DNA from: Nanobdellota archaeon
Lineage (GTDB): Archaea > Nanobdellota > Nanobdellia > Pacearchaeales > GW2011-AR1
NCBI GenBank assembly: GCA_021818475.1
Contig: JAKADZ010000003.1
Location: 27,988-91,987 of the forward strand
Length of the DNA stretch: 64,000 nucleotides
Reading direction: 5' to 3'
Under the pieces are notes generated by a model. It had not been told where the DNA came from, made no database searches, and saw only the letters and a program-made list of their open reading frames with translations. This document shows, one piece after another, positions 1 to 64,000 of the stretch. Position numbers and translations under genes: made by a program. Every line of letters starts with the position of its first letter. Positions within the stretch are counted from its first letter, which is position 1.

Positions 1-1401
1 TTCTCTTATTAATTCCATTCCTAAAGATAATAATTTTTGCTGTCCTCCAGAAAGTTTGCTCGCGATTAAATCTTTTCTTTCATCTAAATTTATTTGTTCA
101 AGAACTTTGAATATTTTTTCTTTAGAATTTTTAATTCCCCATTTAATCGCGCTATTTTCTAAATTTTGTAACACAGTTTGATTTAAATAAATCTCATTTC
201 CCTGCGGAACAAATCCAAGATAATTATTAATTTCTTCTTTATCAAATTCTTTTCCGAATATCTTTATTTTTCCGTTCGAAGGTTTTCTTCTCCCTGCAAG
301 AATTTCTATTATTGTTGATTTTCCCGAGCCCGATTGACCAAGCAAAGAAACAAATTCCCCTCTTTTAATTGAAAAATTAACATTTTCTAAAATAGTACTT
401 GAACCTTTTTTAACTCCAAGTCCACTAATTGTAATTGCTTCAGTTATGTCATTTGAAATTTCTTCTTTTGTTTCTTTTTCTGGCAAAGCATGAACTTCTT
501 CAATATTTTCTTTAATTTTCAACTTTGAATGTTTATTTCTTTTCTTCGATAAATAAAGAGTTCCAAGAAGAATAATTATTAAAATCGGAGTTGCAATAAA
601 AAAAATTGAGAGATTTTTATCTTTGCCATTCAAATTTTCTCTTACTTCTTTATCCTTACTAGTCATTGGAGGGTCTATACAATCTCCATTAGAACAAATT
701 TGTCCAGATAAACTACAATCTGTTGTTTTAGAATCTAAGCAAATATCTGAATCAAATTCTCCACATTCATTTTTTATATATTGTCCGCTGCAATCTTTTG
801 CTCCAAAAGTACCACATTCATTCGTACATTCTATTCCATTATTACAATCGAATAAGGAAGAATAAAGAGGCATCCCATTATAATATCCTGCAGGACTTCC
901 AATTTGAGAACAGGATCCATAAGCGGGAGGATAACTTTTCACTTCACATATCCCATTCTTTTTATAATAACATGTTGTATCTCCTGTTGAAATTACTTTG
1001 GGAGAAGAGCAAGAGAAACTAACTTCATCAGACCAAGCCCCATCTACGGTGTTTGTATCCAAATATAATTTATATCCTTTGTTTAATTCTGGGGAAAATC
1101 CTCCTAAATCAGAGGAATGAAAACTTATAATATCTCCAGATGCTAAATAACCATTGGACCAAGTTCCAGTAAGACTATATTGTATTTCTCCATTATTTGA
1201 AGGAATTGGAACAAATACATGAATACTTTGAGAAGAAATTGAAGAGTTTCCAATATATTCCACTTCAAAATCTATATTTTTCATATCACAATTTGGTCCT
1301 TGTACAAATACTAAATCTTTTCCCGCAGAGATTACCGAAAGGGAAAAAATTACTATTAATCCAAAACAAAGTAAAGAGAAATATTTTTTATTGGTTTTCA
1401 T
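1..1401 (-). CDS. ABC-type ATPase with an N-terminal signal peptide, a ~250-aa Cys-rich extracellular domain and one TM before the nucleotide-binding domain; the window edge cuts off the C-terminus
   Basis: Reverse-strand translation from ATG at 1401-1399: MKTNKKYFSLLCFGLIVIF...; TM ...IFFIATPILIIILLGTLYL; Walker A GQSGSGKST; ABC signature LSGGQQK near coordinate ~40. No stop before position 1. Confidence 0.6.
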   Translation of the reverse strand, partial: MKTNKKYFSLLCFGLIVIFSLSVISAGKDLVFVQGPNCDMKNIDFEVEYIGNSSISSQSIHVFVPIPSNNGEIQYSLTGTWSNGYLASGDIISFHSSDLGGFSPELNKGYKLYLDTNTVDGAWSDEVSFSCSSPKVISTGDTTCYYKKNGICEVKSYPPAYGSCSQIGSPAGYYNGMPLYSSLFDCNNGIECTNECGTFGAKDCSGQYIKNECGEFDSDICLDSKTTDCSLSGQICSNGDCIDPPMTSKDKEVRENLNGKDKNLSIFFIATPILIIILLGTLYLSKKRNKHSKLKIKENIEEVHALPEKETKEEISNDITEAITISGLGVKKGSSTILENVNFSIKRGEFVSLLGQSGSGKSTIIEILAGRRKPSNGKIKIFGKEFDKEEINNYLGFVPQGNEIYLNQTVLQNLENSAIKWGIKNSKEKIFKVLEQINLDERKDLIASKLSGGQQKLLSLGMELIRE

Positions 1402-1475
1402 TTTACTTTTCAATATGTAAAACAATAAGAAAGTTATTTAAAAAGATATCTGGGAATAATTTTTTTATCTTTATC

Positions 1476-1754
1476 TTAATATCTCTTCACAAAAATAGAC
1501 CATATCCCCTTGATTAAGAAAAGCATAATCATTGCAGCAATAATTGTTGTCCAGATAAAACCAATAAAATTGTCTTTTGTAACAAATTGTGAACAAGATA
1601 ATATCAATCCAGAAATTATTCCTCCAATTGTTCCAACAAAAATATTTGAAAAGTATGCGTCTCTTTTATTATAAATAATTTTTTTAATCTCTTTATCTCT
1701 TTCCTGAACCTTCTTTTCTAACTCTTCTATTTCGGTTATCTTCTTTTTTACCAT
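1476..1754 (-). CDS. small membrane protein (N-terminal charged coiled-coil, two C-terminal TM helices), hypothetical
   Basis: 92-aa ORF; hydrophobic segments GTIGGIISGLIL and FIWTTIIAAMIMLFLI. Confidence 0.3.
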   Translation of the reverse strand: MVKKKITEIEELEKKVQERDKEIKKIIYNKRDAYFSNIFVGTIGGIISGLILSCSQFVTKDNFIGFIWTTIIAAMIMLFLIKGIWSIFVKRY

Positions 1755-1771
1755 TATTTTTAGAATTTTAT

Positions 1772-1918
1772 TTATTCTAAGTCAACTGGTTCTTCATTTT
1801 GACGATTTGATAATATTCTTAGACTCTTACGAATATCAAAGAGAAGATTCTTTATATCATTTAAACTGTTATCTATATCTTCTAAATCTGTGGGTCTTAC
1901 TTCAATTTCTTCATCCAT
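1772..1918 (-). CDS. 48-aa acidic small ORF, hypothetical
   Basis: Manual reverse translation MDEEIEVRPTDLEDIDNSLNDIKNLLFDIRKSLRILSNRQNEEPVDLE. It is below the ORF-track cutoff and fills an otherwise empty gap. Confidence 0.2.
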   Translation of the reverse strand: MDEEIEVRPTDLEDIDNSLNDIKNLLFDIRKSLRILSNRQNEEPVDLE

Positions 1919-1966
1919 TTTTTAATTAAACCTCTTCTCTTCTTAAAATTTATTTAGGAATACTAA

Positions 1967-2677
1967 TCACGCTTCAAATCCCACTTCCTCTTTGATTGCC
2001 TGTCCGTCAATTTCTCCTCTTCTGATAATCTTTCCCTTTCTCAGGCTTTTTTCCCTTACAACTGCAAAATCCTTTTCCTTTTTCAGAGAATCAGGGATCA
2101 CAATTGAGTCAATAATAAAATCATGAATTAGCGATGCATTTTTGAAGTCCGGCTTTTCAAATACGAAACCTGAAGCAATTTCCTTGTCTGTTGTAACAAG
2201 TTTGCAAAAATCAGGTTTTGGTGCTTCTTCATCACCCTTTGATTTCGGTTTTCCAGATTTTGGAGCTTTTGGTTTTACTTTAAGAGTGTTATTTTCCACT
2301 GAAAAACTTAATGCAAAGAAATTTTTTGGAAATTTTTCAATCAAATTCAAAATTTCATTTCCAGACATTTCCATTTCAATTGAATAATTCTTCACTCCCT
2401 GAAACTGGGAGATTTTCTTAAATTCCAATTCCCCCTTCAAATCATTTGTTCCGATTATAGAACCCGTAACATTTGTTTTCTCATTTCCAAGCTTCTCTGC
2501 AAGCATCTTAACCATCCCGTTTGCAAATTCTGCTGTTGTGTTTATTGTATATTTCCCAGAAGAATTTTTTGCAGCAATTCCTGCCCTGTCCCTGAATTCC
2601 CCTCTGCTGAATTTTTGAAACTGCAGGTGAACATCTTCATCCACTTTTTTGTCAAACAACTTTTTAATAAAATTCAT
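1967..2677 (-). CDS. hypothetical protein (236 aa)
   Basis: Long ORF in AT-rich DNA with a K/P-rich central linker (KPKAPKSGKPKSKGDEEAPKP); no family recognised. Confidence 0.45.
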   Translation of the reverse strand: MNFIKKLFDKKVDEDVHLQFQKFSRGEFRDRAGIAAKNSSGKYTINTTAEFANGMVKMLAEKLGNEKTNVTGSIIGTNDLKGELEFKKISQFQGVKNYSIEMEMSGNEILNLIEKFPKNFFALSFSVENNTLKVKPKAPKSGKPKSKGDEEAPKPDFCKLVTTDKEIASGFVFEKPDFKNASLIHDFIIDSIVIPDSLKKEKDFAVVREKSLRKGKIIRRGEIDGQAIKEEVGFEA

Positions 2678-2824
2678 GATTATGAAAATTTTTTTTAATT
2701 TATAAATTTATCACAACCCAATATTCCAAGGAGGTAATAGGAACTTGGGTTCTTAACGCCTAAACTTTTTCTCTGTCATAACTTCTATTTCCGTCGAACT
2801 TATAGAAGAGTTTTTAAATTTCCT

Positions 2825-3874
2825 TTGCATAAAAATATCATGGACGAGGAATATTTCAGAAAGATAACTTCTACGGGGATTATTTTGATTTTGGGGGTCT
2901 TGTCCTTCTTTCTTTTAAAACCGATTTTGCTCTCGGTAATCGCAGGTTTTTTGCTTGCATTTGTATTTTCCCCAATTTACAATCTCCTTGTGAAATGGAC
3001 TAAATCCCGGGGGTTTTCTGCGGCAATTTTGCTGATAATCCTTCTGGCATTAATTATAATCCCGATTTGGTTTTTGACTCCGGTACTGATAAGCGAGTCC
3101 ATAAAACTTTATGTAGCTTCACAGCAGATTGACCTCGTAACCTTCTTGAAAGATATTTTCCCTTCTATTTCAAGTTCAGTAATATTGTCCCATGCAGTTG
3201 ATTCGACAATTCACTCATTTATCACAAATGCAACTAATTCGTTGATGAATTATTTTGCAAATATCATTTCAGATATTCCAAATATTGCAGCGCAGATTTT
3301 AGTCATATTCTTTACATTTTATTATGCATTAAGAGATAAAGATCAGATAATCAGTTACATTCAAAGCCTTCTTCCATTTTCAAAGGAAGTTCATAAAAAA
3401 TTATTTGATTCAACAAGGGACATAACTTCGTCAATCCTTTTCGGTCAGATTCTCGTGGGATTGATTCAGGGGCTGATTTTATCCCTGGGATTTTTTATAT
3501 TCAATGTGCCAAATCCTTTCCTTCTGGCAATTGTTGCAATTCTAATCTGCATCTTTCCAATTTTGGGCCCAACATTTATCGGAGTACCTGTAGCTTTATA
3601 TTTTGTAATCGGCGGAAATACTTTTGCCGCATTTGGAATTATATTATTTACAATCCTTTCTCATTTATCCGATCATTTTACAAGACCTTTCTTTGTTGCG
3701 AAGAGGGCGAAACTGCATACTGCTTTGGTTTTGATAGGAATGATTGGCGGATTTATCTTCTTCGGAATTCTCGGATTTGTCCTTGGCCCTTTAATCCTTG
3801 CTTATTTGATTATAATTATAGAAGTATATAGAAACAAGAACCTTCCCGACGTTCTTATTCAGTCCAAGCAATAA
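2825..3874 (+). CDS. AI-2E family (PerM/UPF0118) membrane transporter
   Basis: 349 aa with ~8 TM helices; the overall hydropathy and conserved G/P pattern is typical of the AI-2E family. Confidence 0.6.
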   Translation: MHKNIMDEEYFRKITSTGIILILGVLSFFLLKPILLSVIAGFLLAFVFSPIYNLLVKWTKSRGFSAAILLIILLALIIIPIWFLTPVLISESIKLYVASQQIDLVTFLKDIFPSISSSVILSHAVDSTIHSFITNATNSLMNYFANIISDIPNIAAQILVIFFTFYYALRDKDQIISYIQSLLPFSKEVHKKLFDSTRDITSSILFGQILVGLIQGLILSLGFFIFNVPNPFLLAIVAILICIFPILGPTFIGVPVALYFVIGGNTFAAFGIILFTILSHLSDHFTRPFFVAKRAKLHTALVLIGMIGGFIFFGILGFVLGPLILAYLIIIIEVYRNKNLPDVLIQSKQ

Positions 3875-3910
3875 ATATAAAAATAAATTTTATCTTATTT
3901 TATAAAAGAG

Positions 3911-5398
3911 ATGGAACTAAAAGTAAAACTTCTAAAATGGTCTGCAGGATTTCCTGTGGCGATGCTGCATGAGCATACTGCAAATATAATCGGAGTTAAA
4001 ACAAAGGGGAGAGTTTTCATAAAAACTATTTCAAAAAATCCGAAGGGAGTTTATACAATAATCGACACTACAACTTCGCTTGTTAAAAAAAATGAAATCG
4101 CAATTTCCTCTGAACTTAAAGAAAGATTAAATCTCTCATTGGGGCAAAAGGTTGATGTTGGTCTTGCTCCTCTTTCCGAGAGTTTGCTCTTCATAAAAAA
4201 GAAAGTAAACAATGAGGAGCTTTCAGAAAAAGAAATTGATTCTATCATCCGCGATGTTATTGATAATTCCCTCTCCGAAGCAGAGATTGCACTTTTTATT
4301 TCTGCAATGTATGAAAGAGGAATGAATATGAAGGAGACTGTTTTCCTCATCAAAGCAATTCTTGGTTCAGGCCAGCAGCTGAAATTTGACAATAAATTTG
4401 TTGTTGATAAACATTCAATCGGGGGAATACCAGGAAACAGGACTACTCCGATAGTTGTTTCAGTCTGCGCAGCAGGAGGATTAATTTTTCCAAAATCTTC
4501 ATCAAGGGCGATTACAACTGCGGCAGGAACTGCAGACGTCGTCGAAACAATTGCAAAGGTTGAATTTTCAATTCCTGAACTAAAGAAAATTGTGAAAAAA
4601 GTCGGTGCATGTTTGATATGGGGCGGCTCGCTTGAGATAGTTCCTGCGGATGAAAAAATAATTACAATTGAAAAAATGCTTAACATTGATCCTGAATCAC
4701 AGCTTCTTGCTTCGATTATGTCAAAGAAACTGGCTCTTGGCGCGAAATACATTCTGATTGACATCCCATACGGGAAAACTGCAAAAGTAAGTTATAATGA
4801 AGGCATGAAATTAAAAAATAAATTTGAATATCTCGGCAAACATTTCAACAAGAAACTAAAAGTTGTTTTAACTCACGGTGATGAGCCTATCGGAAATGGA
4901 GTTGGTCCTGCTCTTGAAATAATGGACATCCTGAAGATTCTGAAAAATTCTGATGACAGACCTATGGACTTGGAAAAGAAATCTTTATTCCTTGCAGGAG
5001 AAATTTTCGAGATGACAGGAAAAGCAGGAAAGGGAAAGGGGATTGAAAGGGCAAGGGAAATTTTGTATTCAGGGAAAGCATTTGAAAAATTCAGGCAGAT
5101 CATAAAAGCCCAGGATGGAAATATTGACGGAATTTGCCTCGGGAGTTTTAGAAAAGATATAATCATGAAAAAAAACGGAACTATTTCTGAAATAGACAAC
5201 AAAAAAATAAATTCTCTTGCGAGAATGGCGGGATGCCCGATGGATAAATATGCAGGACTTTATCTTTATCATCATGTTGGGGACAAGCTTAAGAGCGGAG
5301 ATAAACTCATGACTGTTTATGCCGAATCAAGAGCACGTCTTAATGAAGCAGTCAATTTTTTTGAAGAACAAAAACCTATCACATTCAAAAACAACTAA
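3911..5398 (+). CDS. deoA: AMP phosphorylase / thymidine phosphorylase-family (glycosyltransferase family 3) enzyme, archaeal long form
   Basis: 495 aa with an N-terminal extension; motif DKHSIGGIPGNRTT matches the pyrimidine-nucleoside phosphorylase DKHSTGGVGD loop, followed by AAGG and TAAGTAD segments. Confidence 0.75.
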   Translation: MELKVKLLKWSAGFPVAMLHEHTANIIGVKTKGRVFIKTISKNPKGVYTIIDTTTSLVKKNEIAISSELKERLNLSLGQKVDVGLAPLSESLLFIKKKVNNEELSEKEIDSIIRDVIDNSLSEAEIALFISAMYERGMNMKETVFLIKAILGSGQQLKFDNKFVVDKHSIGGIPGNRTTPIVVSVCAAGGLIFPKSSSRAITTAAGTADVVETIAKVEFSIPELKKIVKKVGACLIWGGSLEIVPADEKIITIEKMLNIDPESQLLASIMSKKLALGAKYILIDIPYGKTAKVSYNEGMKLKNKFEYLGKHFNKKLKVVLTHGDEPIGNGVGPALEIMDILKILKNSDDRPMDLEKKSLFLAGEIFEMTGKAGKGKGIERAREILYSGKAFEKFRQIIKAQDGNIDGICLGSFRKDIIMKKNGTISEIDNKKINSLARMAGCPMDKYAGLYLYHHVGDKLKSGDKLMTVYAESRARLNEAVNFFEEQKPITFKNN

Positions 5399-5428
5399 TT
5401 TTTTAAACCCCTTTTCTGTAGATTTATC

Positions 5429-5707
5429 ATGGTTGAAAATACTTACAAGGTAAAACTTGTTGAATATGTAAAAAGAAATCTGAAAAAAGGCTACCCTGTT
5501 GATACATTAAAAATCGCATTGATAAATCAGGGTTACATAAGGTCAACTGTTGACGAGGCAATTCAGGAAGCAATGAAACAGATGGCTTCAGAAGCCCCAA
5601 TAATAAAGGAAAAACCTGAAATCGAGCACGAAATAATCGTTGAAGAAGAGGAACAGCCTGTCCCTGAAAAAAAATCTTTCTGGAAGAGATTGTTTGGAAG
5701 GAAATAA
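5429..5707 (+). CDS. hypothetical small protein (92 aa)
   Basis: ORF with a charged, E-rich C-terminus; immediately followed by the GC-rich structured region. Confidence 0.4.
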   Translation: MVENTYKVKLVEYVKRNLKKGYPVDTLKIALINQGYIRSTVDEAIQEAMKQMASEAPIIKEKPEIEHEIIVEEEEQPVPEKKSFWKRLFGRK

Positions 5708-6077
5708 TTCTTTAGGCTCACCTTGTCGCCTATTAATACCATTACGCCCCAGACTTTGTCAAGGCGCTTCATTCAATAAGTTATCGCGATAAATCTAAGT
5801 TAAACAATTAATTTTTTTTTCACATTAAATATTTTTGCGAAGAAATCTAACAAAGTTGATTTCGAAGCTTTGAAAATTTGCGAGTGAAGTGAGCAGAATA
5901 TTCTTCCCTTCAGAAAGTTTTAAAACCTAACAAATAATTTATAATTTATCAAGATGCCTCTGCGCGAAATTTATTGAGCGTAGAGCGAACGAAGTGAGCC
6001 TCCGTCGCATATGAGAACCTCCTGCGGGTTCTTCACAGTTCCAGCATCCATGGAACAATATGCTTGTTGGCAAAGAT

Positions 6078-6205
6078 GCCTCCGTCGCATAATGGTATTG
6101 CACCGGTCTTGAGTGAGGATAAAACCTCCTAATTGTTCGTCGAGGTTTCGTCAAACAAGAGAACCGGGCCTTTATGGCTTCCAGGTTCGATTCCTGGCGG
6201 GGGCG
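6078..6205 (+). tRNA. tRNA-Ser (anticodon UGA) with a ~48-nt intron at the canonical 37/38 position and a long variable arm
   Basis: Manual fold: acceptor GCCTCCG/CGGGGGC (one G-U pair); D-arm GCAT-AATGGTAT; anticodon stem CCGGT/ACCGG with loop CTTGAGT (U33, anticodon TGA 6110-6112, R37); intron ~6114-6161 interrupting the 3' anticodon stem; variable arm GCCTTTATGGCTT (13 nt); T-arm CCAGG-TTCGATT-CCTGG; discriminator G; CCA not encoded. Confidence 0.7.
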
Positions 6206-6366
6206 TGATGGCGTGATGCGGGCTTGAAATGCCCGCCTGTTCTTAACAAAATTAATGCTAGATTATTCTGAAAATTCGATTCCGAGCGATTTCACGAATG
6301 CGGGAAATTTTTGAAAGCAATGAGTGGGGTCGCGAGCATTGACGGGGGCGTTCCTACAAAATGTCT

Positions 6367-7599
6367 TTAAGAATTCATCTGACTGCTTGATTCCTGTGCA
6401 CTTGCAAAATTATTTGGGTTGGGTATGCTCTCTTCGTTCCCAAGATTTTTCCAAAAGAAATTAACTGTATCGTTGCTAATTTCGTCAATTGACGGATTTA
6501 CTATGCTCCCCGGAGGTGACGGAAGGAATTCATGGCTGGCATTTGCGACAAGGATATAAGTAGCATCATTATTATATGATCGTAAGTCCTCATAAAATTG
6601 TTTTGTCATTGTTGGCAAGCTTAATGGGTCATGGTCGCCTTGAACAATCAAAAAAGAAGGATCATTGTAATTAACAAAGTTTCCAGCGTTAGCAAGACTC
6701 ATGAGTGTTAAATTTCCATTGTATTCTGAAACAAGAGCCTGATATCCTTCCGTGCTCATAAGTTTGGTAAAAAATATTTGGACTTTGTTAACAGGGGTAA
6801 TCCCGCTTCCGTAAAAATTCACAACTGCCTGTGGCCTTGTTGGTATTTTAATATATTCATCATAACTGAGATTAGCCCCATCTATTTTCAAGTCTGGGGA
6901 ATTTTGCCAGCTTTCACTACCATTAATTACTCCTACAATAGATGAGAGCTGCCCACCGACGCTGCCCCCGAAGATTCCAATCTCATTTTGATTTCCCCCA
7001 AATCCATTTGAATAATATTTTAAGAACCGTATCGCACATAAAATGTCCTGAACTTGTGTGGGGTATTTATTTTCTGGAGCAAGTTTGTAATCAACAGCAG
7101 CGACAATAAAATCATGGCTTAACAGATTTGATATTACTGAACCCGCATCATAACCTATCCTGTCTTTGTTACCACTTGTAAATCCCCCTCCGAAGACGTA
7201 GATTACAATAGGTCTGTTCGATTTGCTCGAAGAATTTAGTGGAGAATTGGCGTAAAGATTCAGCTTAATTGGACTACCTTGAGATACGCAGTAAGTTATG
7301 TCAGTTGCTTCATAAAACTTCCCCTCTGAAGGAGTCCATAGATAGACTGTTCTTTGTAAATTCTCAAAAGAACCTCCCTGTTCTGGAAGATTATCTGCCT
7401 TAGCGCTGTACACGCCGGGAATTTCGTTCCAACTTAAACTAAGGTTATTTTTGTAATTCGTAATTGATGCAGCTGCATCATAAGTTTCAATATAATGCGG
7501 ATGATTGTGCGATGGAACCGCGAAGAAGATTACAAACAGAACAAATAATATAATAAAAAATCCTACTGGTATGATTATAAATAACCACCACTTTTTCAT
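6367..7599 (-). CDS. membrane-anchored alpha/beta-hydrolase (esterase/lipase, Abhydrolase_3-like)
   Basis: N-terminal TM; oxyanion motif VFGGGF (HGGG-like); nucleophile elbow GGSVGG (GxSxG). Confidence 0.65.
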   Translation of the reverse strand: MKKWWLFIIIPVGFFIILFVLFVIFFAVPSHNHPHYIETYDAAASITNYKNNLSLSWNEIPGVYSAKADNLPEQGGSFENLQRTVYLWTPSEGKFYEATDITYCVSQGSPIKLNLYANSPLNSSSKSNRPIVIYVFGGGFTSGNKDRIGYDAGSVISNLLSHDFIVAAVDYKLAPENKYPTQVQDILCAIRFLKYYSNGFGGNQNEIGIFGGSVGGQLSSIVGVINGSESWQNSPDLKIDGANLSYDEYIKIPTRPQAVVNFYGSGITPVNKVQIFFTKLMSTEGYQALVSEYNGNLTLMSLANAGNFVNYNDPSFLIVQGDHDPLSLPTMTKQFYEDLRSYNNDATYILVANASHEFLPSPPGSIVNPSIDEISNDTVNFFWKNLGNEESIPNPNNFASAQESSSQMNS

Positions 7600-7712
7600 A
7601 TAACTACTTATTATTAATGTTTAATAATTTTTTCCTTCTTTGATTTTAATCTGGTTTGGCATTATTGCATAATATATTCCTCAAAGATATTTTATCTGGG
7701 CGTTCGTCACTT

Positions 7713-8036
7713 TTATCCCATCAAAATTCTGCTGATAATTCCTATCACAATTCCCAATCCCGCAATCCCCCCGATTACAGTTATCTTCTTTGCTGTGGAA
7801 ACTTTTTTGATATGAAGCATAAATGCAATAATCATCAGGACAAGATACCAGAGGGCATCAAGAAAATACCAGTCGAAAATCTGCAGTCCGATTTTTGCAA
7901 ACCCTGTAAGATGCGGGACAACATAATTTTCCAGATAAAAATAAATCGGGTCGATAGGACTAGGAACTAATGTTCCTATGAATGCCCCAAGTAAAAAAAT
8001 TCCTATCTGTGACTTAAAAAATTTTTCTTTTTTCAT
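7713..8036 (-). CDS. small integral membrane protein, hypothetical
   Basis: 107 aa with 3-4 hydrophobic helices. Confidence 0.35.
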   Translation of the reverse strand: MKKEKFFKSQIGIFLLGAFIGTLVPSPIDPIYFYLENYVVPHLTGFAKIGLQIFDWYFLDALWYLVLMIIAFMLHIKKVSTAKKITVIGGIAGLGIVIGIISRILMG

Positions 8037-8075
8037 CTCTTTTATTCAGTCTAATATTTTTCCCTATTTAAATTA

Positions 8076-9320
8076 TCAGATTCTGAAAATTTTTACCTGC
8101 TTTCTCTCGCATGATTTGCAGATTTTTTTCCCGTTGTTTTTTGTTATGTGATAATCACAGAAAATTTTTCCGCAGGCATCACATCTGTTCCAGCAGTGAG
8201 AGCATAATGTCCTTCCGCATTCCTCGCATTTTTTTGTCTGGCAGCTCTTGCAGTAAACACTCCCGCATGATGCACATTTGTCTCCGCATTCTCTGCAGGT
8301 TATATGCCCCGAAGAGCATAATATTATCTCCTTGACTTCTTTTCCGCAGCTTTTGCAATGGACAGGGGAAACAATTTTTTTCAGCGGATCATAGCCAAGT
8401 TCAATAATTTTTAAGTTATTCTTCTCAACTTCCATGGTCAGATTAAGATTATAAAACGGAAAATAAATAATCGTGGTATTGACGAGCTTAGTGTCAATTT
8501 TCAGCCCGTGCTTTCGGATTTCTTTTTGTATGAACTCTTGCTCTTCTTCTTTTATTTTATTTTTATTACTATTCTCATTCAGATTCTCAAGCATTTTGTT
8601 CAGCCTTTTTACTTTGTCGCGGTCTTCCCTGTTTGCTTCAATCTGTTTCTTCAGCGAATTTTCCTGCTCCTCAACTTCCGACAGATTATTCTGGTAAAGC
8701 TGGTTAATCCTCGCAATTTCATTATTGAGCTGCTCCCCCAATTTTTTCTTAAGTTCTTCGGTCTTAGGCAAAATTATTTTTTTCAGCTCTTCTCTTGCAA
8801 GGGAGTACTCTTTCTCCGCGCTGACTTCCTGAAAGTCTCTTTTATTCCCTTCAGCCAGATTTAGGGAATTATCAAAATCAATTATTTTATTATCCAGAAC
8901 GTAAATCTGATTGATTACAGTCTCCTTTTCATTCAGATACTGGAATGTGGTTGCAAAGGAAAATTTGAAAATAAACCTGTTCGTAGAATTTTTATTGATG
9001 CTTCTTATTTCAGAATTAAGAAAAGGAATTCTCTTCGGAATTTCTTCCTTGAAATTAATTCCAAAATCAATTCTCAGAAGAGTGGTTTCCCCTCTTCCTT
9101 CAAGAAATTCTTTTATTGTTTTTACAAGATAATGACTTTGGGAGACATACTCATATCCTTCCCTTTCTCTGTCAAATGAAAAAAAATACGGTCCCTTTTT
9201 TCCGGAAAACTTTTCGAAATTCGCGGGGATTTCTGAAACAACAAGTTCTCTCTCTCTCTGCTGGACATTGCACCCTATGCTTTTGAAAAATTTGGAATAA
9301 AAATTAATCAGTTCATTCAT
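8076..9320 (-). CDS. coiled-coil protein with a C-terminal cluster of ~9 CxxC zinc-ribbon motifs; last gene of the helicase operon
   Basis: 414 aa: N-domain, long K/E/N-rich coiled coil, then HCKSCG...CRECGDKCASCGSVYCKSCQTKKCEECGRTLCSHCWNRCDACGKIFCDYH...CKSC. Its start overlaps the SNF2 gene stop (9313-9320). Confidence 0.55.
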   Translation of the reverse strand: MNELINFYSKFFKSIGCNVQQRERELVVSEIPANFEKFSGKKGPYFFSFDREREGYEYVSQSHYLVKTIKEFLEGRGETTLLRIDFGINFKEEIPKRIPFLNSEIRSINKNSTNRFIFKFSFATTFQYLNEKETVINQIYVLDNKIIDFDNSLNLAEGNKRDFQEVSAEKEYSLAREELKKIILPKTEELKKKLGEQLNNEIARINQLYQNNLSEVEEQENSLKKQIEANREDRDKVKRLNKMLENLNENSNKNKIKEEEQEFIQKEIRKHGLKIDTKLVNTTIIYFPFYNLNLTMEVEKNNLKIIELGYDPLKKIVSPVHCKSCGKEVKEIILCSSGHITCRECGDKCASCGSVYCKSCQTKKCEECGRTLCSHCWNRCDACGKIFCDYHITKNNGKKICKSCERKQVKIFRI

Positions 9321-11097
9321 TGTCTAAAAACTCCCTGTTCTCTTTTTCATTTTGTTTGTAGCATTTAACCCCCTCCTCAATCTGCTGCGCAATTTTTTGT
9401 ATATCCTGCGAGAATATCTGGAGATTATTTTTTGAATCAATAAATGAGTCCATTATAAGCTCCTCTATCTTATTCACCCCTTCATTGTTTTCAGAATCAA
9501 GGCCGAGATTAAAAAGAATTATCGGCAGCTCTCCGATTACTAGTCCTATACAGCACATCTTATTGATTATTAAATCAACAACATGCTCTTCTAAAGTGTC
9601 TTTTGTTGCAAGGCTGTAGATATTAATGTCATTTTTCTGCCCGATTCTGTCAAGCCTCCCTATTCTTTGTTCAACTGACATCGGATTCCACGGCAGGTCA
9701 TAATTTATCAGATTCCTGCAGAACTGGAAATTAAGGCCCTCTGCTCCCGTATCCGTGCTTATTAAAATATCTGCCCCGTTCCTGAATTCCTGAACTCTTC
9801 TTGTTCGCTCCTCCCTTTCAAGCCCTCCGACAAATTCAACAATCTTCAGATTAAGGTGTTTTAAATTTTCAATTATATATTCAAGCGTTGAAGGATGCCG
9901 TGTATAAATTAAAATCTGATCTTTTGGATTTTCTTTTTTTATTTTTTCAACAATCTCAACGAGTTTTTTCATTTTTGAATCAACTCCTACTGACTCATAT
10001 TCAACAAGAATTTTTTTTGCTATATCCCTTGTTTTTTCATGATATCTTTCATCGTCAATTATCCTGAGCAGGGATTCTTTTGCGGATTTGGAGGAGCTTG
10101 TAACTTTCGGAAGGATTGCATACACAATCAGCTTCCCGTTGATGGAATCACCATTGGCGGAAAAATACTGCGTTTTAAGCATCTCGCATGTCGCATCATA
10201 AATTTCCTTTTCCTTTTTTGTGAGTTCAACAGGAATTATTTTTGGAATTCTTTTTTTGTAATTAATTCCTGTCTGGCTTCTTTTTCTTCTTATCATTACT
10301 TCTTCAAGTTTTTTCCTGAGTTCCTTCGGATTTAGCGGATATCTTTTATTCCCTCTGTTCATAAATCTTTTTTTGAATTCCTTTATTGTCCCCAAATGCC
10401 CTCTTTTAAGAAGATGAAGCAGATTGTAAAGTTCAATTAAATCATTCTGGAAGGGTGTGGCTGTAAGAATCAAAAATCTTTTTTTCTGCAGCTTATCCAC
10501 AAATATCCATCTGACTGTCCTCCTGGCTTTTAATTTATGCCCCTCGTCGACAATAAGAAGGTCCCACGGAATCTGGTGAGCTTTGTGATGTGTGAACTGC
10601 CCTGTTTTTTTATTCCAGGATTTAACGCGGTCAATTGATGCAATTGCAAGCTCCGCATTGTCCCAGCTGTTTTCATTTTCTATTATTTTAAAATCAAGAT
10701 TAAACTTATCTCTTAACTCACTTTTCCACTGGTCCACTAATGAAGGCGGAACCAATATAAGGATTGTTTTTGCAAATCCTCTTGTAATCGATTCTTTTAT
10801 CACCATCCCCGCAGTGATTGTTTTTCCAAGCCCGACTTCGTCGGCAAGAAGTGCGGTGCAGTTTAAGTCGCGTATTATTTTTATTGCTCCTTCTTTCTGA
10901 TAATCAAGTTTGTATTCAAGATTGTCTTTTATCAGTTCGTAAGAAATAAGTTCATTAACGTCATCTTTTGAAAATTCTTCTGCTTCAAATTTTAAATCGG
11001 AAATTTCCTTTGATTCAAATTCTTTTTTTTCTATCTTTTCAATTAAGTCAAGTCCTTCATCGGAAAAATTTTCTTCAACAATTATTTCATAACCCAT
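9313..11097 (-). CDS. SNF2/Swi2-family ATPase (SF2 helicase-like)
   Basis: Motif I LLADEVGLGKTITAG; motif II LLIVDEGHKLK (DEGH); helicase-C motifs ISTDTGAEGLNFQ and QRIGRLDRIGQK. Confidence 0.8.
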   Translation of the reverse strand: MGYEIIVEENFSDEGLDLIEKIEKKEFESKEISDLKFEAEEFSKDDVNELISYELIKDNLEYKLDYQKEGAIKIIRDLNCTALLADEVGLGKTITAGMVIKESITRGFAKTILILVPPSLVDQWKSELRDKFNLDFKIIENENSWDNAELAIASIDRVKSWNKKTGQFTHHKAHQIPWDLLIVDEGHKLKARRTVRWIFVDKLQKKRFLILTATPFQNDLIELYNLLHLLKRGHLGTIKEFKKRFMNRGNKRYPLNPKELRKKLEEVMIRRKRSQTGINYKKRIPKIIPVELTKKEKEIYDATCEMLKTQYFSANGDSINGKLIVYAILPKVTSSSKSAKESLLRIIDDERYHEKTRDIAKKILVEYESVGVDSKMKKLVEIVEKIKKENPKDQILIYTRHPSTLEYIIENLKHLNLKIVEFVGGLEREERTRRVQEFRNGADILISTDTGAEGLNFQFCRNLINYDLPWNPMSVEQRIGRLDRIGQKNDINIYSLATKDTLEEHVVDLIINKMCCIGLVIGELPIILFNLGLDSENNEGVNKIEELIMDSFIDSKNNLQIFSQDIQKIAQQIEEGVKCYKQNEKENREFLDNE

Positions 11098-13027
11098 TTT
11101 GATTTATTGCTCTCAGGACTCTTTCATCCGGAGAAAGAATGTAAACATGGTCTTCCTTGAACCTGAGTCCCCTGTAAATTCTCTGCAGCAATTCTCTTCT
11201 CGCTTTATCTTTGTAAAAATCCCAGTAATAATCAGGATTTGTTTTTTTGAGAACGTCCCAGAATGCCGATTTCACGTCGGGATTTGGATATTTTGTGAAA
11301 ACAATGCTGTTGCATTGCTCCCCCGGAAAGTCAATTCCTCTCGTGCATTTTGTAGAAAATAACACTTCCATTTCCCCCTCTTTGAATTTCCTTATGTCCT
11401 CTCCGGTTTTGTCATTTTCCTGCATCTTCATAAGTTCATCTCTGCTTATGGTGCTGTTTAATCCAAATTTTTTTATTTCGTAATCATCCGGAAGATCATA
11501 AAAGGAATTTATATGAATCAGGGTTGGTTTTTTTGAAATTTCTATGCTTTTGTCAAGAGCTTTCAGATATTTTTCCCTGCTTTCTATGGGATATTTGCAG
11601 TCAAATTCCAGCCCCGTCCTCATTACTTCCATGCTTCCCTGCTGTTCTGTTTCAGCCTCGAGAATTTTGAATTTATCAAGCCCGAAAATATTTTTTAATA
11701 CATTTTCAGAATGTATCGTCCCGGACATCATGATAATTACTTTATTTTTGTCCATCATTTCTTTCAATCTTTTTGCGAGATTTGTTGTAACCAGCTCTGC
11801 AATAAGATTATTGTCTTTTTTGCTGAAGGTTAAATAAGTTTCATTAAGAAATTCATCAAACATTCTTGCAGTTTCTGCGACGTCAAAAAGGTAACTTTCA
11901 TCATCAATGTCATAAAGAAATTCCTGATTATCAAGAATCAGCTTTAGCAGATCATAAACTTCTGTCTTGTTTAATGGGATTATTTGTTTTGAAAAAACTG
12001 AATGCTGTATTTCCTGATTTTCTTTTATTTCTTCAATCTTTCTCCACATTTTCCTCATTATCCCGTCTGCTTCTTCCATTTCAGAAACAATCTGGTTAAG
12101 GGAATTCTGCAGCCTGTCAAAATTTATTATTCTCTGGCTTGAAAATCCGTCGAGAAATTCATCGCATTCATCGATTATCTCGGCTTCAGTTTCAGGCTTC
12201 CTATTCATGCCTGATTCAAGTTTGTATTTAAGAGAATTGAAGACCAAAACATCAGCATCAATGTAAGAATTAAACTGCTCGTAAAAAGGGCATCCTTTTT
12301 TTCTTTCATAAAAAATAAATTTTGTTCCTTTCAGCCCGGTATAACTTCTTTTTTTTGCATGTTCAAAACTTTTTCCGTTAAGTTCAAATTTGTCAGGAAA
12401 AACCGGGCACCAGTAAGGGCAAACAGGAGCGATTGATGCTCTTTTGACATCTTTTACTGTATTGAAATTTTTTGGATTTATATTATGATTATCTTTAAGC
12501 AATGCAAAAATTCTGTTTGAATTTTTTTCCTTGAGTTCTATCCTGCACGGGATAAAAGGATTGTCTGCAGTCAGATTTGTTTCTTTTTCTCTTCTGTCAA
12601 AAATTTCATTTAATTTTAGATTTCTTTCTTCCCGAAAAATCGGGACATTCTTATCCTCGAGATATTTGCATTTGTGATTATTTCGTCCCGTTATTACAGA
12701 AATTTTTAATCTCTCCCCGTTTTCTTTAAGTAGATATTTTTGGTTTTCATAATCTTCTTTATACTGGTTCTGCAAAGTTTTTCCAGGAACAACAATGCAG
12801 CTCTTTCCTAGTTCTCTTGCAATATTCAAGGCTATTGCGCTTTTTCCTGTCCCGCAGACTCCATGTATAAAAATTATTCTGTTCCCTTCTTCAATTAATT
12901 TCAGAACTTCATTGACAGTATCTTCCTGTGTTTTTCCGTTGGAAAATTGCAATGGTTTCAGAAATTTATCTCCATAATATAAGCTCCACATCTTTTTTCC
13001 TCTATTTTTACAAATTAGTAAATTCAA
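11087..13027 (-). CDS. XPD/Rad3/DinG-like Fe-S SF2 helicase
   Basis: Walker A GVCGTGKS; four Cys between motifs I and II (HKCKY, IPCR, VCPYWCP, KGCPFY), typical of the XPD Fe-S domain; motif II IIDECDEF; motif III MMSGTI; TRGIDFPGE; motif VI QRIYRGLRF. Confidence 0.6.
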   Translation of the reverse strand: MNLLICKNRGKKMWSLYYGDKFLKPLQFSNGKTQEDTVNEVLKLIEEGNRIIFIHGVCGTGKSAIALNIARELGKSCIVVPGKTLQNQYKEDYENQKYLLKENGERLKISVITGRNNHKCKYLEDKNVPIFREERNLKLNEIFDRREKETNLTADNPFIPCRIELKEKNSNRIFALLKDNHNINPKNFNTVKDVKRASIAPVCPYWCPVFPDKFELNGKSFEHAKKRSYTGLKGTKFIFYERKKGCPFYEQFNSYIDADVLVFNSLKYKLESGMNRKPETEAEIIDECDEFLDGFSSQRIINFDRLQNSLNQIVSEMEEADGIMRKMWRKIEEIKENQEIQHSVFSKQIIPLNKTEVYDLLKLILDNQEFLYDIDDESYLFDVAETARMFDEFLNETYLTFSKKDNNLIAELVTTNLAKRLKEMMDKNKVIIMMSGTIHSENVLKNIFGLDKFKILEAETEQQGSMEVMRTGLEFDCKYPIESREKYLKALDKSIEISKKPTLIHINSFYDLPDDYEIKKFGLNSTISRDELMKMQENDKTGEDIRKFKEGEMEVLFSTKCTRGIDFPGEQCNSIVFTKYPNPDVKSAFWDVLKKTNPDYYWDFYKDKARRELLQRIYRGLRFKEDHVYILSPDERVLRAINQNGL

Positions 13028-13055
13028 GAATGAGTTATAAATATTACTGTAAAAA

Positions 13056-13454
13056 TTAATCTATAAACGGAGCTTTAAAATAATCTTCATCCCTGTCAGG
13101 AGAATATTCTCCCCAAAAAAGTTTTCCTTTTTCTTTTCCTTCTGTTTTAACAAGAAGTCTTCTGCGTTCAATTCCTTCTGTTGAGTCCATGTCTCCCTCA
13201 TCCCATGCCCCTTTCATAAATCCAATTCCTTCTTCATTAATATCTATTCTGTATTCTCCTGGATTTCCATTTTTATCTTTGTATTCAAAAGTAAGATACA
13301 AAAATCCTCTTTTTGTATTCGGATTTATTCCGTTTCGAATATGTAGATTATATTTATTCTCTCCCAGAGTAATATTTTCAACATCCAGGTCACGTCCAAC
13401 TTTAGCAACTTGTTCAAATACTCTTCTTACAAGCATAGAATTTTCCTCTTCCAT
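13056..13454 (-). CDS. hypothetical protein (132 aa), first gene of the putative operon with the XPD-like helicase
   Basis: ORF preceded by a TTTAAAT box ~24 nt upstream of its ATG; its stop lies 29 nt before the XPD start. Confidence 0.4.
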   Translation of the reverse strand: MEEENSMLVRRVFEQVAKVGRDLDVENITLGENKYNLHIRNGINPNTKRGFLYLTFEYKDKNGNPGEYRIDINEEGIGFMKGAWDEGDMDSTEGIERRRLLVKTEGKEKGKLFWGEYSPDRDEDYFKAPFID

Positions 13455-13572
13455 AAAAATCTTTGATTAATTTCATTTAAATAGATTATTATCAATCAAA
13501 ATATATTTTAGAAGAATTCTTGTCCAGACTAAAAGTGTAAAGATTATCAGCGTACAATAAAAATAAGTCGGC

Positions 13573-13857
13573 TTAGCCGAATAATGCTGATAATCCTTCT
13601 GCTGCAGCTTCTTTCTTTTCTTCTACTGCTTTGTTTTCTTTCTTTTCTGCTTTAGGAGCTTCTGCTGGAGCTGCTGCAACTAAACTTGCACTCTCCAATT
13701 CTTTATCGATGTCTACTCCCTTCAAGCTGGCAACAAGTGACTTAAGTTGTGATTCATCAACCTGTCCGCCTGCAGCTGCAACAACACTTTTCAAATTATT
13801 CTCGTTAACTTCCTTTCCGAGTTTGTGCAACAAAAGTGCTGCGTATATGTTTTCCAT
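13573..13857 (-). CDS. rpl12: 50S ribosomal stalk protein P1 (L12)
   Basis: [16 protein letters not shown]... with Ala-rich hinge and acidic tail ...[16 protein letters not shown]. Confidence 0.85.
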
Positions 13858-13861
13858 TTTT

Positions 13862-14665
13862 TTAATTTACCTCTCCAGATTTATTTTCTGAAGTATTTGT
13901 TAAATTTTCCAAAGCCAGTTCATGTCTTCCTGCTTTCTGAAGTAAATATTTTATCGTATCATCTGAAACATAACCAATCTCTACAGCGAATGGAAGCGCC
14001 TTGCTGAATGCATTCTTCAACTCTGCAAGCACTTTCTCCGTGTCAATATCTATATTCAGATATGCTTTCTTTTCCTTATTATCATATCCTGCAAGAGGAA
14101 TTAAACTGATTGTGAATGGTCTTATGTCAAGTTTGCTCAAAACGTCTGCAACAGGAGCTGAAATTTTGTCTCCTTTCTTCGCGACAACTTTTGCTTCTTT
14201 AATGCTCAACTTCCCTTTATCTATCTGAACCTGAAGTCCGACTGCTCCCAATTCACTTATTGCCGGGCCAGGAACAAGATCTGTTGGTCCTGCTGGAATT
14301 TCAATATCCATCGGAGCTTCCTGTCCTGCTTTTGCTTTTGCCGGACTTTTATTCTTAGCAAGTTCAGCGGCAAGTTCGAAACAGTCCATGTCAGAAAAAA
14401 GCATCGCGACATTATCATTAATCTTAGTTTCAGTAATTTTTGCCTCGCTTTCTCCTGAATCATTTATAGATTTAATTATAAGATTTTTCTTAGGGACTTT
14501 AACCACTGCTTTTCCTCTTAGTTTCTTGACTATCTCCTGAAATTGTGAAGCAGGAATTCCTTTTATTGAAACGAGAAGGAACGTTCTGTTTTTCTTCATC
14601 AAATCATTAAGTTCCTTTACAGTTTTTTTCTTGACTTCTGAAACGTGTGCTTTTGGGTTTGTCAT
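13862..14665 (-). CDS. rplP0: 50S ribosomal protein L10 / acidic P0
   Basis: 267 aa, position between L1 and L12 and typical P0 N-terminal region. Confidence 0.85.
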
Positions 14666-14666
14666 C

Positions 14667-15299
14667 TTATTTTAGTTTTATTTTCTGAGGCTTGCTCATT
14701 GTAAATTTTAATTCAAGATTTTTTATGTTTTCTTTTCCTTTAGCCAATGCTTTCAAAACTGCATTGTAAACTGCCAAAGCATTTTCTGCAATTTCCTCAT
14801 CTTTCATGCTTTGTCTTCCAATCTGGACTTTTATGCTTGCTTCTTTTGTTTTTATTTTAACACTATTATTGATTCTGCTTTTCAGGTCATTTATTGTTTT
14901 GTCGTCTGCATTTACCATAATCCCCATCTGAGGCGAGGGCATTTTTCCGGTAGGACCTAAAGCTCTTCCGAAAGTTGTAGCAACAATTGGCATGAGGCTT
15001 GCCTGAGCAATGAAGAAATCATAATCTCTTGCAAGTTTTTTTATCTCTTTCTTTGTCGAATATTTTTTGAATTCAGAACGGGTGATTGTGTCAACAACAT
15101 TGCTCTTTATTTCCAAAAATCCGCAGATTTTTTTGTCCTTTATTTTGTAAGGAACAGAAATGAAAAGATTTACCTGCTCTTTCTTTATATCAAATTTTTG
15201 CAGATTGATAATTAAGTCTACTGACTGGTCAAACTTTCTTTGTTTGCTTTTTCTCAATTCTGCTAATGCTTGTTTTAATTCTTCGCTTAATTCTGCCAT
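14667..15299 (-). CDS. rpl1: 50S ribosomal protein L1
   Basis: 210 aa; FDQSVDLIINL and GKMPSPQ segments typical of L1; adjacency to L10/L12. Confidence 0.85.
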   Translation of the reverse strand: MAELSEELKQALAELRKSKQRKFDQSVDLIINLQKFDIKKEQVNLFISVPYKIKDKKICGFLEIKSNVVDTITRSEFKKYSTKKEIKKLARDYDFFIAQASLMPIVATTFGRALGPTGKMPSPQMGIMVNADDKTINDLKSRINNSVKIKTKEASIKVQIGRQSMKDEEIAENALAVYNAVLKALAKGKENIKNLELKFTMSKPQKIKLK

Positions 15300-15465
15300 T
15301 TTTCTGAACTGTTTTAGTTGTCTCCCATTTATGCGCCGGCACCATAGAATTTATGCGTCAGCGACATGGTTCAATCGACAAAATCTTTAGAAAATTATCA
15401 TTTATAAATTATTCTATAATAGTTATCTCTGTCCAATTAGCATTTCCTTCCGTAAAATAAATCCA

Positions 15466-15511
15466 ATTTTTACAATAATTCTTATAAATCGTTTTAATTT
15501 ACTCTTTCACT
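15466..15511 (+). promoter_or_regulatory. BRE/TATA promoter plus short leader, near-identical to the ftsZ promoter
   Basis: TTTACAATAATTCTTATAAATCGTTTTAATTTACTCTTTCACTATGG versus 20578-20622 TTTACAACAATTCTTATAAATGGATTTTAATTCTATTGAATATGG; TATA TTATAAAT lies ~22 nt before the ATG. Confidence 0.55.
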
Positions 15512-15862
15512 ATGGAATTCATTGCATTATTATCTTCAGGAAAAGGAACCTGGGCGCAGGTTTCAGGGTTGATTAAATATGGCGAATGGGAAAAAATAAT
15601 TTTATTAGGCGACGAATTTGCGAAACAGTTTACTGCAGAAAAACCATTTGAATTTATTAAAGTTGACTTAGGAAAAAAATTAAAAGATTTGCGTGATGAA
15701 TTTTCCCAGAAATTAAAAGGAAAAATTGACGGAACAGAAGTTGCACTTTCAATTGCATCTGGCGACGGAAAAGAACATATGGCTTTAATTTCTGCTTTGA
15801 TTAATTCCCCTGTTGGAGTAAGATTTGCTGCTTTAACCAAAGACGGAGTTGTTGATTTGTAA
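15512..15862 (+). CDS. hypothetical protein (116 aa) expressed from the ftsZ-like promoter
   Basis: ORF with good codon continuity; no recognisable family. Confidence 0.45.
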   Translation: MEFIALLSSGKGTWAQVSGLIKYGEWEKIILLGDEFAKQFTAEKPFEFIKVDLGKKLKDLRDEFSQKLKGKIDGTEVALSIASGDGKEHMALISALINSPVGVRFAALTKDGVVDL

Positions 15863-16079
15863 AATGAGAAAAAGTGCAGATTACAGATTTGAAATGTTAA
15901 AAAGTGATCTCGATCAGATGATGGTTGAAGAATCAAAAGCAATTCTTGAAAGAATTAAAGATTATAATCCTGAAGAAAGAAGACTCTACCTTAAAGGATA
16001 TTTTGATTCATTGCAAAGATTCGTTGATTTAGACACCGATTTGTTTATTCATCTGGTTCATAATATTTCATTAAAATAA
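15849..16079 (+). CDS. hypothetical small protein (start possibly the ATG at 15864)
   Basis: 76-aa ORF overlapping the previous stop. Confidence 0.3.
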   Translation: MLICKMRKSADYRFEMLKSDLDQMMVEESKAILERIKDYNPEERRLYLKGYFDSLQRFVDLDTDLFIHLVHNISLK

Positions 16080-16102
16080 TTCTTTTTTGCAACTAATGAA
16101 AA

Positions 16103-17098
16103 TTAAAACTGATTTTTCTTAATTTTCATATCTGCTTTGCTTTTTCCTAGAAGAACGACTCTTGATTCTTTTTTCTCGTCGAGGAATTTATATTCTGGTA
16201 AAAATTCTAAAAGTTTTTTTGAAAACTCAATAATTTCTTTATGATACGGCATCCTTTCATAACCCAGTCTTTGCCTCGCAAAACCAACACTCATAAATCC
16301 TTTCATCTCTATAAACATCGGATTCGCTTTTTTGATAAGATTGGCATATTCCTCTGCCATTTCATCGGACATATTCAGTTCCCTTACTAAATTCATTCTG
16401 AAAACAGTTCTTGTTTTATCCTTTACACGAGCCATAATTTCAAGGCTTTTGTTGAGTCTTTCCCATGCATCTTTTTTCGAGCTTCTGTGAAATTTCTGAT
16501 AAAGTTCTTTATTGGGGGTGTTGACAGAAATATATAGCTGCGTCGGCAATTGCTTATTCTTTTCCATCTCTTCCAATTTTTCAGGATATAATCCATTTGT
16601 AACCAAGAAACTTGTTTTTCCTCTCTTTCTCAATTCATCAATCAATCCTCCGATGTGTTCATAAACTGTGGGCTCTCCTGAAAGTGAAATTGCAAACTGC
16701 ATCGGTTCCTGGGCTTCCAGATATTTTTTCTGATTTGCCTTGCTAAGCTGTTTCTTATTTGATTTTTTATCGACGTTAAATCCGATTAGTAACTTTCTCT
16801 GCGCTTCTATGCATTTGTCAACAACCTCCTTTGGAGAGTCTACATTCCCTTTTAATTCACTGTCAATTGTCATTTCAATTGCTCTCCAGCAATGTACGCA
16901 TCGGTTTGGACACCACATAACTGCAGGGGACATCTGGCAGCATAAATGTGATTTAATTCCGTAAAATTGTTCTTTATAACAGACTCCCTCATCTAAAAGA
17001 GATTTCTTGGTCCATCTGCAAATTTGAACTGCAGAATGTTTTCCTGCAATTGCATAATGCTGTTTCTTCAAAATTTTTTTAACTTTTTCAGGTATCAT
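16103..17098 (-). CDS. taw1: radical SAM tRNA 4-demethylwyosine synthase (Taw1/TYW1-like)
   Basis: N-terminal extra cysteines (HSAVQICRWTKK, CYKEQFYGIKSHLCCQ) followed by the radical-SAM CPNRCVHC (CX3CX2C), the pattern of archaeal Taw1. Confidence 0.65.
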   Translation of the reverse strand: MIPEKVKKILKKQHYAIAGKHSAVQICRWTKKSLLDEGVCYKEQFYGIKSHLCCQMSPAVMWCPNRCVHCWRAIEMTIDSELKGNVDSPKEVVDKCIEAQRKLLIGFNVDKKSNKKQLSKANQKKYLEAQEPMQFAISLSGEPTVYEHIGGLIDELRKRGKTSFLVTNGLYPEKLEEMEKNKQLPTQLYISVNTPNKELYQKFHRSSKKDAWERLNKSLEIMARVKDKTRTVFRMNLVRELNMSDEMAEEYANLIKKANPMFIEMKGFMSVGFARQRLGYERMPYHKEIIEFSKKLLEFLPEYKFLDEKKESRVVLLGKSKADMKIKKNQF

Positions 17099-17128
17099 AA
17101 AAGGAGGATAGAAATTTTATTTTTAAAT

Positions 17129-18553
17129 CTACTTAAACAAACCTACTGCCCAGAAAACCATAAGGACTAAAAGAAGGAATAAAAATAATCCGGTCATAAA
17201 CTTGAATGCTTTTTCTGCTTTTTGTTTGCTCTTTGTAATTGCCAGGATTGTCAGATAAAAAAATCTTCCGCCGTCGAAAATTCCTACAGGAAGCATATTA
17301 ACAAGTGCAACGCTGAAGCTTATTACAACAAGCCACCATAATAAATTGTAGATAAATTCTGCAGCCTCAAAGTTAGATTTGTAGTAAACATTAGAGTCTT
17401 TAAATGAGAACCAGCTCATAATCTTGTTAAAAATGCCAGTGCTTCCTCTGCTCATAAACCCGATTCCAAGATAAGGTGCACTTTTATTCTGGGGGTTTTG
17501 TCCGAGGGTGATTTTATAATCCTGATAAGAATTACCATTCAGGGCAGTTATTGTAATATTGCTTCCCGGAGAATAGTTCATTAATATTTTTCCAAGTTGC
17601 TCTTCATTGTTCACATTGATGCCGTTAATTCTTACAATTGTATTCGGAAGATTTGCTTTTATTGCGGGAGCATTATCATAAAGGTAAATATATCCCTGAT
17701 TATTTTTCTGTTGGGTAAGGAAATTCTCCGTTATGAAATATTCAGAATCATTGGTTTTCACGTCTGCCAAAGCAGAAGTATTCGCCAGACTTAATAACTG
17801 ATTATAAGAAATATTGCTCACATGAACGTTGTTTACAGAGGTTATTGCAGAAATTCCGACAACCGAATAAGTATAAGTGTCAAATATAACTCCTGACGGG
17901 GTAAATGCTATCCAGAAAAATAATAATAAAACTGCAAAAAACAAAATTGCAACAAGCGTGTTGGCAAAAGTTCCTGCAGATAAAATTGCCATCTGGTGTG
18001 AAATTTTTTTCTTCTGCATTTTCTTTTCATCAAGCTCTACAAATGCTGCTAAAAATATCGGAAGGAAGAATGGGAAAAATCCAAAGCCTGTGCTTTTTAT
18101 CTTCACTTTTTTATTCGCTGCGAAAATTCCATGGCTGAATTCGTGGCTTATTGCAACAACTGCAATTATAATTATCCAATAAATAAAATAGAAAGGCGGA
18201 AGAAAATTAAGCTGGAAAACCTGGGGGAGATAAGGTAACAGGGGCATTATTGGGGGAACTTTAACCAGACTGACTATTTCCGGATTGAAAACATAAATCC
18301 AGACTATTCTCCCGAATAAGTATAACATTCCCGCCATCAGAAGAAATCCGAGTGCGATTGAAACATAACTTAAAACATTGAGCAGTTTTTTGTACTTTTC
18401 ACCTATCTTATTTATTGCCTTTATTCCCGCACTGGTTTTATATAAAATCAGAAACCCCTCTCTTTTAAGATTCTTTTTTCTCCTATATAAAAAAATAGAA
18501 ACAAATATGACAAATGCAGTTAGCAGGACTATATCGTATATTACAAAATTCAT
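17129..18553 (-). CDS. site-2 protease (M50 family zinc metalloprotease) with PDZ domain
   Basis: HEFSHG (HExxH) in a TM helix, polytopic membrane topology, PDZ-like segment IVRINGINVNNEEQLGKIL. Confidence 0.75.
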   Translation of the reverse strand: MNFVIYDIVLLTAFVIFVSIFLYRRKKNLKREGFLILYKTSAGIKAINKIGEKYKKLLNVLSYVSIALGFLLMAGMLYLFGRIVWIYVFNPEIVSLVKVPPIMPLLPYLPQVFQLNFLPPFYFIYWIIIIAVVAISHEFSHGIFAANKKVKIKSTGFGFFPFFLPIFLAAFVELDEKKMQKKKISHQMAILSAGTFANTLVAILFFAVLLLFFWIAFTPSGVIFDTYTYSVVGISAITSVNNVHVSNISYNQLLSLANTSALADVKTNDSEYFITENFLTQQKNNQGYIYLYDNAPAIKANLPNTIVRINGINVNNEEQLGKILMNYSPGSNITITALNGNSYQDYKITLGQNPQNKSAPYLGIGFMSRGSTGIFNKIMSWFSFKDSNVYYKSNFEAAEFIYNLLWWLVVISFSVALVNMLPVGIFDGGRFFYLTILAITKSKQKAEKAFKFMTGLFLFLLLVLMVFWAVGLFK

Positions 18554-18611
18554 CTCTTTATTTTAAATTTATTTTCTTTATGTAAATTTCCATTTTATTT
18601 AATGGAAATAT

Positions 18612-18773
18612 TTATTTTTTCCTCAATGGTCTGAATGCTTTCTTTTTGCATTTTCGACATTTGACTTTTCCCTTCAAAACTTTCTGCGGGTCTGCCTTAT
18701 TTTTAGTCTGGCAGTTTTTACAGACGAAAACATTCTTAAAAATTCTATTTGTTGCTTCAGGAATTTTAGTCAT
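18612..18773 (-). CDS. rpl40e: 50S ribosomal protein L40e
   Basis: Manual translation MTKIPEATNRIFKNVFVCKNCQTKNKADPQKVLKGKVKCRKCKKKAFRPLRKK; C4 zinc-ribbon pattern and length match L40e. Below the ORF-track cutoff. Confidence 0.7.
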   Translation of the reverse strand: MTKIPEATNRIFKNVFVCKNCQTKNKADPQKVLKGKVKCRKCKKKAFRPLRKK

Positions 18774-18780
18774 ATTTTAG

Positions 18781-19167
18781 TTATACCTTTCGTTTAATTA
18801 TTTTTTCTCCTTCAACATCCCAATATTCTACATTGTCATTTTCGGCTAGTTCAGCCTTTATCTCTTCGGGGCATTCTACTTCTATTGTTTCGAAGTTCTC
18901 CAGGTCCATTAAGCTGACTTTCTCTCCAACTGAAAGAACCTGCCCTTTTCTTTTTTCAACCAGAGGAATTTCCAATCGGTCATGTCCCGGGATTACAAAA
19001 ACTTTTTTTGCATCGGTTATTATGCCTGAACATTCAATTCTGCATTTTGCATGTCCGTGCTTTCCGGTCTTTGAAATATCTATTTTTTTTATAGTGCAGG
19101 GCATTCCATCCACGATGATATTCGTTCCGACTTTCGCCTCTGTTGCGTTTATTATCTTTAAAACCAT
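18781..19167 (-). CDS. eif5a: translation initiation factor 5A (aIF-5A)
   Basis: Hypusine loop SKTGKHGHAK. The annotated ORF extends to 19317 but the conserved protein begins at MVLKIINATEAK (19167). Confidence 0.85.
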   Translation of the reverse strand: MVLKIINATEAKVGTNIIVDGMPCTIKKIDISKTGKHGHAKCRIECSGIITDAKKVFVIPGHDRLEIPLVEKRKGQVLSVGEKVSLMDLENFETIEVECPEEIKAELAENDNVEYWDVEGEKIIKRKV

Positions 19168-19218
19168 AACTAAACCAAAAAAAATACATTTATAAACATT
19201 TTTACTCAAGAAAATAAA

Positions 19219-19857
19219 ATGACATTGCAAAAAAAGGATTTCATTGAAATTGAATTTACCGGAAAAATCAAAGGAGGAGAAGTTTTTGATTCTAATATAA
19301 AAAAGGATCTCGAACACCTAAACCCCGAAGCAAAACCTAAGCCGCTTGTATTCTCCCTCGGTGAAGGTATGTTCCTGAAAGGAATAGATGATTTTCTTAT
19401 AGGAAAAGAAGTTGGGAAATACACAATAGAATTATCTCCCGACAAGGCATTTGGACCGAGGATTCCTGACTTTGTCCAAAAAGTTCCGATAAAAATATTC
19501 CACTCCCAAAACCTAAATCCGGTTCCTGGTGCATTATTTAATTTTGACGGGAGGATTGCAAAAGTCCTTTCTGTTTCAGGAGGAAGAGTTATGGTGGATT
19601 TCAACAACCCCCTTGCAGGAAAAGACGTTATCTATGAAATTAATATTTTAAGAAAAATTGACGACATGAATGAAAAAGTGAAATCTTTAATTGACTTTTT
19701 ATTCAGAAGGGAAATGAATTTTAAAATAGAAAATGAAAAGGTGATAATTGAAGTTGAGAAAAATTTAGTTCAGTTCGTAGAGATGTTCAAGGAAAAATTC
19801 AAAGACATAATTGGATTGGATTTGGAAGTAAAGGCAGTAGACCAAAAATCACAATAA
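19219..19857 (+). CDS. FKBP-type peptidyl-prolyl cis-trans isomerase (SlyD-like, with insert/IF domain)
   Basis: IEFTGKIKGGEVFDSN..., LVFSLGEGMFLKGIDDFLIGKEVGK, and the long flap typical of archaeal FKBP. Confidence 0.7.
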   Translation: MTLQKKDFIEIEFTGKIKGGEVFDSNIKKDLEHLNPEAKPKPLVFSLGEGMFLKGIDDFLIGKEVGKYTIELSPDKAFGPRIPDFVQKVPIKIFHSQNLNPVPGALFNFDGRIAKVLSVSGGRVMVDFNNPLAGKDVIYEINILRKIDDMNEKVKSLIDFLFRREMNFKIENEKVIIEVEKNLVQFVEMFKEKFKDIIGLDLEVKAVDQKSQ

Positions 19858-19888
19858 TTCTTAAAAAGTTTTATTCTATGAATTCAAA

Positions 19889-20512
19889 ATGACATTTTTG
19901 ATAAAAGATGCTGAATATGAAAATTTTGTCTCTGCATACGTAGAGGCGAGAGATTTGGATGAAGGAAGAAGTGCTCTTGAATCAGAAGGTTATCAGATTA
20001 TTCCGCTTGAACAAAATGCTAAGTTAAGAGTGAATAACGGAGGCAATTCCAGTATTTCAAGAATTGGGAATTGGGTTTCAGAAGGAGTAATTTATGTTAA
20101 AGGAAAAGGGAAGTTTTTGACGAAAAAATCTCCTATCCTGGCAAGGTCTCCAGACCAAGAGGGGAAAAATGGAAATAGTTTATATATAAATGAAGAGCAG
20201 ATTGAGTTTTCCCTTAAAGATTCTTTTCAGATTTCAGATAAACTTGGAAATCCTTTTTCTATTCCAACAAAAAGATTTGGGGAAGAAGAAATTGCAGTTT
20301 TTCTTTTTGGAGATTTTGCTAAAGATTACGGATTCTTTTTGAAAGATGCTAAAATAAAAAATGTTCCTTTTTGGTTTGCAGATTTCAGAGACAAGCCATT
20401 TGCAAGATTATTGTGGTTTGACTGCATGGATGAACAATCACGAATCGTCGGAGACGGAGGTTCTGTTGGCGGATTTGTCCGGGGAATAAAAACTCTTGAC
20501 TCAGTCAGTTAA
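19889..20512 (+). CDS. hypothetical protein (207 aa)
   Basis: ORF only. Confidence 0.4.
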   Translation: MTFLIKDAEYENFVSAYVEARDLDEGRSALESEGYQIIPLEQNAKLRVNNGGNSSISRIGNWVSEGVIYVKGKGKFLTKKSPILARSPDQEGKNGNSLYINEEQIEFSLKDSFQISDKLGNPFSIPTKRFGEEEIAVFLFGDFAKDYGFFLKDAKIKNVPFWFADFRDKPFARLLWFDCMDEQSRIVGDGGSVGGFVRGIKTLDSVS

Positions 20513-20560
20513 GCTTAATCTTTAGAACGATAATTATTCAATTCGGTGAGCAAGTGAAGT

Positions 20561-20576
20561 TTTGAACTTGTTCAAA
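20561..20576. promoter_or_regulatory. perfect palindrome TTTGAAC-TT-GTTCAAA abutting the ftsZ BRE/TATA (candidate operator)
   Basis: Inverted repeat seen directly. A related ATTTGAAC-N-GTTCAAAT palindrome occurs at 26204-26222, and a partial GAATTTGAACAATTC hairpin at 56984-56998. Confidence 0.4.
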
Positions 20577-20619
20577 TCTTTACAACAATTCTTATAAATG
20601 GATTTTAATTCTATTGAAT
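20575..20619 (+). promoter_or_regulatory. ftsZ promoter (BRE/TATA TTATAAAT at 20592-20599) and short leader
   Basis: See the 15466 feature; the TATA lies 21 nt upstream of ATG 20620. Confidence 0.55.
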
Positions 20620-21720
20620 ATGGCCGAGATTTTCAAAAAGGGTGCATCAATGTCAAATGTTTCTGATGAAGTAAAAGAAATAGATCGGGAACTCGAAGAG
20701 CTGATAAAAAAACAATCCGCAAAAATAAAAGTAATCGGCGTCGGAGGAGCGGGAAATAATTCTTTAAGCAGAATGAGAGAAATTGGAATTCGCGGAGGAG
20801 AGCTTATCGCTGTTAATACTGATGCCCAGGATTTGCTTTATGCAAATGCAGACCAGAAAATATTAATCGGGAGAGATTTAACTCAGGGACTTGGTGCAGG
20901 AAGCAATCCAAAAATAGGAGAGCAGGCTGCAAAAGAATCAGAATCCGATATAAAGAAAAAAATTGCAAATTCAGATATGATTTTTATAACCTGCGGAATG
21001 GGCGGAGGAACAGGAACAGGTGCTGCGCCTTATATTGCTGACCTTGCAAAAAAACAGGGTGCTTTGACAATTGGAATAATTACACTTCCATTCACTATTG
21101 AAGGAAAAAAGAGAATTGAAAATGCGATGGAAGGATTGGAAAAAATGCAGGAAGTAGTTGACACCTTGATAGTAATTCCAAACGACAAACTTCTTGAACT
21201 TGCTCCGGAACTTCCTCTTCACACTGCATTCAAAATTGCTGATGAGATATTAACCAATGCGGTAAAAGGGATTACAGAGCTTGTAACTACAACGGGATTA
21301 GTCAATCTTGATTTTGCAGACATAAGGGCAGTTATGGTAGACGGCGGGGTTTCATTAATCGGATTAGGGGAAGCAGATTCAGGACAGAGAGCAACAGAAG
21401 CAGTGGAAAAAGCAATCCAAAATCCTCTTCTTGATGTTGATATTTCTGGGGCAACAGGAGCATTAGTGAATATCATAGGTGGTCCTAATATGAGCCTGGA
21501 AGAATGCAAAACAATAATTGAAACTGTAGGAAATAAATTAAGCCGGGAAGCAAAATTGATATGGGGTGCTCAGCTTGCCGACGATATGGACAAATCAATA
21601 CGGGTTCTTCTCGTAGTTACAGGAGTTAAAAGTTCACAGATTTTGGGAAATGAAGATTCCATTATTGAATCAAAACATAAAGAGATAGAAGAAGAGCTGG
21701 GGATTGAATTTTTTGAATGA
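20620..21720 (+). CDS. ftsZ: cell division GTPase FtsZ
   Basis: GVGGAGNN and the tubulin signature GGGTGTG. The ORF-track start at 20614 is a TTG; ATG at 20620 is preferred. Confidence 0.9.
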
Positions 21721-21769
21721 TGTATTTCATCTACACAAACTTTAAAAGTTATTCTTATAATATTCTATT

Positions 21770-22024
21770 ATGAATAAAGAAGAAGTTTACGAAACGTTAA
21801 GAAATCTAGGAACATCAATTGCCAGAATAACCTGGGACAGAGGAAACGGAAAACTCGATGAACTGGTTTATTTTGACGGGGAATTTGACAGCGAGCAAAA
21901 TCCAAAGATGTATTTTGCAAATGGAAGGGCACAGTTGGACATAAAGAAAATGGGCGGTTATTCTTCAATAATTTCAATTGAGGAAGAATGCCCTGACGGA
22001 TATTGCATTAAAAGAACTGCTTAG
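21770..22024 (+). CDS. hypothetical small protein (84 aa)
   Basis: ORF only. Confidence 0.35.
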   Translation: MNKEEVYETLRNLGTSIARITWDRGNGKLDELVYFDGEFDSEQNPKMYFANGRAQLDIKKMGGYSSIISIEEECPDGYCIKRTA

Positions 22025-22072
22025 TTCAGTGCTAAATCTTAAAAACCCAGATTTTCTAATTAGAATATGAAA

Positions 22073-22134
22073 ATCAGCCTTGAGCAGTATTTCAGTGGGA
22101 AATTCGAGCGGAAGAAACCGGAGGTGTCGTCGCA
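22073..22134 (+). repeat. repeat family 2, copy a (5' UTR of secE; supplies its GGAGGTG Shine-Dalgarno)
   Basis: ATCAGCCTTGAGCAGTATTTCAGTGGGAAATTCGAGCGGAAGAAACCGGAGGTGTCGTCGCA is ~85% identical to 58656-58719 and related to 27626-27690. Confidence 0.6.
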
Positions 22135-22314
22135 ATGAAATTAATTACTAATTTAAAATCATTTTACGAGAAATGTAAAAGAGTGTGGATGGTTTTGAAA
22201 AAACCAAGCAAAGATGACTTTCTCAAAATCGCAAAAGTATCTGCAGTTGGAATTCTTGTAATTGGAGTATTAGGTTTTCTGATTTCTATTATTATGAAGT
22301 TTTTCACCCAGTAA
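22135..22314 (+). CDS. secE: protein translocase subunit SecE (Sec61 gamma)
   Basis: Manual translation MKLITNLKSFYEKCKRVWMVLKKPSKDDFLKIAKVSAVGILVIGVLGFLISIIMKFFTQ: 59 aa with a single C-terminal TM; lies upstream of the Spt5-L11 neighbourhood. Confidence 0.65.
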   Translation: MKLITNLKSFYEKCKRVWMVLKKPSKDDFLKIAKVSAVGILVIGVLGFLISIIMKFFTQ

Positions 22315-22315
22315 G

Positions 22316-22780
22316 ATGGAAAAATTAAATAATAAAAATTTTTGGACTCCTTTATTTATCGCTTCAATTATATCTATTTTATTACTCTTTTTTGCTTTAC
22401 CTTATGCTTTACTCATCTCTTTAAAATTGTTGATAGAGAATGTTCAATCCTATGGAGAAACCCTTTTGATAGATATTTTTCTCCTTCCTTTATTTTTAGT
22501 TATTGCTATACCCCCAATTTTTTTTATAATAAAGCGATTATTAAGTGATAATCCAAAAAAAGTTTTTTATTTTGAACTTCCAATTTTAATAATAGTTTAT
22601 TCAATATTATTAAGTCTTAATCAACTTTTTGGATTGATGATGGGGGGACCAAGAGATACAACTTTCCTACTTTTTCTGAGTTTAATTCTTCCGCAGATAA
22701 TAGTCATTTCTCTTTGGCTCGTTCTTCTGACCTTCTCTTTATATTTTTATTATAAGAAAAAGATTATAAACCGCAGATAA
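22316..22780 (+). CDS. integral membrane protein, hypothetical
   Basis: 154 aa with 4 hydrophobic helices; starts 2 nt after the secE stop. Confidence 0.4.
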   Translation: MEKLNNKNFWTPLFIASIISILLLFFALPYALLISLKLLIENVQSYGETLLIDIFLLPLFLVIAIPPIFFIIKRLLSDNPKKVFYFELPILIIVYSILLSLNQLFGLMMGGPRDTTFLLFLSLILPQIIVISLWLVLLTFSLYFYYKKKIINRR

Positions 22781-22791
22781 ATATTACAGGA

Positions 22792-24801
22792 ATGAATCTT
22801 GAAAAATCCTTTTTTAAGAGGATAAAAAATGTTGCAGCCGCAGTTGCAATAAGTTCTATGATTTTTGCATGCACTCCTGCAGTCTCTCCAAAGCCGTCGC
22901 AGGAAAATCAAAATCAGCAGACAACTCAGACACAACCTCAGCCTCAACCAACTAATTCGGTTTATGATTACACCACTTCTTCTGCTATTGCAGTTTCGCA
23001 GTATTTAACTTCTCAAAATGGGGGAATTGTCGAAGTGAATGATTTTAAAAGTTCAATTAATGGTGCACAATTGCAAATCTTGGCTGATTCATTAAAATAT
23101 GATACTACAATTTCTATCGGCAGAGTTGATAACCCTCCTGAACTTCCAAGCGGATTAAACTATGTCGGTCCCCCTATAGATTTAACTCCCGACGGAACTG
23201 CTTTCCGCACATCGTCGATAATAACAATCCCCTATCAAAATGAATTTTTAAGTGATGCAGGAATTTCTGATGATTCAAATTTGAAATTATACTCTTACGA
23301 CAAATTTGCAAAAAAATGGACAGAGGTAACAGGATTTTTAAAAATCCCCTCTGAGAAAAAAATAATGGCTTATGTAAACCATTTTAGTTATTATGCAATT
23401 ACAGTTATGGATGGTGTGCCCCCTTCAGATATGGGGAATCCACAGGCGGGGGATTTATTGTACTGTTTGGGTTCTATTTTTACAAATCATGGTACGGGAT
23501 GGAGGCCTGGGCACGTTGGAATTTATGTAGGGGAAAAAAGTTGGAATGGACAAAGGTATAATGTAATAGAAGCTCTTGGCCATGGTGTTCAGCGTAGTTA
23601 TTATAACCCGATATCAAATTTTAGTAATGGTTCAGTGTATATGGGCGCAAGAGAACCAAAAAATTTCACTTTAACATCTAACCAACGCAGATTAATTGTT
23701 GAATATGCAGAAGAACAGATTGGAAAACCTTATGCATGGGTGCAGACGACTGTAGGAGTTTTATTTGGATTAGCAAAAGGTTCTTTGGTAAAAGGAGGAA
23801 TTGGTTCATACAATTGTGTTGGTTTGGCAGAAGCAGCATATGAATATGCGGGAACAAATAATGGAGACGGGCTTGTTCCATATTTGCAGGAGGAGACTGG
23901 ATTTGGTGATGTGCCTGGAGCTTTAACTCCGGCAGAACAATATAATTATACTAAACCGGCAACGGGAATTTCTCCTGGATCAGGAAATAATTCTTCTTTA
24001 GAAAAAATCCTTTTTCAGTCTAATCGCGATGATGGTTCTGCAATTTACATTATGAACTCTGATGGAACAAATGTTCAGAGACTAACTGATTTATCATATG
24101 CGAGTGAAAGTCCAAAATGGAATAAGACAAGAGATAAAATTGTCTTTGTTTCAAATAAAGGGACCTCTTTTGGCCAGGAATGGAGTTCAAGATACGAAAT
24201 TTATTCCATGAACTCTGATGGAACAAATGTTCAAAGATTAACTAATAATTCTTATGATGATAATGAACCATGTTGGTCACAAGATGGGACTAAAATTGTC
24301 TTTGTTTCAAATAGGGACAAATTAACGACGGGTTATGATTTTCAATTATATATAATGGATGCTAATGGAGCTAATCAAACTAAACTCTCTCCAGATAATT
24401 TTTTTGCCGAAGAACCTTCTTTTTCTCCAGACGGAACAAAAATTATTTACAGCGGATATAATGGAGTTTATACCTTAAATCTTTCAGATAAAAAAAGAAC
24501 AAAATTAAATTCAGATAATATCAACATCCATAATCCTTCTTGGTCATCTTTCTGGGGGAAAATATTGTTTACTTCTGAAGAAGATAATCAGATTTATGTG
24601 ATGGATTCTAATGGATTAAATAAACGTAAAATAATCTCTAGCCCCGGGCTTAACTTCTGGCCTTCTTGGTCAAAAGACGAATCCAAAATTTTATTTTCTT
24701 CCAATCGAGATGGTAATTGGGAAATTTATTCTGTTTATTACGACGGTCATGGATTGACTGATCTTACTAATAATCCTTCTGCAGATATCTCCCCAAATTG
24801 A
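22792..24801 (+). CDS. lipoprotein with a permuted NlpC/P60-like cysteine peptidase domain and a C-terminal TolB-like (PD40) beta-propeller
   Basis: Lipobox-like MIFAC; His-containing PGHVGIYVG precedes the Cys-containing SYNCVGLAEAAY (permuted order); at least six SNRDGxxEIY / MNSDGTNVQRLT PD40-type repeats. Confidence 0.55.
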   Translation: MNLEKSFFKRIKNVAAAVAISSMIFACTPAVSPKPSQENQNQQTTQTQPQPQPTNSVYDYTTSSAIAVSQYLTSQNGGIVEVNDFKSSINGAQLQILADSLKYDTTISIGRVDNPPELPSGLNYVGPPIDLTPDGTAFRTSSIITIPYQNEFLSDAGISDDSNLKLYSYDKFAKKWTEVTGFLKIPSEKKIMAYVNHFSYYAITVMDGVPPSDMGNPQAGDLLYCLGSIFTNHGTGWRPGHVGIYVGEKSWNGQRYNVIEALGHGVQRSYYNPISNFSNGSVYMGAREPKNFTLTSNQRRLIVEYAEEQIGKPYAWVQTTVGVLFGLAKGSLVKGGIGSYNCVGLAEAAYEYAGTNNGDGLVPYLQEETGFGDVPGALTPAEQYNYTKPATGISPGSGNNSSLEKILFQSNRDDGSAIYIMNSDGTNVQRLTDLSYASESPKWNKTRDKIVFVSNKGTSFGQEWSSRYEIYSMNSDGTNVQRLTNNSYDDNEPCWSQDGTKIVFVSNRDKLTTGYDFQLYIMDANGANQTKLSPDNFFAEEPSFSPDGTKIIYSGYNGVYTLNLSDKKRTKLNSDNINIHNPSWSSFWGKILFTSEEDNQIYVMDSNGLNKRKIISSPGLNFWPSWSKDESKILFSSNRDGNWEIYSVYYDGHGLTDLTNNPSADISPN

Positions 24802-24873
24802 TACTACTAAAAATTTATAAACCCCAATTTTCACTTAATTATATCTTTCTAAGATATTAAGTCTTAGACGGAG

Positions 24874-24930
24874 CCGAGCGATTTTGCGAGTGCTGGTAAA
24901 AATAAAAATGCAACGAGCAGGGTCGGGAGC
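24874..24930 (+). repeat. GC-rich repeat family 1, copy B (upstream of spt5)
   Basis: CCGAGCGATTTTGCGAGTGCTGG...AAATGCAACGAGCAGGGTCGGGAGC; shares the CCGAGCGATTTYRCG core and the GGGTCG.GAG tail with copies at 6281, 26221, 37588, 44405 and 56872 (reverse orientation). Confidence 0.55.
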
Positions 24931-24941
24931 TAAACAAGAAA

Positions 24942-25394
24942 ATGATTTTCATAGTAAAAGTAACAACAAATAAAGAAGAAAGAGTTTTGGACATGATAGC
25001 TGAAAGAGCACAGAAAAAAAATTTAAACATCTTTTCAGTTTTTCGTCCTCATGGACTTAGAGGTTATGTTCTTTTGGAAGCAGAAGACAGAGAATCTGCT
25101 GAAGAAGCGGCATTTGACTTGCCTTATGTTAAAGGAATAATCGGGAAAACAATTAATTACGACGAGATAAAAAATATGGTTGAACCTTCTGCAGCAACAA
25201 TATCAATCAAGGAAGGGGACATTGTCGAAATGATCGCTGAACCTTTCAAAAAAGAAAAAGCGAAAGTTATAAGAATAGATAAACAAAAAGATGAAGTAGT
25301 GGTAAGCTTGCTTGGAGCAGTTGTTCCATTGCCGGTTACTGTTAGATTAGATAACGTTAAAGTCATAAGGAGAGAAGAAGAAAATGCAGATTAA
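24942..25394 (+). CDS. spt5: transcription elongation factor Spt5 (NusG homolog; NGN + KOW)
   Basis: 150 aa; KOW-like GDIVEMIAEPFKKEKAKVIRID; its stop overlaps the L11 start, as in archaeal spt5-rpl11 operons. Confidence 0.85.
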   Translation: MIFIVKVTTNKEERVLDMIAERAQKKNLNIFSVFRPHGLRGYVLLEAEDRESAEEAAFDLPYVKGIIGKTINYDEIKNMVEPSAATISIKEGDIVEMIAEPFKKEKAKVIRIDKQKDEVVVSLLGAVVPLPVTVRLDNVKVIRREEENAD

Positions 25395-26067
25395 ACTTTT
25401 AGTTGATGGTGGCGCAATGAAGCCGGGTCCAGCTCTTAGTCAGAAGCTCGGCCCAGTTGGAATTCCAATCAATCAGGTTATTCAAAAAGTAAATGACGCT
25501 ACAAAATCTTTCGCTGGAATTCAGGTTCCTGTTGAATTGAACGTCGATGCATCTACAAGAGAATTTGAAGTAAAAGTTTTCTCGCCTCCGGTTTCAGGAT
25601 TATTAAAAAAAGAATTAGGGGTTGAAAAAGGATCAGGAGCTCAGAAAAAAGTTAAAATTGGAAATATTTCTATTGAACAGATAATTGCTTTAGCACAGAC
25701 TAAGTCTCCAAATTTGCTCTGCAAGGATTTGAAATCATCAGTAAAGACTGTTGTTGGAACTTGTGCAAGTCTCGGAATATTGGTTGAAGACAAGCCCGCA
25801 ACAGAAGTAGAACAGGAAATTATCGAAGGAAAATATGATAAGGAAATAAATTCATGCAAGACCGATGTTTCACCGGAAAAGAAGAAAAGGCTTGCAGAAT
25901 TTTTTGCAAAAGTTAAGAAAGATCAGGAAAAGACTATGCAACAGGAACAGGCAGCTAAAGCTGCTGAAGAAACCAAGGCGGCAGAAACTCCTGCTGCTGC
26001 AGCTGCTGCTCCAGAAAAAAAACCCGCAGAAAAAACCCCTGCAAAAACTCCCGCGAAGAAAAAATAA
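25384..26067 (+). CDS. rpl11: 50S ribosomal protein L11 with a ~65-aa Ala/Lys/Pro-rich C-terminal extension
   Basis: MKPGPALSQKLGPVGIPINQ...; tail ...AAKAAEETKAAETPAAAAAAPEKKPAEKTPAKTPAKKK. Confidence 0.85.
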   Translation: MQIKLLVDGGAMKPGPALSQKLGPVGIPINQVIQKVNDATKSFAGIQVPVELNVDASTREFEVKVFSPPVSGLLKKELGVEKGSGAQKKVKIGNISIEQIIALAQTKSPNLLCKDLKSSVKTVVGTCASLGILVEDKPATEVEQEIIEGKYDKEINSCKTDVSPEKKKRLAEFFAKVKKDQEKTMQQEQAAKAAEETKAAETPAAAAAAPEKKPAEKTPAKTPAKKK

Positions 26068-26103
26068 AACAATTTATAAATTAATATTCGTTAAATTTTT
26101 TAT

Positions 26104-26176
26104 GGGGCTGTGGGGTAGCCTGGTAGCCTTAGAGGTTTGGGACCTCTCGACCCCGGTTCAAATCCGGGCAGCCCCA
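26104..26176 (+). tRNA. tRNA-Pro (anticodon UGG)
   Basis: Manual fold: acceptor GGGGCTG/CAGCCCC; anticodon stem AGAGG/CCTCT with loop TTTGGGA; T-arm CCCGG-TTCAAAT-CCGGG; discriminator A; 73 nt, no intron. Confidence 0.8.
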
Positions 26177-26220
26177 TTGTTTCGAAAAAATAAAACCCAT
26201 AACGGATTTGAACTTCAAAT

Positions 26221-26290
26221 CCCGAGAGTTTGCACGAGTGCGTGCAAAGATAAAAATGCAATGAGTGCGGGCTCGAGTTCGGCAGCCCCA
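26221..26290 (+). repeat. GC-rich repeat family 1, copy C, ending in a 12-nt copy of the tRNA-Pro 3' end
   Basis: CCCGAGAGTTTGCACGAGTGCGTGCAAAGATAAAAATGCAATGAGTGCGGGCTCGAGTTCGGCAGCCCCA; GGCAGCCCCATT at 26281-26292 repeats tRNA positions 26167-26178. Confidence 0.6.
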
Positions 26291-26313
26291 TTTAATAAAA
26301 TACAGAAAAGAAA

Positions 26314-26535
26314 ATGCCATCAAAATCAAAAAAAACAAAATCAGCAGGAAGATTCGGAGCAAGATACGGACGTTCAGTCAGAATTAAACTTGTTAATGTT
26401 GAACAGAAGCAGAGGCAAAAACAGGAATGTCCTTACTGTCATAAACTCGGAGTCAAAAGAGTTTCAAAAGGAATTTGGGAATGTTCAAAATGCGGAAAAA
26501 AATTCGCATCAGACATATACTATTTAAACAAATAA
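26314..26535 (+). CDS. rpl37ae: 50S ribosomal protein L37Ae
   Basis: GRFGARYG and C4 zinc ribbon CPYC...CSKC. Confidence 0.85.
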   Translation: MPSKSKKTKSAGRFGARYGRSVRIKLVNVEQKQRQKQECPYCHKLGVKRVSKGIWECSKCGKKFASDIYYLNK

Positions 26536-26549
26536 AACTATACTATAAA

Positions 26550-26687
26550 ATGGTTGCATACAAATGTTTCAAATGTGAGAAAAAAGTTGTCAGTACTAAT
26601 TTGGAAAAGAGATTTGTCTGTCCATACTGTGGCAGCAAAATCTTTTACAAGCCAAGAACTCACGTTAAAAAAATAAAAGCAGAATAA
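26550..26687 (+). CDS. rpoP: DNA-directed RNA polymerase subunit P (RpoP/Rpb12-like)
   Basis: MVAYKCFKCEKKV...VCPYCGSKIFYKPR: 45 aa, CxxC...CxxC, directly after L37Ae as is usual in archaea. The ORF-track start at 26475 is probably too far upstream. Confidence 0.65.
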   Translation: MVAYKCFKCEKKVVSTNLEKRFVCPYCGSKIFYKPRTHVKKIKAE

Positions 26688-26700
26688 TTCTCAGAATAAA

Positions 26701-27006
26701 ATGGACCAGGAAAAAATTCAGGAAATGCAGATTACAGAACAGAAGTTGCAGAATACAATCCTCCAGAAGCAGGCTTTTCAGATGGAGTTGGCAGAAACAA
26801 ATGCTGCCCTGGAAGAACTGGAAAAATCAGGTGATGAAGTTTTCAAAATTATCGGACAACTCATGATTAAATCTGAAAAATCAAAAATAAAAGAAGATTT
26901 GCTGGATAAACAAAGAATTCTTGACCTGAGGGTAAAATCTCTGGAGAAACAGGAAAATTCTTTGACGGAACAGCTTGAAAAAATTCAGAATGAAATTTCA
27001 TCATAA
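26701..27006 (+). CDS. pfdB: prefoldin beta subunit
   Basis: 101 aa coiled-coil, QKLQNTILQKQAFQMELAETNAALEELEK. Confidence 0.75.
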   Translation: MDQEKIQEMQITEQKLQNTILQKQAFQMELAETNAALEELEKSGDEVFKIIGQLMIKSEKSKIKEDLLDKQRILDLRVKSLEKQENSLTEQLEKIQNEISS

Positions 27007-27079
27007 GTAAAAATAAATTTTTTTCTAAAAAATTTTTAATTTATAAAACCTCGTCGGTAAAAAAAGAAGAAATTGTTTT

Positions 27080-27535
27080 TTGATATATAAAATAAAATAT
27101 CAAAATGTTTATAAACGCAATATTTCTAAATTCAATATGGTGTTTGATAAAATAAAAAAAGCTTTTACAGGTGCTAAAGGTGAAGGTTCTGCTGAAGATT
27201 ACCTTGAGATTGACTTGGAAAAAGAGCAGCAGGAAAGCAAAGTTTTGGTTAAGCTTTTCGTTCTTAAAAAATATGATGATGTTAATGGAATACTTAATGT
27301 TCTTAGAGAAGGTTATACAATTGCAATAATTGATATCAAACCTTTGAAGCAGAAAGACCCTATAGAGTTGAAAAGAGCTGTTTCAAAAGTTAAAAAAACA
27401 GCAGAGGCTCTTGAAGGAAATATTGCCGGATTTGGAGATAACTTATTAATTGTTACTCCTGCATTCGCTCAGATTCAGAGAGACGTTTCAAATATGGTTC
27501 CGGACCAGCCAGCAAAAGGCAATAAATTCGAATAA
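27080..27535 (+). CDS. sepF: SepF-like cell-division protein (DUF552); start more likely the ATG at 27137
   Basis: C-terminal domain YDDVNGILNVLREGYTIAIIDIKPL...ELKRAVSKVKKTAEALEGNIAGFGDNLLIVTP matches the SepF fold signature. Confidence 0.6.
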   Translation: MIYKIKYQNVYKRNISKFNMVFDKIKKAFTGAKGEGSAEDYLEIDLEKEQQESKVLVKLFVLKKYDDVNGILNVLREGYTIAIIDIKPLKQKDPIELKRAVSKVKKTAEALEGNIAGFGDNLLIVTPAFAQIQRDVSNMVPDQPAKGNKFE

Positions 27536-27610
27536 TTCTGTTAATCTTTTACTTCCTCAATCTAAACTTCTATTCGAAAAGTTATATAAATTAGGAATCG
27601 CTTTTGTATT

Positions 27611-28297
27611 ATGGTAAAAACTCGCATCAGCCATGAGCACACTTTTAAAGGGAAAAACTGGAAAGAAGAACCGATTAGGTTCGTCTTCATTCCGGCTAAG
27701 ATAAAAGACGAGATTGATGAGAAAAAAATAAGCTCCCTGAAACTTCCCAAGACTTTAGCAATTGCTTATTCAATTCAATATAAGCCTATTGCAGAAAAAA
27801 TAAAGGAAATTCTTTCCAAGAATCATGAAATTACTTCAATAATTCAGGTTCTTGGCTGTTCTTCACCAAAATTTTCAAAAAACACAAAAGCAATTTTGCT
27901 TGTCGGTTCAGGAAGATTTCACGCTTTCTCCCTGCAGTTTGAGACAGGGATTCCTGTTTATATCTTGGAAGCAGATGAGCTGAAAAAAATTTCCGGCGAG
28001 GAAGTTGAATCTTTCAGGAAGAAAAAAACTGCATCTTACCTTAAATTTTTGAATGCAGACAAAGTAGGGGTATTGATATCAACAAAACCCGGGCAGGAAA
28101 ATCTGAAAACTGCTCTTTCTCTTAAATTAAAAGATAAAAAACAATATTTCTTTTTGGGGAATAACATTGATACTCGGGAATTTGAAAATTTTGGATTAAC
28201 TTCATGGGTGAATACTGCCTGTCCCCGACTGGATTATGACAGCTCAGTAATAAACCTTGCAAATTTAAACTCGGGCAAGTCCAAAAACAGTTTTTAA
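27611..28297 (+). CDS. diphthamide synthase Dph2-like protein, apparently N-terminally truncated (two of three domains)
   Basis: ILLVGSGRFHAFSL, VGVLISTKPGQENL, WVNTACPRLDYD resemble Dph1/Dph2 domain motifs; 228 aa versus ~330 expected. The first ~25 codons are repeat family 2, copy b. Confidence 0.4.
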   Translation: MVKTRISHEHTFKGKNWKEEPIRFVFIPAKIKDEIDEKKISSLKLPKTLAIAYSIQYKPIAEKIKEILSKNHEITSIIQVLGCSSPKFSKNTKAILLVGSGRFHAFSLQFETGIPVYILEADELKKISGEEVESFRKKKTASYLKFLNADKVGVLISTKPGQENLKTALSLKLKDKKQYFFLGNNIDTREFENFGLTSWVNTACPRLDYDSSVINLANLNSGKSKNSF

Positions 28298-28651
28298 TGC
28301 TACAATAATAGTTGCGGGAATGAATAATGCAAGCAATGCTGCAAAGGCTGTGGAAACTACATCTCCGAGACCGATGCCAATCAGGGAACTTATTGCACTT
28401 TCCATCCCAAATCTGCTTACTATGACTATAATTGTTCCTGTGATAAGAAAAGTTTGTGAATCTCTGCCAGTTGCATTTACTGATGCCCCCACGATTAATC
28501 CCAGGATTACCAATATTAAATAAATAAAACTGCTGTATCTTGTAAGAGCAGGAATAGGTATCAGACTCATTGATATTCCTATAATTAATGCAAGAATAAC
28601 TGCGACAAGAAATGCCCAGGCTCCGACAGAATTCTCTTTTGATTTTAACAT
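28265..28651 (-). CDS. integral membrane protein, hypothetical
   Basis: 128 aa with 4 TM helices. Confidence 0.35.
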   Translation of the reverse strand: MLKSKENSVGAWAFLVAVILALIIGISMSLIPIPALTRYSSFIYLILVILGLIVGASVNATGRDSQTFLITGTIIVIVSRFGMESAISSLIGIGLGDVVSTAFAALLALFIPATIIVALKTVFGLARV

Positions 28652-28750
28652 AATAAATTAATTCTTAAAAAATATTTAAATCTTTCATTTAACGTATATT
28701 TTGCAGGACGAAAAAATTTATAAACGATAGCAACTCCGCAATGATTACAC

Positions 28751-30397
28751 ATGAAATCAAAATCATTACCTTTGCTCATTTTTGGAGTTTTGGCATTATC
28801 GGTTCTTATGAATTTTGCAAGCGCAGATGTTAGTTTTTCTAACCCCGTGTTTAATTCAAACAACACATTCAGTGTTACTGCAACAAGCACTACATCAACT
28901 AGTGAGACAATAACATCTTTGACTCCCGTTTTAACTGATGCATATGGGACAAATTATACTCCTGTTTTGGCAAATACTCCTAATTTGGTTTTTAATTCAA
29001 CTAATTCAACTCATTTAACTGAAACAATTACTTACTCAATCCCAACAGGATTCATATTTCAATCAACAGGAGGATTGGCTTCTTTTTCATTAACTGGAAC
29101 TGGAACTACTGTAACTCCTTTATCTTATACATTTCAGGATCAGCCACAGCAGGTAACTTCCTGCCAATTGACTGGAAAAAATAATCCTGCAAATAATCTT
29201 GAAGTAAGCATAGACTCAACAAATGTTGTTGACGGATATGGAAGTGATTTAACCTGGTATCCTTTGGATGATATTGAAGCAAAAGTAATTGTAACTAACA
29301 ATGGTCCAGATACTGTAAGAGATATTCAGGTTAGATGGGTTTTATATGACACCACAACAAAGAAAAAAATTATTTCTGGAACTCAGGATACTTTCAGCTT
29401 GAGAGGAGACGGAACTGACAAAACAGTGAATGTTGATTTTAAATTAGATTCAGTCAGCAATTTAAACAGCGGAGATAATTATGTATTCTATGCATGGGCT
29501 ACAGGAGATGATGAAGCTTATGATGGAAATCCCCAGACATGCGCAGCAGGAAATTCAGATAATATTAATGTAAACATCGATTCTCATTTTGTTGTTTTAG
29601 ACTCATTGACAATTCCAAGTTCTGTTAATTGTGGAGGAACAGCTCAGGTAACAGGAACTGCATGGAACATTGGGGAAGACGATGAAAATAATGTTTATCT
29701 TGTGGTGTACAACAGCCAGCTTGGAATAAATCAAAGAGTAAATATCGGAGATATTTCTCAGGAAGACAGCAGAGATTTCTCTTTCACATTAAATGTCCCT
29801 GACGGAACTCCTGTCGGAACTTACTCATTGACTTTGAATCCATATAACGATGACAATGATATTTTTGAAAATGACAATAATGACAAATCAACCTCTCAGT
29901 TGATTTTAAATGTAAATCAAAGCTGCTCAACTGTTCCTCAGGTTTCAGTCGCTGCAAATCTGCAGTCTCAGGCTAAATCAGGGCAGGAGTTAGACGTTGA
30001 AGCGACAATAGTAAATACAGGTTCAGAAACAACTACTTACAATATGGATTTGGATAATTATACAAGTTGGGCTTCATTAATCAGCATGGATAAAACTTCA
30101 GTTACATTAAACGCGGGAGCTTCACAGGATGTTTTAATAAAATTAAAAGTAAATAATGATGCTTCAGGCGACCAGAAATTCAATCTGAATGTCAGAGATG
30201 GAACCAAAGTTTTGGCTCAGCCTATTCTGGTTTCAGTTGAAAAAGGATTTTCATTTGCCGGACTTACAGGATTTGTAACCAATCTTGGCGGGGACAATTG
30301 GTATTTGTGGGGAATTGGAGCATTAAACTTAATCTTAGTTGTAGTTATAATTGCCGTAGCATTGAAAGTTGTAAGGAAAAATAAAAAGAGTGAATAA
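28751..30397 (+). CDS. secreted surface protein with CARDB-like Ig domains and a C-terminal TM anchor
   Basis: Signal peptide MKSKSLPLLIFGVLALSVLMNFASA; Thr/Ser-rich; C-terminal WYLWGIGALNLILVVVIIAVALKVVRKNKK. Confidence 0.5.
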   Translation: MKSKSLPLLIFGVLALSVLMNFASADVSFSNPVFNSNNTFSVTATSTTSTSETITSLTPVLTDAYGTNYTPVLANTPNLVFNSTNSTHLTETITYSIPTGFIFQSTGGLASFSLTGTGTTVTPLSYTFQDQPQQVTSCQLTGKNNPANNLEVSIDSTNVVDGYGSDLTWYPLDDIEAKVIVTNNGPDTVRDIQVRWVLYDTTTKKKIISGTQDTFSLRGDGTDKTVNVDFKLDSVSNLNSGDNYVFYAWATGDDEAYDGNPQTCAAGNSDNINVNIDSHFVVLDSLTIPSSVNCGGTAQVTGTAWNIGEDDENNVYLVVYNSQLGINQRVNIGDISQEDSRDFSFTLNVPDGTPVGTYSLTLNPYNDDNDIFENDNNDKSTSQLILNVNQSCSTVPQVSVAANLQSQAKSGQELDVEATIVNTGSETTTYNMDLDNYTSWASLISMDKTSVTLNAGASQDVLIKLKVNNDASGDQKFNLNVRDGTKVLAQPILVSVEKGFSFAGLTGFVTNLGGDNWYLWGIGALNLILVVVIIAVALKVVRKNKKSE

Positions 30398-30405
30398 GAA
30401 AAGGC

Positions 30406-30729
30406 ATGATTTTTTTAAATAATGTTCTCCGGGATTTTGTTCATAACTTTGTTGTAATAAGAAGCAATTATTTTGAAACAGGTGAAGTGGCAGGTGTAAT
30501 AAAATGCGGAATTAAAATGGATTACTCCAACGGGGAGCATTTTATTTTTGAACCTAATTTAAACGGAAAAGAATCTCTCAGCGCTTCCTACTGGTTTGTA
30601 TCTTATGACAAAAAATTAAATGTCAGACTTTTAACTTCTAAAAAAAATGAGCAGGGGATAATTTCAGGAATCGGCATTCATAATTTTATCCCGTTAAGAT
30701 ATTCTTTATTGAAAGAATTTGGAGAATAA
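30406..30729 (+). CDS. hypothetical protein (107 aa)
   Basis: ORF only. Confidence 0.3.
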   Translation: MIFLNNVLRDFVHNFVVIRSNYFETGEVAGVIKCGIKMDYSNGEHFIFEPNLNGKESLSASYWFVSYDKKLNVRLLTSKKNEQGIISGIGIHNFIPLRYSLLKEFGE

Positions 30730-31344
30730 TTATTTTCTGAAAATTTTATTATAAACTTTTTCTCCCCATCTGTTTTCTTTTTCAATATTCATCACCAGCA
30801 ATCCGATGATATATCCTATCAGCCCTCCGCTTATTACATCACTGACAAAATGAACTCCGAAATAAACCCTGGAAAATGCAACAAGCACTGCAAAAATAAT
30901 CCAGAATTTTTTAAGTCTTGGAAATTCTTTTGATAATATCGGAACTGCACAGAATGCAATCATGCTTTCAAATGATGGAAATGAAAAATTCCACGTCGAG
31001 AAACCTACTTCCCGAAGAGCGGGAAGCAACGGAACAATTCCCATCTGGAATGGTCTTGGTCTCTGGACTGTTATTTTCAATATAAATGCGACTATTACAG
31101 ATATTGCCAGGGAAGCCCATAACGGAAGTATCCATTTCCTTTTTCTCTCGCTCCATAAAAAAAGAGAAGTAAGAATAAAAGAAAACATTATTTCCGAGCT
31201 TGCAAAAGTTATTCCAAGAAAAAATTCATCAAGAATTGCATTTCTCAGAAAAGAAATATCTTTTATCAGTGCATTATCAAAATAAAGACTTACAAAAATC
31301 GCGGCAATCGTTATTATAACAAAAATTATTCCCTTTTTTTTCAT
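30730..31344 (-). CDS. PAP2-superfamily membrane phosphatase (motif 2 His not conserved)
   Basis: Motif 1 KITVQRPRP (KxxxxxxRP); motif 3 SRVYFGVHFVSD (SRxxxxxHxxxD); motif 2 reads SFPSFES rather than PSGH. Confidence 0.6.
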   Translation of the reverse strand: MKKKGIIFVIITIAAIFVSLYFDNALIKDISFLRNAILDEFFLGITFASSEIMFSFILTSLFLWSERKRKWILPLWASLAISVIVAFILKITVQRPRPFQMGIVPLLPALREVGFSTWNFSFPSFESMIAFCAVPILSKEFPRLKKFWIIFAVLVAFSRVYFGVHFVSDVISGGLIGYIIGLLVMNIEKENRWGEKVYNKIFRK

Positions 31345-31392
31345 ATTTTTATCAACAAGAAATTATTTAAATATGTTTCTCTATTCCTTGAA

Positions 31393-31923
31393 ATGAAAAA
31401 AAGAGACTGGATAGATATTGCATTAAGATACTCTATACTTTTAATTATAGGAATAATTGGTAATCAATTTTTTTATTCAATATTTTCTTATATCACTATT
31501 CAGCCTGTTTTTTTGCTCTTAAGCATTTTTTATAATCCTGCTTTAATCTCGTCGGTGATTGTGATAAACAGCCTTCCTCTCGAGATAATCGGCGCCTGCG
31601 TTGCAGGCTCTGCATATTATCTTCTTTTAATCCTGAATCTGTCAGTTCCAAATATAAAATTTCTGAAAAGAGTTTACATCCTTCTTTTTTCATTTGCATT
31701 ATTATTAATTGTAAACATACTGAGAATTTTTCTGCTTTCAGTTCTTTATGTAAATCAATGGCCGTTCTTTGATATTACTCATGAGCTGTTCTGGTATGCA
31801 GGAAGCATATTATTTGTAGTTGGAATCTGGTTCTTAAGTGTATATCTATTTAAGATAAAAGAGATACCTTTCTATTCAGACATAAAAAATATACTTGGCC
31901 TCAGAAGAAAAAGAAAAAAATAA
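31393..31923 (+). CDS. small polytopic membrane protein, possibly a minimal exosortase/archaeosortase-family protein
   Basis: 176 aa, 5 TM helices; Cys in EIIGACVAGSAY and Arg in IVNILRIFLL resemble the Cys/Arg active-site motifs of the family. Weak. Confidence 0.3.
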   Translation: MKKRDWIDIALRYSILLIIGIIGNQFFYSIFSYITIQPVFLLLSIFYNPALISSVIVINSLPLEIIGACVAGSAYYLLLILNLSVPNIKFLKRVYILLFSFALLLIVNILRIFLLSVLYVNQWPFFDITHELFWYAGSILFVVGIWFLSVYLFKIKEIPFYSDIKNILGLRRKRKK

Positions 31924-31925
31924 TT

Positions 31926-32678
31926 TTATTTGCTCATAACTGAATTAACATAAGCAAGAGTTTCAACCATAAATTTTTCTGTTGCAGGAAGAATCTCGCA
32001 GTTGTTTACATAAACATCATAGCAGCTTGGACCAAACTGAACAATCTTTGTTTCATTTGCTTCCTGTATATTCAGATACATATATCGCCCCTGCAAATCA
32101 CAGCTTGCATTTTCATCTTTTATCACTTTCACTCCGAGTACGCTGTATAAATTTACTACATTAGCTACTGCAATGACTCCGCTTCCCCCGCAATTTAAGT
32201 TGTTGGTTGTATTCAGAACCATATTCTTTAAAAGAGAAATGCTCCCGTTAAATGCCATTGTATCAAAAGTTCTTGGATCAGTTCTCAGATAAAAATTATA
32301 ATTTGCCAAAGAGCCGTTATAAGTCACAGGAAGCGATGTTTTGTAAAGTGTTTTTCCGACTAAGTCAGTTTTGTCTATTGTAAATTTTACTCCTTTATAT
32401 TCAAAATTATTTTGGGAGACCATTATAAAATAAACTGCAAAAAACATTGCAGCAAGCCCCAAGACAACTGCAAGAATTATCCAGAGTGTTTTTTTCTCTT
32501 TTTTCAGCTGTTCTTTTGAAGCAATATCTTTCTCGCTTTCAATGCCGCAGCTCTTTATCTCCTGTTCTTTTCCATTTCTCTCGACGTCAAAAACTTCGCA
32601 GACTTCTTCCTTAACAACAGGAGTTTTCTCTTTTCTTGCAGCCTTCTTTTTTCCGCTCTCTTTTTTATCTTTAGCCAT
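31926..32678 (-). CDS. type II membrane-anchored extracellular protein, hypothetical
   Basis: Charged N-terminus, single TM LWIILAVVLGLAAMFFAVYFIM, Cys-containing ectodomain. Confidence 0.4.
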   Translation of the reverse strand: MAKDKKESGKKKAARKEKTPVVKEEVCEVFDVERNGKEQEIKSCGIESEKDIASKEQLKKEKKTLWIILAVVLGLAAMFFAVYFIMVSQNNFEYKGVKFTIDKTDLVGKTLYKTSLPVTYNGSLANYNFYLRTDPRTFDTMAFNGSISLLKNMVLNTTNNLNCGGSGVIAVANVVNLYSVLGVKVIKDENASCDLQGRYMYLNIQEANETKIVQFGPSCYDVYVNNCEILPATEKFMVETLAYVNSVMSK

Positions 32679-32709
32679 CTTGTTAAAAATTATTTTTAAT
32701 TTATAAGGT

Positions 32710-33327
32710 TTATTGTATTCCGATTATCTTCAGCAAAAAGCTGTCGCTCATCCGGGAAAGGTTCTCTGCAGGTCCGCTTATGAAGACACAGTTATTCTGC
32801 TGAGTTATTCCTGTCGAACTGTTCTCTCTTATTATAATAAAATTGTCGCTGCAGGTTTTAACAGGGAAATTTCCGCTGCATGGTTCTCCTGCAACACAAG
32901 CATCCTGCACTCTCTCTGCGATTGGATTAAGATAAAATAAATTTCTGTAAATTTCTGTTTCTGCATCTGAACTGTCTGAACTTATGTAAAGCGGTTTTCC
33001 GCTGTAGCTGTCAATTGAGTTTAATGTTGAATTTGTTTTATAAATTTCATAAGGATTGTACTCAAAAGAAAAATTAAGATTTCCCTTGTTCATGTCCCAT
33101 AAATTTGTTGAAGAATCCTGCGTGAATCTGAATCCGTTATAATCCACTGTAACTGTCCCGCTCTGTCCGTTGCTGTTTAATGAATAACCCAGAAGGCTGA
33201 ACACCATTACAAGAATTAAAATCGTTCCGACAAGAAGCTGATTTCTCCTTCTCTTTTTTTCTGCTTTCTCTTTTGAAATTATTTTTCTCATTTGTTTGGC
33301 AAAAACTTCCCCCTTTTTGGCGAACAA
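32710..33327 (-). CDS. type II membrane-anchored extracellular protein, hypothetical (same architecture as 31926-32678)
   Basis: Basic N-terminus, TM LLVGTILILVMVFSLLGY, ectodomain with CVAGEPCSG. Confidence 0.4.
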   Translation of the reverse strand: MFAKKGEVFAKQMRKIISKEKAEKKRRRNQLLVGTILILVMVFSLLGYSLNSNGQSGTVTVDYNGFRFTQDSSTNLWDMNKGNLNFSFEYNPYEIYKTNSTLNSIDSYSGKPLYISSDSSDAETEIYRNLFYLNPIAERVQDACVAGEPCSGNFPVKTCSDNFIIIRENSSTGITQQNNCVFISGPAENLSRMSDSFLLKIIGIQ

Positions 33328-33530
33328 ACTAAAAATTCTTCCTGAATTTTTTGGCTTCGCTGGGAAAAATTTATTTTTCTCCTGATAAAAGATAGGAAAT
33401 TTGGCTTATAAATTTTTATCTTCATACAGCTCCCTCTTTTATTCTATTTTCTATTCCGCAAAAAATTCTTTTATATTAATTTATTTTCCATCAATTAAAA
33501 ACTTGGCTAAGCCGATTTTGAATTTTTATT

Positions 33531-33700
33531 AAAGTAAACTTTTTCTTAAATAAATTTTATGGCTGCCGCCAAGAATTAAAAAAAGAAAGAAAGCACAAAT
33601 CAAAGATTTGTACTAACACAAAGATGTTGTGTTAAAGTAAACTTTTTCTTAAAATAATTTTCATGGCTACCGCCAAGAATTAAAAAAAGAAAGAAAAAGA
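33531..33700 (+). repeat. tandem ~104-nt direct repeat (2 copies) just 3' of the S-layer-like gene; each copy carries a TATA-like box and a 6-codon mini-ORF
   Basis: AAGTAAACTTTTTCTTAAATAAATTTTATGGCTGCCGCCAAGAATTAAAAAAAGAAAGAAAG (33531-33593) versus AAGTAAACTTTTTCTTAAAATAATTTTCATGGCTACCGCCAAGAATTAAAAAAAGAAAGAAAAAG (33637-33700); mini-ORFs MAAAKN (33559-33579) and MATAKN (33663-33683). Confidence 0.6.
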
Positions 33701-33723
33701 AAAATAAAAAATAAAATCTAGTT

Positions 33724-36399
33724 TTAAGCGCTAGTTGTTGTGCTTGTACTTGTTGTTACAAGTGTAGCTGTTGTTGCAGAAGTACCTTGGTATTTCTTTC
33801 CAACAGTTGTATCCACAGTTTGTGTTCTTAAGTAAGTAGCAGCGTTTACAGTGTCTGCAGCTTCATAACCTGCAACAAGCAATGCAACCTTACCAGTTGT
33901 GTAAGGGCTTGCGAAGCTTTGGATCAAGAATTGTCCTGAACCAATGCCAGTAGCAGTTGTGAAATCAGCACCGCATGCAGCTGAACCTAACAAATTAGCA
34001 GCAACTGAATTTACGCAGCTTCCGCCAACTACGATTAAGTTCTTAGCACTTACTCCGCTAACTTCAGCATCTGTTACAAGAACATCTCCAAGTTGAGTTG
34101 CTCCTGTTGTTGATACCTGGCCAGCTGTTACTGTAGCAGAAACTGCTCCAGCATAAACCTGTGCATAAACTTGTTCACTTGGATAGCTTATTGAAGCTAT
34201 ATACTGATCAGAATCACTTGTATCTATTGTTGCAATACTACCATATAGGTCTGCTTTAGTTGTAAGCTTATTATTGCTATGCAATGTTAAGGCTGAACTA
34301 TTTGCGTAAGTGTCTGCAACTCCAGTAGTAGAAGAACTAACTCCTACTTTAGCTCCTGCACGTTCAGTTGTGATAACCATACCATTATAGTTATTGTTAT
34401 CATCTTTAGCTTCAATGACTTGTACTGCAGGTCCTGTTATCTGTGCTCCTCCTGGTTGGATTGGGGTTATTTGAAGTGCTTCAGAAGTTCCAGTACCAGA
34501 TACATTATAATTAAATTCTCCTGCGTGTAATATAGTAGAAGAACTTGTATCTGCTGTATTAATCAAAACACTATTTACTGTCCAATAACCAGTTGCAGTA
34601 GCATTACTTTCTGCAGAAGCAACAGTATACGTTTGATACTGTCCGTTTCCAAGAGGGAACATCAATCCAGTTACATTACTGGTTGCAATTCCATTCCAAC
34701 TTAGTAAGCTAGGGATTGTAGTAGGTTCCCAAAATGCAACTTTAGCTCCATCTTGAGTCTGTATCGTTGGATACAATATTACATTTCCACTAGCACTATC
34801 TGGATAACCAATACTAACATTCTTTCCAGAAGTTAGTACACTTCCGGCAACTCCTGGTTGTATAGTCAAGCTGTAAGACTTGCCTCCAACAGTTACTGTT
34901 CCAGTTGATGTACCTGCAACGAATGTAGAATCTATTGTGCTTCCTGTAGATTCATCAACAAATTTTACATCTGTATTAGTTGAGGTATTCAAAATACTTT
35001 GAACTTTCAAAAGATATCCTGAATTTTCATTTCCTACAACAACATAGTCTCCTTCATGAAGGAGTTTACCTTCACGAACGCTTATGTTATGTCCGTCATC
35101 GTCATGTACAAGACTGAACCATCCACCTGTTGATGAATTCTTTGCGAATACAGTAGAAATTGGATTTCCATTGTAATCGTTGAAAGCTAATTGTAGCTTG
35201 TCATCACCAGCAGAAGTTACTGCAATATTCTCTCTTGATGAAGAGTTTGCAGGAACATTTAATCCGGCAAAGTTAACTTGCACTGTTCCGAATGCAGGGT
35301 CAACATAAGAACTTCCTGGAAGTATAGCATCATGGTCTGAATCTACTGCATAGTCAGATATTGTAAGTGAAGTTAAGTTTTGTGGAGTTCCTGTCCCAAA
35401 ACTAACCATTGTCCCTTGTACAACATCATTATTGTCCCCAGTTTCGATTGATTGACCATTTATTAAAGTTAACTTATCAGAACCGGCAACAACTGATGCA
35501 GATACTACATTACCTGCCTGGCTTGAGCTTGTTACTGCAATAGTTATGCCCTGTATCTTCTTTGAAGATGCTTCGTTAACTGTTTCAGTTTCGCTTGCTC
35601 CAGTAGAGTCTGTAACTTTTATTGTTGAAGAAGTGCTTGTACCAGAAATTAATTCTACTGTATAAGTCATTCCTCCGATTGTTACAGTTGTTTGTGCATT
35701 AGGACTGCTTGCAGTTGCGCTTGATACATCCTTTGTCAAATCTATTTTCTGTGCGCTCTTTAAAAGAACTAAATCATTTGCATCTGTAGAAGAACTAACA
35801 GTAAAGTCAGTTCCAAATAAATGCAATGTTTGTCCTTCTGAGTTTGCATCAGTGAAATTTACAGCTTTATTGAATGTAGCTGTAAGATTCATCAAAGGAG
35901 CTGAACTTGTTGTGTTCAATAATATCCCATATTGAGGATCATCTGAACTTGTAGGTTGTTGTGCGAAGATTAATCTTGGAGCTTGACCAACAGTTATTGT
36001 TTGTTGTATATTGGCATCAACGTTTCCAGAGAATTCTTCATCTGCCAAAACTGTAGGTAAATCGGTCTTTGTTATAACTGTTTTAACAGTGTTTAACGGA
36101 TCATTTAAGTACAATTTTGTTCCGCCTGTGAACAATGGAGTTGCTTCTCCTGAAACACTTCCAGTTGTTGAAGTAGTGCCTCCAGCCATGTAAGACTGCA
36201 AGTTACTTTGAATGTTTCCAGCCTGAACTACATCAAGTGAAGAAACACCGGCGCCAGTACCATAAACTATTGCTACATCTGCAGCTCCAGATACCACGAA
36301 TGGACTTGGATAATTTGCCGCAGCAGCAACGCCCATAGTCATGCCTACCATCAATGCGCTAGCCGCAATTGCTGATACTTTTTTGAAATTTAATCTCAT
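33724..36399 (-). CDS. giant Thr/Ser/Gly-rich secreted surface (S-layer-like) protein
   Basis: Signal peptide MRLNFKKVSAIAASALMVGMTMGVAAAANYPSP; ~890 aa of low-complexity beta-rich sequence; strong SD AGGAGGT 8 nt before the ATG at 36399 (the ORF-track start at 36495 is upstream of this). Confidence 0.6.
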   Translation of the reverse strand: MRLNFKKVSAIAASALMVGMTMGVAAAANYPSPFVVSGAADVAIVYGTGAGVSSLDVVQAGNIQSNLQSYMAGGTTSTTGSVSGEATPLFTGGTKLYLNDPLNTVKTVITKTDLPTVLADEEFSGNVDANIQQTITVGQAPRLIFAQQPTSSDDPQYGILLNTTSSAPLMNLTATFNKAVNFTDANSEGQTLHLFGTDFTVSSSTDANDLVLLKSAQKIDLTKDVSSATASSPNAQTTVTIGGMTYTVELISGTSTSSTIKVTDSTGASETETVNEASSKKIQGITIAVTSSSQAGNVVSASVVAGSDKLTLINGQSIETGDNNDVVQGTMVSFGTGTPQNLTSLTISDYAVDSDHDAILPGSSYVDPAFGTVQVNFAGLNVPANSSSRENIAVTSAGDDKLQLAFNDYNGNPISTVFAKNSSTGGWFSLVHDDDGHNISVREGKLLHEGDYVVVGNENSGYLLKVQSILNTSTNTDVKFVDESTGSTIDSTFVAGTSTGTVTVGGKSYSLTIQPGVAGSVLTSGKNVSIGYPDSASGNVILYPTIQTQDGAKVAFWEPTTIPSLLSWNGIATSNVTGLMFPLGNGQYQTYTVASAESNATATGYWTVNSVLINTADTSSSTILHAGEFNYNVSGTGTSEALQITPIQPGGAQITGPAVQVIEAKDDNNNYNGMVITTERAGAKVGVSSSTTGVADTYANSSALTLHSNNKLTTKADLYGSIATIDTSDSDQYIASISYPSEQVYAQVYAGAVSATVTAGQVSTTGATQLGDVLVTDAEVSGVSAKNLIVVGGSCVNSVAANLLGSAACGADFTTATGIGSGQFLIQSFASPYTTGKVALLVAGYEAADTVNAATYLRTQTVDTTVGKKYQGTSATTATLVTTSTSTTTSA

Positions 36400-36407
36400 C
36401 TTTTTTA

Positions 36408-36413
36408 ACCTCC
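36408..36413 (-). promoter_or_regulatory. Shine-Dalgarno GGAGGT for the S-layer-like gene
   Basis: Reverse strand reads AGGAGGTTAAAAAAGATG. Confidence 0.55.
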
Positions 36414-36656
36414 TTTCAACTCTTTTTAACATGTTGTCTATGACAACCATCGTCTCAACGTGATATATAGGGTAATATCCTGTTGAGATGAACATTAATT
36501 TTCTAACACCCTATTAGAACACCCTTGCGAGTGTTATAGACAAAAATCCGTTTTGCTTTAAAAAACTTATTATGGCTCTTTATCATTCCTACATGAAAAT
36601 GTGGTTTTTTAGCCATTTTATTTATAAGGGTGATGGTATCACTTAATTATGATTAC

Positions 36657-36678
36657 ACTTTCAGGCAGCCGCCTGAAA
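36657..36678. promoter_or_regulatory. perfect GC-rich hairpin CTTTCAGGC-AGCC-GCCTGAAAG in the divergent intergenic region
   Basis: 9-bp stem and 4-nt loop seen directly; lies between the S-layer-like gene (-) and the HTH regulator (+). Confidence 0.4.
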
Positions 36679-36777
36679 GAAATATTTATTAATTCAACCT
36701 CTGTCTATATAATATATTCAAATAAAAACATATATGTTAAATATATAATAACCTAAATATATAAATAAAAATACCAT

Positions 36778-37128
36778 ATGTCACAGACAACACGGGAAAT
36801 CACCCTTAAGGAATCAAAAGGAACATTTTCAATATTCAGGAAATCGTCGTCAAATAAAGAAAATTATGATTTTTCAGGGATTTCCGCATTAAGACAGCTT
36901 CTAAGCAACGAAAAGGCAAGAATACTTGATGTAATAAAAAATGAAAATCCTTCTTCATTATACCTTCTGTCTAAAAGGCTTGGGAGAGATTTCAAATCTG
37001 TCCACGAAGATGTAAAATTGCTAGAAAGATTTGGATTTTTGGAGCTTGTAGAGGAAAAAACAAAGAACAGAATAAGGCATAAACCAAGGCTTATTTCAGA
37101 TTCTATAACTATTCACATAAAACTTTAA
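36778..37128 (+). CDS. small winged-helix transcriptional regulator (HTH), divergent from the S-layer-like gene and adjacent to the pilin cluster
   Basis: LDVIKNENPSSLYLLSKRLGRDFKSVHEDVKLLERFGFLEL resembles an ArsR/PadR-like wHTH. Confidence 0.45.
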   Translation: MSQTTREITLKESKGTFSIFRKSSSNKENYDFSGISALRQLLSNEKARILDVIKNENPSSLYLLSKRLGRDFKSVHEDVKLLERFGFLELVEEKTKNRIRHKPRLISDSITIHIKL

Positions 37129-37712
37129 CTGTAAACAGTCAGAGAAACCTCATAATCCTGCCCGCTTCTTGCAAAATCCTGGAATCCTCCCTGATATTCT
37201 GCAGTTTTATTCCCCTTATCAATAGTAAGCTTGTCCTGTCCGTCAGCACTCACTTTCAGCTCATATCCCTTTATCGCGCTTTGATTCCCCGCATTCCACG
37301 AGTTTTCAACTATTCCCGCAAACGTCGAATTAAGAACATCACAGCTTGCCCTTCCGTCAATACAGCTTTCTCCGCTATTGCATGATATAATCAAATCCTG
37401 CAGGTTAAGAAATTGGATTTCATTCTCGCAGTCAGTGGTGTATTGGAGTGAAGCCTGAATAAAACTGTCAATCTGGTAACTTTCAGTTGTTCCTTTGGTT
37501 GGGCTTTTTATTAAAAAACTAAGCAAAATCAGCAATCCTACTGACACAATGATCGCAATAAGCGCAAATCCAACCATTTCCTCTTGCCCCGAGCGATTTC
37601 GCGGAGTTAAGGTCAGTGATTTGGAAGCGAGGTCGGGAGTTGTTTTGTTGCGGTACAAATGAAAAAAATTTCCTGTTTTTTGCTTCTGCCCTTTATTATT
37701 TAATCTTATCAT
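37125..37712 (-). CDS. archaeal type IV pilin-like protein (class III signal peptide, long leader)
   Basis: ...KSLTLTPRNRSGQEEMVGFALIAIIVSVGLLILLSF: basic residues then G-Q followed by a hydrophobic helix. The leader-coding region contains family-1 element D. Confidence 0.55.
   Translation of the reverse strand: MIRLNNKGQKQKTGNFFHLYRNKTTPDLASKSLTLTPRNRSGQEEMVGFALIAIIVSVGLLILLSFLIKSPTKGTTESYQIDSFIQASLQYTTDCENEIQFLNLQDLIISCNSGESCIDGRASCDVLNSTFAGIVENSWNAGNQSAIKGYELKVSADGQDKLTIDKGNKTAEYQGGFQDFARSGQDYEVSLTVYS
37588..37639 (+). repeat. GC-rich repeat family 1, copy D, embedded antisense in the leader-coding region of pilin gene 37125-37712
   Basis: CCCCGAGCGATTTCGCGGAGTTAAGGTCAGTGATTTGGAAGCGAGGTCGGGAG is ~85% identical to 44405-44460 although the rest of the two genes is diverged. 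Confidence 0.6.
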
Positions 37713-38308
37713 GTTGTGGTTTTATCCTCTGATGCTACGAGAAGCATCGCAAGTTCGCATTTATCATAAACAATTTTCCCGTCAGTTTCTTTTCTGCACA
37801 GGGAAATATAATTTGAACTGTAAGGAAGTATTTTCACATTTTGGTCCAAAATTTTTATATCTCCGCAGTCAGGATAATTATTTGCGTCGCATATTTTATT
37901 ATTTCCTGCAGGATAAATTACCCTTATCTCTATTTTTGCAACTCCCCAGAAATTTGAGTAATCTGAATTATTTTTTAAGGCCATCACTTTGTCAAAATCG
38001 ACACAGTCTGTCGCGCTGCTTCCAAAAGAATTTCCGCATGAAAATTCAGGGGAATTTGCAAGTTTTGATACGAGGAGCATAGAACTTTCTTCTGCAATAT
38101 TAACTGCGCTTTTCTTGACATTCGAGAGAAGTATTGAAAGGAAAAAAAGCCCGACGAGAACAAAGAGAATTGTGACTGCTATAATCATAAATATTGTCTG
38201 CTGAATTTTAATCTGCCCGGATTTGTTTTTAGCAGGCGTGACCACACTTTTAAATGGAAAATCCCACGAAGAAAATCTGTGAGGTGTCGTCGCTACCATA
38301 ACATGCAC
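37709..38308 (-). CDS. archaeal type IV pilin-like protein
   Basis: ...PAKNKSGQIKIQQTIFMIIAVTILFVLVGLFF; likely start is the ATG at 38299 (MVATTPHR); overlaps neighbours by 4 and 16 nt. Confidence 0.5.
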   Translation of the reverse strand: MHVMVATTPHRFSSWDFPFKSVVTPAKNKSGQIKIQQTIFMIIAVTILFVLVGLFFLSILLSNVKKSAVNIAEESSMLLVSKLANSPEFSCGNSFGSSATDCVDFDKVMALKNNSDYSNFWGVAKIEIRVIYPAGNNKICDANNYPDCGDIKILDQNVKILPYSSNYISLCRKETDGKIVYDKCELAMLLVASEDKTTT

Positions 38309-39273
38309 ACCCTCGCATTATTTGTCTGATCGATAGATTCTGCTTCTGCCTGAATAACAGATAAATCTGAGGATTGATTGAGGTTCCCCGCATCTTTCCC
38401 GAGGGTGTTCAGTTCTTCCCCTAAATTGCTGTCACATCCTTTTCCCTCGGTGATAAGCTCTTTATTTGCATAAAGTGAAGACAACTCCCTCAGTCTAAGC
38501 ATCAGCCTTTTAACCTGGCATTCATAGACAGTGCTGTTTGAAAAAATAGCGGCATACATCAATGCTTTTGAATCGCTGACTCCTGAGAAATACATGACCG
38601 TCCCGTTTTTCTCAACCGAATCAGAACTAAAGTCGACATTTATATTGCATCTCTGCTGACCGAAACAAACTTTCACGTCGCTGTCTGAACAGTCGTTAAT
38701 TTTTAAATTGCTCTGGTTTAACTGTGAAATTTCTGTGCTTATATCATTCGGAGCGCCAACAAAGCAATAATTCACGTCGGCAGAAGTGATGTACATTAAA
38801 TCTGCAATTTTAAACGGAAAATTAAACGGCTCAGAAAAAATATAAAATTTCTGCCCTTCTACCTGGCTTTCAGAAAAAATATATTTATTTTCAAATCCGA
38901 CTCGGGTATCTGTTGCGACCCATTTTCCAAAATTTTTCTGGTCTAACTGTATAACTTGCTGCCCAAAATCTCCGGTCGGAATGCATATATTATCTATCCT
39001 GGTATCTGTCGGTATTGTTATCGACGTAGTTTGTGCAGATTCAAAGCTGGTCTCCATCGGGTCGAGCAAAACCCCTATCTGCTGTCCTGTTTCAGCGCTT
39101 ACTGCTGTCTGTTGTGTTCCTATAAGTTTTGAACTGAGATAAATAGCAAGAAAGATTATTACTATCCCTGCGATAATTGCAAAAAGCCATCCAAAAGATA
39201 TTTCCAAAGCCCCTCTGCTGTTTTTTCCTGAAAAATTAGCGAGAGAAAAATTTTTATTCTGGCTTCTTTTCAT
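38293..39273 (-). CDS. archaeal type IV pilin-like protein (326 aa)
   Basis: ...FSGKNSRGALEISFGWLFAIIAGIVIIFLAIYL, class III signal-peptide pattern. Confidence 0.5.
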   Translation of the reverse strand: MKRSQNKNFSLANFSGKNSRGALEISFGWLFAIIAGIVIIFLAIYLSSKLIGTQQTAVSAETGQQIGVLLDPMETSFESAQTTSITIPTDTRIDNICIPTGDFGQQVIQLDQKNFGKWVATDTRVGFENKYIFSESQVEGQKFYIFSEPFNFPFKIADLMYITSADVNYCFVGAPNDISTEISQLNQSNLKINDCSDSDVKVCFGQQRCNINVDFSSDSVEKNGTVMYFSGVSDSKALMYAAIFSNSTVYECQVKRLMLRLRELSSLYANKELITEGKGCDSNLGEELNTLGKDAGNLNQSSDLSVIQAEAESIDQTNNARVCMLW

Positions 39274-39279
39274 TTTATA

Positions 39280-39723
39280 TCACCTCGTTACTGTAACCAG
39301 CGTCTCTCCGAAATTTTTTTCAATTGTCATGCTTAATTTTCCGTTTGCAGTCTGGATGCAATAAGGATTTTCATCTTGGGTTATTTTTGCCTGATCTATA
39401 TTTTCAATTGTTTTCTCAGGAACTATCTGGCTCGAGGTAAATTTCAGATTGCCGACAGGATCTCCGTTGATAAAACAGACTGCACTTATATAAGAAGGCA
39501 GAGGATAAACCACTGTCTGGCTTCCCTGAACACTTTTCCACATCTTATTTATATCATCCTGAAAATTATTGAGAAATGTATCTATCTGAACTGACTGCTG
39601 CAAATCTATAAATTTTTTTATTGCATAAAATGCGAATGCGAGAAAAACAATTATCATAATTATTGTAAAAATCATTCCGAACGACAAATTCATCTGCCCC
39701 TTAATGTTCCCTCTTTTATCCAT
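39280..39723 (-). CDS. archaeal type IV pilin-like protein (~147 aa)
   Basis: MDKRGNIKGQMNLSFGMIFTIIMIIVFLAFAF; the ORF-track start at 39771 is probably too far upstream. Confidence 0.5.
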   Translation of the reverse strand: MDKRGNIKGQMNLSFGMIFTIIMIIVFLAFAFYAIKKFIDLQQSVQIDTFLNNFQDDINKMWKSVQGSQTVVYPLPSYISAVCFINGDPVGNLKFTSSQIVPEKTIENIDQAKITQDENPYCIQTANGKLSMTIEKNFGETLVTVTR

Positions 39724-39873
39724 ATCTAAAAATATCCAATATAACTTATAAATTTTTACATAACCAATCATCAGTCATGAGCACTATCTCAGGGGAAAAT
39801 GATTGTAGCGAAAAATAAATTTTTCACTAATTCGTATAAATCCAAATTAAAGAAACCGCGTAGGTTTCGTTCA

Positions 39874-42051
39874 TCAGTAACTGCTGAAGGGTCTTACAGT
39901 TATACTGCATTCATCAGGATTTGGCTGATTTCCAAATTCATCCTGGCATTTTACATAGTAATTGCTGTTTGTATTCCAGTCAGTAAAGTGGTTTATGAAA
40001 TCTGTTGTTGTCATGTTAATGCCGTCGGCAAAATTATAACTGCAGCTGTTTGTTCCATAAACGCAGTTAGACTGTTCATCGGTTACAATGTTTAGTTGAT
40101 TATTCTCATTGTAAACTCTCACAACAGTTGGTGGCTGGAAGTCGCTTTCTACAGAGAATTGTGTTGACTGTGTAGCGCAGTTTCCATTTAATTCAGCGAG
40201 GTCACAGCATTTTATTGTATAATCATAATTTCCTGCATCCAGCCATAAATCCTGAGAATGCTGGTATGAGTTTGTGTTTGCGAATAATACATAAGCGCTG
40301 TCAGGCTGAGAGGTCTGCTTGAAATCGCAATATGCCTGTCCTTTATTGTATCCTGCAGAAGTGTGAGCAGTCAATGTGACTTTCACACTTTGTGTTGAAT
40401 CTTTGATTGTGCTTCCGACGTCAGGCGTTACAGAGTCAATAACTAAAGGCTGTGTCCCGTATAAAATATATTTGTAATCTGTTGCCATAGTATACCTGTC
40501 TGATTCATTATTAAGAGGATAACTCTTACAGTTGAAATAAAAATCGTTTTCAGTGCTGTCTTTCAGTCCGTCGACTGTCCCGGAACATTTGTAATAAGTA
40601 TTTGCATTCATTTCAGTTATACTCTGGGCACAGGTCATTGTATTGGGCATATTGTCATAAGATTCATCATTATGGCTCCATTTGCAGTCTGCAGGTTTGT
40701 CTGTGTAAATATTTACATCCTGCGAAGTCTTTCCGCTTTCAACAAACCATCCATTTAAAGGTTCTGTTAATTCAATTGAAGGAGCAGTGGTATCAGGACT
40801 CTTCTGCACGCAATATTTGAATACAAATGTTCCGACATTTGAATAACCATTTTCACTCTGGCATCTTACATAGACATTGAAATTTCCTCCGTTGCTTAAA
40901 TTGATTCCCTCATTAGATAATTCCGTTAATCCGCCGTGGACAGACATTAAAGTATGATTATACAAATATTCTCCGCTGCTGATTGCCTGTGCCATCTCGT
41001 CAAATGTGTCTGTTCTGTTTGTGTCTATTTTGCACATTCCTGGTTTATCAAGGGAAATTCCATAAGTTAATCTTGTGAATGCAGGAATGCATCCATCTGA
41101 TGTTTTTTTATCTTTTATTACAACTCCTGTATCTCCGGGAAGCGTCGCAGTATAAGGGTCATATTCAAATTGTGTTTTATCCAATGGTCCATCCCATGCA
41201 GTTATTGCAGGAGGATAAACATCATTTCTGTTGTTCCAGACGCACATTTCATCACTTGTTCCTGAATTCAGCAATTTGCAACTCTGGCCTAAACTTTCAC
41301 ATTTGTATTCAGTACAGGGCAATGCTCCTTTATTGCATTGTTCACAGTCAGCTCCTCCTGTTACTGGATGCCAAGGCAGACAACTGAATTGCACTGCATC
41401 AAATCTTACATCTCTGTAAGTAAATAATGCAATTAGGACACCAATTCCTGCCCCAATTAATCCTAACCCTGAAATAACTAATCCTCCAAAAGGAAGTGCA
41501 AGCCCCCAAAGAGGAGTTCCTGTTGCAGCAGAATATAATAATCCTACTGCTGCCCCAACCCCGAATCCAATTCCCACTGCATGTGAGACAGAATCTGATA
41601 ACTGCGGACTTACTCCCATCCATTGTAAAACATAAGTTGTTCCGTAATATAATGCTACTGCAATTCCTCCGTTAGTTAATATGTTCATTCCATTAGCCCA
41701 AAGATTGGCTCCAAACTGACTCCATCCGACAAAACTTGTTCCTCCTGCTCCTCCGGCCCCACCTGCTCCGCCAGCTCCTGCTGCAGGATACATTGAAGGA
41801 TTTTCTGCTCCCATAAATGCATAAGGATTTTTTACTCCTGACAATGCTGCAGTTGGCGTGGGTGCAGACGAAAGTGCTGCTTTTGCCTCGGCCATCATAT
41901 CAGGAAGATTGGAACTAACTGTAGTTATATCTGCAGCGTTGACAAATCCAAATTCATTTCCTACAAAATAAGAAAATGCAGAAATACTTCCAATTAATAT
42001 CATAATTTCAAATATTGCAATTGCCCCTTTTTCAAAATTTTTCTTTTTCAT
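39874..42051 (-). CDS. large pilin-like/polytopic membrane protein with class III signal peptide, Gly-rich segment, 3-4 extra TM helices and a big Cys-rich extracellular domain
   Basis: MKKKNFEKGAIAIFEIMILIGSI (start at 42051 avoids an 80-nt overlap); GAGGAGGAGGAGG; hydrophobic block GIGFGVGAAVGLLY...GLVISGLGLIGAGIGVLIALF; ~40 Cys in the C-terminal 450 aa. Confidence 0.5.
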   Translation of the reverse strand: MKKKNFEKGAIAIFEIMILIGSISAFSYFVGNEFGFVNAADITTVSSNLPDMMAEAKAALSSAPTPTAALSGVKNPYAFMGAENPSMYPAAGAGGAGGAGGAGGTSFVGWSQFGANLWANGMNILTNGGIAVALYYGTTYVLQWMGVSPQLSDSVSHAVGIGFGVGAAVGLLYSAATGTPLWGLALPFGGLVISGLGLIGAGIGVLIALFTYRDVRFDAVQFSCLPWHPVTGGADCEQCNKGALPCTEYKCESLGQSCKLLNSGTSDEMCVWNNRNDVYPPAITAWDGPLDKTQFEYDPYTATLPGDTGVVIKDKKTSDGCIPAFTRLTYGISLDKPGMCKIDTNRTDTFDEMAQAISSGEYLYNHTLMSVHGGLTELSNEGINLSNGGNFNVYVRCQSENGYSNVGTFVFKYCVQKSPDTTAPSIELTEPLNGWFVESGKTSQDVNIYTDKPADCKWSHNDESYDNMPNTMTCAQSITEMNANTYYKCSGTVDGLKDSTENDFYFNCKSYPLNNESDRYTMATDYKYILYGTQPLVIDSVTPDVGSTIKDSTQSVKVTLTAHTSAGYNKGQAYCDFKQTSQPDSAYVLFANTNSYQHSQDLWLDAGNYDYTIKCCDLAELNGNCATQSTQFSVESDFQPPTVVRVYNENNQLNIVTDEQSNCVYGTNSCSYNFADGINMTTTDFINHFTDWNTNSNYYVKCQDEFGNQPNPDECSITVRPFSSY

Positions 42052-42055
42052 TTTT

Positions 42056-43639
42056 TTATCCGCTGCTCCCGGTTTGTATTGATATCTGACTTTGAGTATA
42101 TCCATCTTTTCCGAGATAATTCTTCTGATTTCCACAGTCTCCTAACTGAGTGCAGATATTATTCATCTGAGTCTGCCAATTTGGACTTAAACATGAACAG
42201 TTATTTTTTCCGCTCCATCCCAAAAAAGTACTGTCTGGAGAACAAGTCCAGCTTCCGCCGATTGATTTTTCCATTCTTACTATGCAGGTTGAACTTGCTC
42301 CTGCACAGCTCGAAGTTGTGTCGCTGCTTGGGGTTTGACTAAATCCCGGCGCATAATTTGGAACACAAATTCCAGAAGAACCGGTATTTTGAAGTCCGCT
42401 CGATGTAAAATTATATCCTGAAGAACTTACCCATTTGCAATCTCTTACATTACTGTCTTCACAATCTGATTGTGTTGACTGGCCCCAGCAATCCTGCCAA
42501 ATATTCACTTTGCAGTTTGCAGTATAAAATTTGCTTCCTGATGAAGTTATTGTATCATTTTCTACACAAACTTTTTGTCTTGGTGAATCACATTCTTCAT
42601 TTGTGACTTCTCCATTATAACACATTAATCTGAAATCAGTTGCTCCTGGGGAATAGCTGTTTCCTGTTTTTGAATCTGTTGAACACCATGTCTCTCCTTG
42701 TTTTGGATAGTTAGTTGAAGTGGCATATCCTGTTGGGGAACCGCTGTATGGCCCGCGATAATTCACACAGTCTAGATTTCTGCATAAGTTATTCCCGTAA
42801 TTTACAGAATCTCCTGACTGCTTCGCCTGGCACATACTTCCTGAATAATAATCACAAACTCCGCAGCTTGGGGAATTCTTATTCCCTTTGCCGTCGTCGC
42901 ATGTGGGAGATTGTATTTTTGTCCAGTAATTTTCATCATTTATCTTTGAAGAATCATAAACATTTGCCAGGTTTCCGCAGCTGTCTTCAAAATAAACATT
43001 TCCGTCGTCACCGCAAATAGTGTTTTGTGTTTTTCCGCAGACAGTTCCCAATTCCTGCGCACTGCACAAATATCCTTCGTGGAATGAAACATTTCCGAGG
43101 GCAGAATTTTGCGCCATTGTCTGGCAGTCTTTTTTTGTATCCATTTCACAGGTTGTTACATAATCTTTTGTGTAAACACACGCCCCCTTTGCCTGGGGAT
43201 TTGCGCTTGCAAGACAGGTTAATTCATCGTTGACATTTGGCTGGTAAGTAGAATCAATTCCATAAAGCACAGACATTCTGTTGCATGCAACTTGCGTAAC
43301 AAATGCCGCCTGGTCTCCCATTAAACAGCACCCTAATTTACATTGGGGAAGACTGCTTTGTGGCTGAGGGCTCCAAAACCCGTTATTGCTTTCACATGCT
43401 CTTTCTGTTGAAGGCATACATGTTCCTTCCTGCTGGTCGATGCAGGTTCCTTCTGCACAAAAAGATGTTGATGCGCAGGGAGTAGACAAACTTTTGTAAT
43501 TGCTGTCGCATTGAGATTGATCATTTACATTCTGGCAAAATGCTCCTGAAGTTGTTTTTTCACAGCAATAACTTGCTGCACTCACAATTCCAATTAGTAA
43601 AATTCCAAAGAACAATAATAAAAATATTTTTCCCCTCAT
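42056..43639 (-). CDS. secreted Cys-rich protein (527 aa), candidate pilus-associated adhesin
   Basis: Sec signal MRGKIFLLLFFGILLIGIVSAAS; more than 60 Cys; no TM. Confidence 0.5.
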   Translation of the reverse strand: MRGKIFLLLFFGILLIGIVSAASYCCEKTTSGAFCQNVNDQSQCDSNYKSLSTPCASTSFCAEGTCIDQQEGTCMPSTERACESNNGFWSPQPQSSLPQCKLGCCLMGDQAAFVTQVACNRMSVLYGIDSTYQPNVNDELTCLASANPQAKGACVYTKDYVTTCEMDTKKDCQTMAQNSALGNVSFHEGYLCSAQELGTVCGKTQNTICGDDGNVYFEDSCGNLANVYDSSKINDENYWTKIQSPTCDDGKGNKNSPSCGVCDYYSGSMCQAKQSGDSVNYGNNLCRNLDCVNYRGPYSGSPTGYATSTNYPKQGETWCSTDSKTGNSYSPGATDFRLMCYNGEVTNEECDSPRQKVCVENDTITSSGSKFYTANCKVNIWQDCWGQSTQSDCEDSNVRDCKWVSSSGYNFTSSGLQNTGSSGICVPNYAPGFSQTPSSDTTSSCAGASSTCIVRMEKSIGGSWTCSPDSTFLGWSGKNNCSCLSPNWQTQMNNICTQLGDCGNQKNYLGKDGYTQSQISIQTGSSG

Positions 43640-43640
43640 T

Positions 43641-44492
43641 TTATGTTGTTGGCGTTAAGTATCCTGCAGGCCATATTTGCCCTCTTATTGCAAACTGAAA
43701 TTTATCTCCTGTGTCTCTGTCAGTCAGTACGTAAATTTTTCCGTCATTTCCCCTCAAAATTTTTTCTGCTTTCAGATTATGATAGTAAGTCATGTATGTT
43801 GCTACATCAACATCACCATAACTTGCTTCCCATTCGATTATACTATTAGCTATTGAAACTAATTCATAAAGATTATTATTCACCAAAACAACAAATGAAT
43901 TATACTTCTGCGCATTTTCTCCTTTTGTCAAAGTTAAGGAATAATTAAAAGTTGCGACAATCCTGTTTGGAAATAATTCAACTGTTTTCATTCCAGGTTT
44001 TAAATCGACGCTGAATCCTTGTTTGACATAACTCTGCTGCATTGATGTAAAACAGGCATCGACGTTATTGCTTATCTGATTTTTAATCTCTGATTCAATA
44101 TGTGATTTTAACATTGGCTGCTGCACTTCGCACGGACGGTAATATTCATTTGTGTAACATAGGTATTCAACTTTTGAATCGTTGTAAAGAAGATAATTTG
44201 TTGCATTTATGCTTCCTCCCTGCAGTGAAAGAGTGTCGACGGCATTTTTAATATCCTGTTCAATGCAGGATTGAATAAATTGTTGCGGACTTTGCTGTGC
44301 TGTTCCCAAACTTGTTTTAATCTGCGGATAAAAACTATAAATAAGAAGTCCTACAGCGACGATGATTATTCCGATGATAATAAAAATAGTTACCTGCCCC
44401 GAGCGATTTCGCGGAAGTAAGGTCAGTGACTTGCAAGCGGGGTCGCAAGCAGTTTTATTACTTAGAAAATTATTTCCCTCTTTTTTATCCAT
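43641..44492 (-). CDS. archaeal type IV pilin-like protein (283 aa), paralog of 37125-37712 at the leader
   Basis: ...ACKSLTLLPRNRSGQVTIFIIIGIIIVAVGLLIYSF; the leader-coding region contains family-1 element E (44405-44460). Confidence 0.55.
   Translation of the reverse strand: MDKKEGNNFLSNKTACDPACKSLTLLPRNRSGQVTIFIIIGIIIVAVGLLIYSFYPQIKTSLGTAQQSPQQFIQSCIEQDIKNAVDTLSLQGGSINATNYLLYNDSKVEYLCYTNEYYRPCEVQQPMLKSHIESEIKNQISNNVDACFTSMQQSYVKQGFSVDLKPGMKTVELFPNRIVATFNYSLTLTKGENAQKYNSFVVLVNNNLYELVSIANSIIEWEASYGDVDVATYMTYYHNLKAEKILRGNDGKIYVLTDRDTGDKFQFAIRGQIWPAGYLTPTT
44405..44460 (+). repeat. GC-rich repeat family 1, copy E, in the leader-coding region of pilin gene 43641-44492
   Basis: CCCCGAGCGATTTCGCGGAAGTAAGGTCAGTGACTTGCAAGCGGGGTCGCAAGCAG. 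Confidence 0.6.
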
Positions 44493-44548
44493 CTGATTTT
44501 TAAGATATTATTATTTATAAATCTTAAGAAAAATTTTCGATATAGTTT

Positions 44549-45280
44549 TTAATCTTCGGTTTCAACTCTCGGAGCCAAAAGGAAATTCAATTCCATATGT
44601 TCTGTTTTGATATCAAGTTTTAATGGATGGTCATTTGCAAAATTCAAAATAGTTTTTTCTGCAACTTTGGCGCCTTTCATAAATTTCTGAAGATATTCCA
44701 GACTGTATTTTGATTTGCATTCTTCCCCTTCAATTTTTATTGCATCTCTTGAAAATTCAGAACGTGTTGAATTCAATCCGCGCGCTTCAATGACAAAATT
44801 CCCGTTGTTTATTGCAAAAGAGCAGGCATCAGACACGACAACGCAATCGTCAATTGATGAAGCTAAATCTGCAGGATATATTTCAACTTTTGCGCTGTAA
44901 TCTAAAACAGGCATTTCTTTTTCCTGCCCTTCAACTTCAATTAGATTCAGGCTGAAGTCTCTTTTTATTTTGTCAAGAATTTGTATGTCCAAATAATTGT
45001 CTCTTTTTTCAAAAATAAGCGGACTTCCTGCACTGCATCTTTTTAGTATTCTTTTAAGACTGTCAAGATTAATTCCCAAAACTTCATCTCCGGTTTCAAA
45101 TTGCGAGAATGCGCTTTTTGGAATCCTGAATTTTACCATCGCAACATTTGCGGGGTCAATTGCAGTTATGCTCATTCCAAATTCATTTACTTTTATTCTC
45201 ACTTCGCTCACTAATTCAGAAATTACCTCTATTGTTTTTGAGAGGAAACTCGCATCTTCTAATCTTACTAGCATATTCAA
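44549..45280 (-). CDS. pcn: DNA polymerase sliding clamp PCNA
   Basis: 243 aa; three-part beta-clamp pattern; C-terminal NFLLAPRVE. Confidence 0.8.
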   Translation of the reverse strand: MNMLVRLEDASFLSKTIEVISELVSEVRIKVNEFGMSITAIDPANVAMVKFRIPKSAFSQFETGDEVLGINLDSLKRILKRCSAGSPLIFEKRDNYLDIQILDKIKRDFSLNLIEVEGQEKEMPVLDYSAKVEIYPADLASSIDDCVVVSDACSFAINNGNFVIEARGLNSTRSEFSRDAIKIEGEECKSKYSLEYLQKFMKGAKVAEKTILNFANDHPLKLDIKTEHMELNFLLAPRVETED

Positions 45281-45359
45281 GAAAATATATTACCTCTTTT
45301 AAGGATTACTATTTTTCAGTATAGGTTATTTATTTAAACTTTTCATAATTTTATTCGGA

Positions 45360-46679
45360 ATGGAAAACATTCAAAAAGAGAATTCTTCCGACCCTTCAAA
45401 AATTAAAGAAGAAAGAATAAGAAAAATAACACATTTATATTATTCCAAGCCTGAAATTCAGAAAGCAATTTTTGAATTTTCCGGAAACAGGGAAATCTCT
45501 CCCAGATATTTTGAAGGATTTGGAAAACGGCCTGATACATTTGAATATGTCGGAGATATTTTCGGACTTGTAAAAAAAGGAGCCACTTCTTTTCATTGTT
45601 CTGAAGAACTTTGGGAAAATCCCCTGAATATAATGACAAATGCAGACCGAAAAGAGCTGGATAAAATGAGAATTGGATGGGATTTGCTTTTGGATATTGA
45701 CAGCAAATACATTGATTACAGCAAGATTATGGCGAAGATAATAATTAATTTTCTTGAATTTAGCGGAGTAAAAAATGTCGGGATAAAATTTTCAGGGAGC
45801 AAAGGATTTCATATAATTGTTCCATGGAAAGCATTTCCGAAGGAAATTAACGGAGTCAAAACTTCTGATATGTTCCCGGAATGGCCGAGAATTCTTACTA
45901 AATATATCATGGAAAAAACTCATGATTATCTGATAACAGAAATTACAAAACTTCATTTTCCTGATTCAAAATATGTAAAAGACAGGGAAGCCCCGAAAGA
46001 AGTTATGCCCGATTTGATTCTTGTTTCACCGCGTCATCTTTTCAGAATGCCTTATTCCCTTCACGAAAAAACTTCACTTGCAAGTGTTGTAATTGACAAA
46101 AATAAAATTATGGAATTTCAGCCAAAAGATGCCGACCCGTTCAAAGTCGAGGTAAAAAATTTTTCTCCGAACTGTAGGGAAGGCGAAGCAACCCAACTAT
46201 TAATGCAGGCTCTTGATTGGAATAAAGAAAATTCTTTTGAAGAGGAAAAGAAAACTTTTGAATTCAGGCCTGTTCAGATTACTGACCGTTCAGAAAAAAA
46301 TTTTCCCCCTTGCGTAAAACAGATACTTCTCGGAATTAAAGACGGAAAAAAGCGTGCCTTGTTTTTTCTGATAAATTTTTTCCGCTCAATCGGAGTTGAT
46401 AAGGAGGAACTGGAAAAAATAATTTATTCATGGAACGAAAAAAATCAGCCGCCTCTTCAGGCAGGTTACATTAAATCACAGATTTCCTGGGCCTTAAGGA
46501 AAAAACCAATCATGCCCCCAAATTGCAGAGAGTTCTATCAGGGAATAGGAGTTTGCGCTTTTGATGACGCTCTTTGCAGGAAAATAAAAAATCCGATTAA
46601 TTATGTAATCAGAAAAAATTTTGCTTCTGCAAAAAGAAAATCATCGAAAAATAAAGATAATTTTAAAAATAAGGATTGA
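45360..46679 (+). CDS. priS: DNA primase: PriS catalytic domain fused to a PriL-CTD-like Fe-S domain
   Basis: PriS motifs LLLDIDS (DxD) and FSGSKGFHIIVPW; the C-terminal ~150 aa carry FPPCVKQILLG (the PPCM-like PriL-CTD motif) plus further Cys (CREF, CAFDDALC). Confidence 0.7.
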   Translation: MENIQKENSSDPSKIKEERIRKITHLYYSKPEIQKAIFEFSGNREISPRYFEGFGKRPDTFEYVGDIFGLVKKGATSFHCSEELWENPLNIMTNADRKELDKMRIGWDLLLDIDSKYIDYSKIMAKIIINFLEFSGVKNVGIKFSGSKGFHIIVPWKAFPKEINGVKTSDMFPEWPRILTKYIMEKTHDYLITEITKLHFPDSKYVKDREAPKEVMPDLILVSPRHLFRMPYSLHEKTSLASVVIDKNKIMEFQPKDADPFKVEVKNFSPNCREGEATQLLMQALDWNKENSFEEEKKTFEFRPVQITDRSEKNFPPCVKQILLGIKDGKKRALFFLINFFRSIGVDKEELEKIIYSWNEKNQPPLQAGYIKSQISWALRKKPIMPPNCREFYQGIGVCAFDDALCRKIKNPINYVIRKNFASAKRKSSKNKDNFKNKD

Positions 46680-48454
46680 TTAAAATAACTATGAAAAAAA
46701 AGGTGTTTGTAATTTTCTTTTTCCTATTAATACTATCTGCATTCTTTATCTCTGCAGAAACAAATCAAAGTGTTGATGACAAAGGTTATTCATGTCTGTT
46801 AAGCAAGGTCACTAATAATTGTGCATCTCTCTCAACAGAAGAAAAAATATTTTCATTATTGGCAGTCGGACAGTGCAAAACAGAATTGCTTTCAGATTCA
46901 TCAGGAAATCAGTGCTGGCCTCAGTCGGGATGTACAATAAAGACAACCGCTCAGGCAATTATGGCATTAAGCCAGACCGGTTCTGACACTTCGCAGGCAG
47001 AAAGCTGGCTATCTTCACGGAATATGACTTATCCTAATATTGACTGGTTATTGCAAATCGATACAACAAATTCAACTTCGTGTACTGCAAATTATTTAGG
47101 GGGAACTTATTCTTTTTCAACTAATGAAGATAAAACATTAAGCGGGAGTGCAGGAAGCTGTTTGAGTTTATACCAAAATTATTGGCTGAAAATTTCTCCA
47201 AACTGTTATAATCAGGATATTCAGATATCATGTTCTGATTCTTTTATGACTTCCTTACTGTACAAGAAAAAAACTTCCGATACCGTTTATGTTTCAGATA
47301 AAACTGTTTCTGCAGCAGGTGAAGGAACAACAACTGAAAGAGTAAACTCTCTGTGTTTTTCTTCTGACGGCAGTTCATGCGATTATGAAGGGACTTTGTG
47401 GGCTGCATTAGTTTTGAAATCACGTGGGAAAGATGTTTCTGCATACATCCCCTATCTGATTGCTTTGGCAGATGATAACTCAAAGTATGTTCCATACTCT
47501 TTTATTTATTCTTTAACAGGAAATTTCAGAACAGACTTGCTTGCACAGCAGCAGCAAAATCAGTGGTGGTCTGCATCGGGTGATAAAATATATGACACTG
47601 CAGTTGCTCTTCTCCCTTTCCAGAATGAAAATTCTCTTCTTGAAAAAACAAACTCTCAAAACTGGCTGACTCAGATTCAGGGAACTGACGGATGCTGGCA
47701 GGATAATATAAGAAATACTGCATTCATCCTTTATTCATTATGGCCTAGACAGGTTTCTACACAGATTTCTCCTGATTGTCAGAACTCAGGAAATTATTGT
47801 ACTTCAAGTGCATTATGTTCTTCTGTGTCAGGCAATGTATTAAGTAATTATAGTGGATGTTTCGGGACAAATGTCTGCTGTGATAAACAGCCGCCTACCC
47901 CAAGTTGCGCAGATCAAAATGGGCAGATATGTTCTTCTGGGCAGACATGCATTGGGGGAACAACGGTAAGTTCATCTGATACAACTTCCTTGACTTCATG
48001 CTGTATAAACGGAAATTGCGGGACTCCGACAACTTCCGATTGTGAATTAAATAATGGTGTTTGTAAAAGTTCCTGTGCAACAAATGAGCAGTTTGCTTCT
48101 TATTCCTGTTCTTCGGGAGTATGCTGTATCGCTAAACCTGCTGCAACTACATCAAATGTTTTGTTGATAATTCTTCTTGTTGTGCTGATTGTTTTGGTTG
48201 CATTGGGGATAATCTTCCGAAATAAACTAAGAATACTTTGGCTTAAATTTAAATCAAAAGGGAAAGGCAAACCTTCAGCGGTAGCAGGAGGTCCAAGATT
48301 CCCTCCAACCTCTTCGGCAAAAGTTTATCCTGGAGCAATTCCGCGAAAGATAATCACTCCTCAGCAGCCACAGAGAATGCCTGTGAGACCCATGGCCAAG
48401 AATAAACCTGAATATGACGAAGTACTCAAGAAATTAAAAGAAATGGGCAAATAA
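46676..48454 (+). CDS. type I membrane surface protein: alpha/alpha-toroid-like repeats, Cys-rich modules, TM, basic Pro-rich tail
   Basis: Signal peptide; repeated QAIMAL / WAALVL / DTAVALL / NTAFILYSL helices; CADQNGQICSSGQTC...CELNNGVCKSSC; TM LLIILLVVLIVLVALGIIF. Confidence 0.45.
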   Translation: MIKITMKKKVFVIFFFLLILSAFFISAETNQSVDDKGYSCLLSKVTNNCASLSTEEKIFSLLAVGQCKTELLSDSSGNQCWPQSGCTIKTTAQAIMALSQTGSDTSQAESWLSSRNMTYPNIDWLLQIDTTNSTSCTANYLGGTYSFSTNEDKTLSGSAGSCLSLYQNYWLKISPNCYNQDIQISCSDSFMTSLLYKKKTSDTVYVSDKTVSAAGEGTTTERVNSLCFSSDGSSCDYEGTLWAALVLKSRGKDVSAYIPYLIALADDNSKYVPYSFIYSLTGNFRTDLLAQQQQNQWWSASGDKIYDTAVALLPFQNENSLLEKTNSQNWLTQIQGTDGCWQDNIRNTAFILYSLWPRQVSTQISPDCQNSGNYCTSSALCSSVSGNVLSNYSGCFGTNVCCDKQPPTPSCADQNGQICSSGQTCIGGTTVSSSDTTSLTSCCINGNCGTPTTSDCELNNGVCKSSCATNEQFASYSCSSGVCCIAKPAATTSNVLLIILLVVLIVLVALGIIFRNKLRILWLKFKSKGKGKPSAVAGGPRFPPTSSAKVYPGAIPRKIITPQQPQRMPVRPMAKNKPEYDEVLKKLKEMGK

Positions 48455-48652
48455 TTATTTTTTATTCTTTTCAATTTTAAATTCTAAATTTGACTTTGGT
48501 TCTTTTGGGTAAAGAAGGGGAATAATTCCTCTGTTTTGAATTTTATCTAACTCATCTAATCTTTTTCTGGCAGCCCAATAATTTTCATTCATGTAAACTT
48601 CATTCATATTATAATCTATAAAAATAAACTTTATTAACTTAATTTATTTTTA

Positions 48653-49915
48653 TTGTTTATGAAAAAGAATGTGATAATATTTTTTTGGATAATCTTAATT
48701 TTATTTCCGTTTATTTCTGCAGTTGAGTTTAATATAAACCAAAATTTCAGTCAGGGTGAAACAATAATTGCAAAACTTTCGGGAAACTTTTTGACTCCGG
48801 TTACAAATGATAATCTTTTATTTTACAAAGGACATGTCCAGATACCGATGGTTTATGACGTGGTAAAAGCAGGAACTGATTATTATTTTTATGCTTTGAC
48901 AACAGGTAAGTCTCCGGATAATTATTCAGTTTCGGTTCAAAATGTTCAATATACAAAAGGAACAGGTGTCAGCTCGGATAATCTAGCAGCAAATTTTTCA
49001 ATATTAAATACTACTGCAGCTTTTTCTGTCAATCCCGGAGTTATTTCAACTTCAGGAGATTTCAGCCTTGAAATTCAGAATCTGCTGGACAATCAAATTA
49101 ATGTAAATGTAAACACACAGACAAATAATTCTGTCAGGGAAATTTTTATTTCCGGTTCTCAAAGCTCGTCACTCTCTCTAAATTCAGGGGAGACTAAACA
49201 GATAGATTTCACTTTGGGGGACGGAGATTCAGGGCTTACTATGATTGGATTAAGTTCAGGAAATTTCAGTTATCAGATTCCTGTTTATATACTCTCTTCC
49301 TCTAAGACTGCTTCAGCACAGTCATTTGGAATGGATCCTCCCCAGTTATATCTTTCAGTTCCGACAAATACAACATTAACAAGGACTGTTCTGTTTTATA
49401 ACACGGGGGATGTTGACCTTCAGAATATTTCTCTTTCCCTTTCTGACTCATTAACTTCTTCAATGAATCTCTCGACTTATACAATAAATAATTTAAGTTC
49501 AAAATCAGGGACTCAGTTTGATTTATCCTTTTTTTCTTCCTCTGCAGGAACAGTTGAAGGGTATCTGAAGGCAAAATCGGGGGATTTATCAAATTCTTTT
49601 TTTGTCTCTCTTAATTTTATTAATAATTATACCACAAATCAAAGTGAATCTATTCTGACAAAAACCTGCGCAGAATTTAATGGGACTGTTTGTTCTTCCG
49701 ATGAGCAATGTGACCGAACTCCTGTTTACGCAAAAGATAGTGTATGCTGTCTGGGGTCCTGCATTCAGTCACAGGGAGGTTCATCAGGACAGACTGTAGG
49801 AATAATCCTTTTGGGGGTGGTAATTTTGGCAATTATTTTTTTCTACATAAGATATAAAAAAGCAAAGAGAAAACCCGTTAATCTGTTGGAAGTAGCAAAG
49901 GGGAAAAAGTTCTAA
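48653..49915 (+). CDS. type I membrane surface protein: Ig-like domains, Cys-rich module, TM anchor
   Basis: Signal peptide; CAEFNGTVCSSDEQCDRTP...CCLGSC module; TM VGIILLGVVILAIIFFYI; basic tail. Confidence 0.45.
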   Translation: MFMKKNVIIFFWIILILFPFISAVEFNINQNFSQGETIIAKLSGNFLTPVTNDNLLFYKGHVQIPMVYDVVKAGTDYYFYALTTGKSPDNYSVSVQNVQYTKGTGVSSDNLAANFSILNTTAAFSVNPGVISTSGDFSLEIQNLLDNQINVNVNTQTNNSVREIFISGSQSSSLSLNSGETKQIDFTLGDGDSGLTMIGLSSGNFSYQIPVYILSSSKTASAQSFGMDPPQLYLSVPTNTTLTRTVLFYNTGDVDLQNISLSLSDSLTSSMNLSTYTINNLSSKSGTQFDLSFFSSSAGTVEGYLKAKSGDLSNSFFVSLNFINNYTTNQSESILTKTCAEFNGTVCSSDEQCDRTPVYAKDSVCCLGSCIQSQGGSSGQTVGIILLGVVILAIIFFYIRYKKAKRKPVNLLEVAKGKKF

Positions 49916-49983
49916 ACTTTATTGCCTATTTTTTAAAACTGTGTTTGTAAACATTTGGACTTTCAATCAAAAGATAATATTTT

Positions 49984-50199
49984 TTAAACAAGTAAATTAA
50001 GATACCTTCCTGTTTTTTCGTGTTCAATTAATTTTCCCTGTGAACTATATATCCCGGAAATTTTACTTTTCTCCTCTTCAAATCTTTTTTTAATTTTTCT
50101 TTCGAGTTGCAATTCAGAAATTTTTCCTGCATCAATAGTTTGTTTTATTGGCTGATAAAAATACCCTGTAAAACTCGTTATCGTAAGAATGTCGCTCAT
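49984..50199 (-). CDS. hypothetical small protein
   Basis: ORF only. Confidence 0.3.
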   Translation of the reverse strand: MSDILTITSFTGYFYQPIKQTIDAGKISELQLERKIKKRFEEEKSKISGIYSSQGKLIEHEKTGRYLNLLV

Positions 50200-50696
50200 T
50201 TTCTTTTCTTTTTCTTTGGTTCAGCGTTTTCAGATTTTTTTTCTTCCCGCTCTTTCTTTTCCTGTTTCATCTCCATAGCTTCTTTCAGTCTTCTTTCAAG
50301 AATAGTTTTTTCATTCTGTAAAATTCTGGCAATCTCTTCATATCCGTGGAGCCTTCTTGTAAGCTCACTCAAGACATCGCTAAGTTCAGCATTTGTGAAG
50401 GATAAATTTTGTGGGGAAATTATCTCTATATAAGCGGGCATATATTTGAACATTAAAATTGTAAGGTAAAGAAGATTTTCTGTTTCAATTTCTACTTCTG
50501 CAAAACTGGTGTAAAAGTCTTTCTGGTCTTTCATTAAGACCGGTTCATTTATTTTAACACTTTTTATTGATACTCCCTTTTCTTCCCCTATATTTTTGAC
50601 CAATCCATTAAGAGTTTCAGTTAAAAATTCAGGGGGTCTGCCAAGTATTTCAAGAACAAACATCGAATTTATTTTTTTATTTTCAGTTGAACTCAT
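50196..50696 (-). CDS. hypothetical protein with K/E-rich C-terminus, co-oriented with and overlapping the ComEA-like gene
   Basis: 166-aa ORF. Confidence 0.4.
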   Translation of the reverse strand: MSSTENKKINSMFVLEILGRPPEFLTETLNGLVKNIGEEKGVSIKSVKINEPVLMKDQKDFYTSFAEVEIETENLLYLTILMFKYMPAYIEIISPQNLSFTNAELSDVLSELTRRLHGYEEIARILQNEKTILERRLKEAMEMKQEKKEREEKKSENAEPKKKKRK

Positions 50697-51207
50697 TTTT
50701 TCTTTTTCTTCCTTTTAATAAAAGCAACGCCCCAAAGATTATTCCCATGGCAATAAGGCCATAAAAAGGCAAATTCTTTTTCAAAACTTCTGAATTATTT
50801 TCCGTTTTTATAGTTTTTGCATTTAGAATAATCGGTGTTGAACTTGTAGTAATCTCTTCTTTGGAATTATTAATCAGGTAAATCCCCTCATCTGAAATAT
50901 TTTCTTCAGCGTGACTTTGAACTGAATAATTTTTAGCAACAGGCAAGTCCTCGCTGACACAGGCCAGCTCCTGTTCTTTTATTTTTGTTAAAGTAGAGTT
51001 TCCAATTCCTTTTACTTTAATCATATCTTCAACACTGCTAAATGGTCTTGATTCAATAATTGCCATCGCTTTGACACTTCCTATTCCTGCAAGCTTGTCA
51101 AGGTCATCGGCAGAAGCAGAATTTATATCAATTTGGGAGGAATTGCATGAAGCAGAAATCGTTGACAATAAAAAAATAAAAATTAATAACTCTCCTGATT
51201 TAATCAT
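50683..51207 (-). CDS. comEA: ComEA-like helix-hairpin-helix DNA-binding protein (signal peptide, C-terminal TM)
   Basis: DINSASADDLDKLAGIGSVKAMAIIESRPFSSVEDMIKVKGIGNSTLTKI is a canonical tandem HhH ComEA motif; C-terminal TM GLIAMGIIFGALLLL. Confidence 0.65.
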   Translation of the reverse strand: MIKSGELLIFIFLLSTISASCNSSQIDINSASADDLDKLAGIGSVKAMAIIESRPFSSVEDMIKVKGIGNSTLTKIKEQELACVSEDLPVAKNYSVQSHAEENISDEGIYLINNSKEEITTSSTPIILNAKTIKTENNSEVLKKNLPFYGLIAMGIIFGALLLLKGRKRKNEFN

Positions 51208-51231
51208 ACTAAAAATAACTTCATATAATTT

Positions 51232-51798
51232 TTATTCTTTGTGATACTTTTCCCTGAAATCAAGATATTCAATTCCTCTTCCTTCCAGCAATTTCATTGC
51301 TGGCGAAATGGATTTCCTATTCATTTCCTTCCCTTTTTTTGATTTCCTTGCAATTAAAATTCTTGAAAAAATTTTATTCTCCAGAAGCCATAAACACATG
51401 CCCTTTTCAATTTGGTCAAGATACCCATTCGCTTTTACTTCTACTCCAATAACTTCATAACTTCCATTGTCATCTTCTTTAATTTTGCTTTCAGGAATTA
51501 ATGTTCCGTCAATCATTTCTTCCTCCTCTTTTTTTTCTATTCTTCTAAAACAGACAAAATCCGGAAATCCTGTTCCTATCGTCATGGCTTTCATAAATGG
51601 ATTATATTTTCTTTTTGAAGGAACCAATTTTCCTGTATTTCCGTTTTTATCATAATCAACGGTATTCATCCATTTGCTGACAATCCACCCCAAATTTTCA
51701 AGTTCCTGCCTGGCTTTTGCTTCAAATCTTTGCCCGGCAGCGCGATTCTTTTTTCCTTGTTTTGATTTTTCAGAAGAAGCACCTTCTTTTTTTTCCAT
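51232..51798 (-). CDS. PD-(D/E)xK nuclease, Hjc (Holliday-junction resolvase)-like with an insertion
   Basis: GQRFEAKARQELENLGW...GFPDFVCF...IGVEVKANG matches the G..ERE..L-GF/D.IA/.EVK Hjc pattern. Confidence 0.4.
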   Translation of the reverse strand: MEKKEGASSEKSKQGKKNRAAGQRFEAKARQELENLGWIVSKWMNTVDYDKNGNTGKLVPSKRKYNPFMKAMTIGTGFPDFVCFRRIEKKEEEEMIDGTLIPESKIKEDDNGSYEVIGVEVKANGYLDQIEKGMCLWLLENKIFSRILIARKSKKGKEMNRKSISPAMKLLEGRGIEYLDFREKYHKE

Positions 51799-51828
51799 GA
51801 TATTCTTTTGAGATGAAACTTTATATTT

Positions 51829-52689
51829 TTATTTATAACCAATCATATTCAGAATTTTAGAGACGACATCACTTTTGTTCATGCAATAAAAATGAATCCC
51901 CCTTGCCCCGTTTGTTCTTAGTTCATCTGCCTGCAATGCCGCATAATGTATCCCATATCTCTCAATATCTTCTGGTTTATCCTCCAGCGTTTCAAGTTTA
52001 TTCATTAATTTTTTTGGAAGTTCATGCCCGCTAAGTGCAGCCATCTTTTTTATCTGGTGATAATTTGTTATCGGCATAATTCCCGGGATAATAGGAATTT
52101 TTATCCCTGCTTTTTCGGTCCTTTCAATAAATTCATAAAATTTTTCATTATCCAAAAATAATTGTGTAATCAAAAAATCAGTTCCGGCATCAACTTTCTT
52201 CTTCAGATTTTCTATATCCTCCTCAAGGGATAAAGATTCCAAATGCCCCTGCGGGTAACAAGCTCCGCCAATGCAAAATCCGTTGCTTCTTTTCACAAAA
52301 GAAACTAAATCACTTGCATAATTAAAATCGTTCTGATACTGTTCCAGTTTTTTTCCATTCGGCAAATCCCCCCTTAATGCAAGAACATTTTCGATCCCCC
52401 GTCTTTTAAGTTCCCCCAAGATTTCTTTTATTTCTTCTTTATTTGAATTAATGCAGGTTAAATGAGCCAATACTTCCGTATTAAAAAAAGTTTTTACAAC
52501 AGAAGCTACGTCGACGCTTTTGTCTTTTGTGCTTCCTCCTGCCCCATATGTAACTGATATCCAGTCAGGATTGTATTTTCTTAATTGTGAGATTGTCATA
52601 ACTAAGCTTTCAAATTCCCCTTCTTTCTTTGGAGGAAATATTTCAAAAGATAATGTTCTTTTTTCAGAAAGAATATCTTTAATTTTCAT
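51829..52689 (-). CDS. metF: 5,10-methylenetetrahydrofolate reductase
   Basis: SFEIFPPK, VTYGAGGST, HLTC, ALRGD. Confidence 0.8.
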   Translation of the reverse strand: MKIKDILSEKRTLSFEIFPPKKEGEFESLVMTISQLRKYNPDWISVTYGAGGSTKDKSVDVASVVKTFFNTEVLAHLTCINSNKEEIKEILGELKRRGIENVLALRGDLPNGKKLEQYQNDFNYASDLVSFVKRSNGFCIGGACYPQGHLESLSLEEDIENLKKKVDAGTDFLITQLFLDNEKFYEFIERTEKAGIKIPIIPGIMPITNYHQIKKMAALSGHELPKKLMNKLETLEDKPEDIERYGIHYAALQADELRTNGARGIHFYCMNKSDVVSKILNMIGYK

Positions 52690-52739
52690 AAAAAAAATTA
52701 CCCTGGATTATTTATAATTTTTATTGCAATAGGAATCAA

Positions 52740-52925
52740 TTAAATGTCACGTCCCTGCAAAGTTCTGCGACCATTTAATTTTGCTCTTCTGATTCCTTCT
52801 CTTAGAATATCTTCAACTTTTTTTTCGAGTTCAACACCCACTTCGTCAGAAACAGAAGAAATTTCTCCTGCTTTGTCAAGTTCCCGGATAACTTTTCGGA
52901 TATTTGATTTTATAATTAATGCCAT
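52740..52925 (-). CDS. archaeal histone-fold protein
   Basis: 61 aa; IRKVIREL...VSDEVGVELEKKVEDILREGIRRAKLNGRRTLQGRDI matches the HMf-type histone fold. Confidence 0.6.
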   Translation of the reverse strand: MALIIKSNIRKVIRELDKAGEISSVSDEVGVELEKKVEDILREGIRRAKLNGRRTLQGRDI

Positions 52926-53720
52926 TTATTTTCCTCCTGCTTTTTTCACATTCTCTTCAAAGTCTTTTATAACTGCTTTAAGCTGTTCAACTTCTTTTTC
53001 AGAAACCTTATATTCCTCATGGACAATTTTGTTATGTAATATTTCAATCTTATTTATTTTTTCTTTAGTATCGTATTTTATCAGATTGTTATCAAGCAAA
53101 AGATTTGATGCCCCCTTTAAATCAATTGATTCGTCTTCTTCTATTGAGATATTCATTCTTTCAACAATTGCATTTTTTACCACAGAATCTAAGATTAGAT
53201 AATATCTCAGGAATTCTGATACGTTGTCTTTTGTCGGAGGCTCTAATTTTAATTTTTCTATTTCCTCTTCAAGTTCCATTGAATCATTTTCCCTGTCCTT
53301 CCTTTCAGACCATATTGAAGCAAAAATGCCAAAGACCGCGAAGAATAATGAAAGGATGCTAAGGATAATTCCCTGAACAAATAAAGATTGGAAAAATAAA
53401 ATTATCATTATGTAAAATGGGGACAGGAATGAAATAAACCAGAGAATAGAAGCGATGCTATTCATGTACCTTTTCATTCTGTTTAAAGGATCCTGAACTA
53501 TGTAATTAACTCCATAAAAATAAATTGATAAAAACTGAATTAAAATAATAAAATTGACAAACTGTTCAGGCGAAACATCCATCCAGAAAACATTGAAAGT
53601 TATTCCAGAGGAAAAAAGCTGGACTATAGATTCCTTAAGCGTAAAAATTATTAAAAGAAACGAAAGTGCATAAACTACCTTGCTGTCAATAAATGCAAAA
53701 AATTTATTTTCGTCTGCCAT
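52926..53720 (-). CDS. membrane protein with a C-terminal soluble domain, hypothetical
   Basis: 264-aa ORF with 4 TM helices. Confidence 0.4.
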   Translation of the reverse strand: MADENKFFAFIDSKVVYALSFLLIIFTLKESIVQLFSSGITFNVFWMDVSPEQFVNFIILIQFLSIYFYGVNYIVQDPLNRMKRYMNSIASILWFISFLSPFYIMIILFFQSLFVQGIILSILSLFFAVFGIFASIWSERKDRENDSMELEEEIEKLKLEPPTKDNVSEFLRYYLILDSVVKNAIVERMNISIEEDESIDLKGASNLLLDNNLIKYDTKEKINKIEILHNKIVHEEYKVSEKEVEQLKAVIKDFEENVKKAGGK

Positions 53721-53773
53721 AATTCCCTCTTTTACTAATTATCCTAACGATTAATTATTTATTAATCTTGTCA

Positions 53774-54382
53774 TTAAATCAGTCCGACTTCTTCCTTAAT
53801 TTTTTTTATCGATTCTATCCCTACCTCAAAAAATTCATCAAGGGAAATTCCTGTTTTTTCTATTTCACTTATTATCCTTCTGTCGCATCCTGCAGCAAAT
53901 GCTTTATCTTTGAATTTTTTCTTTAATCCTTTAGCTTCCATATCTGAAATCTTTCCACTCCTCATCAGAGCATAAGCATGAATCAGTCCCGTAAGGGTTT
54001 CAGCAGCAGCAAGAGCAAATTCAATTTTCTCTGTTCTTTGTTTTTCAGAAAATACTGGTATATCTTTATGCCCGTAAGCATGGCTCTGGATTATCTGAAT
54101 AAACTTTTCATCAAATCCTGCTTCTTTCAGAATTTTTTCTGCCTTGATTGTGTGTTCTGCCCAATTATCTTTTGTAATGCTCCAATCCACATCATGCAGC
54201 AGCCCAAGCATTCCAAAATAATTTTCATCTTCTCCGAATTTTTTTGCAAGTCCGCGCATAATAGCTTCGCTTTCTAAATAATGATTCATATCCGAATTTA
54301 ATTGAGGATATTTTTTTAGAATTTCAACAGCCTTTTCTCTTGAAATCGGAAGATTCATTTTATTTTTCCTTTCGCTCGGCAT
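53774..54382 (-). CDS. HD-domain phosphohydrolase
   Basis: LLHDVDW and HAYGHKD (HD motif). Confidence 0.7.
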   Translation of the reverse strand: MPSERKNKMNLPISREKAVEILKKYPQLNSDMNHYLESEAIMRGLAKKFGEDENYFGMLGLLHDVDWSITKDNWAEHTIKAEKILKEAGFDEKFIQIIQSHAYGHKDIPVFSEKQRTEKIEFALAAAETLTGLIHAYALMRSGKISDMEAKGLKKKFKDKAFAAGCDRRIISEIEKTGISLDEFFEVGIESIKKIKEEVGLI

Positions 54383-55856
54383 TTTTGGCGGACGAAGCCT
54401 GAACTTTATGTTCAGAACTAGGTTTCATTAACGGAAATATAACTGCTTCCCTTGCAGGTTTGTCGACGAGATACCCAAAAAATCTTTCTGATAATCCGAA
54501 TCCGCATGTTGGCGGCATACCATATTTAAGAGCTTCCACAAATCCTTTATCATGTTCCATACTTTCAGTGTCCCCTTTTTCTTTTTTCTCCATCTGTTCT
54601 TTGAATCTTTCTTCCTGGTCAATAGGATCATTAAGTTCTGAATAACCGTTCCCCATCTCTGTTCCTGCGATAATTACCTGAAACTGCTGGACTACTTTGT
54701 TATCTTCGGGATTTCTTTTTGCCAGAGGAGCAAGTTCAACTGGCTGATTAATCAGGAAACCCGGTCCTGAAAGTTTTTTCCTGCAATATTTCCAAAGAAT
54801 ATCGACCATTCTCCATTTGTCAACGTTCTTATTATATTCCATCTCCAACTCATCGAGTTTTTTCTTTATCTTATGTTCATCATCCTTGTAAATGTCAATT
54901 CCTGTTTTTTCTTTTATCAGCGTTTTATAGTCGTAAGTCTCCCATGTTTTTCCTAAATCCACTTCATATCCGTGAGTTTTGAATTTCAAAGTTCCTAAAA
55001 CTTCTTTGGCGACTTTTTTATACATCTCTTCAACGAGTTTCATCCCTTCTTTGTAATCTGCATATGCCCAATAGAATTCCATCTGGCTGTAATCCTGCAA
55101 ATGCTCCATATCCATTCCTTCATTTCTGAACTGTCTTCCGATTTCAAATGTCTTGTCATATCCAGCAACCATCAATCTCTTTTGCCACAATTCTCCCATT
55201 GAAATTCTCAGATAAACATCAATATCAAGGGCATTGTGGTGAGTCCTGAATGGCGTCGCTGCCGCTCCGCCTGCAGAATTTTCAAGGGCGGGAGTTTCTA
55301 CTTCCAAAAATCCCCTTTCAATAAGAAAATTTCTTATAGTCTGCCAGAATTTTGCTTTTTTTATGAATAATTCTTTTATTTCCGGATTAATCATGATATC
55401 AAGATATCTTTTTCTCAATCTTTCTTCATCGTCCTGCAGGCCGTGGAATTTTTCAGGCAGCGGAAGAATAGCTTTGCTTAACAATTCAATCTTTTTTACA
55501 AGAATGGAAATTTCTCCTGTTTTTGTTTTGAAAGTTTCACCTTCAACTCCGACAAAATCCCCTTCGTCGATATATTTTTTGAAAAAATCAAAAATTTTGT
55601 CAGGCGTTTTTTCTTCCTGAAAAACAATTTGTACATCTCCTGAAACATCTCTCAATTTTGCAAATGCAATTTTCCCCAAATCTCTTTTGCTCATTAATCT
55701 GCCTGCAGTTTTGACTTTTGTTTCAAGTTTTGCTTTCAGGCATTCTGAAGCAGAATTTTTTTTGTCGAATTTTGCAGGATAAGGATCAATTCCTTCTTTT
55801 CTAAGCTCTTCAATTTTTTTTATTCTTTCATTGATTATCTGTTCTTCGCGCCCCAT
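54360..55856 (-). CDS. lysS: lysyl-tRNA synthetase, class II
   Basis: FEIGRQFRNEGMDMEH...MEFYWAYADY (motif 2); GTEMGNGYSELNDP; GMPPTCGFGLSERFF (motif 3); N-terminal OB fold. Confidence 0.8.
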   Translation of the reverse strand: MGREEQIINERIKKIEELRKEGIDPYPAKFDKKNSASECLKAKLETKVKTAGRLMSKRDLGKIAFAKLRDVSGDVQIVFQEEKTPDKIFDFFKKYIDEGDFVGVEGETFKTKTGEISILVKKIELLSKAILPLPEKFHGLQDDEERLRKRYLDIMINPEIKELFIKKAKFWQTIRNFLIERGFLEVETPALENSAGGAAATPFRTHHNALDIDVYLRISMGELWQKRLMVAGYDKTFEIGRQFRNEGMDMEHLQDYSQMEFYWAYADYKEGMKLVEEMYKKVAKEVLGTLKFKTHGYEVDLGKTWETYDYKTLIKEKTGIDIYKDDEHKIKKKLDELEMEYNKNVDKWRMVDILWKYCRKKLSGPGFLINQPVELAPLAKRNPEDNKVVQQFQVIIAGTEMGNGYSELNDPIDQEERFKEQMEKKEKGDTESMEHDKGFVEALKYGMPPTCGFGLSERFFGYLVDKPAREAVIFPLMKPSSEHKVQASSAKNAERKEK

Positions 55857-55942
55857 ATTATCAGATGATTTTTGTCATTAAAATACTTTACTATATTCTT
55901 CAATACAGAATTATTTTTAAATTAAGTTTATGCTTTATTTTT

Positions 55943-56536
55943 ATGTCTGTCAAGAAAAAATATGTGTCAATTGATGTAGAAACTAACGGCCCGTATCCGT
56001 GGAGAAGTTCAATGCTTTCTTTTGGTGCATGCATAGTCGGGGATAAAAACAAAATTTTTTATAGAGAACTAAAACCAATTACCTCTGAATATGAAATTGA
56101 ACATTTTAGAATAGGGGCGAAAAGTCTGGCTGTTTTAAGTGATTATGATCATGAAAATTTTAATCCGGAAGAGGTGTTAAAAATTCTGGATATAAAAGGA
56201 GATTCTCCTAAGTTGGCAATTCCAAAATTCGTGGGATGGGTTCTGGAAAATACTGAAGGATATCGTCCTGTTCTATTAGCTGCTCCAATTATTTTTGACG
56301 GGCAGTTTATTAATTATTATATTGATAAGTTTCATCCAAGGCAAAATCCATTTGGTCATTCAGGGGAAGATATAAATTCTGTATTTCGCGGAAATGTCAA
56401 GGACATGACTGCTAATATCAGGGAACTTGATTTGCGTGCAGATCTTCCAAGACATAATGCTCTTGAAGATGCAGTTCAGCAGGCAAGAGAATTTTACACG
56501 ACATTGGTTCATATGAGGCAGCAGGGGAGAATTTAA
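55943..56536 (+). CDS. DEDDh 3'-5' exonuclease (DnaQ/RNase T-like)
   Basis: SIDVETNGP (exo I), HNALEDAVQQA (exo III). The ORF-track start at 55865 adds an unlikely hydrophobic extension. Confidence 0.7.
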   Translation: MSVKKKYVSIDVETNGPYPWRSSMLSFGACIVGDKNKIFYRELKPITSEYEIEHFRIGAKSLAVLSDYDHENFNPEEVLKILDIKGDSPKLAIPKFVGWVLENTEGYRPVLLAAPIIFDGQFINYYIDKFHPRQNPFGHSGEDINSVFRGNVKDMTANIRELDLRADLPRHNALEDAVQQAREFYTTLVHMRQQGRI

Positions 56537-56570
56537 CAAGATTTAAAAATAATTTTTCATTAAGATTATA

Positions 56571-56804
56571 ATGCCACGAAAAAACAGAAGAAAATATTTA
56601 TTCAAAAGAGGAAAAGAAGAAATGAACTGTGAAAAAAATAATCATCATTGTCATAGAGGCGGCGGAATTTACTTCTTAGGATTTGTCGGCGCAGCAATTT
56701 ATTATATTCAAATGGCTACTTCATTCTGGGACGGAGTTCTCGGCTTTCTAAAAGCATTGGTATGGCCTGCATTTTTAGTGTACAAGTTATTGGGCGGATT
56801 CTAA
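56571..56804 (+). CDS. small membrane protein, hypothetical
   Basis: 77 aa, basic N-terminus, two TM helices. Confidence 0.35.
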   Translation: MPRKNRRKYLFKRGKEEMNCEKNNHHCHRGGGIYFLGFVGAAIYYIQMATSFWDGVLGFLKALVWPAFLVYKLLGGF

Positions 56805-56871
56805 AAATTATTTCTTATGTTTTCTTAACAGAATATATTCGCTCACTCCAAAGTCGTTCGCTGATTTCTAT

Positions 56872-56943
56872 TCCCGCCCACCCAACTCGAGCCCTCACTC
56901 ATTGCTATTATATTTTTTCCTGCATTCGTGAAAACTCTCGCCC
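56872..56943 (-). repeat. GC-rich repeat family 1, copy F (reverse orientation) in a convergent intergenic region
   Basis: Reverse complement reads GGGCGAGAGTTTTCACGAATGCAGGAAAAAATATAATAGCAATGAGTGAGGGCTCGAGTTGGGTGGGCGGG. Confidence 0.55.
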
Positions 56944-57087
56944 AAAGAGAAAATTTGTATCACCTCTTTTTTTGGGGTAGGTAGAATTTGAACAATTCAT
57001 TTTAGATTTAACATTAACTTATTTTTCTCAACGAAGCGTCGTGTCTGAAAGCCGACGCGGAGAAATTAATCTGCGTAAGCACAAATT

Positions 57088-57140
57088 CAAGGGGAAAATG
57101 AATGTAAAGAAACAGTGTAGGTGTCGTTCATTGCGAGCGA
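57088..57140 (+). repeat. repeat family 2, partial copy d
   Basis: AAGGGGAAAATGAATGTAAAGAAACAGTGTAGGTGTCGTTCATTGCGAG aligns with the 3' half of 58656-58719. Confidence 0.4.
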
Positions 57141-57157
57141 TAGCGAGCGTATTTGTT

Positions 57158-57559
57158 TCATTTCTCATCTAATTCCCGATTTAGCAATTCATCTACAATA
57201 ACCTGAAATTTATCTTCCCGTGAAACATGTTTATATTTTATTTTATGGAAGTTCTCCTGAAGTTTCTGGACTTTCAAAAATAAAGGAAGCAGATGTGGAT
57301 TTCTTACTTTATATTCTCCTAACAATTGTTTTACAACTAATTCAGAATCAAGAACACATGTAATCTCATCTTTTGTAAATCTTGATGCAAGTTCAAGAGC
57401 TTTTATCAGTGCTTCATACTCTGCAACATTGTTAGTTACAAACTTTCCTATTTTTGCAGAATATTGAGTAAGAATCTTTTCATCATCTCGCACAATTACT
57501 CCGATTGCTCCTGGTCCGGGGTTACCACGAGCTCCCCCATCGCTATTTGTGTATATCAT
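57158..57559 (-). CDS. rnhA: ribonuclease HI
   Basis: TNSDGGARGNPGPGAIG and VAEYEALIKALE. Confidence 0.8.
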   Translation of the reverse strand: MIYTNSDGGARGNPGPGAIGVIVRDDEKILTQYSAKIGKFVTNNVAEYEALIKALELASRFTKDEITCVLDSELVVKQLLGEYKVRNPHLLPLFLKVQKLQENFHKIKYKHVSREDKFQVIVDELLNRELDEK

Positions 57560-58245
57560 TTTATCTTGTTCTCATTTAACTCAGTATATTTTATTGTCTT
57601 TTCCATTGTTTTAACTGTTAAAGCAGGGTATTTGCCGATGGCGGTTTCTTCAGAAAGCATAACTGCATTAGAGCCGTCGATAATTGCATTTGCAATGTCG
57701 CTTATTTCTGCCCGTTCCGGAGATTTTGCTTTCACCATAGACAAAAGCATTTCGGTTGCGGTAATAACAAATTTTCTCTTTGCTTTTGCTTTCTTGATAA
57801 TTATCTTCTGTTCTATTGGAACTTTTTCATAGGAAATATTTTTTGCCAAATCTCCTCTCGCAACCATGACCCCATCACTTTCATTAATTATATCATCAAT
57901 ATTCCTGACTCCATCTTTGGTCTCTATTTTCGCAATAAGTTTTATTTTTTTCGGGGAGAATAATTTTCTTATCTTTCTTATTTCTTCTTTTCCAGAAGTA
58001 TATGATAACGCAATATAATCAAAATCCTGTTTTTTTATCCAATCAATTTTTTTTATGTTTTTTATGTCAAACATAATTTTGCAGTTTTTTAGTTTCTTAA
58101 TATTCCGGGTAATTTTTTCATATTGTTTTTCATTTCCATATTTTGTATTAACTCTGGCAATGCTCATGCCGTTTTTATACATCTCTTTAAGAACAGAAAA
58201 TTCAATACTCGCAGGTCCAATTGTTGCAATTATTTCGGTTTTCAT
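57556..58245 (-). CDS. pyruvate kinase-like protein, barrel domain only (229 aa, lacks the C-terminal domain)
   Basis: IIATIGPAS, MSIARVNTKYG, IAKIET, DGVMVARGDLA, VITATEMLLSM..SPERAEISDIANAI.DGSNAVMLSEETAIGKYP. Confidence 0.7.
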   Translation of the reverse strand: MKTEIIATIGPASIEFSVLKEMYKNGMSIARVNTKYGNEKQYEKITRNIKKLKNCKIMFDIKNIKKIDWIKKQDFDYIALSYTSGKEEIRKIRKLFSPKKIKLIAKIETKDGVRNIDDIINESDGVMVARGDLAKNISYEKVPIEQKIIIKKAKAKRKFVITATEMLLSMVKAKSPERAEISDIANAIIDGSNAVMLSEETAIGKYPALTVKTMEKTIKYTELNENKIK

Positions 58246-58257
58246 ATCTTTTTATAA

Positions 58258-58533
58258 CTAAATGTGCAGGATTTTAAATTCCTTTAGGTCTTGAAATTTC
58301 TCGTCTTTAATTTCCACTTTATCTATTTTAGAATGCTTCGGTCCTTTCTGGCAAAACTCCACAATTTTGTCAACATCTTCCTGATTTCCTTCGGCAAAAA
58401 CTTCAACCCTGCCGTCTTCAAGATTTCTAACAAATCCCTTTACATTATTTCTTTCTGCATTATCCTTAATAAATTGCCTAAAAAAAATTCCCTGCACTGT
58501 TCCAGAAATATAAAGTCTTACTGATTTTTTCAT
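58258..58533 (-). CDS. acyP: acylphosphatase
   Basis: ISGTVQGIFFR and GFVRNLEDGRVEV motifs. Confidence 0.85.
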   Translation of the reverse strand: MKKSVRLYISGTVQGIFFRQFIKDNAERNNVKGFVRNLEDGRVEVFAEGNQEDVDKIVEFCQKGPKHSKIDKVEIKDEKFQDLKEFKILHI

Positions 58534-58655
58534 AATATAAAATAAATTTTTTAGTTTTTATATATTTACGCTAGATTCACTCGCTTTCCCCCTCGCCCCC
58601 TCAAAAACGGAAATTTTCTATCCCCTCTTTTTTCACAGAGAGTTTATTATTTTTT

Positions 58656-58719
58656 ATCAGCCATGAGCAGTATTTTAAAGGGAAATTCGTGCGGAAGAAA
58701 CCGATAATGTGTCGTCGCA
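58656..58719 (+). repeat. repeat family 2, copy c
   Basis: ATCAGCCATGAGCAGTATTTTAAAGGGAAATTCGTGCGGAAGAAACCGATAATGTGTCGTCGCAG. Confidence 0.6.
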
Positions 58720-58805
58720 GTTGAACAAACACGTTAAATTTTTTTCAGAACGAAGCACTTTGACTTAGTCTTGTGTGGAGTAATTAAATTTGCGAAGCAA
58801 GAAAA

Positions 58806-59387
58806 TTAAATCCCTCTATAATCTAATTCGTTATTTACGACTGCAACTGTCTGCGATGCAAAATACATTTTGTTTCCAACAGAAACCATATTCGCAGCTT
58901 CTTTTAATCTTTTCAATTCTTTTTTAGGCAGCCCTTCATGATCCCCTAAAATAAAAACGCAATCTTCAGGAATTTTAACTTTTCTTATATCTTCTCCGCG
59001 TTTATCCAGTAAAAAAATTTCTTTTCCTTCATCAATCATTTCATCAATCAATTTCAAAAAACTTTTTTTCTCTATAAAACATCCCGGCAGGGCTTCTGTC
59101 TTTTTTCCTTCTTTATATTTATACAAAATTTTTCTTATAAGATTCCCCACATCTTTTTTGCTGATTTCAAGTTCATCTTTTATCTGAATTTCAATATGCT
59201 TCGGAGGGTCAGGCATCCCGTAAAAAACAAAATGGAATTTCATATCTTTTCTGAAACCATGAGATAAAAAAACTCCCTGAATAAAACTATGAATTGCAAT
59301 ATCCATTCTTCCAGCTTTCATTAAATCCTTGACATCAAAATTACCTGACGTTCTCGCACTTTGTGAAAAATATACAAATTCTCTCAT
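58806..59387 (-). CDS. trmY: SPOUT methyltransferase, likely tRNA (pseudouridine54-N1)-methyltransferase TrmY
   Basis: 193 aa; the C-terminal VSVGNKMYFASQTVAVVNNELD resembles the TrmY/DUF358 knot motif. Confidence 0.55.
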   Translation of the reverse strand: MREFVYFSQSARTSGNFDVKDLMKAGRMDIAIHSFIQGVFLSHGFRKDMKFHFVFYGMPDPPKHIEIQIKDELEISKKDVGNLIRKILYKYKEGKKTEALPGCFIEKKSFLKLIDEMIDEGKEIFLLDKRGEDIRKVKIPEDCVFILGDHEGLPKKELKRLKEAANMVSVGNKMYFASQTVAVVNNELDYRGI

Positions 59388-59558
59388 AGATAAAAGAAGA
59401 GTTAAGGAATTAAAAAGGTATCTTATTCCAAAAAAATTTAAACCCCCTTGTTTTATTTAATTCAAATAAGATGAATAAGAAATTTAAAAAAATTTTAATT
59501 AAATTATTACCGCAACTTCCCTAATTCTTTTTGGAGTCATCAAGAACTTAGAAAAATT

Positions 59559-59831
59559 ATGACTGAAGAAGCGTTAAATGCATTAGTAAAATCAAATTAT
59601 CTATTTGAAATAAAAATAGAACACTTTAATAAAAAGGTAAAATTAGATGGACAAGTATATGTTCCAAAAGACAACAGAAAGGTGGATTTAAAACAAGGAA
59701 TTGAACTAAATTATGGTTTAGGGCCAAATGCTTTAAGTATAATATATGCTTCTAGATTAGAAATTCTTACTTATTGGATTATTGCATTAACTCTTTCTAC
59801 TTTAATTTTTACAATACTCTCTATTTTTTGA
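59559..59831 (+). CDS. hypothetical protein with a C-terminal TM
   Basis: 90-aa ORF. Confidence 0.3.
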   Translation: MTEEALNALVKSNYLFEIKIEHFNKKVKLDGQVYVPKDNRKVDLKQGIELNYGLGPNALSIIYASRLEILTYWIIALTLSTLIFTILSIF

Positions 59832-59833
59832 TT

Positions 59834-60706
59834 TTAATTTCTTATCTCCTGATAAACAAACATCGGCTTGCCGAATATCTTCCCGTCATCAACAACTCTG
59901 AACATTCCAATAAATTTATCTCCTGCAAATCCACAGACAATTTTATTTTTCTCTATCTTAATCTTTTTCATTAAATCTTTTTCATACAAGGGCTGGCCGT
60001 GAAGAATTCTTTCAATTGGTTCCTCTTTGATTTCTACAATTGGATAAAGTTCAGAAACAATTTCAGCTGGAATTATAATTTCTTTTAATAATTTATCATT
60101 ACCCTTAAAATACGCATCAGCTGCTTTTTCAAATTCTTCTTTTGTAACCATTTCTTTTTCTTTGAAAATTCCGGCACGAATTCTTTTCAGCCCAATCATA
60201 TGCGCACCGATTCCCATCTCTTCTCCCAAATCATGAACAAGTTTTCTTACATAAGTTCCTCCCTGACATTCAACTGAAAAAGAAATATCTTTACCTTCTT
60301 TTTTTAATAGTTCAAATTTTTTTATTTCTCTTTCTCTTTCTTGTCTTTTTACTCTAGAGCGGACAGGCGGAAGCTGAATAATTGTTCCCATAAATTTTTC
60401 ATCAATAACTCTTTTTATTTGTTCAAGAGAAACATCTTCGTGTATTCTCATCGTGCCAATATACTCTTTATCCTCTCCAATAAAAAATCCCGTTAACTTC
60501 GTGGCACGATTTGATGCAATCGGCAAAACTCCTGTAACCATAGGATCTAAAGTTCCGAAGTGGCTTGTTTTCCTTAATTTTAATTTTTTCCTCACAAAAT
60601 CAGAAACATCAAAACTGGTGCAATCAGCAGGCTTATCAAAATTTATAATTCCAAATTCCAAAAGTTCATTTATTGTTTTTTTATTTTTCAGTTTTTCAAT
60701 ATCCAT
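59834..60706 (-). CDS. cbf5: tRNA/rRNA pseudouridine synthase Cbf5/TruB (H/ACA RNP catalytic subunit)
   Basis: HFGTLDPMVTGVLPIASNRATK (TruB catalytic Asp motif); C-terminal PUA-like domain. Confidence 0.8.
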   Translation of the reverse strand: MDIEKLKNKKTINELLEFGIINFDKPADCTSFDVSDFVRKKLKLRKTSHFGTLDPMVTGVLPIASNRATKLTGFFIGEDKEYIGTMRIHEDVSLEQIKRVIDEKFMGTIIQLPPVRSRVKRQEREREIKKFELLKKEGKDISFSVECQGGTYVRKLVHDLGEEMGIGAHMIGLKRIRAGIFKEKEMVTKEEFEKAADAYFKGNDKLLKEIIIPAEIVSELYPIVEIKEEPIERILHGQPLYEKDLMKKIKIEKNKIVCGFAGDKFIGMFRVVDDGKIFGKPMFVYQEIRN

Positions 60707-60945
60707 AAAAAAGAAAGAAGAAATGAGTTTATAGGGGTTTTGGAAGCCAGATAGTTTCTCACAAAATTCAAAAAAGAGGCGATAACAATAGACAAAAAAT
60801 TGCGGAGCAATTTTTTATGAAAAATAGCGCGCTTGCACGTGAATAATTTTATTTTTTTATGCAGCACTCTGTTTGCTAAAAAATATTTCTTTTAGAAAAA
60901 GAAAACAAAATTTGTTAGAGAATACTTATTTAATGTTTCATAAAA

Positions 60946-61662
60946 CTACTGAATAATTGAAGAATTTTTCTTTTCCTCTTTTAATTTTTCCTTTCTTATC
61001 TTTCTTAGCTCAGCCATTTTTTCTGTTGCATAAGAAAATGCATGAGGTTTCATATCAAGTCTTACAAGCAAAAATTCCCTGAGGCTTAACCGATTCTTTT
61101 TTCCGACTTCTCTTAACATCCAGCCTGCCCCTTTTTGCACATACATATCCTCATCATAAACTAATTTTTCAGCAAGTCTTAATGTTAATTCAATTTTATT
61201 TTTTTTAATAAGGGGATAAGTTGAAACAATGCTGATTCTCCTGATCCACGGACTTTTTGCCTCGCTCATCTTTTTAATTTCGCTCATAAGTTCAATTCGC
61301 TCGGCAAGCACAACTCCGAGAATATGAGTGGATAATTCATCAACTAAATCCCAGCTAGTTGCAAGGGAAATTTTATCTGATAAAAATTTCCAGACTTCAG
61401 TTGGATATTTTTTTACATAACTTCCAAGGAGATAAAGTGCGCAGTTCATTTCTTCATGATTTCCGCTTCCCCATAATTCCTCAATTAAATTAAGCGCAGA
61501 ATAAAATTCCATCTTCTGATATTCCTTCATGATTTTCCTCATGTCAGGAACTGTCAGTCCGTAAAAAGAATATTCTGATTTCAGATATTTCCTGCTGTGT
61601 TCTGCTCTTTCTTTATCCTGCAGGCTGAAAAGTTTGGCGCGGATTTGTTCAAGTTCAGGCAT
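60946..61662 (-). CDS. DNA alkylation repair protein (AlkD/AlkC-like HEAT-repeat glycosylase family)
   Basis: EDMYVQKGAGWMLREVGKKN is a typical AlkD-family motif. Confidence 0.6.
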   Translation of the reverse strand: MPELEQIRAKLFSLQDKERAEHSRKYLKSEYSFYGLTVPDMRKIMKEYQKMEFYSALNLIEELWGSGNHEEMNCALYLLGSYVKKYPTEVWKFLSDKISLATSWDLVDELSTHILGVVLAERIELMSEIKKMSEAKSPWIRRISIVSTYPLIKKNKIELTLRLAEKLVYDEDMYVQKGAGWMLREVGKKNRLSLREFLLVRLDMKPHAFSYATEKMAELRKIRKEKLKEEKKNSSIIQ

Positions 61663-61731
61663 ATTATTCTATAACCTCTTTCTCCGAATCTTTCATTTCC
61701 CGTGAAAGTTCGCAAATTGTAATTTCCTGTT

Positions 61732-62811
61732 TCAATTTATTTCCTCCTCCTCTACTTCAATTCTGTCATGGGTTGGATATTCCTCGACTCTGAAAATTTT
61801 ATATTTTCCTTCTTTCAGTAATCTTCTTGCAACCTTTTCGGAAAGAATAGTCCTTTTCTTTTTTTCGTCATAAAAAACCCCTTTTAATTTAATTTTTTTT
61901 CGACTTCCTGTCGGGTTGCTGGAGTTGTGAAGAACCCGCTGGAGGTTCCCATTGATTACCAGATAAATAACAGTTCCCTCTTCTGTCCTTTTTCCATACG
62001 GAAGAATCTCATGTCTCTTAAGTCTGTTGGCAAACTGGCAGAGATTTTTCAAATCGGCAGTGCACAAATGAACTTTCAGTTTTATTTTTTTATCAGCCAA
62101 CTGATTTAAAATCCATTTCCCCGCTTCAAGACTTCCTGCGACAACATATCCTCCTTCTTCAAGTTCGTATTTTTTTGTTATTATGTCAAAATTTGTTTCT
62201 GATAATTCGAATTCATTCAGGTTAACAAATGAAATATATTTTTCAGTTCCGAAGATAAAATCTAATATCTCATGTTTTCTTTCAGGAATCATCGGCATCT
62301 CAAGTCCGATATTCCGCTTACCGAATATTTTTTCCGCCATTTCTATTTTTTTGATATCATCATCAACTTTGTTTTGGTTTATGAGGAACTCTGGGTGGAA
62401 TCTGACTTCATCGACGCATTTTTTTAATTTTTTTAATTTTTCTTCTGTGACCAATTGTGTCGGAAGGTAAATATGAATATGAAATTTTTTTCCGAATTTT
62501 TCTTTTAATGCAGAGGCAAATTTAATCGTTCTGCCAAAATAAATTAAAGGATCTCCTCCGGTGATTCCTGCAGAAGGGGCTCTGCTCTCTATCGCTTCCT
62601 GTATAATTTCATCGATATTTTTTACCTCGCGTTCATTTGCAAAAATTAAATTTTTGTTTTTTCTTTTTTTGCTTAATGAACAGTACCAGCAATTTTTTTT
62701 GCAGACTCCTGTTACGAAAAGAACTAATTTTTTTCCTTTCACGCAGTATTTGCATCCGTTTGCAACGCCGTTAACACAGAAAGAATCAAATTTTGTTTTT
62801 TTAGTTTTCAT
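61732..62811 (-). CDS. radical SAM protein with extra N-terminal cysteines
   Basis: CKKNCWYC (CX3CX2C); upstream CVNGVANGCKYC; glycine-rich ITGGDPL SAM motif. Confidence 0.55.
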   Translation of the reverse strand: MKTKKTKFDSFCVNGVANGCKYCVKGKKLVLFVTGVCKKNCWYCSLSKKRKNKNLIFANEREVKNIDEIIQEAIESRAPSAGITGGDPLIYFGRTIKFASALKEKFGKKFHIHIYLPTQLVTEEKLKKLKKCVDEVRFHPEFLINQNKVDDDIKKIEMAEKIFGKRNIGLEMPMIPERKHEILDFIFGTEKYISFVNLNEFELSETNFDIITKKYELEEGGYVVAGSLEAGKWILNQLADKKIKLKVHLCTADLKNLCQFANRLKRHEILPYGKRTEEGTVIYLVINGNLQRVLHNSSNPTGSRKKIKLKGVFYDEKKKRTILSEKVARRLLKEGKYKIFRVEEYPTHDRIEVEEEEIN

Positions 62812-63066
62812 AATAATCTCAATTATCTTTGTTTTAAAAATTACTCGCTTCGCTCGTTTTATTTATCCCATCTTTTTTAACTGAATTTAATTAGTTTTTA
62901 TAACATTAAAATTGACGAAGATTTAACAAATTTCTGCTTCTCTTTTTAAGAGAAGTATTTTTTAGCAAACGAAGTGCCGCGTAAAAAAATAAGAATTATT
63001 GTGAGTTACTTTGGAACGAACGAAATTAAGAAGAATTGTAAAATTATTTTCTAAAAATTAATCTCT

Positions 63067-63651
63067 TTATTGTCCCTGACTTGCCTTGTTATAACTTACT
63101 TTCATATTCTTTTTCTCTTTTGGAGATTTTTCTTCAGTAGTATGTTTTGCTTCTTTAGCCTCGGCTTTTTCTATTTTCTGTTCTGATTCAACAACTGCTT
63201 CTTTTTTCTCTTCGGTTTCTTTCTTGTCTTCAACCCCGTTTTGGTCTTTGTCAGCTGCTTCTTCCTGAACCTTCTCAGCCTTTCTCTTCTTTGCAACTTC
63301 CTGACTTTGTGACTTTATTTTTTCTTCTCTCAATTTTTTGAATTTGATGTTTGTCGGCATTTCAACTGCTTCGACTCTAACAATTCCGTTTTCTTTTACT
63401 GCCTTGACTTTTATTTTTGCAGGAGGATTTCTTATTCCTCTGTTCCATACCATTTCATTAAGGAATTTGTCAAGCTTGACTTTATTCAAATCTCTGTCTT
63501 CAACTTTCATGTGTTTTGCCAAGAATTCTTTTATTGCCTTAACTGCCTTGTTTGCTTTTTTGTATCTTGGAACTTTGTTAGTTTGCTTTCTAAGTGGAAT
63601 AACATATTCTCTCTCAAGTTTTTTCTCGTCTGTTTTATTTTTTTTATTCAT
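63067..63651 (-). CDS. rpl31e: 50S ribosomal protein L31e with a K/E-rich C-terminal extension
   Basis: EREYVIPLRK...PRYKKANKAVKAIKEF...VWNRGIRNPPAKIKVKA. Confidence 0.8.
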   Translation of the reverse strand: MNKKNKTDEKKLEREYVIPLRKQTNKVPRYKKANKAVKAIKEFLAKHMKVEDRDLNKVKLDKFLNEMVWNRGIRNPPAKIKVKAVKENGIVRVEAVEMPTNIKFKKLREEKIKSQSQEVAKKRKAEKVQEEAADKDQNGVEDKKETEEKKEAVVESEQKIEKAEAKEAKHTTEEKSPKEKKNMKVSYNKASQGQ

Positions 63652-63712
63652 TTTATTTTTCCTGTAGGTTTTCTACCACGTTAGGTTCTTTTTTCAAAAG
63701 AACCCACTTTTA

Positions 63713-64000
63713 CTATCCTAGATGCCACTTCCTTATCTTTCGTGGCTTGATATGTAATTTAGTTCTTCTCCATGAACGTTTGTATGCAGTCATAGCAGAA
63801 GGATGAATTCTTTTTCCTGCTCCGTATTTTTTCATAACTGCCCAGACAGGAGCCCATTTTGTCTGTCTTCCTGCGACAGCAAGTTTTGCTTTTTTCTCGT
63901 TAAGTCCTCTCTGTTTTTTTGGAACTTTGATTTTTTTAAGTTCAACAGGAGCCTGAATTTTTACTTCTGTCTTTTTTTCCTTTTTAGCAAATATTTTTTT
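63713..64000 (-). CDS. rpl39e: 50S ribosomal protein L39e-like (N-terminally extended; 5' end beyond the window)
   Basis: Reverse translation ...KKAKLAVAGRQTKWAPVWAVMKKYGAGKRIHPSAMTAYKRSWRRTKLHIKPRKIRKWHLG*; position next to L31e. Confidence 0.5.
   Translation of the reverse strand, partial: KKIFAKKEKKTEVKIQAPVELKKIKVPKKQRGLNEKKAKLAVAGRQTKWAPVWAVMKKYGAGKRIHPSAMTAYKRSWRRTKLHIKPRKIRKWHLG

Follow-up and report, generated by a model that had tools for sequence, protein, structure and literature searches.

Why should a tRNA gene be flanked by pieces of itself? In the 64-kb stretch of DNA analysed here (the window), a tRNA-Ser(UGA) gene carries an intron, and copies of its own 5' and 3' ends lie upstream and downstream of it. 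An earlier reading made from the letters alone (the sequence-only reading) had offered two answers: the outer copies pair into a long-range helix that encloses the pre-tRNA like a processing stem, or they are attL/attR-like remnants of an integration. We favor a third account, with a probability of about 60%, in which the flanking copies are partial duplications made at the DNA level, together with insertions of small hairpin elements at both ends of the tRNA gene.

Judged from its sequence, the source of the window is an archaeon of the DPANN group, of Pacearchaeota/Nanoarchaeota type. Its proteins include an archaeal L10P, a wyosine radical-SAM enzyme, PCNA and primase, its G+C content is 34.8%, and the nearest homologs of its AMP phosphorylase belong to MAGs of Pacearchaeota, Nanoarchaeia and 'uncultured archaeon'. 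With introns allowed, ARAGORN called a tRNA-Ser(tga) at 6077-6206 with an intron of 48 nt, and the Rfam tRNA model (RF00005) scored 41.4 bits at 6078-6205, above its gathering score of 29. Both agree with the sequence-only reading, which had placed an intron of ~48 nt at 37/38 of a tRNA-Ser(UGA). The gene is made up as follows.

6078-6113, + strand: tRNA-Ser(UGA) exon 1, positions 1-37 (ARAGORN and Rfam).
6114-6161, + strand: intron at 37/38, 48 nt, with a relaxed bulge-helix-bulge (ARAGORN and folding).
6162-6205, + strand: tRNA-Ser(UGA) exon 2, positions 38-73, with a long variable arm and discriminator G (ARAGORN and Rfam).

The ARAGORN cloverleaf has the class II traits of a tRNA-Ser, with the variable arm GCC-UUUAU-GGC, G at position 73 and the anticodon UGA. 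The exons are identical to those of intron-less tRNA-Ser(UGA) genes in relatives, and exon 1 has the same sequence in the related loci L001, L040 and L019. Run without its intron mode, ARAGORN misses this gene and reports a tRNA-Pro as the sole tRNA of the window; it also mis-called or missed several tRNA genes among the loci that we examined.

The intron resembles other archaeal bulge-helix-bulge introns in its archaeal host, its 37/38 site, its 4-bp central helix, its 3-nt 3' bulge and its presence or absence between relatives. The central helix CUUG/CAAG pairs C32-G35 with CAAG of the intron and also forms in L019 and L003. Because AG is repeated, the splice junction can slide by 2 nt, and the 37/38 placement agrees with the central helix. 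The 3' bulge, AGA, is canonical. Unlike the usual arrangement, the 5' splice site (AG/U) lacks a clean 3-nt bulge closed by an inner helix: a local hairpin follows it in place of a contiguous inner helix, and the opposite strand is partly unpaired. Forcing the strict motif leaves the 5' site in a 3x3 internal loop at -17.8 kcal/mol, compared to -21.1 kcal/mol for the free fold, a cost of 3.3 kcal/mol. We therefore describe the splice motif as a predicted, relaxed bulge-helix-bulge. A homologous intron of 47 nt interrupts the syntenic tRNA-Ser of L019, and its 5' hairpin covaries with that of the window (UUAAG/CUUAA against GAGG/CCUC). Of the earlier proposal that the intron hairpin fits a bulge-helix-bulge, the hairpin is thus real, but the motif is only a relaxed one. 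The intron of the L003 tRNA-Ser (40 nt) is unrelated and forms a strict motif, and a LAGLIDADG-like ORF there extends into the tRNA gene; the tRNA-Ser genes of L001, L040, L041 and L043 have no intron. A C/D-box sRNA in the intron or the 3' flank was considered and dropped (best match snoR13, 23.6 bits against a threshold of 60, E = 0.38, with box spacing that does not fit). Since the host is a Pacearchaeota-type DPANN archaeon, a 37/38 intron in its tRNA-Ser is ordinary, and the tRNA and its intron contribute nothing new.

Upstream of the gene, the 14-nt copy of the tRNA 5' end that the sequence-only reading had placed 80 nt away is borne out. GCCTCCGTCGCATA occurs in the 64 kb at 5998-6011 and 6078-6091 only, even with up to 2 mismatches allowed, and none of 100 shuffled sequences reached two matches (mean 0.05). 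A further partial copy of the 5' end, AAGATGCCTC, which that reading did not list, stands at 5952-5961 beside what is probably the ancestral promoter. The upstream region contains the following features.

5905-5945, + strand: putative ancestral tRNA-Ser promoter, AAGTTTTAAAAC...TTTATAAT (aligns with relatives).
5952-5961, + strand: first partial 5' copy, AAGAT + GCCTC, tRNA -5 to +5 (identical to 6073-6082).
5962-5997, + strand: 36-nt insertion between 5-nt direct repeats GCCTC at 5957-5961 and 5998-6002 (sequence).
5998-6011, + strand: second partial 5' copy, tRNA positions 1-14 (two exact sites).
6011-6061, + strand: double-hairpin element, GAGAACC-N7-GGTTCTT then GTTCCA-N7-TGGAAC (repeat copies).
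6058-6072, + strand: degenerate antisense copy of the tRNA 5' end, ATATGCTTGTTGGC against ATATGCGACGGAGGC (sequence and RNAfold).

The segment at 5905-5945 has aligning counterparts in L001, L040 and L043, where they directly precede the plain tRNA-Ser gene, and in L019, where the counterpart precedes the first partial copy; its TATA-like boxes and their spacing suggest that it is a promoter. In all syntenic relatives a common promoter, AAGTTTTAAAA...TTTATA, abuts tRNA +1. Relative to this conserved promoter, the first partial copy of the window stands where relatives have tRNA +1, and only GCCTC of the tRNA start follows, at 5957. The 36-nt insertion is missing from L019, in which the 14-nt partial copy comes directly after the promoter. 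That homologous copy, GCCTCCGTtGCATA, has one mismatch and lies 59 nt upstream of the tRNA-Ser, so that the order in L019 is promoter, 14-nt copy, a 45-nt spacer ending in an antisense remnant (TACAACGTCGGC, at the place matching 6058-6072) and gene. The stems that the sequence-only reading had described within 6011-6077 are present both in the sequence and in the RNAfold structure, where 6058-6072 closes a stem with 6006-6011 and GCAUAU pairs with AUAUGC. The DNA bracketed by the 5' repeats measures 66-116 nt and contains no ORF. Partial 5' copies of 10-15 nt accompany 8 of 52 surveyed tRNAs, several of them followed by another hairpin family. We also considered a degraded homing-endonuclease gene as the source of the leader, given the LAGLIDADG-like ORF at that place in L003, and saw no similarity to it in the window.

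The double hairpin of the leader, about 51 nt long, appears from its other copies to be a mobile element. Positions 6011-6049 are 87% identical over 39 nt to the reverse complement of 61914-61952, which lies inside a radical-SAM gene (61732-62811). There the element forms an insertion of 17 codons, GNLQRVLHNSSNPTGSR, across which the palindromic sequence keeps the ORF in frame, and 8 of 9 homologs lack these 17 residues. One protein, P0134, has a similar insertion, NGNHQRVFHNSCNPTGS, at another position of the radical-SAM protein. Additional copies lie within a 72-nt tRNA-Thr intron of L037, at L037:3483-3517, and in the leader 56 nt upstream of a tRNA-Lys in L027; the tRNA-Ser leader of L019 is without the element.

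On the 3' side, CGGGGGCG occurs in the window at 6198-6205, within the gene, and again at 6343-6350, as the sequence-only reading had noted. This 8-mer is marginal by itself (mean of 0.13 matches in shuffled sequences, with 1 of 100 reaching two), and the match can be extended to the longer TGaCGGGGGCGT with one mismatch to the tRNA-Ser. That reading had also set the copy at the end of a repeat that it called family 1; the repeat is a hairpin element, H, and the 3' copy directly follows it. The downstream features are these.

6218-6236, + strand: T-arm-like hairpin GCGGGC-TTGAAAT-GCCCGC in the 3' flank (sequence and RNAfold minimum-free-energy structure).
6275-6283, + strand: T-loop and first T-stem bases of the tRNA-Ser itself, TTCGATTCC, positions 54-62, abutting H.
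6283-6336, + strand: hairpin element H, 56 positions (covariance model, 72.5 bits).
6340-6351, + strand: second copy of the tRNA 3' end, positions 63-73 plus 1 nt.

The 3' repeats bracket 137 nt of DNA without an ORF. In L019 the T-arm copy is fuller and is both antisense and sense, GAATCGAACC-gtt-GGTgTCGATTCC. Directly after the 3' copy, the window has a lineage-specific block of 5.3 kb that encodes a hydrolase, an unknown ORF and an SNF2 helicase; it separates the copy from the gene for an XPD-like helicase, which in relatives comes after the tRNA-Ser. The window tRNA-Pro (26103-26177) repeats the 3' layout with its own sequences: TTCAAATCC, its own T-loop, precedes H (26223-26277), and GGCAGCCCCATT, its own 3' end, follows. 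Neither this layout (26103-26290) nor the T-loop copy at 6275-6283 appears in the sequence-only reading.

H is a conserved structure with many copies. With a covariance model, the window yields 6 copies and a set of 43 related loci yields 44, every one of the 44 being full length. Pattern scans hit 28 metagenome and 8 genome loci, each on a DPANN-type contig; among 2.9 million viral contigs there were zero matches. Over 42 copies, 97.9% of cells are paired, compared to 27-50% when the pairing partners are slid, and 6 of the 15 pairs show compensatory changes. These copies also share invariant U-G pairs and two conserved tandem G.A motifs, features that look like selection on RNA of the tRNA strand and so hint at a function. 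Conservation is high across MAGs whose proteins are ~70-78% identical. In one subfamily, H-b, the A/T-rich loop is replaced. The best Rfam match, CRISPR-DR19, is sub-threshold (15.7 bits, E = 7), and a K-turn is a candidate reading through the two tandem G.A motifs, but a 3-nt bulge at the right place is missing.

The placement of H is not random. Approximately 26 of 47 copies follow a tRNA on the same strand at a distance of 20-130 nt, with at least 13 tRNA species represented, and at ~21 of these ~26 the 3' end of that tRNA is repeated 1-6 nt after H, again at 13 species or more. The repeat starts between tRNA position -9 and -15 and extends from 0 to +35 nt past the gene, with a length of 9-44 nt across loci and many cases of 11-17 nt. 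It reaches 44 nt in L022 and 42 nt in L019, where 33 nt are flank. Because the repeat includes flank that is not tRNA, it is a duplication of DNA and not a tRNA-specific RNA signal. At the ~21 tRNA loci, H is preceded, with a gap of 0-1 nt, by a sense T-arm copy whose last base corresponds to tRNA position ~62; farther out, 15-25 nt ahead of H, there is often a piece of the T-arm in antisense. Positions 54-56 of the sense copy are always altered.

Other loci show how far this arrangement can vary. In L039 a mirror image is found at the 5' end of a tRNA-Leu, with inverted H followed by the antisense of positions 1-15; the full order is tRNA-Leu 1-15, inverted H, 17-24, antisense 17-24, a duplicated promoter and the intact gene. 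In L016 the 3' end of a tRNA-Leu stands in three tandem copies, compared to one in L007. L021 has H inside a tRNA-Val with no intact copy to rescue it; the gene has G55 and an A70 mismatch, ARAGORN makes no call even after H is removed, and the gene looks dead. Away from tRNAs, H stands upstream of spt5-rpl11 and of rpl37ae, and two copies are antisense inside ORFs. A copy upstream of dph2 in L017 is missing at the orthologous site of the window. H is thus dispersed and polymorphic for presence at orthologous sites, as MITE-like elements are, and its stem arms serve as inverted repeats. A target duplication of fixed length was not found, with none at non-tRNA sites and 9-44 nt at tRNAs, and therefore a classical transposon model does not fit.

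Several narrower identities for H can be set aside. An intron at 62/63 with a bulge-helix-bulge would need a UUCG/CGAG helix (tRNA-Asn, L029) that conflicts with the H stem, and a functional tRNA intron is contradicted by the H-bearing copies, which have no tRNA body except in the apparently dead L021. As the end of a virus or plasmid, H had no match among the viral contigs. Retroposition with 5' truncation disagrees with the full length of every covariance-model match. Casposons and other Cas1-type integrations use tRNA 3' ends and leave a target duplication of 14-15 bp; the target is alike and many of our repeats are 11-17 nt, but their length varies as described, as it should not for a casposon-like or classical transposon duplication. 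Additionally, terminal inverted repeats and a nearby Cas1 are both missing, and H occurs elsewhere without repeats.

How the tRNA-Ser locus came by its flanks can be followed across the relatives. The syntenic gene is plain, with no intron, copies or H, in L001, L040, L041 and L043, and carries all three in L019 and the window. Both flanking copies are therefore missing at 4 of 6 syntenic relatives.

A processing stem would have the outer copies pair in the primary transcript, so that the helix encloses the pre-tRNA and guides its endonucleolytic release. RNAfold of 5957-6360 does predict such a helix, GCCUCCGUC with GACGGGGGC, of 9 bp (p ~0.9; -14.2 kcal/mol as a duplex), with the true acceptor stem alongside it, and L019 keeps both outer copies. 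To that extent it is like the long-range helices formed by the flanks of RNA genes in archaeal rRNA processing. However, two acceptor strands that are complementary will yield copies that pair as a matter of course. Unlike the rRNA stems, the helix is a continuous duplex with no bulge and no bulge-helix-bulge motif, and it is missing at other tRNAs with the 3' module: the 5' copy accompanies only 5-6 of 25 tRNAs with a downstream module and is not found at the window tRNA-Pro, whereas the 3' repeat can reach up to 35 nt into the flank with no 5' partner. Nor is the helix conserved, being absent from L003 as well as from the four plain loci. The pairing proposed by the sequence-only reading is thus sound as a prediction, the comparison opposes a designed stem, and we regard a processing function as very unlikely.

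The att-like proposal came closer to the mark. In a Campbell-type account the two copies would be attL and attR, each being the tRNA end, and the DNA between them an integrated residue with H as an arm-type site. tRNA genes are integration sites with duplicated ends for archaeal and bacterial elements such as SSV1 and pNOB8, and direct repeats of a tRNA end around foreign DNA are the classic mark of tRNA-targeted integration. Such repeats bracket foreign DNA here on both sides, from the 3' or the 5' end, with the tRNA left intact; their length differs between loci as att identity segments do, partial ends stand in tandem in L016, and gene content beside the tRNA varies, with the 5.3-kb block directly after the 3' copy. 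Yet the bracketed DNA is always 60-140 bp and has one layout at 13 or more tRNA species, which random decay is unlikely to produce. Neither it nor the scanned ORFs of the window contain an integrase gene. Moreover, the repeats run into the flank, the stereotyped layout of an antisense and a sense T-arm copy with H at ~62/63 is unexpected for att sites, and H occurs at many non-tRNA sites without repeats and at none of the viral contigs. What survives of the proposal is duplication of DNA tied to insertion; what fails is the integrase, as the inserts are short hairpin repeats, and integrase remnants are an unlikely source of the copies. Alternatively, H could be a functional RNA module (a terminator, a stabiliser, a protein-binding hairpin or a portable promoter), with the tRNA-end copy as part of its function. 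Strand-specific conservation of structure, with its invariant U-G pairs and its tandem G.A motifs, and the high sequence conservation between MAGs argue for this, as do the copies upstream of spt5-rpl11 and rpl37ae and a loop that may resemble a BRE/TATA ~25 nt before the 3' foot of H. But H-b replaces this A/T-rich loop, orthologous sites of relatives lack H, two copies are antisense inside ORFs, and the repeat follows the flank and not the tRNA alone. A functional module is, in our judgment, quite unlikely to account for the flanks. Chance likeness of short G+C-rich words might have explained the marginal 8-mer, but the 14-mer was never matched in shuffles and the pattern recurs at ~21 other tRNAs, each with its own sequence, leaving chance with a negligible share.

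We return, therefore, to duplications linked to insertion. That the tRNA ends are repeated, that a hairpin family is tied non-randomly to such ends, and that orthologous sites have or lack it while relatives remain plain are direct observations. From these, we infer that the duplications arose on insertion, or on repair of a break in the tRNA gene. On the 3' side, a block consisting of the T-arm copy, the 56-nt H and a short linker would have been inserted, producing a second copy of tRNA ~63-73 after H and leaving the functional tRNA intact upstream; in L019 and L022 the second copy would also have taken in more than 30 nt of flank. On the 5' side, two fragments of the old gene start, 5 and 14 nt long, would have been stranded beside the ancestral promoter and the functional 5' end displaced by 80-121 nt, with the mobile double hairpin and the 36-nt insert with its 5-nt target duplication in between. 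Hairpin elements would thus have entered the ends of the tRNA-Ser gene repeatedly, and the gene may have survived because each event left or made an intact end beside a displaced partial copy. The window lineage would later have gained the double hairpin, the 36-nt insert and the 5.3-kb gene block. Transcription of the tRNA-Ser presumably still starts at the old promoter and includes a ~120-nt leader, and the outer copies probably have no function of their own.

Some findings count against this insertion reading. Among ~40 ORFs of the window, no transposase, integrase or reverse transcriptase was found. H leaves no target duplication of fixed length, and its RNA-like conservation hints at a function. 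We can derive neither the altered positions of the T-arm copy nor the antisense T-arm piece from a known mechanism. Intron, 5' copy and H at the tRNA-Ser either co-occur or are all missing, and this joint presence and absence could reflect a single event of another kind.

The nearest known patterns appear to be the tRNA-end duplications at integration sites and the small palindromic repeats that tolerate insertion into genes, which include the Rickettsia palindromic elements, mitochondrial double-hairpin or repetitive hairpin-forming elements, REP and MITE. The families described here are like the latter in being 50-56-nt hairpins with many copies per genome and indel polymorphism at orthologous sites, and in inserting into introns and leaders and in frame into a protein gene. 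They differ in their archaeal host and unrelated sequences, in lacking terminal inverted repeats with a fixed target duplication, and in the tight tie of H to a defined position of the duplicated tRNA 3' segment. The H/tRNA-end module lacks the defining features of an integrase element, a fixed-duplication transposon, a casposon and a processing stem, and our literature search returned no paper with a title or abstract describing it. As a speculative proposal with low odds, it may have been left by an undescribed mode of mobility in DPANN archaea that is specific to tRNA ends, with H as a structured RNA component. In one version, a site-specific nick in the T-stem (or D-loop) would be followed by target-primed, snap-back DNA synthesis; in another, an RNA of H plus the repeat would act as a guide against the intact tRNA gene.

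Pacearchaeota-type genomes are only ~1 Mb in size, and they carry families of 50-56-nt hairpins at tRNA ends, in introns and leaders, in promoter-like modules and in frame within protein genes. Duplication scars with complementary flanks can pass for a processing stem when sequence alone is read. Should a specific mechanism lie behind the tRNA-end layout, selfish DNA would have a new route for exploiting tRNA genes while leaving them alive, and some of the disrupted or odd tRNA genes behind the unreliable tRNA annotation of DPANN genomes would be explained as well.

The conserved 56-nt hairpin element H forms a composite module with tRNA-Pro(UGG), and it also interrupts a tRNA gene in one of the related loci:

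Window 26103-26290: tRNA-Pro(UGG) and its H module
L021:2636-2760: tRNA-Val(GAC) gene interrupted by H

Downstream of tRNA-Pro(UGG), GGATTTGAAC-TTCAAATCC represents an antisense and a sense copy of the tRNA's own T-arm. These copies are followed by H (26223-26277) and then by GGCAGCCCCATT, which is the tRNA's own 3' end plus 2 nt. Directly after the module comes an ORF resembling ribosomal protein L37Ae, which starts at about 26324. In L021, the intact promoter and body of tRNA-Val(GAC) lead into a T-arm carrying G55, after which come H and CA-GCAGGACCA. A second, intact 3' end is absent, and ARAGORN called no tRNA there whether or not H was removed.

Copies of tRNA ends are also found at other tRNAs of the relatives, including tRNA-Leu(AAG):

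L016:860-1010, minus strand; L014:2150-2220; L007:1081-1170: copies of the tRNA-Leu(AAG) 3' end

This end (TTTTACCCGCAT) occurs three times in tandem in L016, at a spacing of 40-45 nt, twice in L014 and once in L007; H is absent at the copies of all three loci. Partial 5' copies of 11-14 nt are present in the leaders of tRNA-Lys (L004), tRNA-Thr (L011) and tRNA-Ile (L033). Each is followed by a common insert, GGGTTTYTT..AGAAA..AAGAAAC-CTACAATG, and in L004 and L011 additionally by the motif AAATGCTTAAAATGCATTCATTCGCTACA. All three leaders have a TATA-like box about 30 nt upstream of the functional tRNA.

Two high-scoring copies of H have no tRNA nearby, and two copies of its H-b subfamily, in which the A/T-rich loop is replaced, lie within ORFs:

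Window 24875-24929, plus strand: H
Window 56886-56940, minus strand: H
Window 37590-37639, plus strand: H-b, about 29 bits, antisense in the 5' part of minus-strand ORF 37125-37712
Window 44400-44449, plus strand: H-b, about 29 bits, antisense in the 5' part of minus-strand ORF 43641-44492

One of the tRNA-free copies is located 13 nt upstream of the spt5/nusG-rpl11 genes. The other is within a 620-nt intergenic region, and its flanks, AAAAAGAGGTGATA...GGGC and TTGGGTGGGCGGGAA, are shared with copies in L010, L012, L025, L026 and L027. The two ORFs hosting H-b are paralogs. If translated, H-b would read as ..KSLTL(L/T)PRNRSGQ in both, and the hydrophobic stretch immediately after this predicted peptide resembles an archaeal pilin-type signal. 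In L005, H-b is found 1 nt downstream of tRNA-Ser(GGA).

Another repeat resembles a common promoter and leader:

Window 22073, 27626, 38233, 39770 and 58656, plus strand: module of about 70 nt

It reads ATCAGCCATGAGCA..TTTAAAGGGAA..GAAGAAACCGATAAGGTGTCGTCGC. At 27626 it overlaps the point annotated as the start of the diphthamide-synthesis gene. Among the relatives, the module adjoins tRNA-Leu in L007, and H is inserted in its middle in L009, L015, L017, L022 and L023.

The double-hairpin element of the tRNA-Ser(UGA) leader recurs within a radical-SAM gene:

Window 61901-61951, minus strand: double-hairpin element, 51 nt, inside ORF 61732-62811
Window 60849-60917 and 62924-62992: inverted repeats, 69 nt, 83% complementary

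This copy introduces an in-frame insertion, GNLQRVLHNSSNPTGSR, that is missing from eight of nine close homologs and may be either translated or spliced out of the mRNA. Homolog P0134 has a similar 17-residue insertion at another place, and homolog P0129 a different one of 15 residues near its N-terminus. The inverted repeats enclose about 2 kb comprising the radical-SAM gene and its neighbour.

Further features lie next to tRNA-Ser itself, in the window and in L003:

L003:7853-8460: LAGLIDADG-like ORF (LSGDGYL, ITDGH) directly upstream of tRNA-Ser
Window 6218-6236: hairpin GCGGGC-TTGAAAT-GCCCGC, 13 nt downstream of tRNA-Ser
Window 6367-11097: island of about 5.3 kb

The L003 reading frame runs through tRNA-Ser exon 1 into the intron, which has a strict bulge-helix-bulge motif and is unrelated to the window intron. 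This arrangement could be a free-standing homing endonuclease with an intron shielding its target. In the window, the 7-nt loop of the downstream hairpin is T-loop-like; this hairpin may represent one more tRNA fragment, or else a terminator-like structure. Beyond it, the region at 6367-11097 has genes for an alpha/beta hydrolase and an SNF2-type helicase, together with an ORF of 107 aa and an unknown ORF of 414 aa; none of L001, L003, L019, L040 and L041 has this DNA in the interval from tRNA-Ser to the XPD-like helicase. It forms a lineage-specific island beside tRNA-Ser.

Follow-up and report, generated by a model that had tools for sequence, protein, structure and literature searches.

The repeat described here, a hairpin-forming unit present six times in the window (the whole stretch of archaeal DNA analysed, 64,000 nt), is best explained as a mobile element, small and non-autonomous, that is carried by DPANN archaea (Pacearchaeota, Woesearchaeota and other Nanoarchaeota), a reading to which we assign a probability of about 0.7. 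We infer that mobility gave rise to the repeat pattern, and any particular enzymology is put forward below in the same conditional sense.

To define the copies, we searched the window with a structural pattern and with a covariance model built from 57 family members. The pattern, CGAG-N3-TT-N3-CGAR-TGC, an A/T-rich loop of 15-16 nt and GCAAYGAG-N3-GG-N4-GAG at fixed length, matched exactly four sites and gave zero matches in 100 dinucleotide shuffles. The covariance model scored these four copies, designated type 1, at 66-75 bits, with E-values of 1e-15 to 1e-18. With filters off it also recovered two type-2 copies at 29 and 28 bits (E about 1e-5). Below these, the highest score in the window was only 9.6 bits under the same setting, and the window therefore contains six copies and no more. 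A preliminary description of this DNA had listed six copies, all of which exist. Its picture of one family with two half-sites and an A-rich spacer applies to the type-1 copies and fails for those at 37.6 and 44.4 kb. These form a distinct subtype, in which the outer stem is as in type 1 (CGAGCGATTTCGC...GCGRGGTCG) and the apical part differs. The GC content, put at 55-60% in a genome of about 30%, was measured as 42-51% in the type-1 and 56-58% in the type-2 copies, the window as a whole having 34.8%. The fallback view that the copies are chance similarities of GC-rich linkers, with no real family behind them, is refuted by the absence of shuffle matches, by the E-values of the copies, and by dozens of covarying copies in other genomes.

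The copies lie near tRNAs, ribosomal genes and convergent gene ends, as had been noted. Copy c1 (6283-6336, + strand, pattern match, 74.9 bits) is located 77 nt 3' of an intron-containing tRNA-Ser(UGA) gene (6077-6206, +) predicted by ARAGORN/Rfam. Comparison with this tRNA revealed a copy of its T-loop, TTCGATTC (6275-6282, +), touching the 5' end of the hairpin, and a 9-nt duplication, CGGGGGCGT (6343-6351, +), which repeats, in direct orientation, the tRNA's acceptor 3' strand and discriminator plus 1 nt; its original is the tRNA 3' end at 6198-6206. The focal copy, c2 (24875-24929, +, pattern match, 66.0 bits), is a solo insertion located, on the ORF map, 12 nt 5' of the start codon of spt5 (NGN/NusG), and has no flanking duplication. 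Copy c3 (26223-26277, +, pattern match, 66.1 bits) lies 46 nt 3' of tRNA-Pro(UGG) (26103-26177, +, ARAGORN/Rfam) and 5' of rpl37ae. It is preceded by a 9-bp palindrome, GGATTTGAA-C-TTCAAATCC (26204-26222, +), made of inverted and direct copies of the tRNA-Pro T-loop, which stops exactly where the hairpin begins. It is followed by a 12-nt direct copy of the tRNA-Pro 3' end and trailer, GGCAGCCCCATT (26281-26292, +), whose original is at 26167-26178. The preliminary description was silent on this key feature, the embedding of tRNA-linked copies in partial tRNA 3'-end duplications.

Copy c6 (56886-56940, - strand, pattern match, 73.8 bits) is located between convergent gene ends and is flanked by G-tracts (GGG...TTGGGTGGGCGGG). 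This "class 2" context recurs with the same flanks in metagenome loci L116, L117, L123, L138, L147 and L154. The ranges given earlier for this copy and for c1, 56872-56943 and 6281-6350, had counted in flanking target-derived sequence. Type-2 copy c4 (37590-37639, +, 29.2 bits) is antisense to the 5' end of ORF 37125-37712 (-), and falls in the leader of that ORF if a downstream ATG, provided with a GAGG motif, is the start. Type-2 copy c5, placed earlier at 44405-44460 and thus off by 5-10 nt, occupies 44400-44449 (+, 27.8 bits), antisense to the N-terminal coding region of ORF 43641-44492 (-), and aligns with other type-2 copies. The two host ORFs are paralogous, and their products begin with a charged segment, followed by RSGQ and a hydrophobic helix. 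We take these N-termini to resemble archaeal class III signal peptides, a likeness for which Pfam gave no confirmation. A second repeat of this window is a tRNA intron elsewhere, and the GC skew of the window follows gene orientation alone.

On folding, each window copy formed a single long hairpin on the given strand. From the base upward, the hairpin consists of a C-G pair, a tandem G.A/A.G motif, four Watson-Crick pairs, three or four U.G pairs, three Watson-Crick pairs, a second tandem G.A/A.G motif, two pairs, a bulged A, two G-C pairs and the loop. The type-1 unit reads 5'-C-GA-G(N3)UUU(N3)-GA-(N2)GC, an A/U-rich loop of 15-17 nt, and GC-A-(N2)-GA-(N3)GGG(N3)C-GA-G-3'. It thus holds about 15 standard pairs in addition to the two tandem motifs, three U.G pairs and the one bulged A. 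Unit length is 50-56 nt across the family, with 54-55 nt for type 1 and 50 nt for type 2 in the window.

Whether this fold is conserved was determined from 57 aligned copies, most of them collected by the sequence pattern, so that the set is biased to intact members and 24 columns are fixed. Standard pairs occupied 98.2% of the pair cells in this set, and all seven pairs left free by the search pattern showed compensatory double-sided changes (104 cells), such as CAC/GUG, CGC/GCG and UGC/GCA. When the partner was slid by 1-3 columns as a control, pairing fell to 27-50%. RNAalifold, a check proposed in the preliminary description, independently predicted the identical helix. In type 2 the lower stem is kept, and the five differences between c4 and c5 that touch paired bases all leave the pairing intact. 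The U.G run and the G.A motifs never change sides; the opposite strand would carry C.A mismatches, and the complementary strand of a type-2 copy folded weakly. In double-stranded form, the two arms show a complementarity of only about 63%: of the 19 arm positions, about 12 are Watson-Crick, and the others are G.A or T.G combinations that are conserved on one strand. Since the arms are held by compensatory changes and fold on one strand, the selected object would be a single strand, RNA or ssDNA, and we infer a single-stranded intermediate.

We then compared the hairpin with known classes of structured RNA and mobile DNA. As to tRNAs, tRNA-Pro and tRNA-Ser were the sole window detections by ARAGORN/Rfam, and the hairpins lie outside them. 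A split tRNA or the 3' half of one was dropped, since the hairpin has neither T-arm nor body. A C/D box sRNA was rejected on the absence of C (RUGAUGA) and D (CUGA) boxes, the invariant motifs being CGAG, CGAR, YGAG and CGAG. The would-be guides pair with each other (98% of cells), so the hairpin cannot guide methylation, and no Rfam C/D model scored anywhere near its gathering cut-off. An H/ACA sRNA was rejected as well: the stem is continuous except for the 2x2 G.A loops and has no pseudouridylation pocket, and the 3' flanks read TT, TA and CA, with no ACA at a fixed distance. The earlier judgement that the copies are neither tRNAs nor obvious C/D or H/ACA sRNAs is thus borne out. Of the two tandem G.A motifs, the outer is a symmetric 2x2 loop and the inner has a 1-nt bulge two pairs away; with no 3-nt bulge, the hairpin would not be a canonical K-turn. 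We saw no bulge-helix-bulge at the junctions or in the folds that would indicate an archaeal intron. An integron attC site was considered and dropped, and a TnpB/IscB omega-RNA was set aside on its geometry and on the shortness of the hairpin. The Rfam search proposed earlier found no Rfam 15 family overlapping any copy, either at gathering score or at E up to 10. The suggestion of a novel structured sRNA family survives in part. One-strand covariation supports a structured element, whereas the lack of a fixed promoter or terminator, the insertions into ORFs on either strand and the absence from close relatives speak against an independent sRNA gene family.

The wider search for copies that had been recommended showed that the hairpin is carried by DPANN MAGs and by 48 metagenome loci. 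A first genome-wide pattern was loose, and most of its 115 matches were chance hits in high-GC bacteria. The real copies were in five low-GC DPANN MAGs among species-representative genomes, named Woesearchaeota, Pacearchaeota, Nanoarchaeia, Nanoarchaeota and "uncultured archaeon". A tighter pattern identified 49 copies in the 48 metagenome loci, all of them low-GC, and the covariance model identified 66 copies in 350 kb of such loci. All type-1 copies there scored 59-80 bits, and after a gap type-2-like copies followed at 20-41 bits. Type-1 copies were all intact, with no tail of decayed copies. This is unusual for purely selfish DNA, and suggests purifying selection, rapid deletion or gene conversion. 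The window's Spt5 shares 87-98% identity with proteins that carry the names Pacearchaeota or Nanoarchaeota. The element appears to be widespread in at least two major DPANN lineages. Full-text literature searches, including those aimed at DPANN elements, returned no description of such a hairpin element. The family is apparently undescribed, though of a familiar general kind (REP-, RPE- or SINE-like).

The arrangement of copies relative to tRNA genes was examined in the fetched loci. A copy was found within 350 nt downstream of 38 of the 66 tRNAs, a fraction inflated by the choice of loci that carry copies, and 33 of these 38 were on the same strand, a bias that the choice does not affect. The layout at tRNA sites is constant and, from 5' to 3', consists of an intact tRNA ending in X-Y, a spacer of 0-100 nt, an inverted X, a direct X, the hairpin, a filler of 1-6 nt that is mostly T, and a second Y. 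Here X is the T-loop up to positions 59-62, and Y covers what follows, from the remainder of the T-stem through the acceptor 3' strand and discriminator to the trailer. The direct X copy abuts the 5' end of the hairpin, and the inverted X matches that of the tRNA exactly and stops at the hairpin base. Since the X copy tracks the T-loop of its own tRNA (TTCGATTC, TTCAAATCC, TCCGACTC, TTCGAG and others), it is derived from the target. The Y duplication is mostly 9-16 nt, and extends to 42-43 nt in loci L128 and L133. Two tandem units are present in L157, and three Y copies in L156.

These signatures were compared with 2000 control positions. Flanking direct repeats of at least 10 nt were found at 25 of 72 copies, against 2.1% of controls; with the threshold raised to 12 nt, the count was 18 of 72, against 0.4%. 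Immediately at the 5' end of the hairpin, 8 of 72 copies had a palindrome of at least 9 bp, against 0.35%. About a third of the copies lie between direct repeats measuring 9 to over 40 nt, and over all copies the duplication ranges from none to over 40 nt. Two other kinds of target showed the same layout: in L163 it is found antisense to the D-loop of a tRNA-Leu, and in L132 at the final codons of a gene resembling aIF2-beta. The hairpins of L041 and L166 begin 2 nt past the end of the tRNA and have no duplication; in L136 the acceptor copy on the downstream side has changed in step with its tRNA; and in L131 the hairpin is fused to a tRNA-Val body without the 3' strand of the T-stem. Misincorporation by a reverse transcriptase at modified T-loop bases was considered as a source of the copy errors and rejected: the errors fall at 53-56 and not at 57/58, and the copies include the trailer.

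Comparison among relatives revealed both empty and filled sites. In L158, tRNA-Arg(CCU) is followed by tRNA-Gly with a single Y target and no hairpin, whereas L119, L151 and L124 carry a unit of about 125 nt at exactly this point. Homologues of Spt5, about 90% identical to it, also led us to five Pacearchaeota loci that are syntenic with the window. By the covariance model, they contained two weak copies in 102 kb, against six in the 64-kb window, and none of the five had a copy before spt5. Between tRNA-Pro and rpl37ae, a type-1 unit is present in the window, L136 and L146, and the site is empty in L165, L167 and L169; in L165 and L167, rpl37ae starts about 8-16 nt after the tRNA. Since syntenic relatives lack them, the focal copy (24875-24929) and the tRNA-Pro copy c3 are lineage-specific insertions. 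L166 carries another hairpin subtype directly after tRNA-Pro, and this flank has received insertions at least twice independently. The contig bearing the exact Spt5 of the window belongs to the same genome and gives no strain polymorphism. At the orthologous site retained in three genomes, the stems of the tRNA-Pro copy are conserved and the loops have diverged. In a group of c1, L001, L150 and L157, all 15 free stem columns are shared against 51% of loop columns, the grouping being partly circular.

The hairpin is also present inside protein-coding genes. In L129 a type-1 copy lies in frame in the gene for PheRS alpha (Pfam E = 1e-81) and is translated as PSDFANAGKRFNSNERG; the protein has 17 extra residues at the hairpin, where the aligned human PheRS alpha shows a gap. 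The same hairpin-encoded peptide, PSDFANARKRFDSNERG, recurs in an unrelated protein of L127 and L148. PheRS beta of L141 contains an in-frame type-2 copy with G-rich flanks, and in L130 and L152 the variant CGAGTGA provides the stop codon of the upstream ORF. A query of concatenated hairpin-encoded peptides found nothing in the protein database. The empty sites, the target duplications and these in-frame insertions uphold that part of the earlier MITE-like proposal which called for a small mobile repeat. A strict MITE is rejected, since the terminal inverted repeats do not match as duplex DNA and the target duplications, from 0 to over 40 nt, have no fixed length.

On the basis of this anatomy, we propose that the transposed unit is the 50-56 nt hairpin itself, which would move as a single strand, RNA or ssDNA. 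It is found inserted at many types of site, with a strong preference for the 3' part of tRNAs, in the orientation of the tRNA, at T-loop positions 59-62 or right after the discriminator. At tRNAs and gene 3' ends the insertion is accompanied by a duplication of 9 to over 40 nt of target, which restores an intact gene upstream and leaves a hairpin-interrupted 3' fragment downstream; on the 5' side, a short stretch of target, first inverted and then direct, adjoins the hairpin. Elsewhere it stands alone, in leaders (c2 before spt5), at convergent gene ends or in frame in ORFs. Variable duplication, a T-rich 3' filler and a hairpin-ended inverted copy are not features of DDE or HUH transposition, and we know of no standard cut-and-paste scheme that produces an inverted target copy beside the hairpin. 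Among ten window ORFs scanned with Pfam, mostly neighbours of copies, none encoded a transposase, an integrase, a reverse transcriptase or a Y1 HUH domain.

One doubtful extension of this proposal is that the hairpin is a SINE-like retroposon, the first of archaea, spread by target-primed reverse transcription (TPRT); to our knowledge, no such retroposon is known in this domain. The hairpin RNA might be freed by RNase Z from tRNA-hairpin transcripts and copied into DNA at a nick in or just past the T-arm of a tRNA. After the RNA, the enzyme would jump to the target strand and copy about 10 nt, the new strand would snap back on itself as far as the base of the hairpin, and a second cut 7-43 nt downstream would create the variable duplication. 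Such a jump and snap-back would yield the observed succession of parts, tRNA, Y, spacer, inverted X, X', hairpin, T-rich filler, Y, and a palindrome ending at the hairpin. The likeness to SINE-type retroposons and TPRT lies in variable target duplications of 7 to over 40 nt, the T-rich 3' filler, the inverted target sequence at the 5' junction and the association with tRNAs. Reverse transcriptase genes also occur in related genomes. In L143 such an ORF and an RT-16 RNA lie about 1 kb from a copy, and an RT-16 RNA is also present in L137. Unlike SINEs, the hairpin has no internal pol III-type promoter, no A-tail, no series of 5'-truncated copies and no reverse transcriptase tied to it. No orphan 5' or 3' halves were found, and 5'-truncated copies thus lend the scheme no support.

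We also considered that the hairpin is primarily a structured RNA module of the host, such as a site for a protein of the G.A-motif or K-turn type like L7Ae, with mobility secondary. Placed in leaders or behind tRNAs, it could stabilise RNA, signal its processing or serve as an insulator, roles that are compatible with a mobile element. The strong covariation with conserved stems and diverged loops would fit such a module, as would the lack of decayed copies, the orientation bias at tRNAs of 33 to 5, and the retention of the tRNA-Pro copy in three genomes. In L041 and L166, moreover, RNase Z cleavage would free the hairpin, and the arrangement there resembles the tRNA-sRNA dicistrons of Nanoarchaeum (PMC3491384). 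Nevertheless, as the primary explanation we regard it as unlikely: close relatives lack copies at the corresponding sites, relatives vary several-fold in copy number, it is not easy to see what sense and antisense copies within ORFs would do as RNA, there is no constant promoter or terminator, and the hairpin has neither an Rfam match, even at E up to 10, nor the 3-nt bulge that defines a K-turn.

Two further explanations were weighed. A portable promoter, in which the A/T-rich loop is a BRE/TATA box between GC-rich arms and transcription starts about 2 nt past the hairpin 3' end, would account for the agreement between local tRNA promoters, whose sequence AAACTTTTTAAATA stops about 22 nt short of the tRNA 5' end, and many type-1 loops, whose sequence RGAAAANTTTTAATT stops 20 nt short of the hairpin 3' end; c2 and c3 also face the starts of spt5 and rpl37ae. 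However, copies within 150 nt of gene starts show no bias to those downstream (about 18 on the same strand against 15 on the opposite one), c1 and c6 face convergent gene ends, type 2 lacks an A/T-rich loop, and upstream of c2 there is a canonical TATA box separate from the hairpin. A promoter would have no need of arms that covary and show G.U asymmetry, and we judge this very unlikely. It is also very unlikely that the tRNA-linked units are attL/attR-type scars of plasmid or virus integration by an integrase. The partial direct duplicate of the tRNA 3' end, from T-loop into trailer, is indeed the classical signature of integration, and a Campbell-type crossover would yield the observed order. 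But the tRNA-side repeat and the hairpin are just 24-216 nt apart, with no ORF, integrase or cargo, and the hairpin splits the duplicated segment instead of flanking it. Targets include many different tRNAs and also non-tRNA sites (the aIF2-beta 3' end, ORFs), and neither subtype pattern matched any of the 2.9 million viral contigs of IMG/VR. The small mobile element remains our preferred reading.

As an element of this kind, the hairpin has precedents in the REP and RPE palindromic repeats of bacteria. Like REP/REPIN sequences, the substrates of RAYT (HUH Y1), it is a short imperfect palindrome in many copies, with hairpin recognition on one strand, tolerance of mismatches or G.T pairs, long life and conserved stems. 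In contrast, it has no conserved 5' tetranucleotide, is also found inside genes, is archaeal and is flanked by long target duplications, which REPs do not make; no RAYT domain was present among the ten scanned ORFs, mostly copy neighbours. REP elements are both mobile and functional in their hosts, and the intact type-1 copies, the conservation of stems where loops differ and the co-change in L136 indicate that the hairpin may likewise have a host role. Rickettsia palindromic elements (RPE) share with it the character of selfish palindromes that lie in frame in essential protein genes (here PheRS alpha and beta) and adjoin RNA genes. They are nevertheless 100-150 bp long, bacterial and without sequence kinship to it, and show no targeting of tRNA T-loops and no target duplication.

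Among archaeal systems, transposable tRNA introns occur in Thermoproteales. In Caldiarchaeum, tRNA genes are disrupted by mobile DNA (PMC3293823). The hairpin resembles both in being a short structured sequence spread among tRNA genes that leaves tRNA fragments, but it has no bulge-helix-bulge, sits in a duplicated fragment instead of a working tRNA, and inserts outside tRNAs too. Mobile C/D box sRNAs have been described in Nanoarchaeum (PMC3491384) and a MITE-like sRNA element in Pyrobaculum (PMC6009581), with movement proposed via RNA intermediates, possibly circular (PMC3491384, PMC6009581). These are likewise about 55 nt long, have two G.A-based motifs, terminal and internal, adjoin tRNAs and overlap gene ends; they differ from the hairpin in their C and D boxes and free guide segments.

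In genomes as small as those of DPANN archaea, selfish DNA is expected to be rare. Insertion of the hairpin gives rise to 3' fragments of tRNAs and, in at least one case, to a fusion with tRNA-Val, which can be misread in annotation as split, missing or pseudo-tRNAs; a 2026 preprint reports tRNA-Val to be undetected in 15 of 54 Pacearchaeales genomes (10.64898/2026.05.13.725050). The element also adds peptide segments to the essential PheRS alpha and beta proteins. The intact covarying hairpin with its two tandem G.A motifs is a candidate protein-binding RNA module. The variable duplication and the inverted target copy fit no known prokaryotic transposition scheme, and the element therefore offers a handle on a new mechanism, possibly an RNA-mediated one.

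The tRNA gene that precedes one of the type-1 hairpins, the strand-specific GC-rich repeats, in the window was identified as tRNA-Ser(UGA) with a 48-nt intron (6077-6206) by ARAGORN run with its intron option. Without that option ARAGORN called no tRNA in this interval, and the Rfam score was only 41 bits. An orthologue of this gene in the compared locus L128 has the same intron and, downstream, the same kind of hairpin unit: a T-loop copy, the hairpin and a copy of the acceptor 3' part.

Directly 5' of tRNA-Ser lies a member of a second repeat family, distinct from the hairpin, with the sequence GAGAACCNCCNGCGGGTTCTTCACAGTTCCAGCATCC...CAACAGGAAGTTGAA (window 6012-6077, plus strand). This copy is bordered by a 14-nt duplication of the tRNA-Ser 5' end, GCCTCCGTCGCATA, at 5998-6011 and 6078-6091. 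Further members were found in the window at about 61880-61950 (minus strand), at two sites in L161 (one of them 4380-4525), and in L144 and L147. The intron of tRNA-Thr in L161 is itself an element of this family. Since the same repeat serves as a tRNA intron in L161 yet stands beside tRNA-Ser in the window, tRNA introns, too, are suggested to be mobile in these genomes.

Hairpins also recurred within conserved flanks. One such context, AAAGGGAAGRTTAAGC[hairpin]TTAAGGAAACC-N-GGTGTCCTCGC, adjoins tRNA ends and is present on the minus strand of L133 (355-470), L134 (8075-8200) and L012 (7220-7360), as well as in L121 and L125. The same flanks devoid of the hairpin (GGAAAGTTGATTGTCAAGGAAACCTTGGTTGCC) occur in L156 (about 3400-3450, minus strand), and may represent an unfilled version of this context. 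Another recurrent context has GGGYGGG 5' and TWGGGNGGGAA 3' of the hairpin, so that four G3 tracts surround the hairpin loop, together with an outer AATTCC/GGGAAT stem. It was observed in L116, L117, L123, L138, L147, L154 and L141 (721-800), and on the minus strand around c6, another type-1 window copy (flanks at 56870-56885 and 56941-56943). The insert in the PheRS beta gene of L141 is this composite of hairpin and G-tract flanks.

The convergent spacer containing c6 also holds the end of a 60-codon ORF (MNCEKNNHHCHRGGGIYFLGFVGAAIYY...; 56617-56797, plus strand), which fell below the 90-aa listing threshold; its product resembles a membrane protein of small size. A short motif, GAACGAAGTGA(A/G), was repeatedly seen around tRNA genes and hairpin units: in the window at 5880-5896, 5985-5997 and 56842-56870 (minus strand), and in trailers in L133, L149, L144, L001, L118 and L162. 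Right behind tRNAs it at times reads TTGAATGAAATGAAA and forms the loop of a short hairpin that has a T-run after it. Candidate explanations for the motif are a terminator and a further small repeat. Rfam detected RT-16 RNA on the minus strand of L137 (4577-4741) and L143, where it adjoins a reverse transcriptase ORF with the motif RYVDDFVIL (together 1856-3291), with a hairpin copy about 1 kb away.

In L131 (2590-2770), the body of tRNA-Val(GAC) has no intact gene upstream of it and continues directly into a T-loop copy that carries mutations, followed by the hairpin and then by the acceptor copy. This fusion appears to have arisen by deletion between two T-loop repeats such as those found in L133 and L162. 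A 2026 preprint (10.64898/2026.05.13.725050) reports that of 54 Pacearchaeales genomes, 15 had no detected tRNA-Val, and the two observations may be connected.

Follow-up and report, generated by a model that had tools for sequence, protein, structure and literature searches.

The window, which is the whole 64-kb stretch of DNA analysed from a small DPANN archaeon, carries an intact tRNA-Pro(UGG) gene followed by a 114-nt non-coding segment and the gene for ribosomal protein L37Ae (Table 1). The position of tRNA-Pro after the L11 gene is syntenic in ~70 of 80 relatives. A TATA-like TTTATAAATT lies ~26 nt 5' of the tRNA, and the tRNA-Pro transcript is therefore probably nearly leaderless. The only other tRNA gene in the window encodes tRNA-Ser(UGA), and its trailer module has the same architecture as the segment behind tRNA-Pro. 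Related genomes and metagenomic loci are designated below by three-digit L numbers.

Table 1. Features of the two tRNA loci and copies of the H2 hairpin in the 64-kb window
Feature	Position	Strand	Basis
14-nt direct repeat of the tRNA-Ser 5' end, GCCTCCGTCGCATA, flanking a 66-nt insert	5998..6077	+	sequence
tRNA-Ser(UGA) with anticodon-loop intron	6078..6205	+	Rfam 41.4 bits; ARAGORN with introns allowed
tRNA-Ser trailer module	6275..6351	+	sequence comparison; covariance model
H2 copy A, in NusG/Spt5 5' leader, between GACGGAGC and TAAAC	24875..24929	+	covariance model; site comparison
tRNA-Pro(UGG), intact	26103/26104-26176/26177	+	ARAGORN; Rfam RF00005 (tRNA), 58.1 bits
Repeat copy 1, TTCAAATCC then GGGCAGCCCCATT, tRNA positions 54-76 plus 2 nt	26157..26178	+	sequence
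A/T-rich spacer GTTTCGAAAAAATAAAACCCATAA	26179..26202	+	sequence
H1L, inverted copy CGGATTTGAAC, left arm of palindrome	26203..26213	+	sequence
H1R, direct copy of T-loop plus CC, TTCAAATCC, right arm of palindrome	26214..26222	+	sequence
H2 hairpin (family-1 copy C)	26223..26277	+	covariance model R1 73.8 bits; covariation; fold z = -2.8
Linker TT, then distal repeat copy 2, CGGCAGCCCCATT	26278..26292	+	sequence
Native-type junction TAATAAAATACAGAAAAGAAA, then L37Ae gene (26314-26535)	26293..26535	+	junction comparison; Pfam L37ae on orthologues
H2 copy D, antisense to 5' part of pilin-like ORF	37590..37639	+	covariance model
H2 copy E, antisense to 5' part of pilin-like ORF	44400..44449	+	covariance model
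H2 copy F, 3' of RNase HI-like gene, same sense	56880..56942	-	covariance model

The 3' end of tRNA-Pro is present twice. The 12-mer GGCAGCCCCATT occurs at 26167-26178 and 26281-26292 and nowhere else, even with one mismatch allowed; shuffled sequences gave a mean of 0.17 matches and reached two matches in 1 of 100 shuffles. The distal 12-mer belongs to a longer copy. TTCAAATCC at 26214-26222 derives from the tRNA T-loop plus CC (26157-26165, positions 54-62), and CGGCAGCCCCATT at 26280-26292 corresponds to positions 63-76 plus 2 nt with G63 replaced by C. Together they form a 22-nt copy that is 21/22 identical to tRNA-Pro positions 54-76 plus 2 nt and is interrupted by CGAG...GAGTT (26223-26279), which consists of a 55-nt hairpin (H2) and the linker TT. 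H2 is located exactly between positions 62 and 63 of the tRNA copy. The T-loop copy is preceded by CGGATTTGAAC, which matches the reverse complement of tRNA bases 26156-26166 (T-arm positions about 52-63) without a mismatch, and the placement of this inverted T-arm copy before the direct T-loop copy creates the 19-nt palindrome GGATTTGAACTTCAAATCC at 26204-26222. The A/T-rich spacer is partly common to L003 and L121 (CCATAAC). The ends of the insert are unrelated (left GTTTCGAAAA..., right ...GGGCTCGAGTT) and do not form terminal inverted repeats; internal palindromy is a property of H2 alone. The earlier note on this DNA had placed the 12-nt duplicate, the palindrome and element C correctly. 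Its 12-nt repeat is exact but incomplete, being the distal part of the hairpin-split 22-nt copy that runs from the T-loop to the 3' end.

The 114-nt segment behind tRNA-Pro is a true insertion. The tRNA is separated from the L37Ae ATG by 8-27 nt in ~30 genomes, and strains L166-169, which are 86% identical, have the empty site CCCCATT-TAACGACGAGAGAAACAAATAATAAA-ATG. The orthologue comparison that the earlier note called for thus finds the insert absent from ~30 relatives and from L166-169. The window sequence 3' of the second 12-mer resembles the native tRNA-Pro/L37Ae junction. The module is truncated in L003 and has a 5' deletion and a degenerate copy in L005; this decay argues against an essential role. 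Apparently orthologous tRNA-Pro modules track the substitutions of their own tRNA (GGCAGCCCC in the window, GGTAGCCCC in L121, GGTAACCCC in L061), which could mean selection or gene conversion instead of a neutral scar.

The tRNA-Ser module consists of a T-loop copy TTCGATTCC (6275-6283), H2 copy B (6283-6336), the linker CAT and the 3' copy TGACGGGGGCGT (6340-6351), compared with TGGCGGGGGCGT at the 3' end of the tRNA itself. This module faces a convergent gene and so is not a leader. A different duplication marks the 5' end of the same tRNA, where GCCTCCGTCGCATA at 5998-6011 is repeated at 6078-6091. Within the first ~45 nt of the intervening insert, ~40 nt are homologous to 61900-61950 on the minus strand, inside a radical-SAM-like ORF. 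The orthologous locus in L149 shows the native flank 'agtga/GCCTCC' and, between its tRNA and its module, has a cargo ORF of 185 aa with an HD domain.

A covariance model search identified six copies of H2 (A-F) in the window. Copy C begins with CGA and continues with the first strand of a 10-bp stem (GAGUUUGCAC/GUGCGGGCUC, three U·G pairs), GAG, an A-rich loop, UGA, the second stem strand and a final GAG. Stem pairing is 97.5% across 48 distinct sequences, with covariation and double-sided changes at 6 of 11 pairs. Two U·G pairs are invariant in nearly all of the 48 (45-47 sequences). Controls that were shuffled or slid score far lower. The CGAG head and the tandem G·A motifs at both stem ends are conserved. 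A regular 3-nt bulge with a flanking C-stem occurs in copy E alone, and inspection by hand found kink-turn geometry to be inconsistent across H2 and detected no C/D boxes, which dismissed a C/D-box reading. The A/T-rich loop prompted a reading of H2 as a promoter or DNA operator palindrome, which seems unlikely given that the conserved T·G positions of the stem would break the palindrome in double-stranded DNA. Copies D and E may have a protein-coding reading, as their reverse strand encodes ...PRNRSGQ.... In ~19 of 21 unbiased copies H2 has the sense orientation relative to local transcription, and it is found in the leaders of NusG, L37Ae and RpoP-prefoldin.

Comparison between genomes establishes H2 as a mobile repeat; it is multi-copy and similar to REP and MITE sequences. 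Copy A is precisely missing at gacggagc/taaac in L165 (95% L11 identity), L166-169, L002 and ~20 others, and independent H2 insertions occupy the same NusG-leader spot in L006 and L049. In L165, the closest relative, a second H2 stands in tandem at the same site immediately 3' of TCC in the tRNA-Pro module. A larger leader RNA has H2 at different hairpin tips in different genomes. At non-tRNA sites, H2 is a simple insertion with a repeat of ≤5 nt (GGAGC), and therefore H2 alone does not explain the long duplication and the inversion found behind tRNAs.

The pairing conservation and strand bias of H2 raise the possibility that the module is a functional trailer or leader RNA, in which the two hairpins and a tail resembling a tRNA 3' end would be selected to act in cis, for example on L37Ae processing, stability or translation, or as a platform for an L7Ae-type protein. 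In another version of this explanation the displaced segment would serve as a spare 3' half, joined to the tRNA body by splicing. Its attractions are the covariation, the two invariant U·G pairs and the tandem G·A at both stem ends, the sense orientation of H2 in three kinds of leader and the tracking of local tRNA substitutions, together with L113, in which a tRNA-Val body is joined directly to T-loop, H2 and 3' end, and L148, in which an H2-like hairpin lies within the tRNA T-loop. These are countered by the absence of the module from most relatives, including the 86%-identical strains, by its decay in L003 and L005, by the convergent gene at tRNA-Ser and by module T-loops that are often changed or have a 1-nt insertion at position 54/55. 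The earlier note had named the same arrangement in all relatives, with compensatory covariation, as the mark of a functional trailer RNA; that distribution was not seen, and the covariation was seen in the hairpin itself.

Splicing was addressed at the H2 junctions. A bulge-helix-bulge motif (BHB) was detected at 0 of 40 hairpins by strict criteria and at 5 of 40 by relaxed criteria that recover the anticodon intron of the window tRNA-Ser; copies B and C, the two in window tRNA copies, were not among the five. ARAGORN finds no tRNA across the junction after in silico removal of H2, and the interrupted copy is without tRNA positions 1-53. ARAGORN and Rfam detect no second tRNA in the tRNA-Pro trailer. 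At the gathering threshold, Rfam returns tRNAs alone in the window and nothing for H2, the trailers or the larger leader RNA; at E≤10 nothing relevant appears, and the best trailer match has E = 7. The one non-tRNA Rfam match outside the window is RT-16 in L063, beyond the module. A second tRNA or a T-arm intron was rejected based on the lack of a tRNA in the trailer or after H2 removal and the lack of a BHB, and a split or permuted tRNA was rejected because an intact tRNA lies directly upstream, no partner 5' half was found and there is no BHB. The segment 26178-26292 is neither part of the tRNA nor a functional second tRNA, and a functional RNA of any of these kinds is very unlikely.

The same module architecture recurs at ~27 independent metagenomic loci in addition to the two window loci. 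The 29 modules follow 11 tRNA types (Arg, Gln, Met, Ser, Ile, Val, Pro, Lys, Leu, Glu and Gly). This recurrence, together with the shuffling results, excludes a chance repeat. The metagenome search pattern demanded TCC before the hairpin, and hence the statistic that H2 is 'almost always behind a tRNA' is biased by design. Every module matches its local tRNA, reproducing that tRNA's own T-loop variant and acceptor strand. Since this agreement with the local tRNA holds in all cases for the T-loop and inverted pieces, the bulk of the 'element' is of local template and not imported. The antisense T-arm is present in 20 of 29 modules, and the inverted copies span 62/63, which indicates that they were derived from an uninterrupted tRNA. 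The repeat is not of fixed length. It ranges from ~12 to ~57 nt, always reaches at least the tRNA end plus 2 nt and, in L102, L109, L115 and L156, runs 27-43 nt into the host flank. Variable length and included host flank fit neither a fixed-length target-site duplication (TSD) nor a classical att core.

An attL/attR remnant similar to a CIME would nevertheless account for part of this pattern. A tyrosine-integrase plasmid or virus would have entered the T-loop/3' end of tRNA-Pro and brought a restoring 3' end; its interior would then have been deleted and the displaced original 3' fragment (attR) secondarily hit by H2. The repeat runs from the T-loop to the tRNA end, a classical sublocation of integrase att sites. 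The HD-domain cargo in L149, the 0.2-1.5 kb inserts with ORFs at the tRNA-Pro/L37Ae junction in 14 genomes and the uninterrupted 19-nt copy in L063 and L146 are in keeping with such an origin, as are the nested or multiple 3' copies in L118 and L146, which resemble the outcome of repeated integrations. A published model for Caldiarchaeum, which concerns a tRNA-Thr fragment, likewise ties mobile-element integration to tRNA fragments and intron gain (PMC3293823). The difficulties begin with the host flank in the repeats of four loci, which is unexpected for an element-borne att site, and extend to the inverted T-arm copy, which is foreign to att sites, and to the spacer of young modules, which is duplicated host flank.

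Searches for an enzyme and a viral source add to these difficulties. Pfam identified no integrase, transposase or recombinase in the ten unknown ORFs tested within the 64-kb window; the proteins recognised among them were helicases, an RNA methyltransferase and one of HVO_A0114-like type. No integrase was found in or near any module, and there is none between the repeats, where the insert is ~100 nt. The 20-mer at the tRNA-Pro 3' end had no exact match in 2.9 million viral contigs. The junction pattern, examined for a viral or plasmid origin, gave one chance match in a GC-rich phage gene, and the 15 viral matches to the hairpin pattern were GC-rich coding sequences with unpaired 'stems', so both origins were rejected. 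The integrase or transposase that the earlier note proposed to look for elsewhere in the genome was thus not encountered in the ten window ORFs, nor was a viral or plasmid att match. Measured against an att remnant, the tRNA-Pro insert has the 3' direct repeat and the empty site, but not the contiguous core or, within 64 kb, the integrase. We consider this origin unlikely.

A dedicated T-arm-targeting element that inserts in one step is another way to produce the modules. The inserted unit would comprise the inverted T-arm, the T-loop and H2. A first nick at 62/63 and a second at a variable distance 3', by target-primed or strand-displacement synthesis, would give a TSD of variable length (63..x), and the survivors would be events whose duplication passes the tRNA end and regenerates an intact tRNA. 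This scheme fits the precise right junction (H2/63) and variable left side, and it agrees with repeats that all pass the tRNA end by at least 2 nt over the ~12 to ~57 nt range. Two young modules, L109 and L115, whose flanks are 100% identical, already contain both the inverted copy and H2, and the tRNA-Ser 5' end shows a 14-nt repeat around a 66-nt insert. Nearly all partial tRNA copies seen bear a hairpin insert, either H2 or, in L063 and L146, another type termed H3, which hints at a mechanistic link outside the two-layer model described below. Against this, H2 elsewhere inserts without a long duplication, L165 shows H2 entering a pre-existing module, and the match of the pieces to each local tRNA would require either new templating of the element at every site or a lineage-specific element. 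Neither a reverse transcriptase nor an HUH nuclease or Cas1 was identified. One-step insertion appears quite unlikely.

The reading we favor, with a probability of roughly 0.55, is that 26178-26292 is the scar of a composite insertion, non-coding and non-autonomous, in which a partial duplication with a local template is combined with a mobile hairpin that prefers the 3' edge of the T-loop. In the first layer, the tRNA 3' region would be partly duplicated from the local template, beginning at position 54 in the T-loop and extending past the 3' end into the flank, and a short inverted T-arm copy would come to lie at the left junction. The product would be an intact tRNA, a spacer, the palindrome and a displaced 3' fragment with the native L37Ae junction. 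In the second layer, the target of the ~55-nt mobile H2 would be the displaced fragment, with the insertion point exactly where the T-loop motif ends on its 3' side (...TCC, tRNA 62/63). We infer that H2, as single-stranded DNA or via RNA, prefers hairpin-forming sites, above all the conserved motif GGTTCRAWTCC, and that selection removes insertions in the working copy of an essential tRNA, such that survivors would always consist of an intact tRNA and a displaced copy bearing H2. Transcription of the whole block would now make it both a trailer to tRNA-Pro and a leader to L37Ae. The interpretation in the earlier note is partly supported: mobility holds for the H2 part, most of the rest is locally templated, and the proposed simple TSD or att core does not agree with a repeat of ~12 to ~57 nt that can include 27-43 nt of flank.

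These results suggest a recurrent, undescribed way of remodelling tRNA genes in related archaea. The full-text literature search returned no account of the split-copy and hairpin architecture, and the literature searched holds no description of an H2-like element in archaea of this group. How archaeal tRNA genes come to be interrupted, fragmented or split has long been a question, and few examples underlie the proposed link to mobile elements. Here, dozens of independent events, some very young, affect 11 tRNA types in uncultivated Pacearchaeota/Woesearchaeota-type archaea with one architecture, and the hairpin element comes and goes between close strains. With so many independent events of one architecture, metagenomes and metatranscriptomes that already exist allow tests of the event order, the enzyme and the possible conversion of hairpin to intron. 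Standard tRNA finders miss or misjudge the pseudo-tRNA fragments and the hairpin-containing tRNA genes that the modules generate. The modules also alter the leaders of ribosomal-protein genes whose usual arrangement is a direct fusion to a tRNA. More tentatively, H2 and its H3-type relatives may constitute an undescribed class of tiny DPANN hairpin elements that specifically target the T-arm motif, which is universally conserved in tRNA genes, insert duplicatively by a single-strand or RNA-templated route and regenerate an intact tRNA beside a tRNA fragment that bears the hairpin. If true, this class would show in action how tRNA genes gain insertions, fragments and perhaps introns or split genes.

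The module shares features with several known systems. Casposon/CRISPR-type integration at tRNA 3' ends produces a 14-15 bp TSD, and the tRNA 3' end as target, the many repeats of 12-15 nt and the 14-nt repeat at the tRNA-Ser 5' end are alike; the module differs in a repeat of up to ~57 nt, in the lack of terminal inverted repeats and a Cas1 gene and in the T-loop copy inside the 'element'. Cut-and-paste transposons and MITEs have a fixed TSD and terminal inverted repeats that were not found here, whereas multiple copies and polymorphism apply to H2 only. H2 resembles REP/REPIN sequences and MITEs (REP-RAYT; IS200/IS605-derived PATEs) in that it is short, multi-copy and for the most part intergenic and forms an imperfect palindrome whose CGAG head is conserved and which has strand-specific non-Watson-Crick positions. 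The combination of imperfect palindrome, strand-specific mismatches and head that typifies REP/RAYT or IS200/IS605 elements is found in H2. Its copies are alike within one genome but diverge from one genome to the next, with precise presence/absence and tandem copies. H2 differs in its strong sense bias, its insertion at the T-loop edge and the G·A tandems around a 10-bp stem, and no RAYT, TnpA or HUH (Y1) transposase was identified among the ORFs scanned in the 64-kb window.

The att duplications and CIME remnants of tRNA genes (archaeal pNOB8- and SSV-type) likewise have a tRNA 3' repeat that begins in the T-loop and flanks foreign DNA on the 3' side of an intact tRNA, with presence/absence in relatives, a cargo gene (as in L149) and nested repeats elsewhere. 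In the modules, the distal repeat is instead split by a hairpin at 62/63, an inverted T-arm copy is present, 27-43 nt of flank can be included, and the insert is only ~100 nt with no integrase found. Compared to archaeal non-canonical introns, intron transposition and split or permuted tRNAs, the module has no BHB, is missing positions 1-53, follows immediately behind an intact tRNA and uses a hairpin that also occurs in mRNA leaders. It is like them in that related hairpins lie at 62/63 of more than one tRNA species, the flanks give a near-perfect tRNA sequence when rejoined and, in the single cases of L113 and L148, a hairpin is inside an otherwise continuous tRNA.

The earlier note described a 12-nt direct repeat of a tRNA-Pro 3′ end together with a palindrome, and both features were recovered at the same coordinates. 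ARAGORN and Rfam agree on a tRNA-Pro(UGG), and the 12-mer GGCAGCCCCATT is restricted to two sites in the window, compared to a mean of 0.17 matches in shuffled sequence. The proposal that this repeat is a 12-nt target-site duplication or att core is too simple. The segment TTCAAATCC is a copy of the tRNA-Pro T-loop plus CC, and joined to CGGCAGCCCCATT it matches tRNA positions 54 to 76+2 at 21 of 22 bases. This 3′ copy is split by the hairpin CGAG...GAG plus TT, and CGGATTTGAAC, which forms the left arm of the palindrome, is perfectly reverse-complementary to the tRNA T-arm. The hairpin is copy C of H2, a structured element of ~55 nt, and the composite of inverted T-arm copy, T-loop copy, H2, and tRNA 3′-end copy is referred to as the module.

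The window is AT-rich (about 35% GC) and comes from a DPANN archaeon of the Pacearchaeota/Woesearchaeota type. The best matches of its L11 protein are metagenome-assembled genomes of that type, and metagenome contigs of 157–215 kb in ENA and NCBI encode the identical protein. The gene row NusG/Spt5, L11, tRNA-Pro, L37Ae, RpoP, and prefoldin beta is conserved; of 80 related genomes, about 70 have tRNA-Pro 3′ of L11. The tRNA-Pro 3′ end lies just 8–27 nt from the L37Ae start codon in about 30 genomes (L004, L012, L023, L037, L071, and others), exemplified by ...CCCCAT ttaaataatacaaaataaaaa ATG in L004, and the short form is also found in the 86%-identical strains L166–169. The window stretch following the second 12-mer, TAATAAAATACAGAAAAGAAA-ATG, is a junction of this short type. 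Judged from these relatives, the 114 nt behind tRNA-Pro are an insertion. The note's core idea, that a repeat of the tRNA end brackets a miniature insert unable to move by itself (non-autonomous), is partly right. The module at this locus contains a double H2 in L165, is intact in L136 and L121, is cut off inside H2 in L003, and is 5′-deleted with a degenerate copy in L005. In L061 the layout is equal, but the hairpin is divergent and the copy, GGTAACCCCAT, is that of the L061 tRNA end. The tRNA-Pro/L37Ae junction is a general hot spot, with 0.2–1.5 kb inserts containing ORFs in 14 genomes. The 8–27 nt gap leaves no room for a promoter, so the L37Ae mRNA is apparently released from a tRNA-mRNA co-transcript, and a TATA-like box ~26 nt 5′ of tRNA-Pro suggests that the tRNA is leaderless. 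Upstream, L165–L169 have a 163-aa membrane-protein ORF immediately 5′ of NusG, in the interval between a PD40-repeat protein gene and NusG (L165 1205–1811); the 154-aa window homologue is placed 5′ of the PD40-repeat protein gene.

The module architecture recurs in the Pacearchaeota/Woesearchaeota-type archaeal group, and no description of it was found in the literature searched. One metagenome scan with the pattern "TCC + hairpin" returned 67 loci, 34 of them AT-rich with 9–10 of 10 stem pairs and the remainder GC-rich coding noise. Twenty-nine modules, including those of the two window tRNAs, have an intact tRNA 24–190 nt upstream (780 nt in L149), counts that show recurrence and not frequency because the search pattern favored T-loop contexts. 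The tRNAs are Arg, Gln, Met, Ser, Ile, Val, Pro, Lys, Leu, Glu, and Gly. The left piece is in every case the local T-loop variant (AATCC, ATTCC, AGTCC, or GATCC) ending at position 62, H2 sits exactly at the 62/63 boundary, and the 3′ strand of the module's own tRNA is then repeated over 8–15 nt. In 20 of the 29, local positions of about 52–63 are additionally present in inverted form, followed by a 3–4-nt turn. The duplication runs 27–43 nt into the downstream flank in L102, L109, L115, and L156, marking these as recent local duplications and not imported att sites. tRNA-Ser(UGA), the only other tRNA of the window, has the same module type in its trailer, where the 3′ copy is the counterpart of the tRNA's own TGGCGGGGGCGT.

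Repeat and pattern searches located five H2 copies in the window, and a covariance model built from these five recovered a sixth plus copies in related genomes. The fold shared by all comprises a C-G pair, a tandem G·A/A·G, a stem of 10 bp that includes three U·G pairs, and another G·A tandem, topped by an upper stem that is irregular and a loop that is A-rich but variable in sequence. Across 48 distinct sequences, stem pairing is 97.5%, with shuffled and slid controls far lower; 6 of 11 stem pairs have double-sided changes, and two U·G pairs are fixed in 45–47 of the 48. Conservation of the wobble and G·A positions indicates pairing within one strand (RNA or ssDNA), unlike that of a palindrome in double-stranded DNA. 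H2 had no match in Rfam.

H2 is a mobile element. The NusG leader of most relatives reads ...tcttagacGGAGCTAAA...ATG, and window copy A is inserted exactly within GGAGC/TAAAC of this leader. The site is uninterrupted in the closest relative, L165 (95% L11 identity), in L166–169, L002, and about 20 others, and L006 and L049 have their own H2 at the same spot in two different leader lineages, marking independent insertions. The L165 tRNA-Pro module has two tandem hairpins versus one in the window. Further sites in other genomes lie between RpoP and prefoldin and at the tips of two different hairpins in a larger, conserved leader RNA, and copies are more alike within one genome than at orthologous places. 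Of 21 copies recovered without tRNA bias, about 19 have the same orientation as local transcription. Copies D and E are antisense within the 5′ regions of clustered pilin-like genes encoding class III signal-peptide motifs (..RNRSGQ, KNKSGQ, or NSRGA, then a hydrophobic helix); the long N-terminal ORF extensions there may therefore be artefacts, or these copies may be antisense RNAs. A functional trailer RNA would explain the sense bias, the covariation, and a copy that tracks tRNA substitutions, but absence in close relatives and decay make it unlikely.

The best-supported interpretation is that the module is a composite, non-autonomous scar of two layers. The first would be a partial, locally templated duplication in which the 3′ region of the tRNA is copied and an inverted piece lies at the junction; the second would be a mobile hairpin sitting at the T-loop 3′ edge within the dispensable copy. 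Selection would explain the constant retention of an intact tRNA, since a hit in the only working copy would be lethal. Duplication and H2 insertion may be coupled in one event or be two separate events: a hairpin in almost every partial copy and a precise right junction with a variable left side fit coupling, whereas H2 elsewhere inserts with a 5-nt repeat at most and entered an existing module in L165. An integrase remnant would account for the T-loop start, the nested 3′ copies (L118 and L146), and cargo such as the HD-domain ORF between tRNA and module in L149, the orthologue of the window tRNA-Ser locus, but leaves the flank duplication, the inverted copy, and the missing integrase unexplained. 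There was no recombinase among the ten unknown window ORFs, and the tRNA-Pro 3′ end had no match in viral contigs.

Variants of the module include a second conserved insert type, H3 (GTTTATGTTTYGAACAAAGTTCGRAATGTAGTGAGGAATTTATTTCCGAC), which on two unrelated contigs has the inverted T-arm copy on one side and, on the other, a copy of the tRNA 3′ end that runs uninterrupted over 19 nt. L113 has a tRNA-Val(GAC) body fused straight to T-loop, H2, and 3′ end without an intact 3′ end, and L148 has an H2-like hairpin inside the tRNA T-loop at position 58/59; standard tRNA finders missed both. A hidden tRNA was rejected since in-silico H2 deletion yielded no tRNA. A T-arm intron was also rejected: bulge-helix-bulge motifs occurred at the junctions in 0 of 40 (strict) or 5 of 40 (relaxed criteria). 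The five do not include copies B and C, and the genuine tRNA-Ser intron is detected with the relaxed criteria. The motif GGATRTCGGASTAAAYT is conserved 5′ of the T-loop copy in L118, L124, and L149 behind three tRNAs (Arg, Val, and Ser), and no inverted T-arm/T-loop palindrome adjoins the copy in these modules, although L118 has an inverted T-arm copy further upstream; the combination suggests a second module subfamily. L063, which bears a tRNA-Pro module, also contains an Rfam RT-16 RNA (68.8 bits), a motif associated with reverse transcriptase.

Coordinates of features in the window and in related loci
Feature	Sequence	Coordinates	Strand	Remark
tRNA-Ser 5′ duplication with insert	window	5998–6091		
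tRNA-Ser(UGA)	window	6078–6205		
tRNA-Ser trailer	window	6206–6272		
tRNA-Ser module, left piece	window	6275–6283		TTCGATTCC
H2 copy B	window	6283–6336		followed by linker CAT
tRNA-Ser module, 3′ copy	window	6340–6351		TGACGGGGGCGT
Second repeat family	window	22073–22136, 27626–27673, 38233–38261, 39770–39868, 58656–58703		
Membrane-protein ORF	window	22316–22780		154 aa
PD40 gene to NusG gap	window	24802–24941		~140 nt, includes H2 copy A
NusG/Spt5	window	24942–25394		
L11	window	25384–26067		
tRNA-Pro(UGG)	window	26103/4–26176/7		
tRNA-Pro T-arm	window	26156–26166		
12-mer	window	26167–26178, 26281–26292		
Left palindrome arm	window	26203–26213		
Palindrome	window	26204–26222		
T-loop copy plus CC	window	26214–26222		
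H2 copy C	window	26223–26277		
tRNA-Pro 3′-end copy	window	26280–26292		CGGCAGCCCCATT
L37Ae	window	26314–26535		
Pilin-like cluster	window	37125–37712, 37709–38308, 38293–39273, 43641–44492	minus	
Sixth H2 copy	window	56880–56942	minus	
Radical-SAM-like ORF	window	61732–62811	minus	
Homologue of tRNA-Ser insert	window	61900–61950	minus	within radical-SAM-like ORF
RT-16 RNA	L063	1572–1731		
H3	L063	3282–3375		behind tRNA-Pro
H3	L146	about 7680–7790	plus (as oriented)	behind tRNA-Ile
tRNA-Val(GAC) fusion	L113	about 2620–2770		
T-loop hairpin	L148	about 100–250		

The second repeat family of the window, ATCAGCCATGAGCA...GGGAAA...GAAACCnnnGGTGTC, represents in the window a structured 5′ leader that is widespread and also found in L023, L027, L050, L061, L075, L077, and L125. 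In many relatives it ends ...GGAAGG..GGAAACC..GGUGUC-CUCGCA-AUG right at the start codons of NusG, L37Ae, RpoP, L11, and others. Rfam had no match for this leader, a candidate new RNA acting in cis regulation or translation initiation.

A second copy of the tRNA-Ser 5′ end, GCCTCCGTCGCATA, occurs 80 nt upstream, with an insert of 66 nt between the two. Over the first ~45 nt of this insert, approximately 40 nt share homology with an interior stretch of the radical-SAM-like ORF, and the site is uninterrupted in L149. The arrangement resembles an insertion between 14-nt repeats whose filler DNA was copied from another place. The trailer of tRNA-Ser combines a tandem GGCGTGAT repeat with a 6-bp hairpin (GCGGGC-TTGAAAT-GCCCGC) and, about 65 nt downstream, CTGA; without Rfam support, it loosely resembles a C/D-box sRNA.
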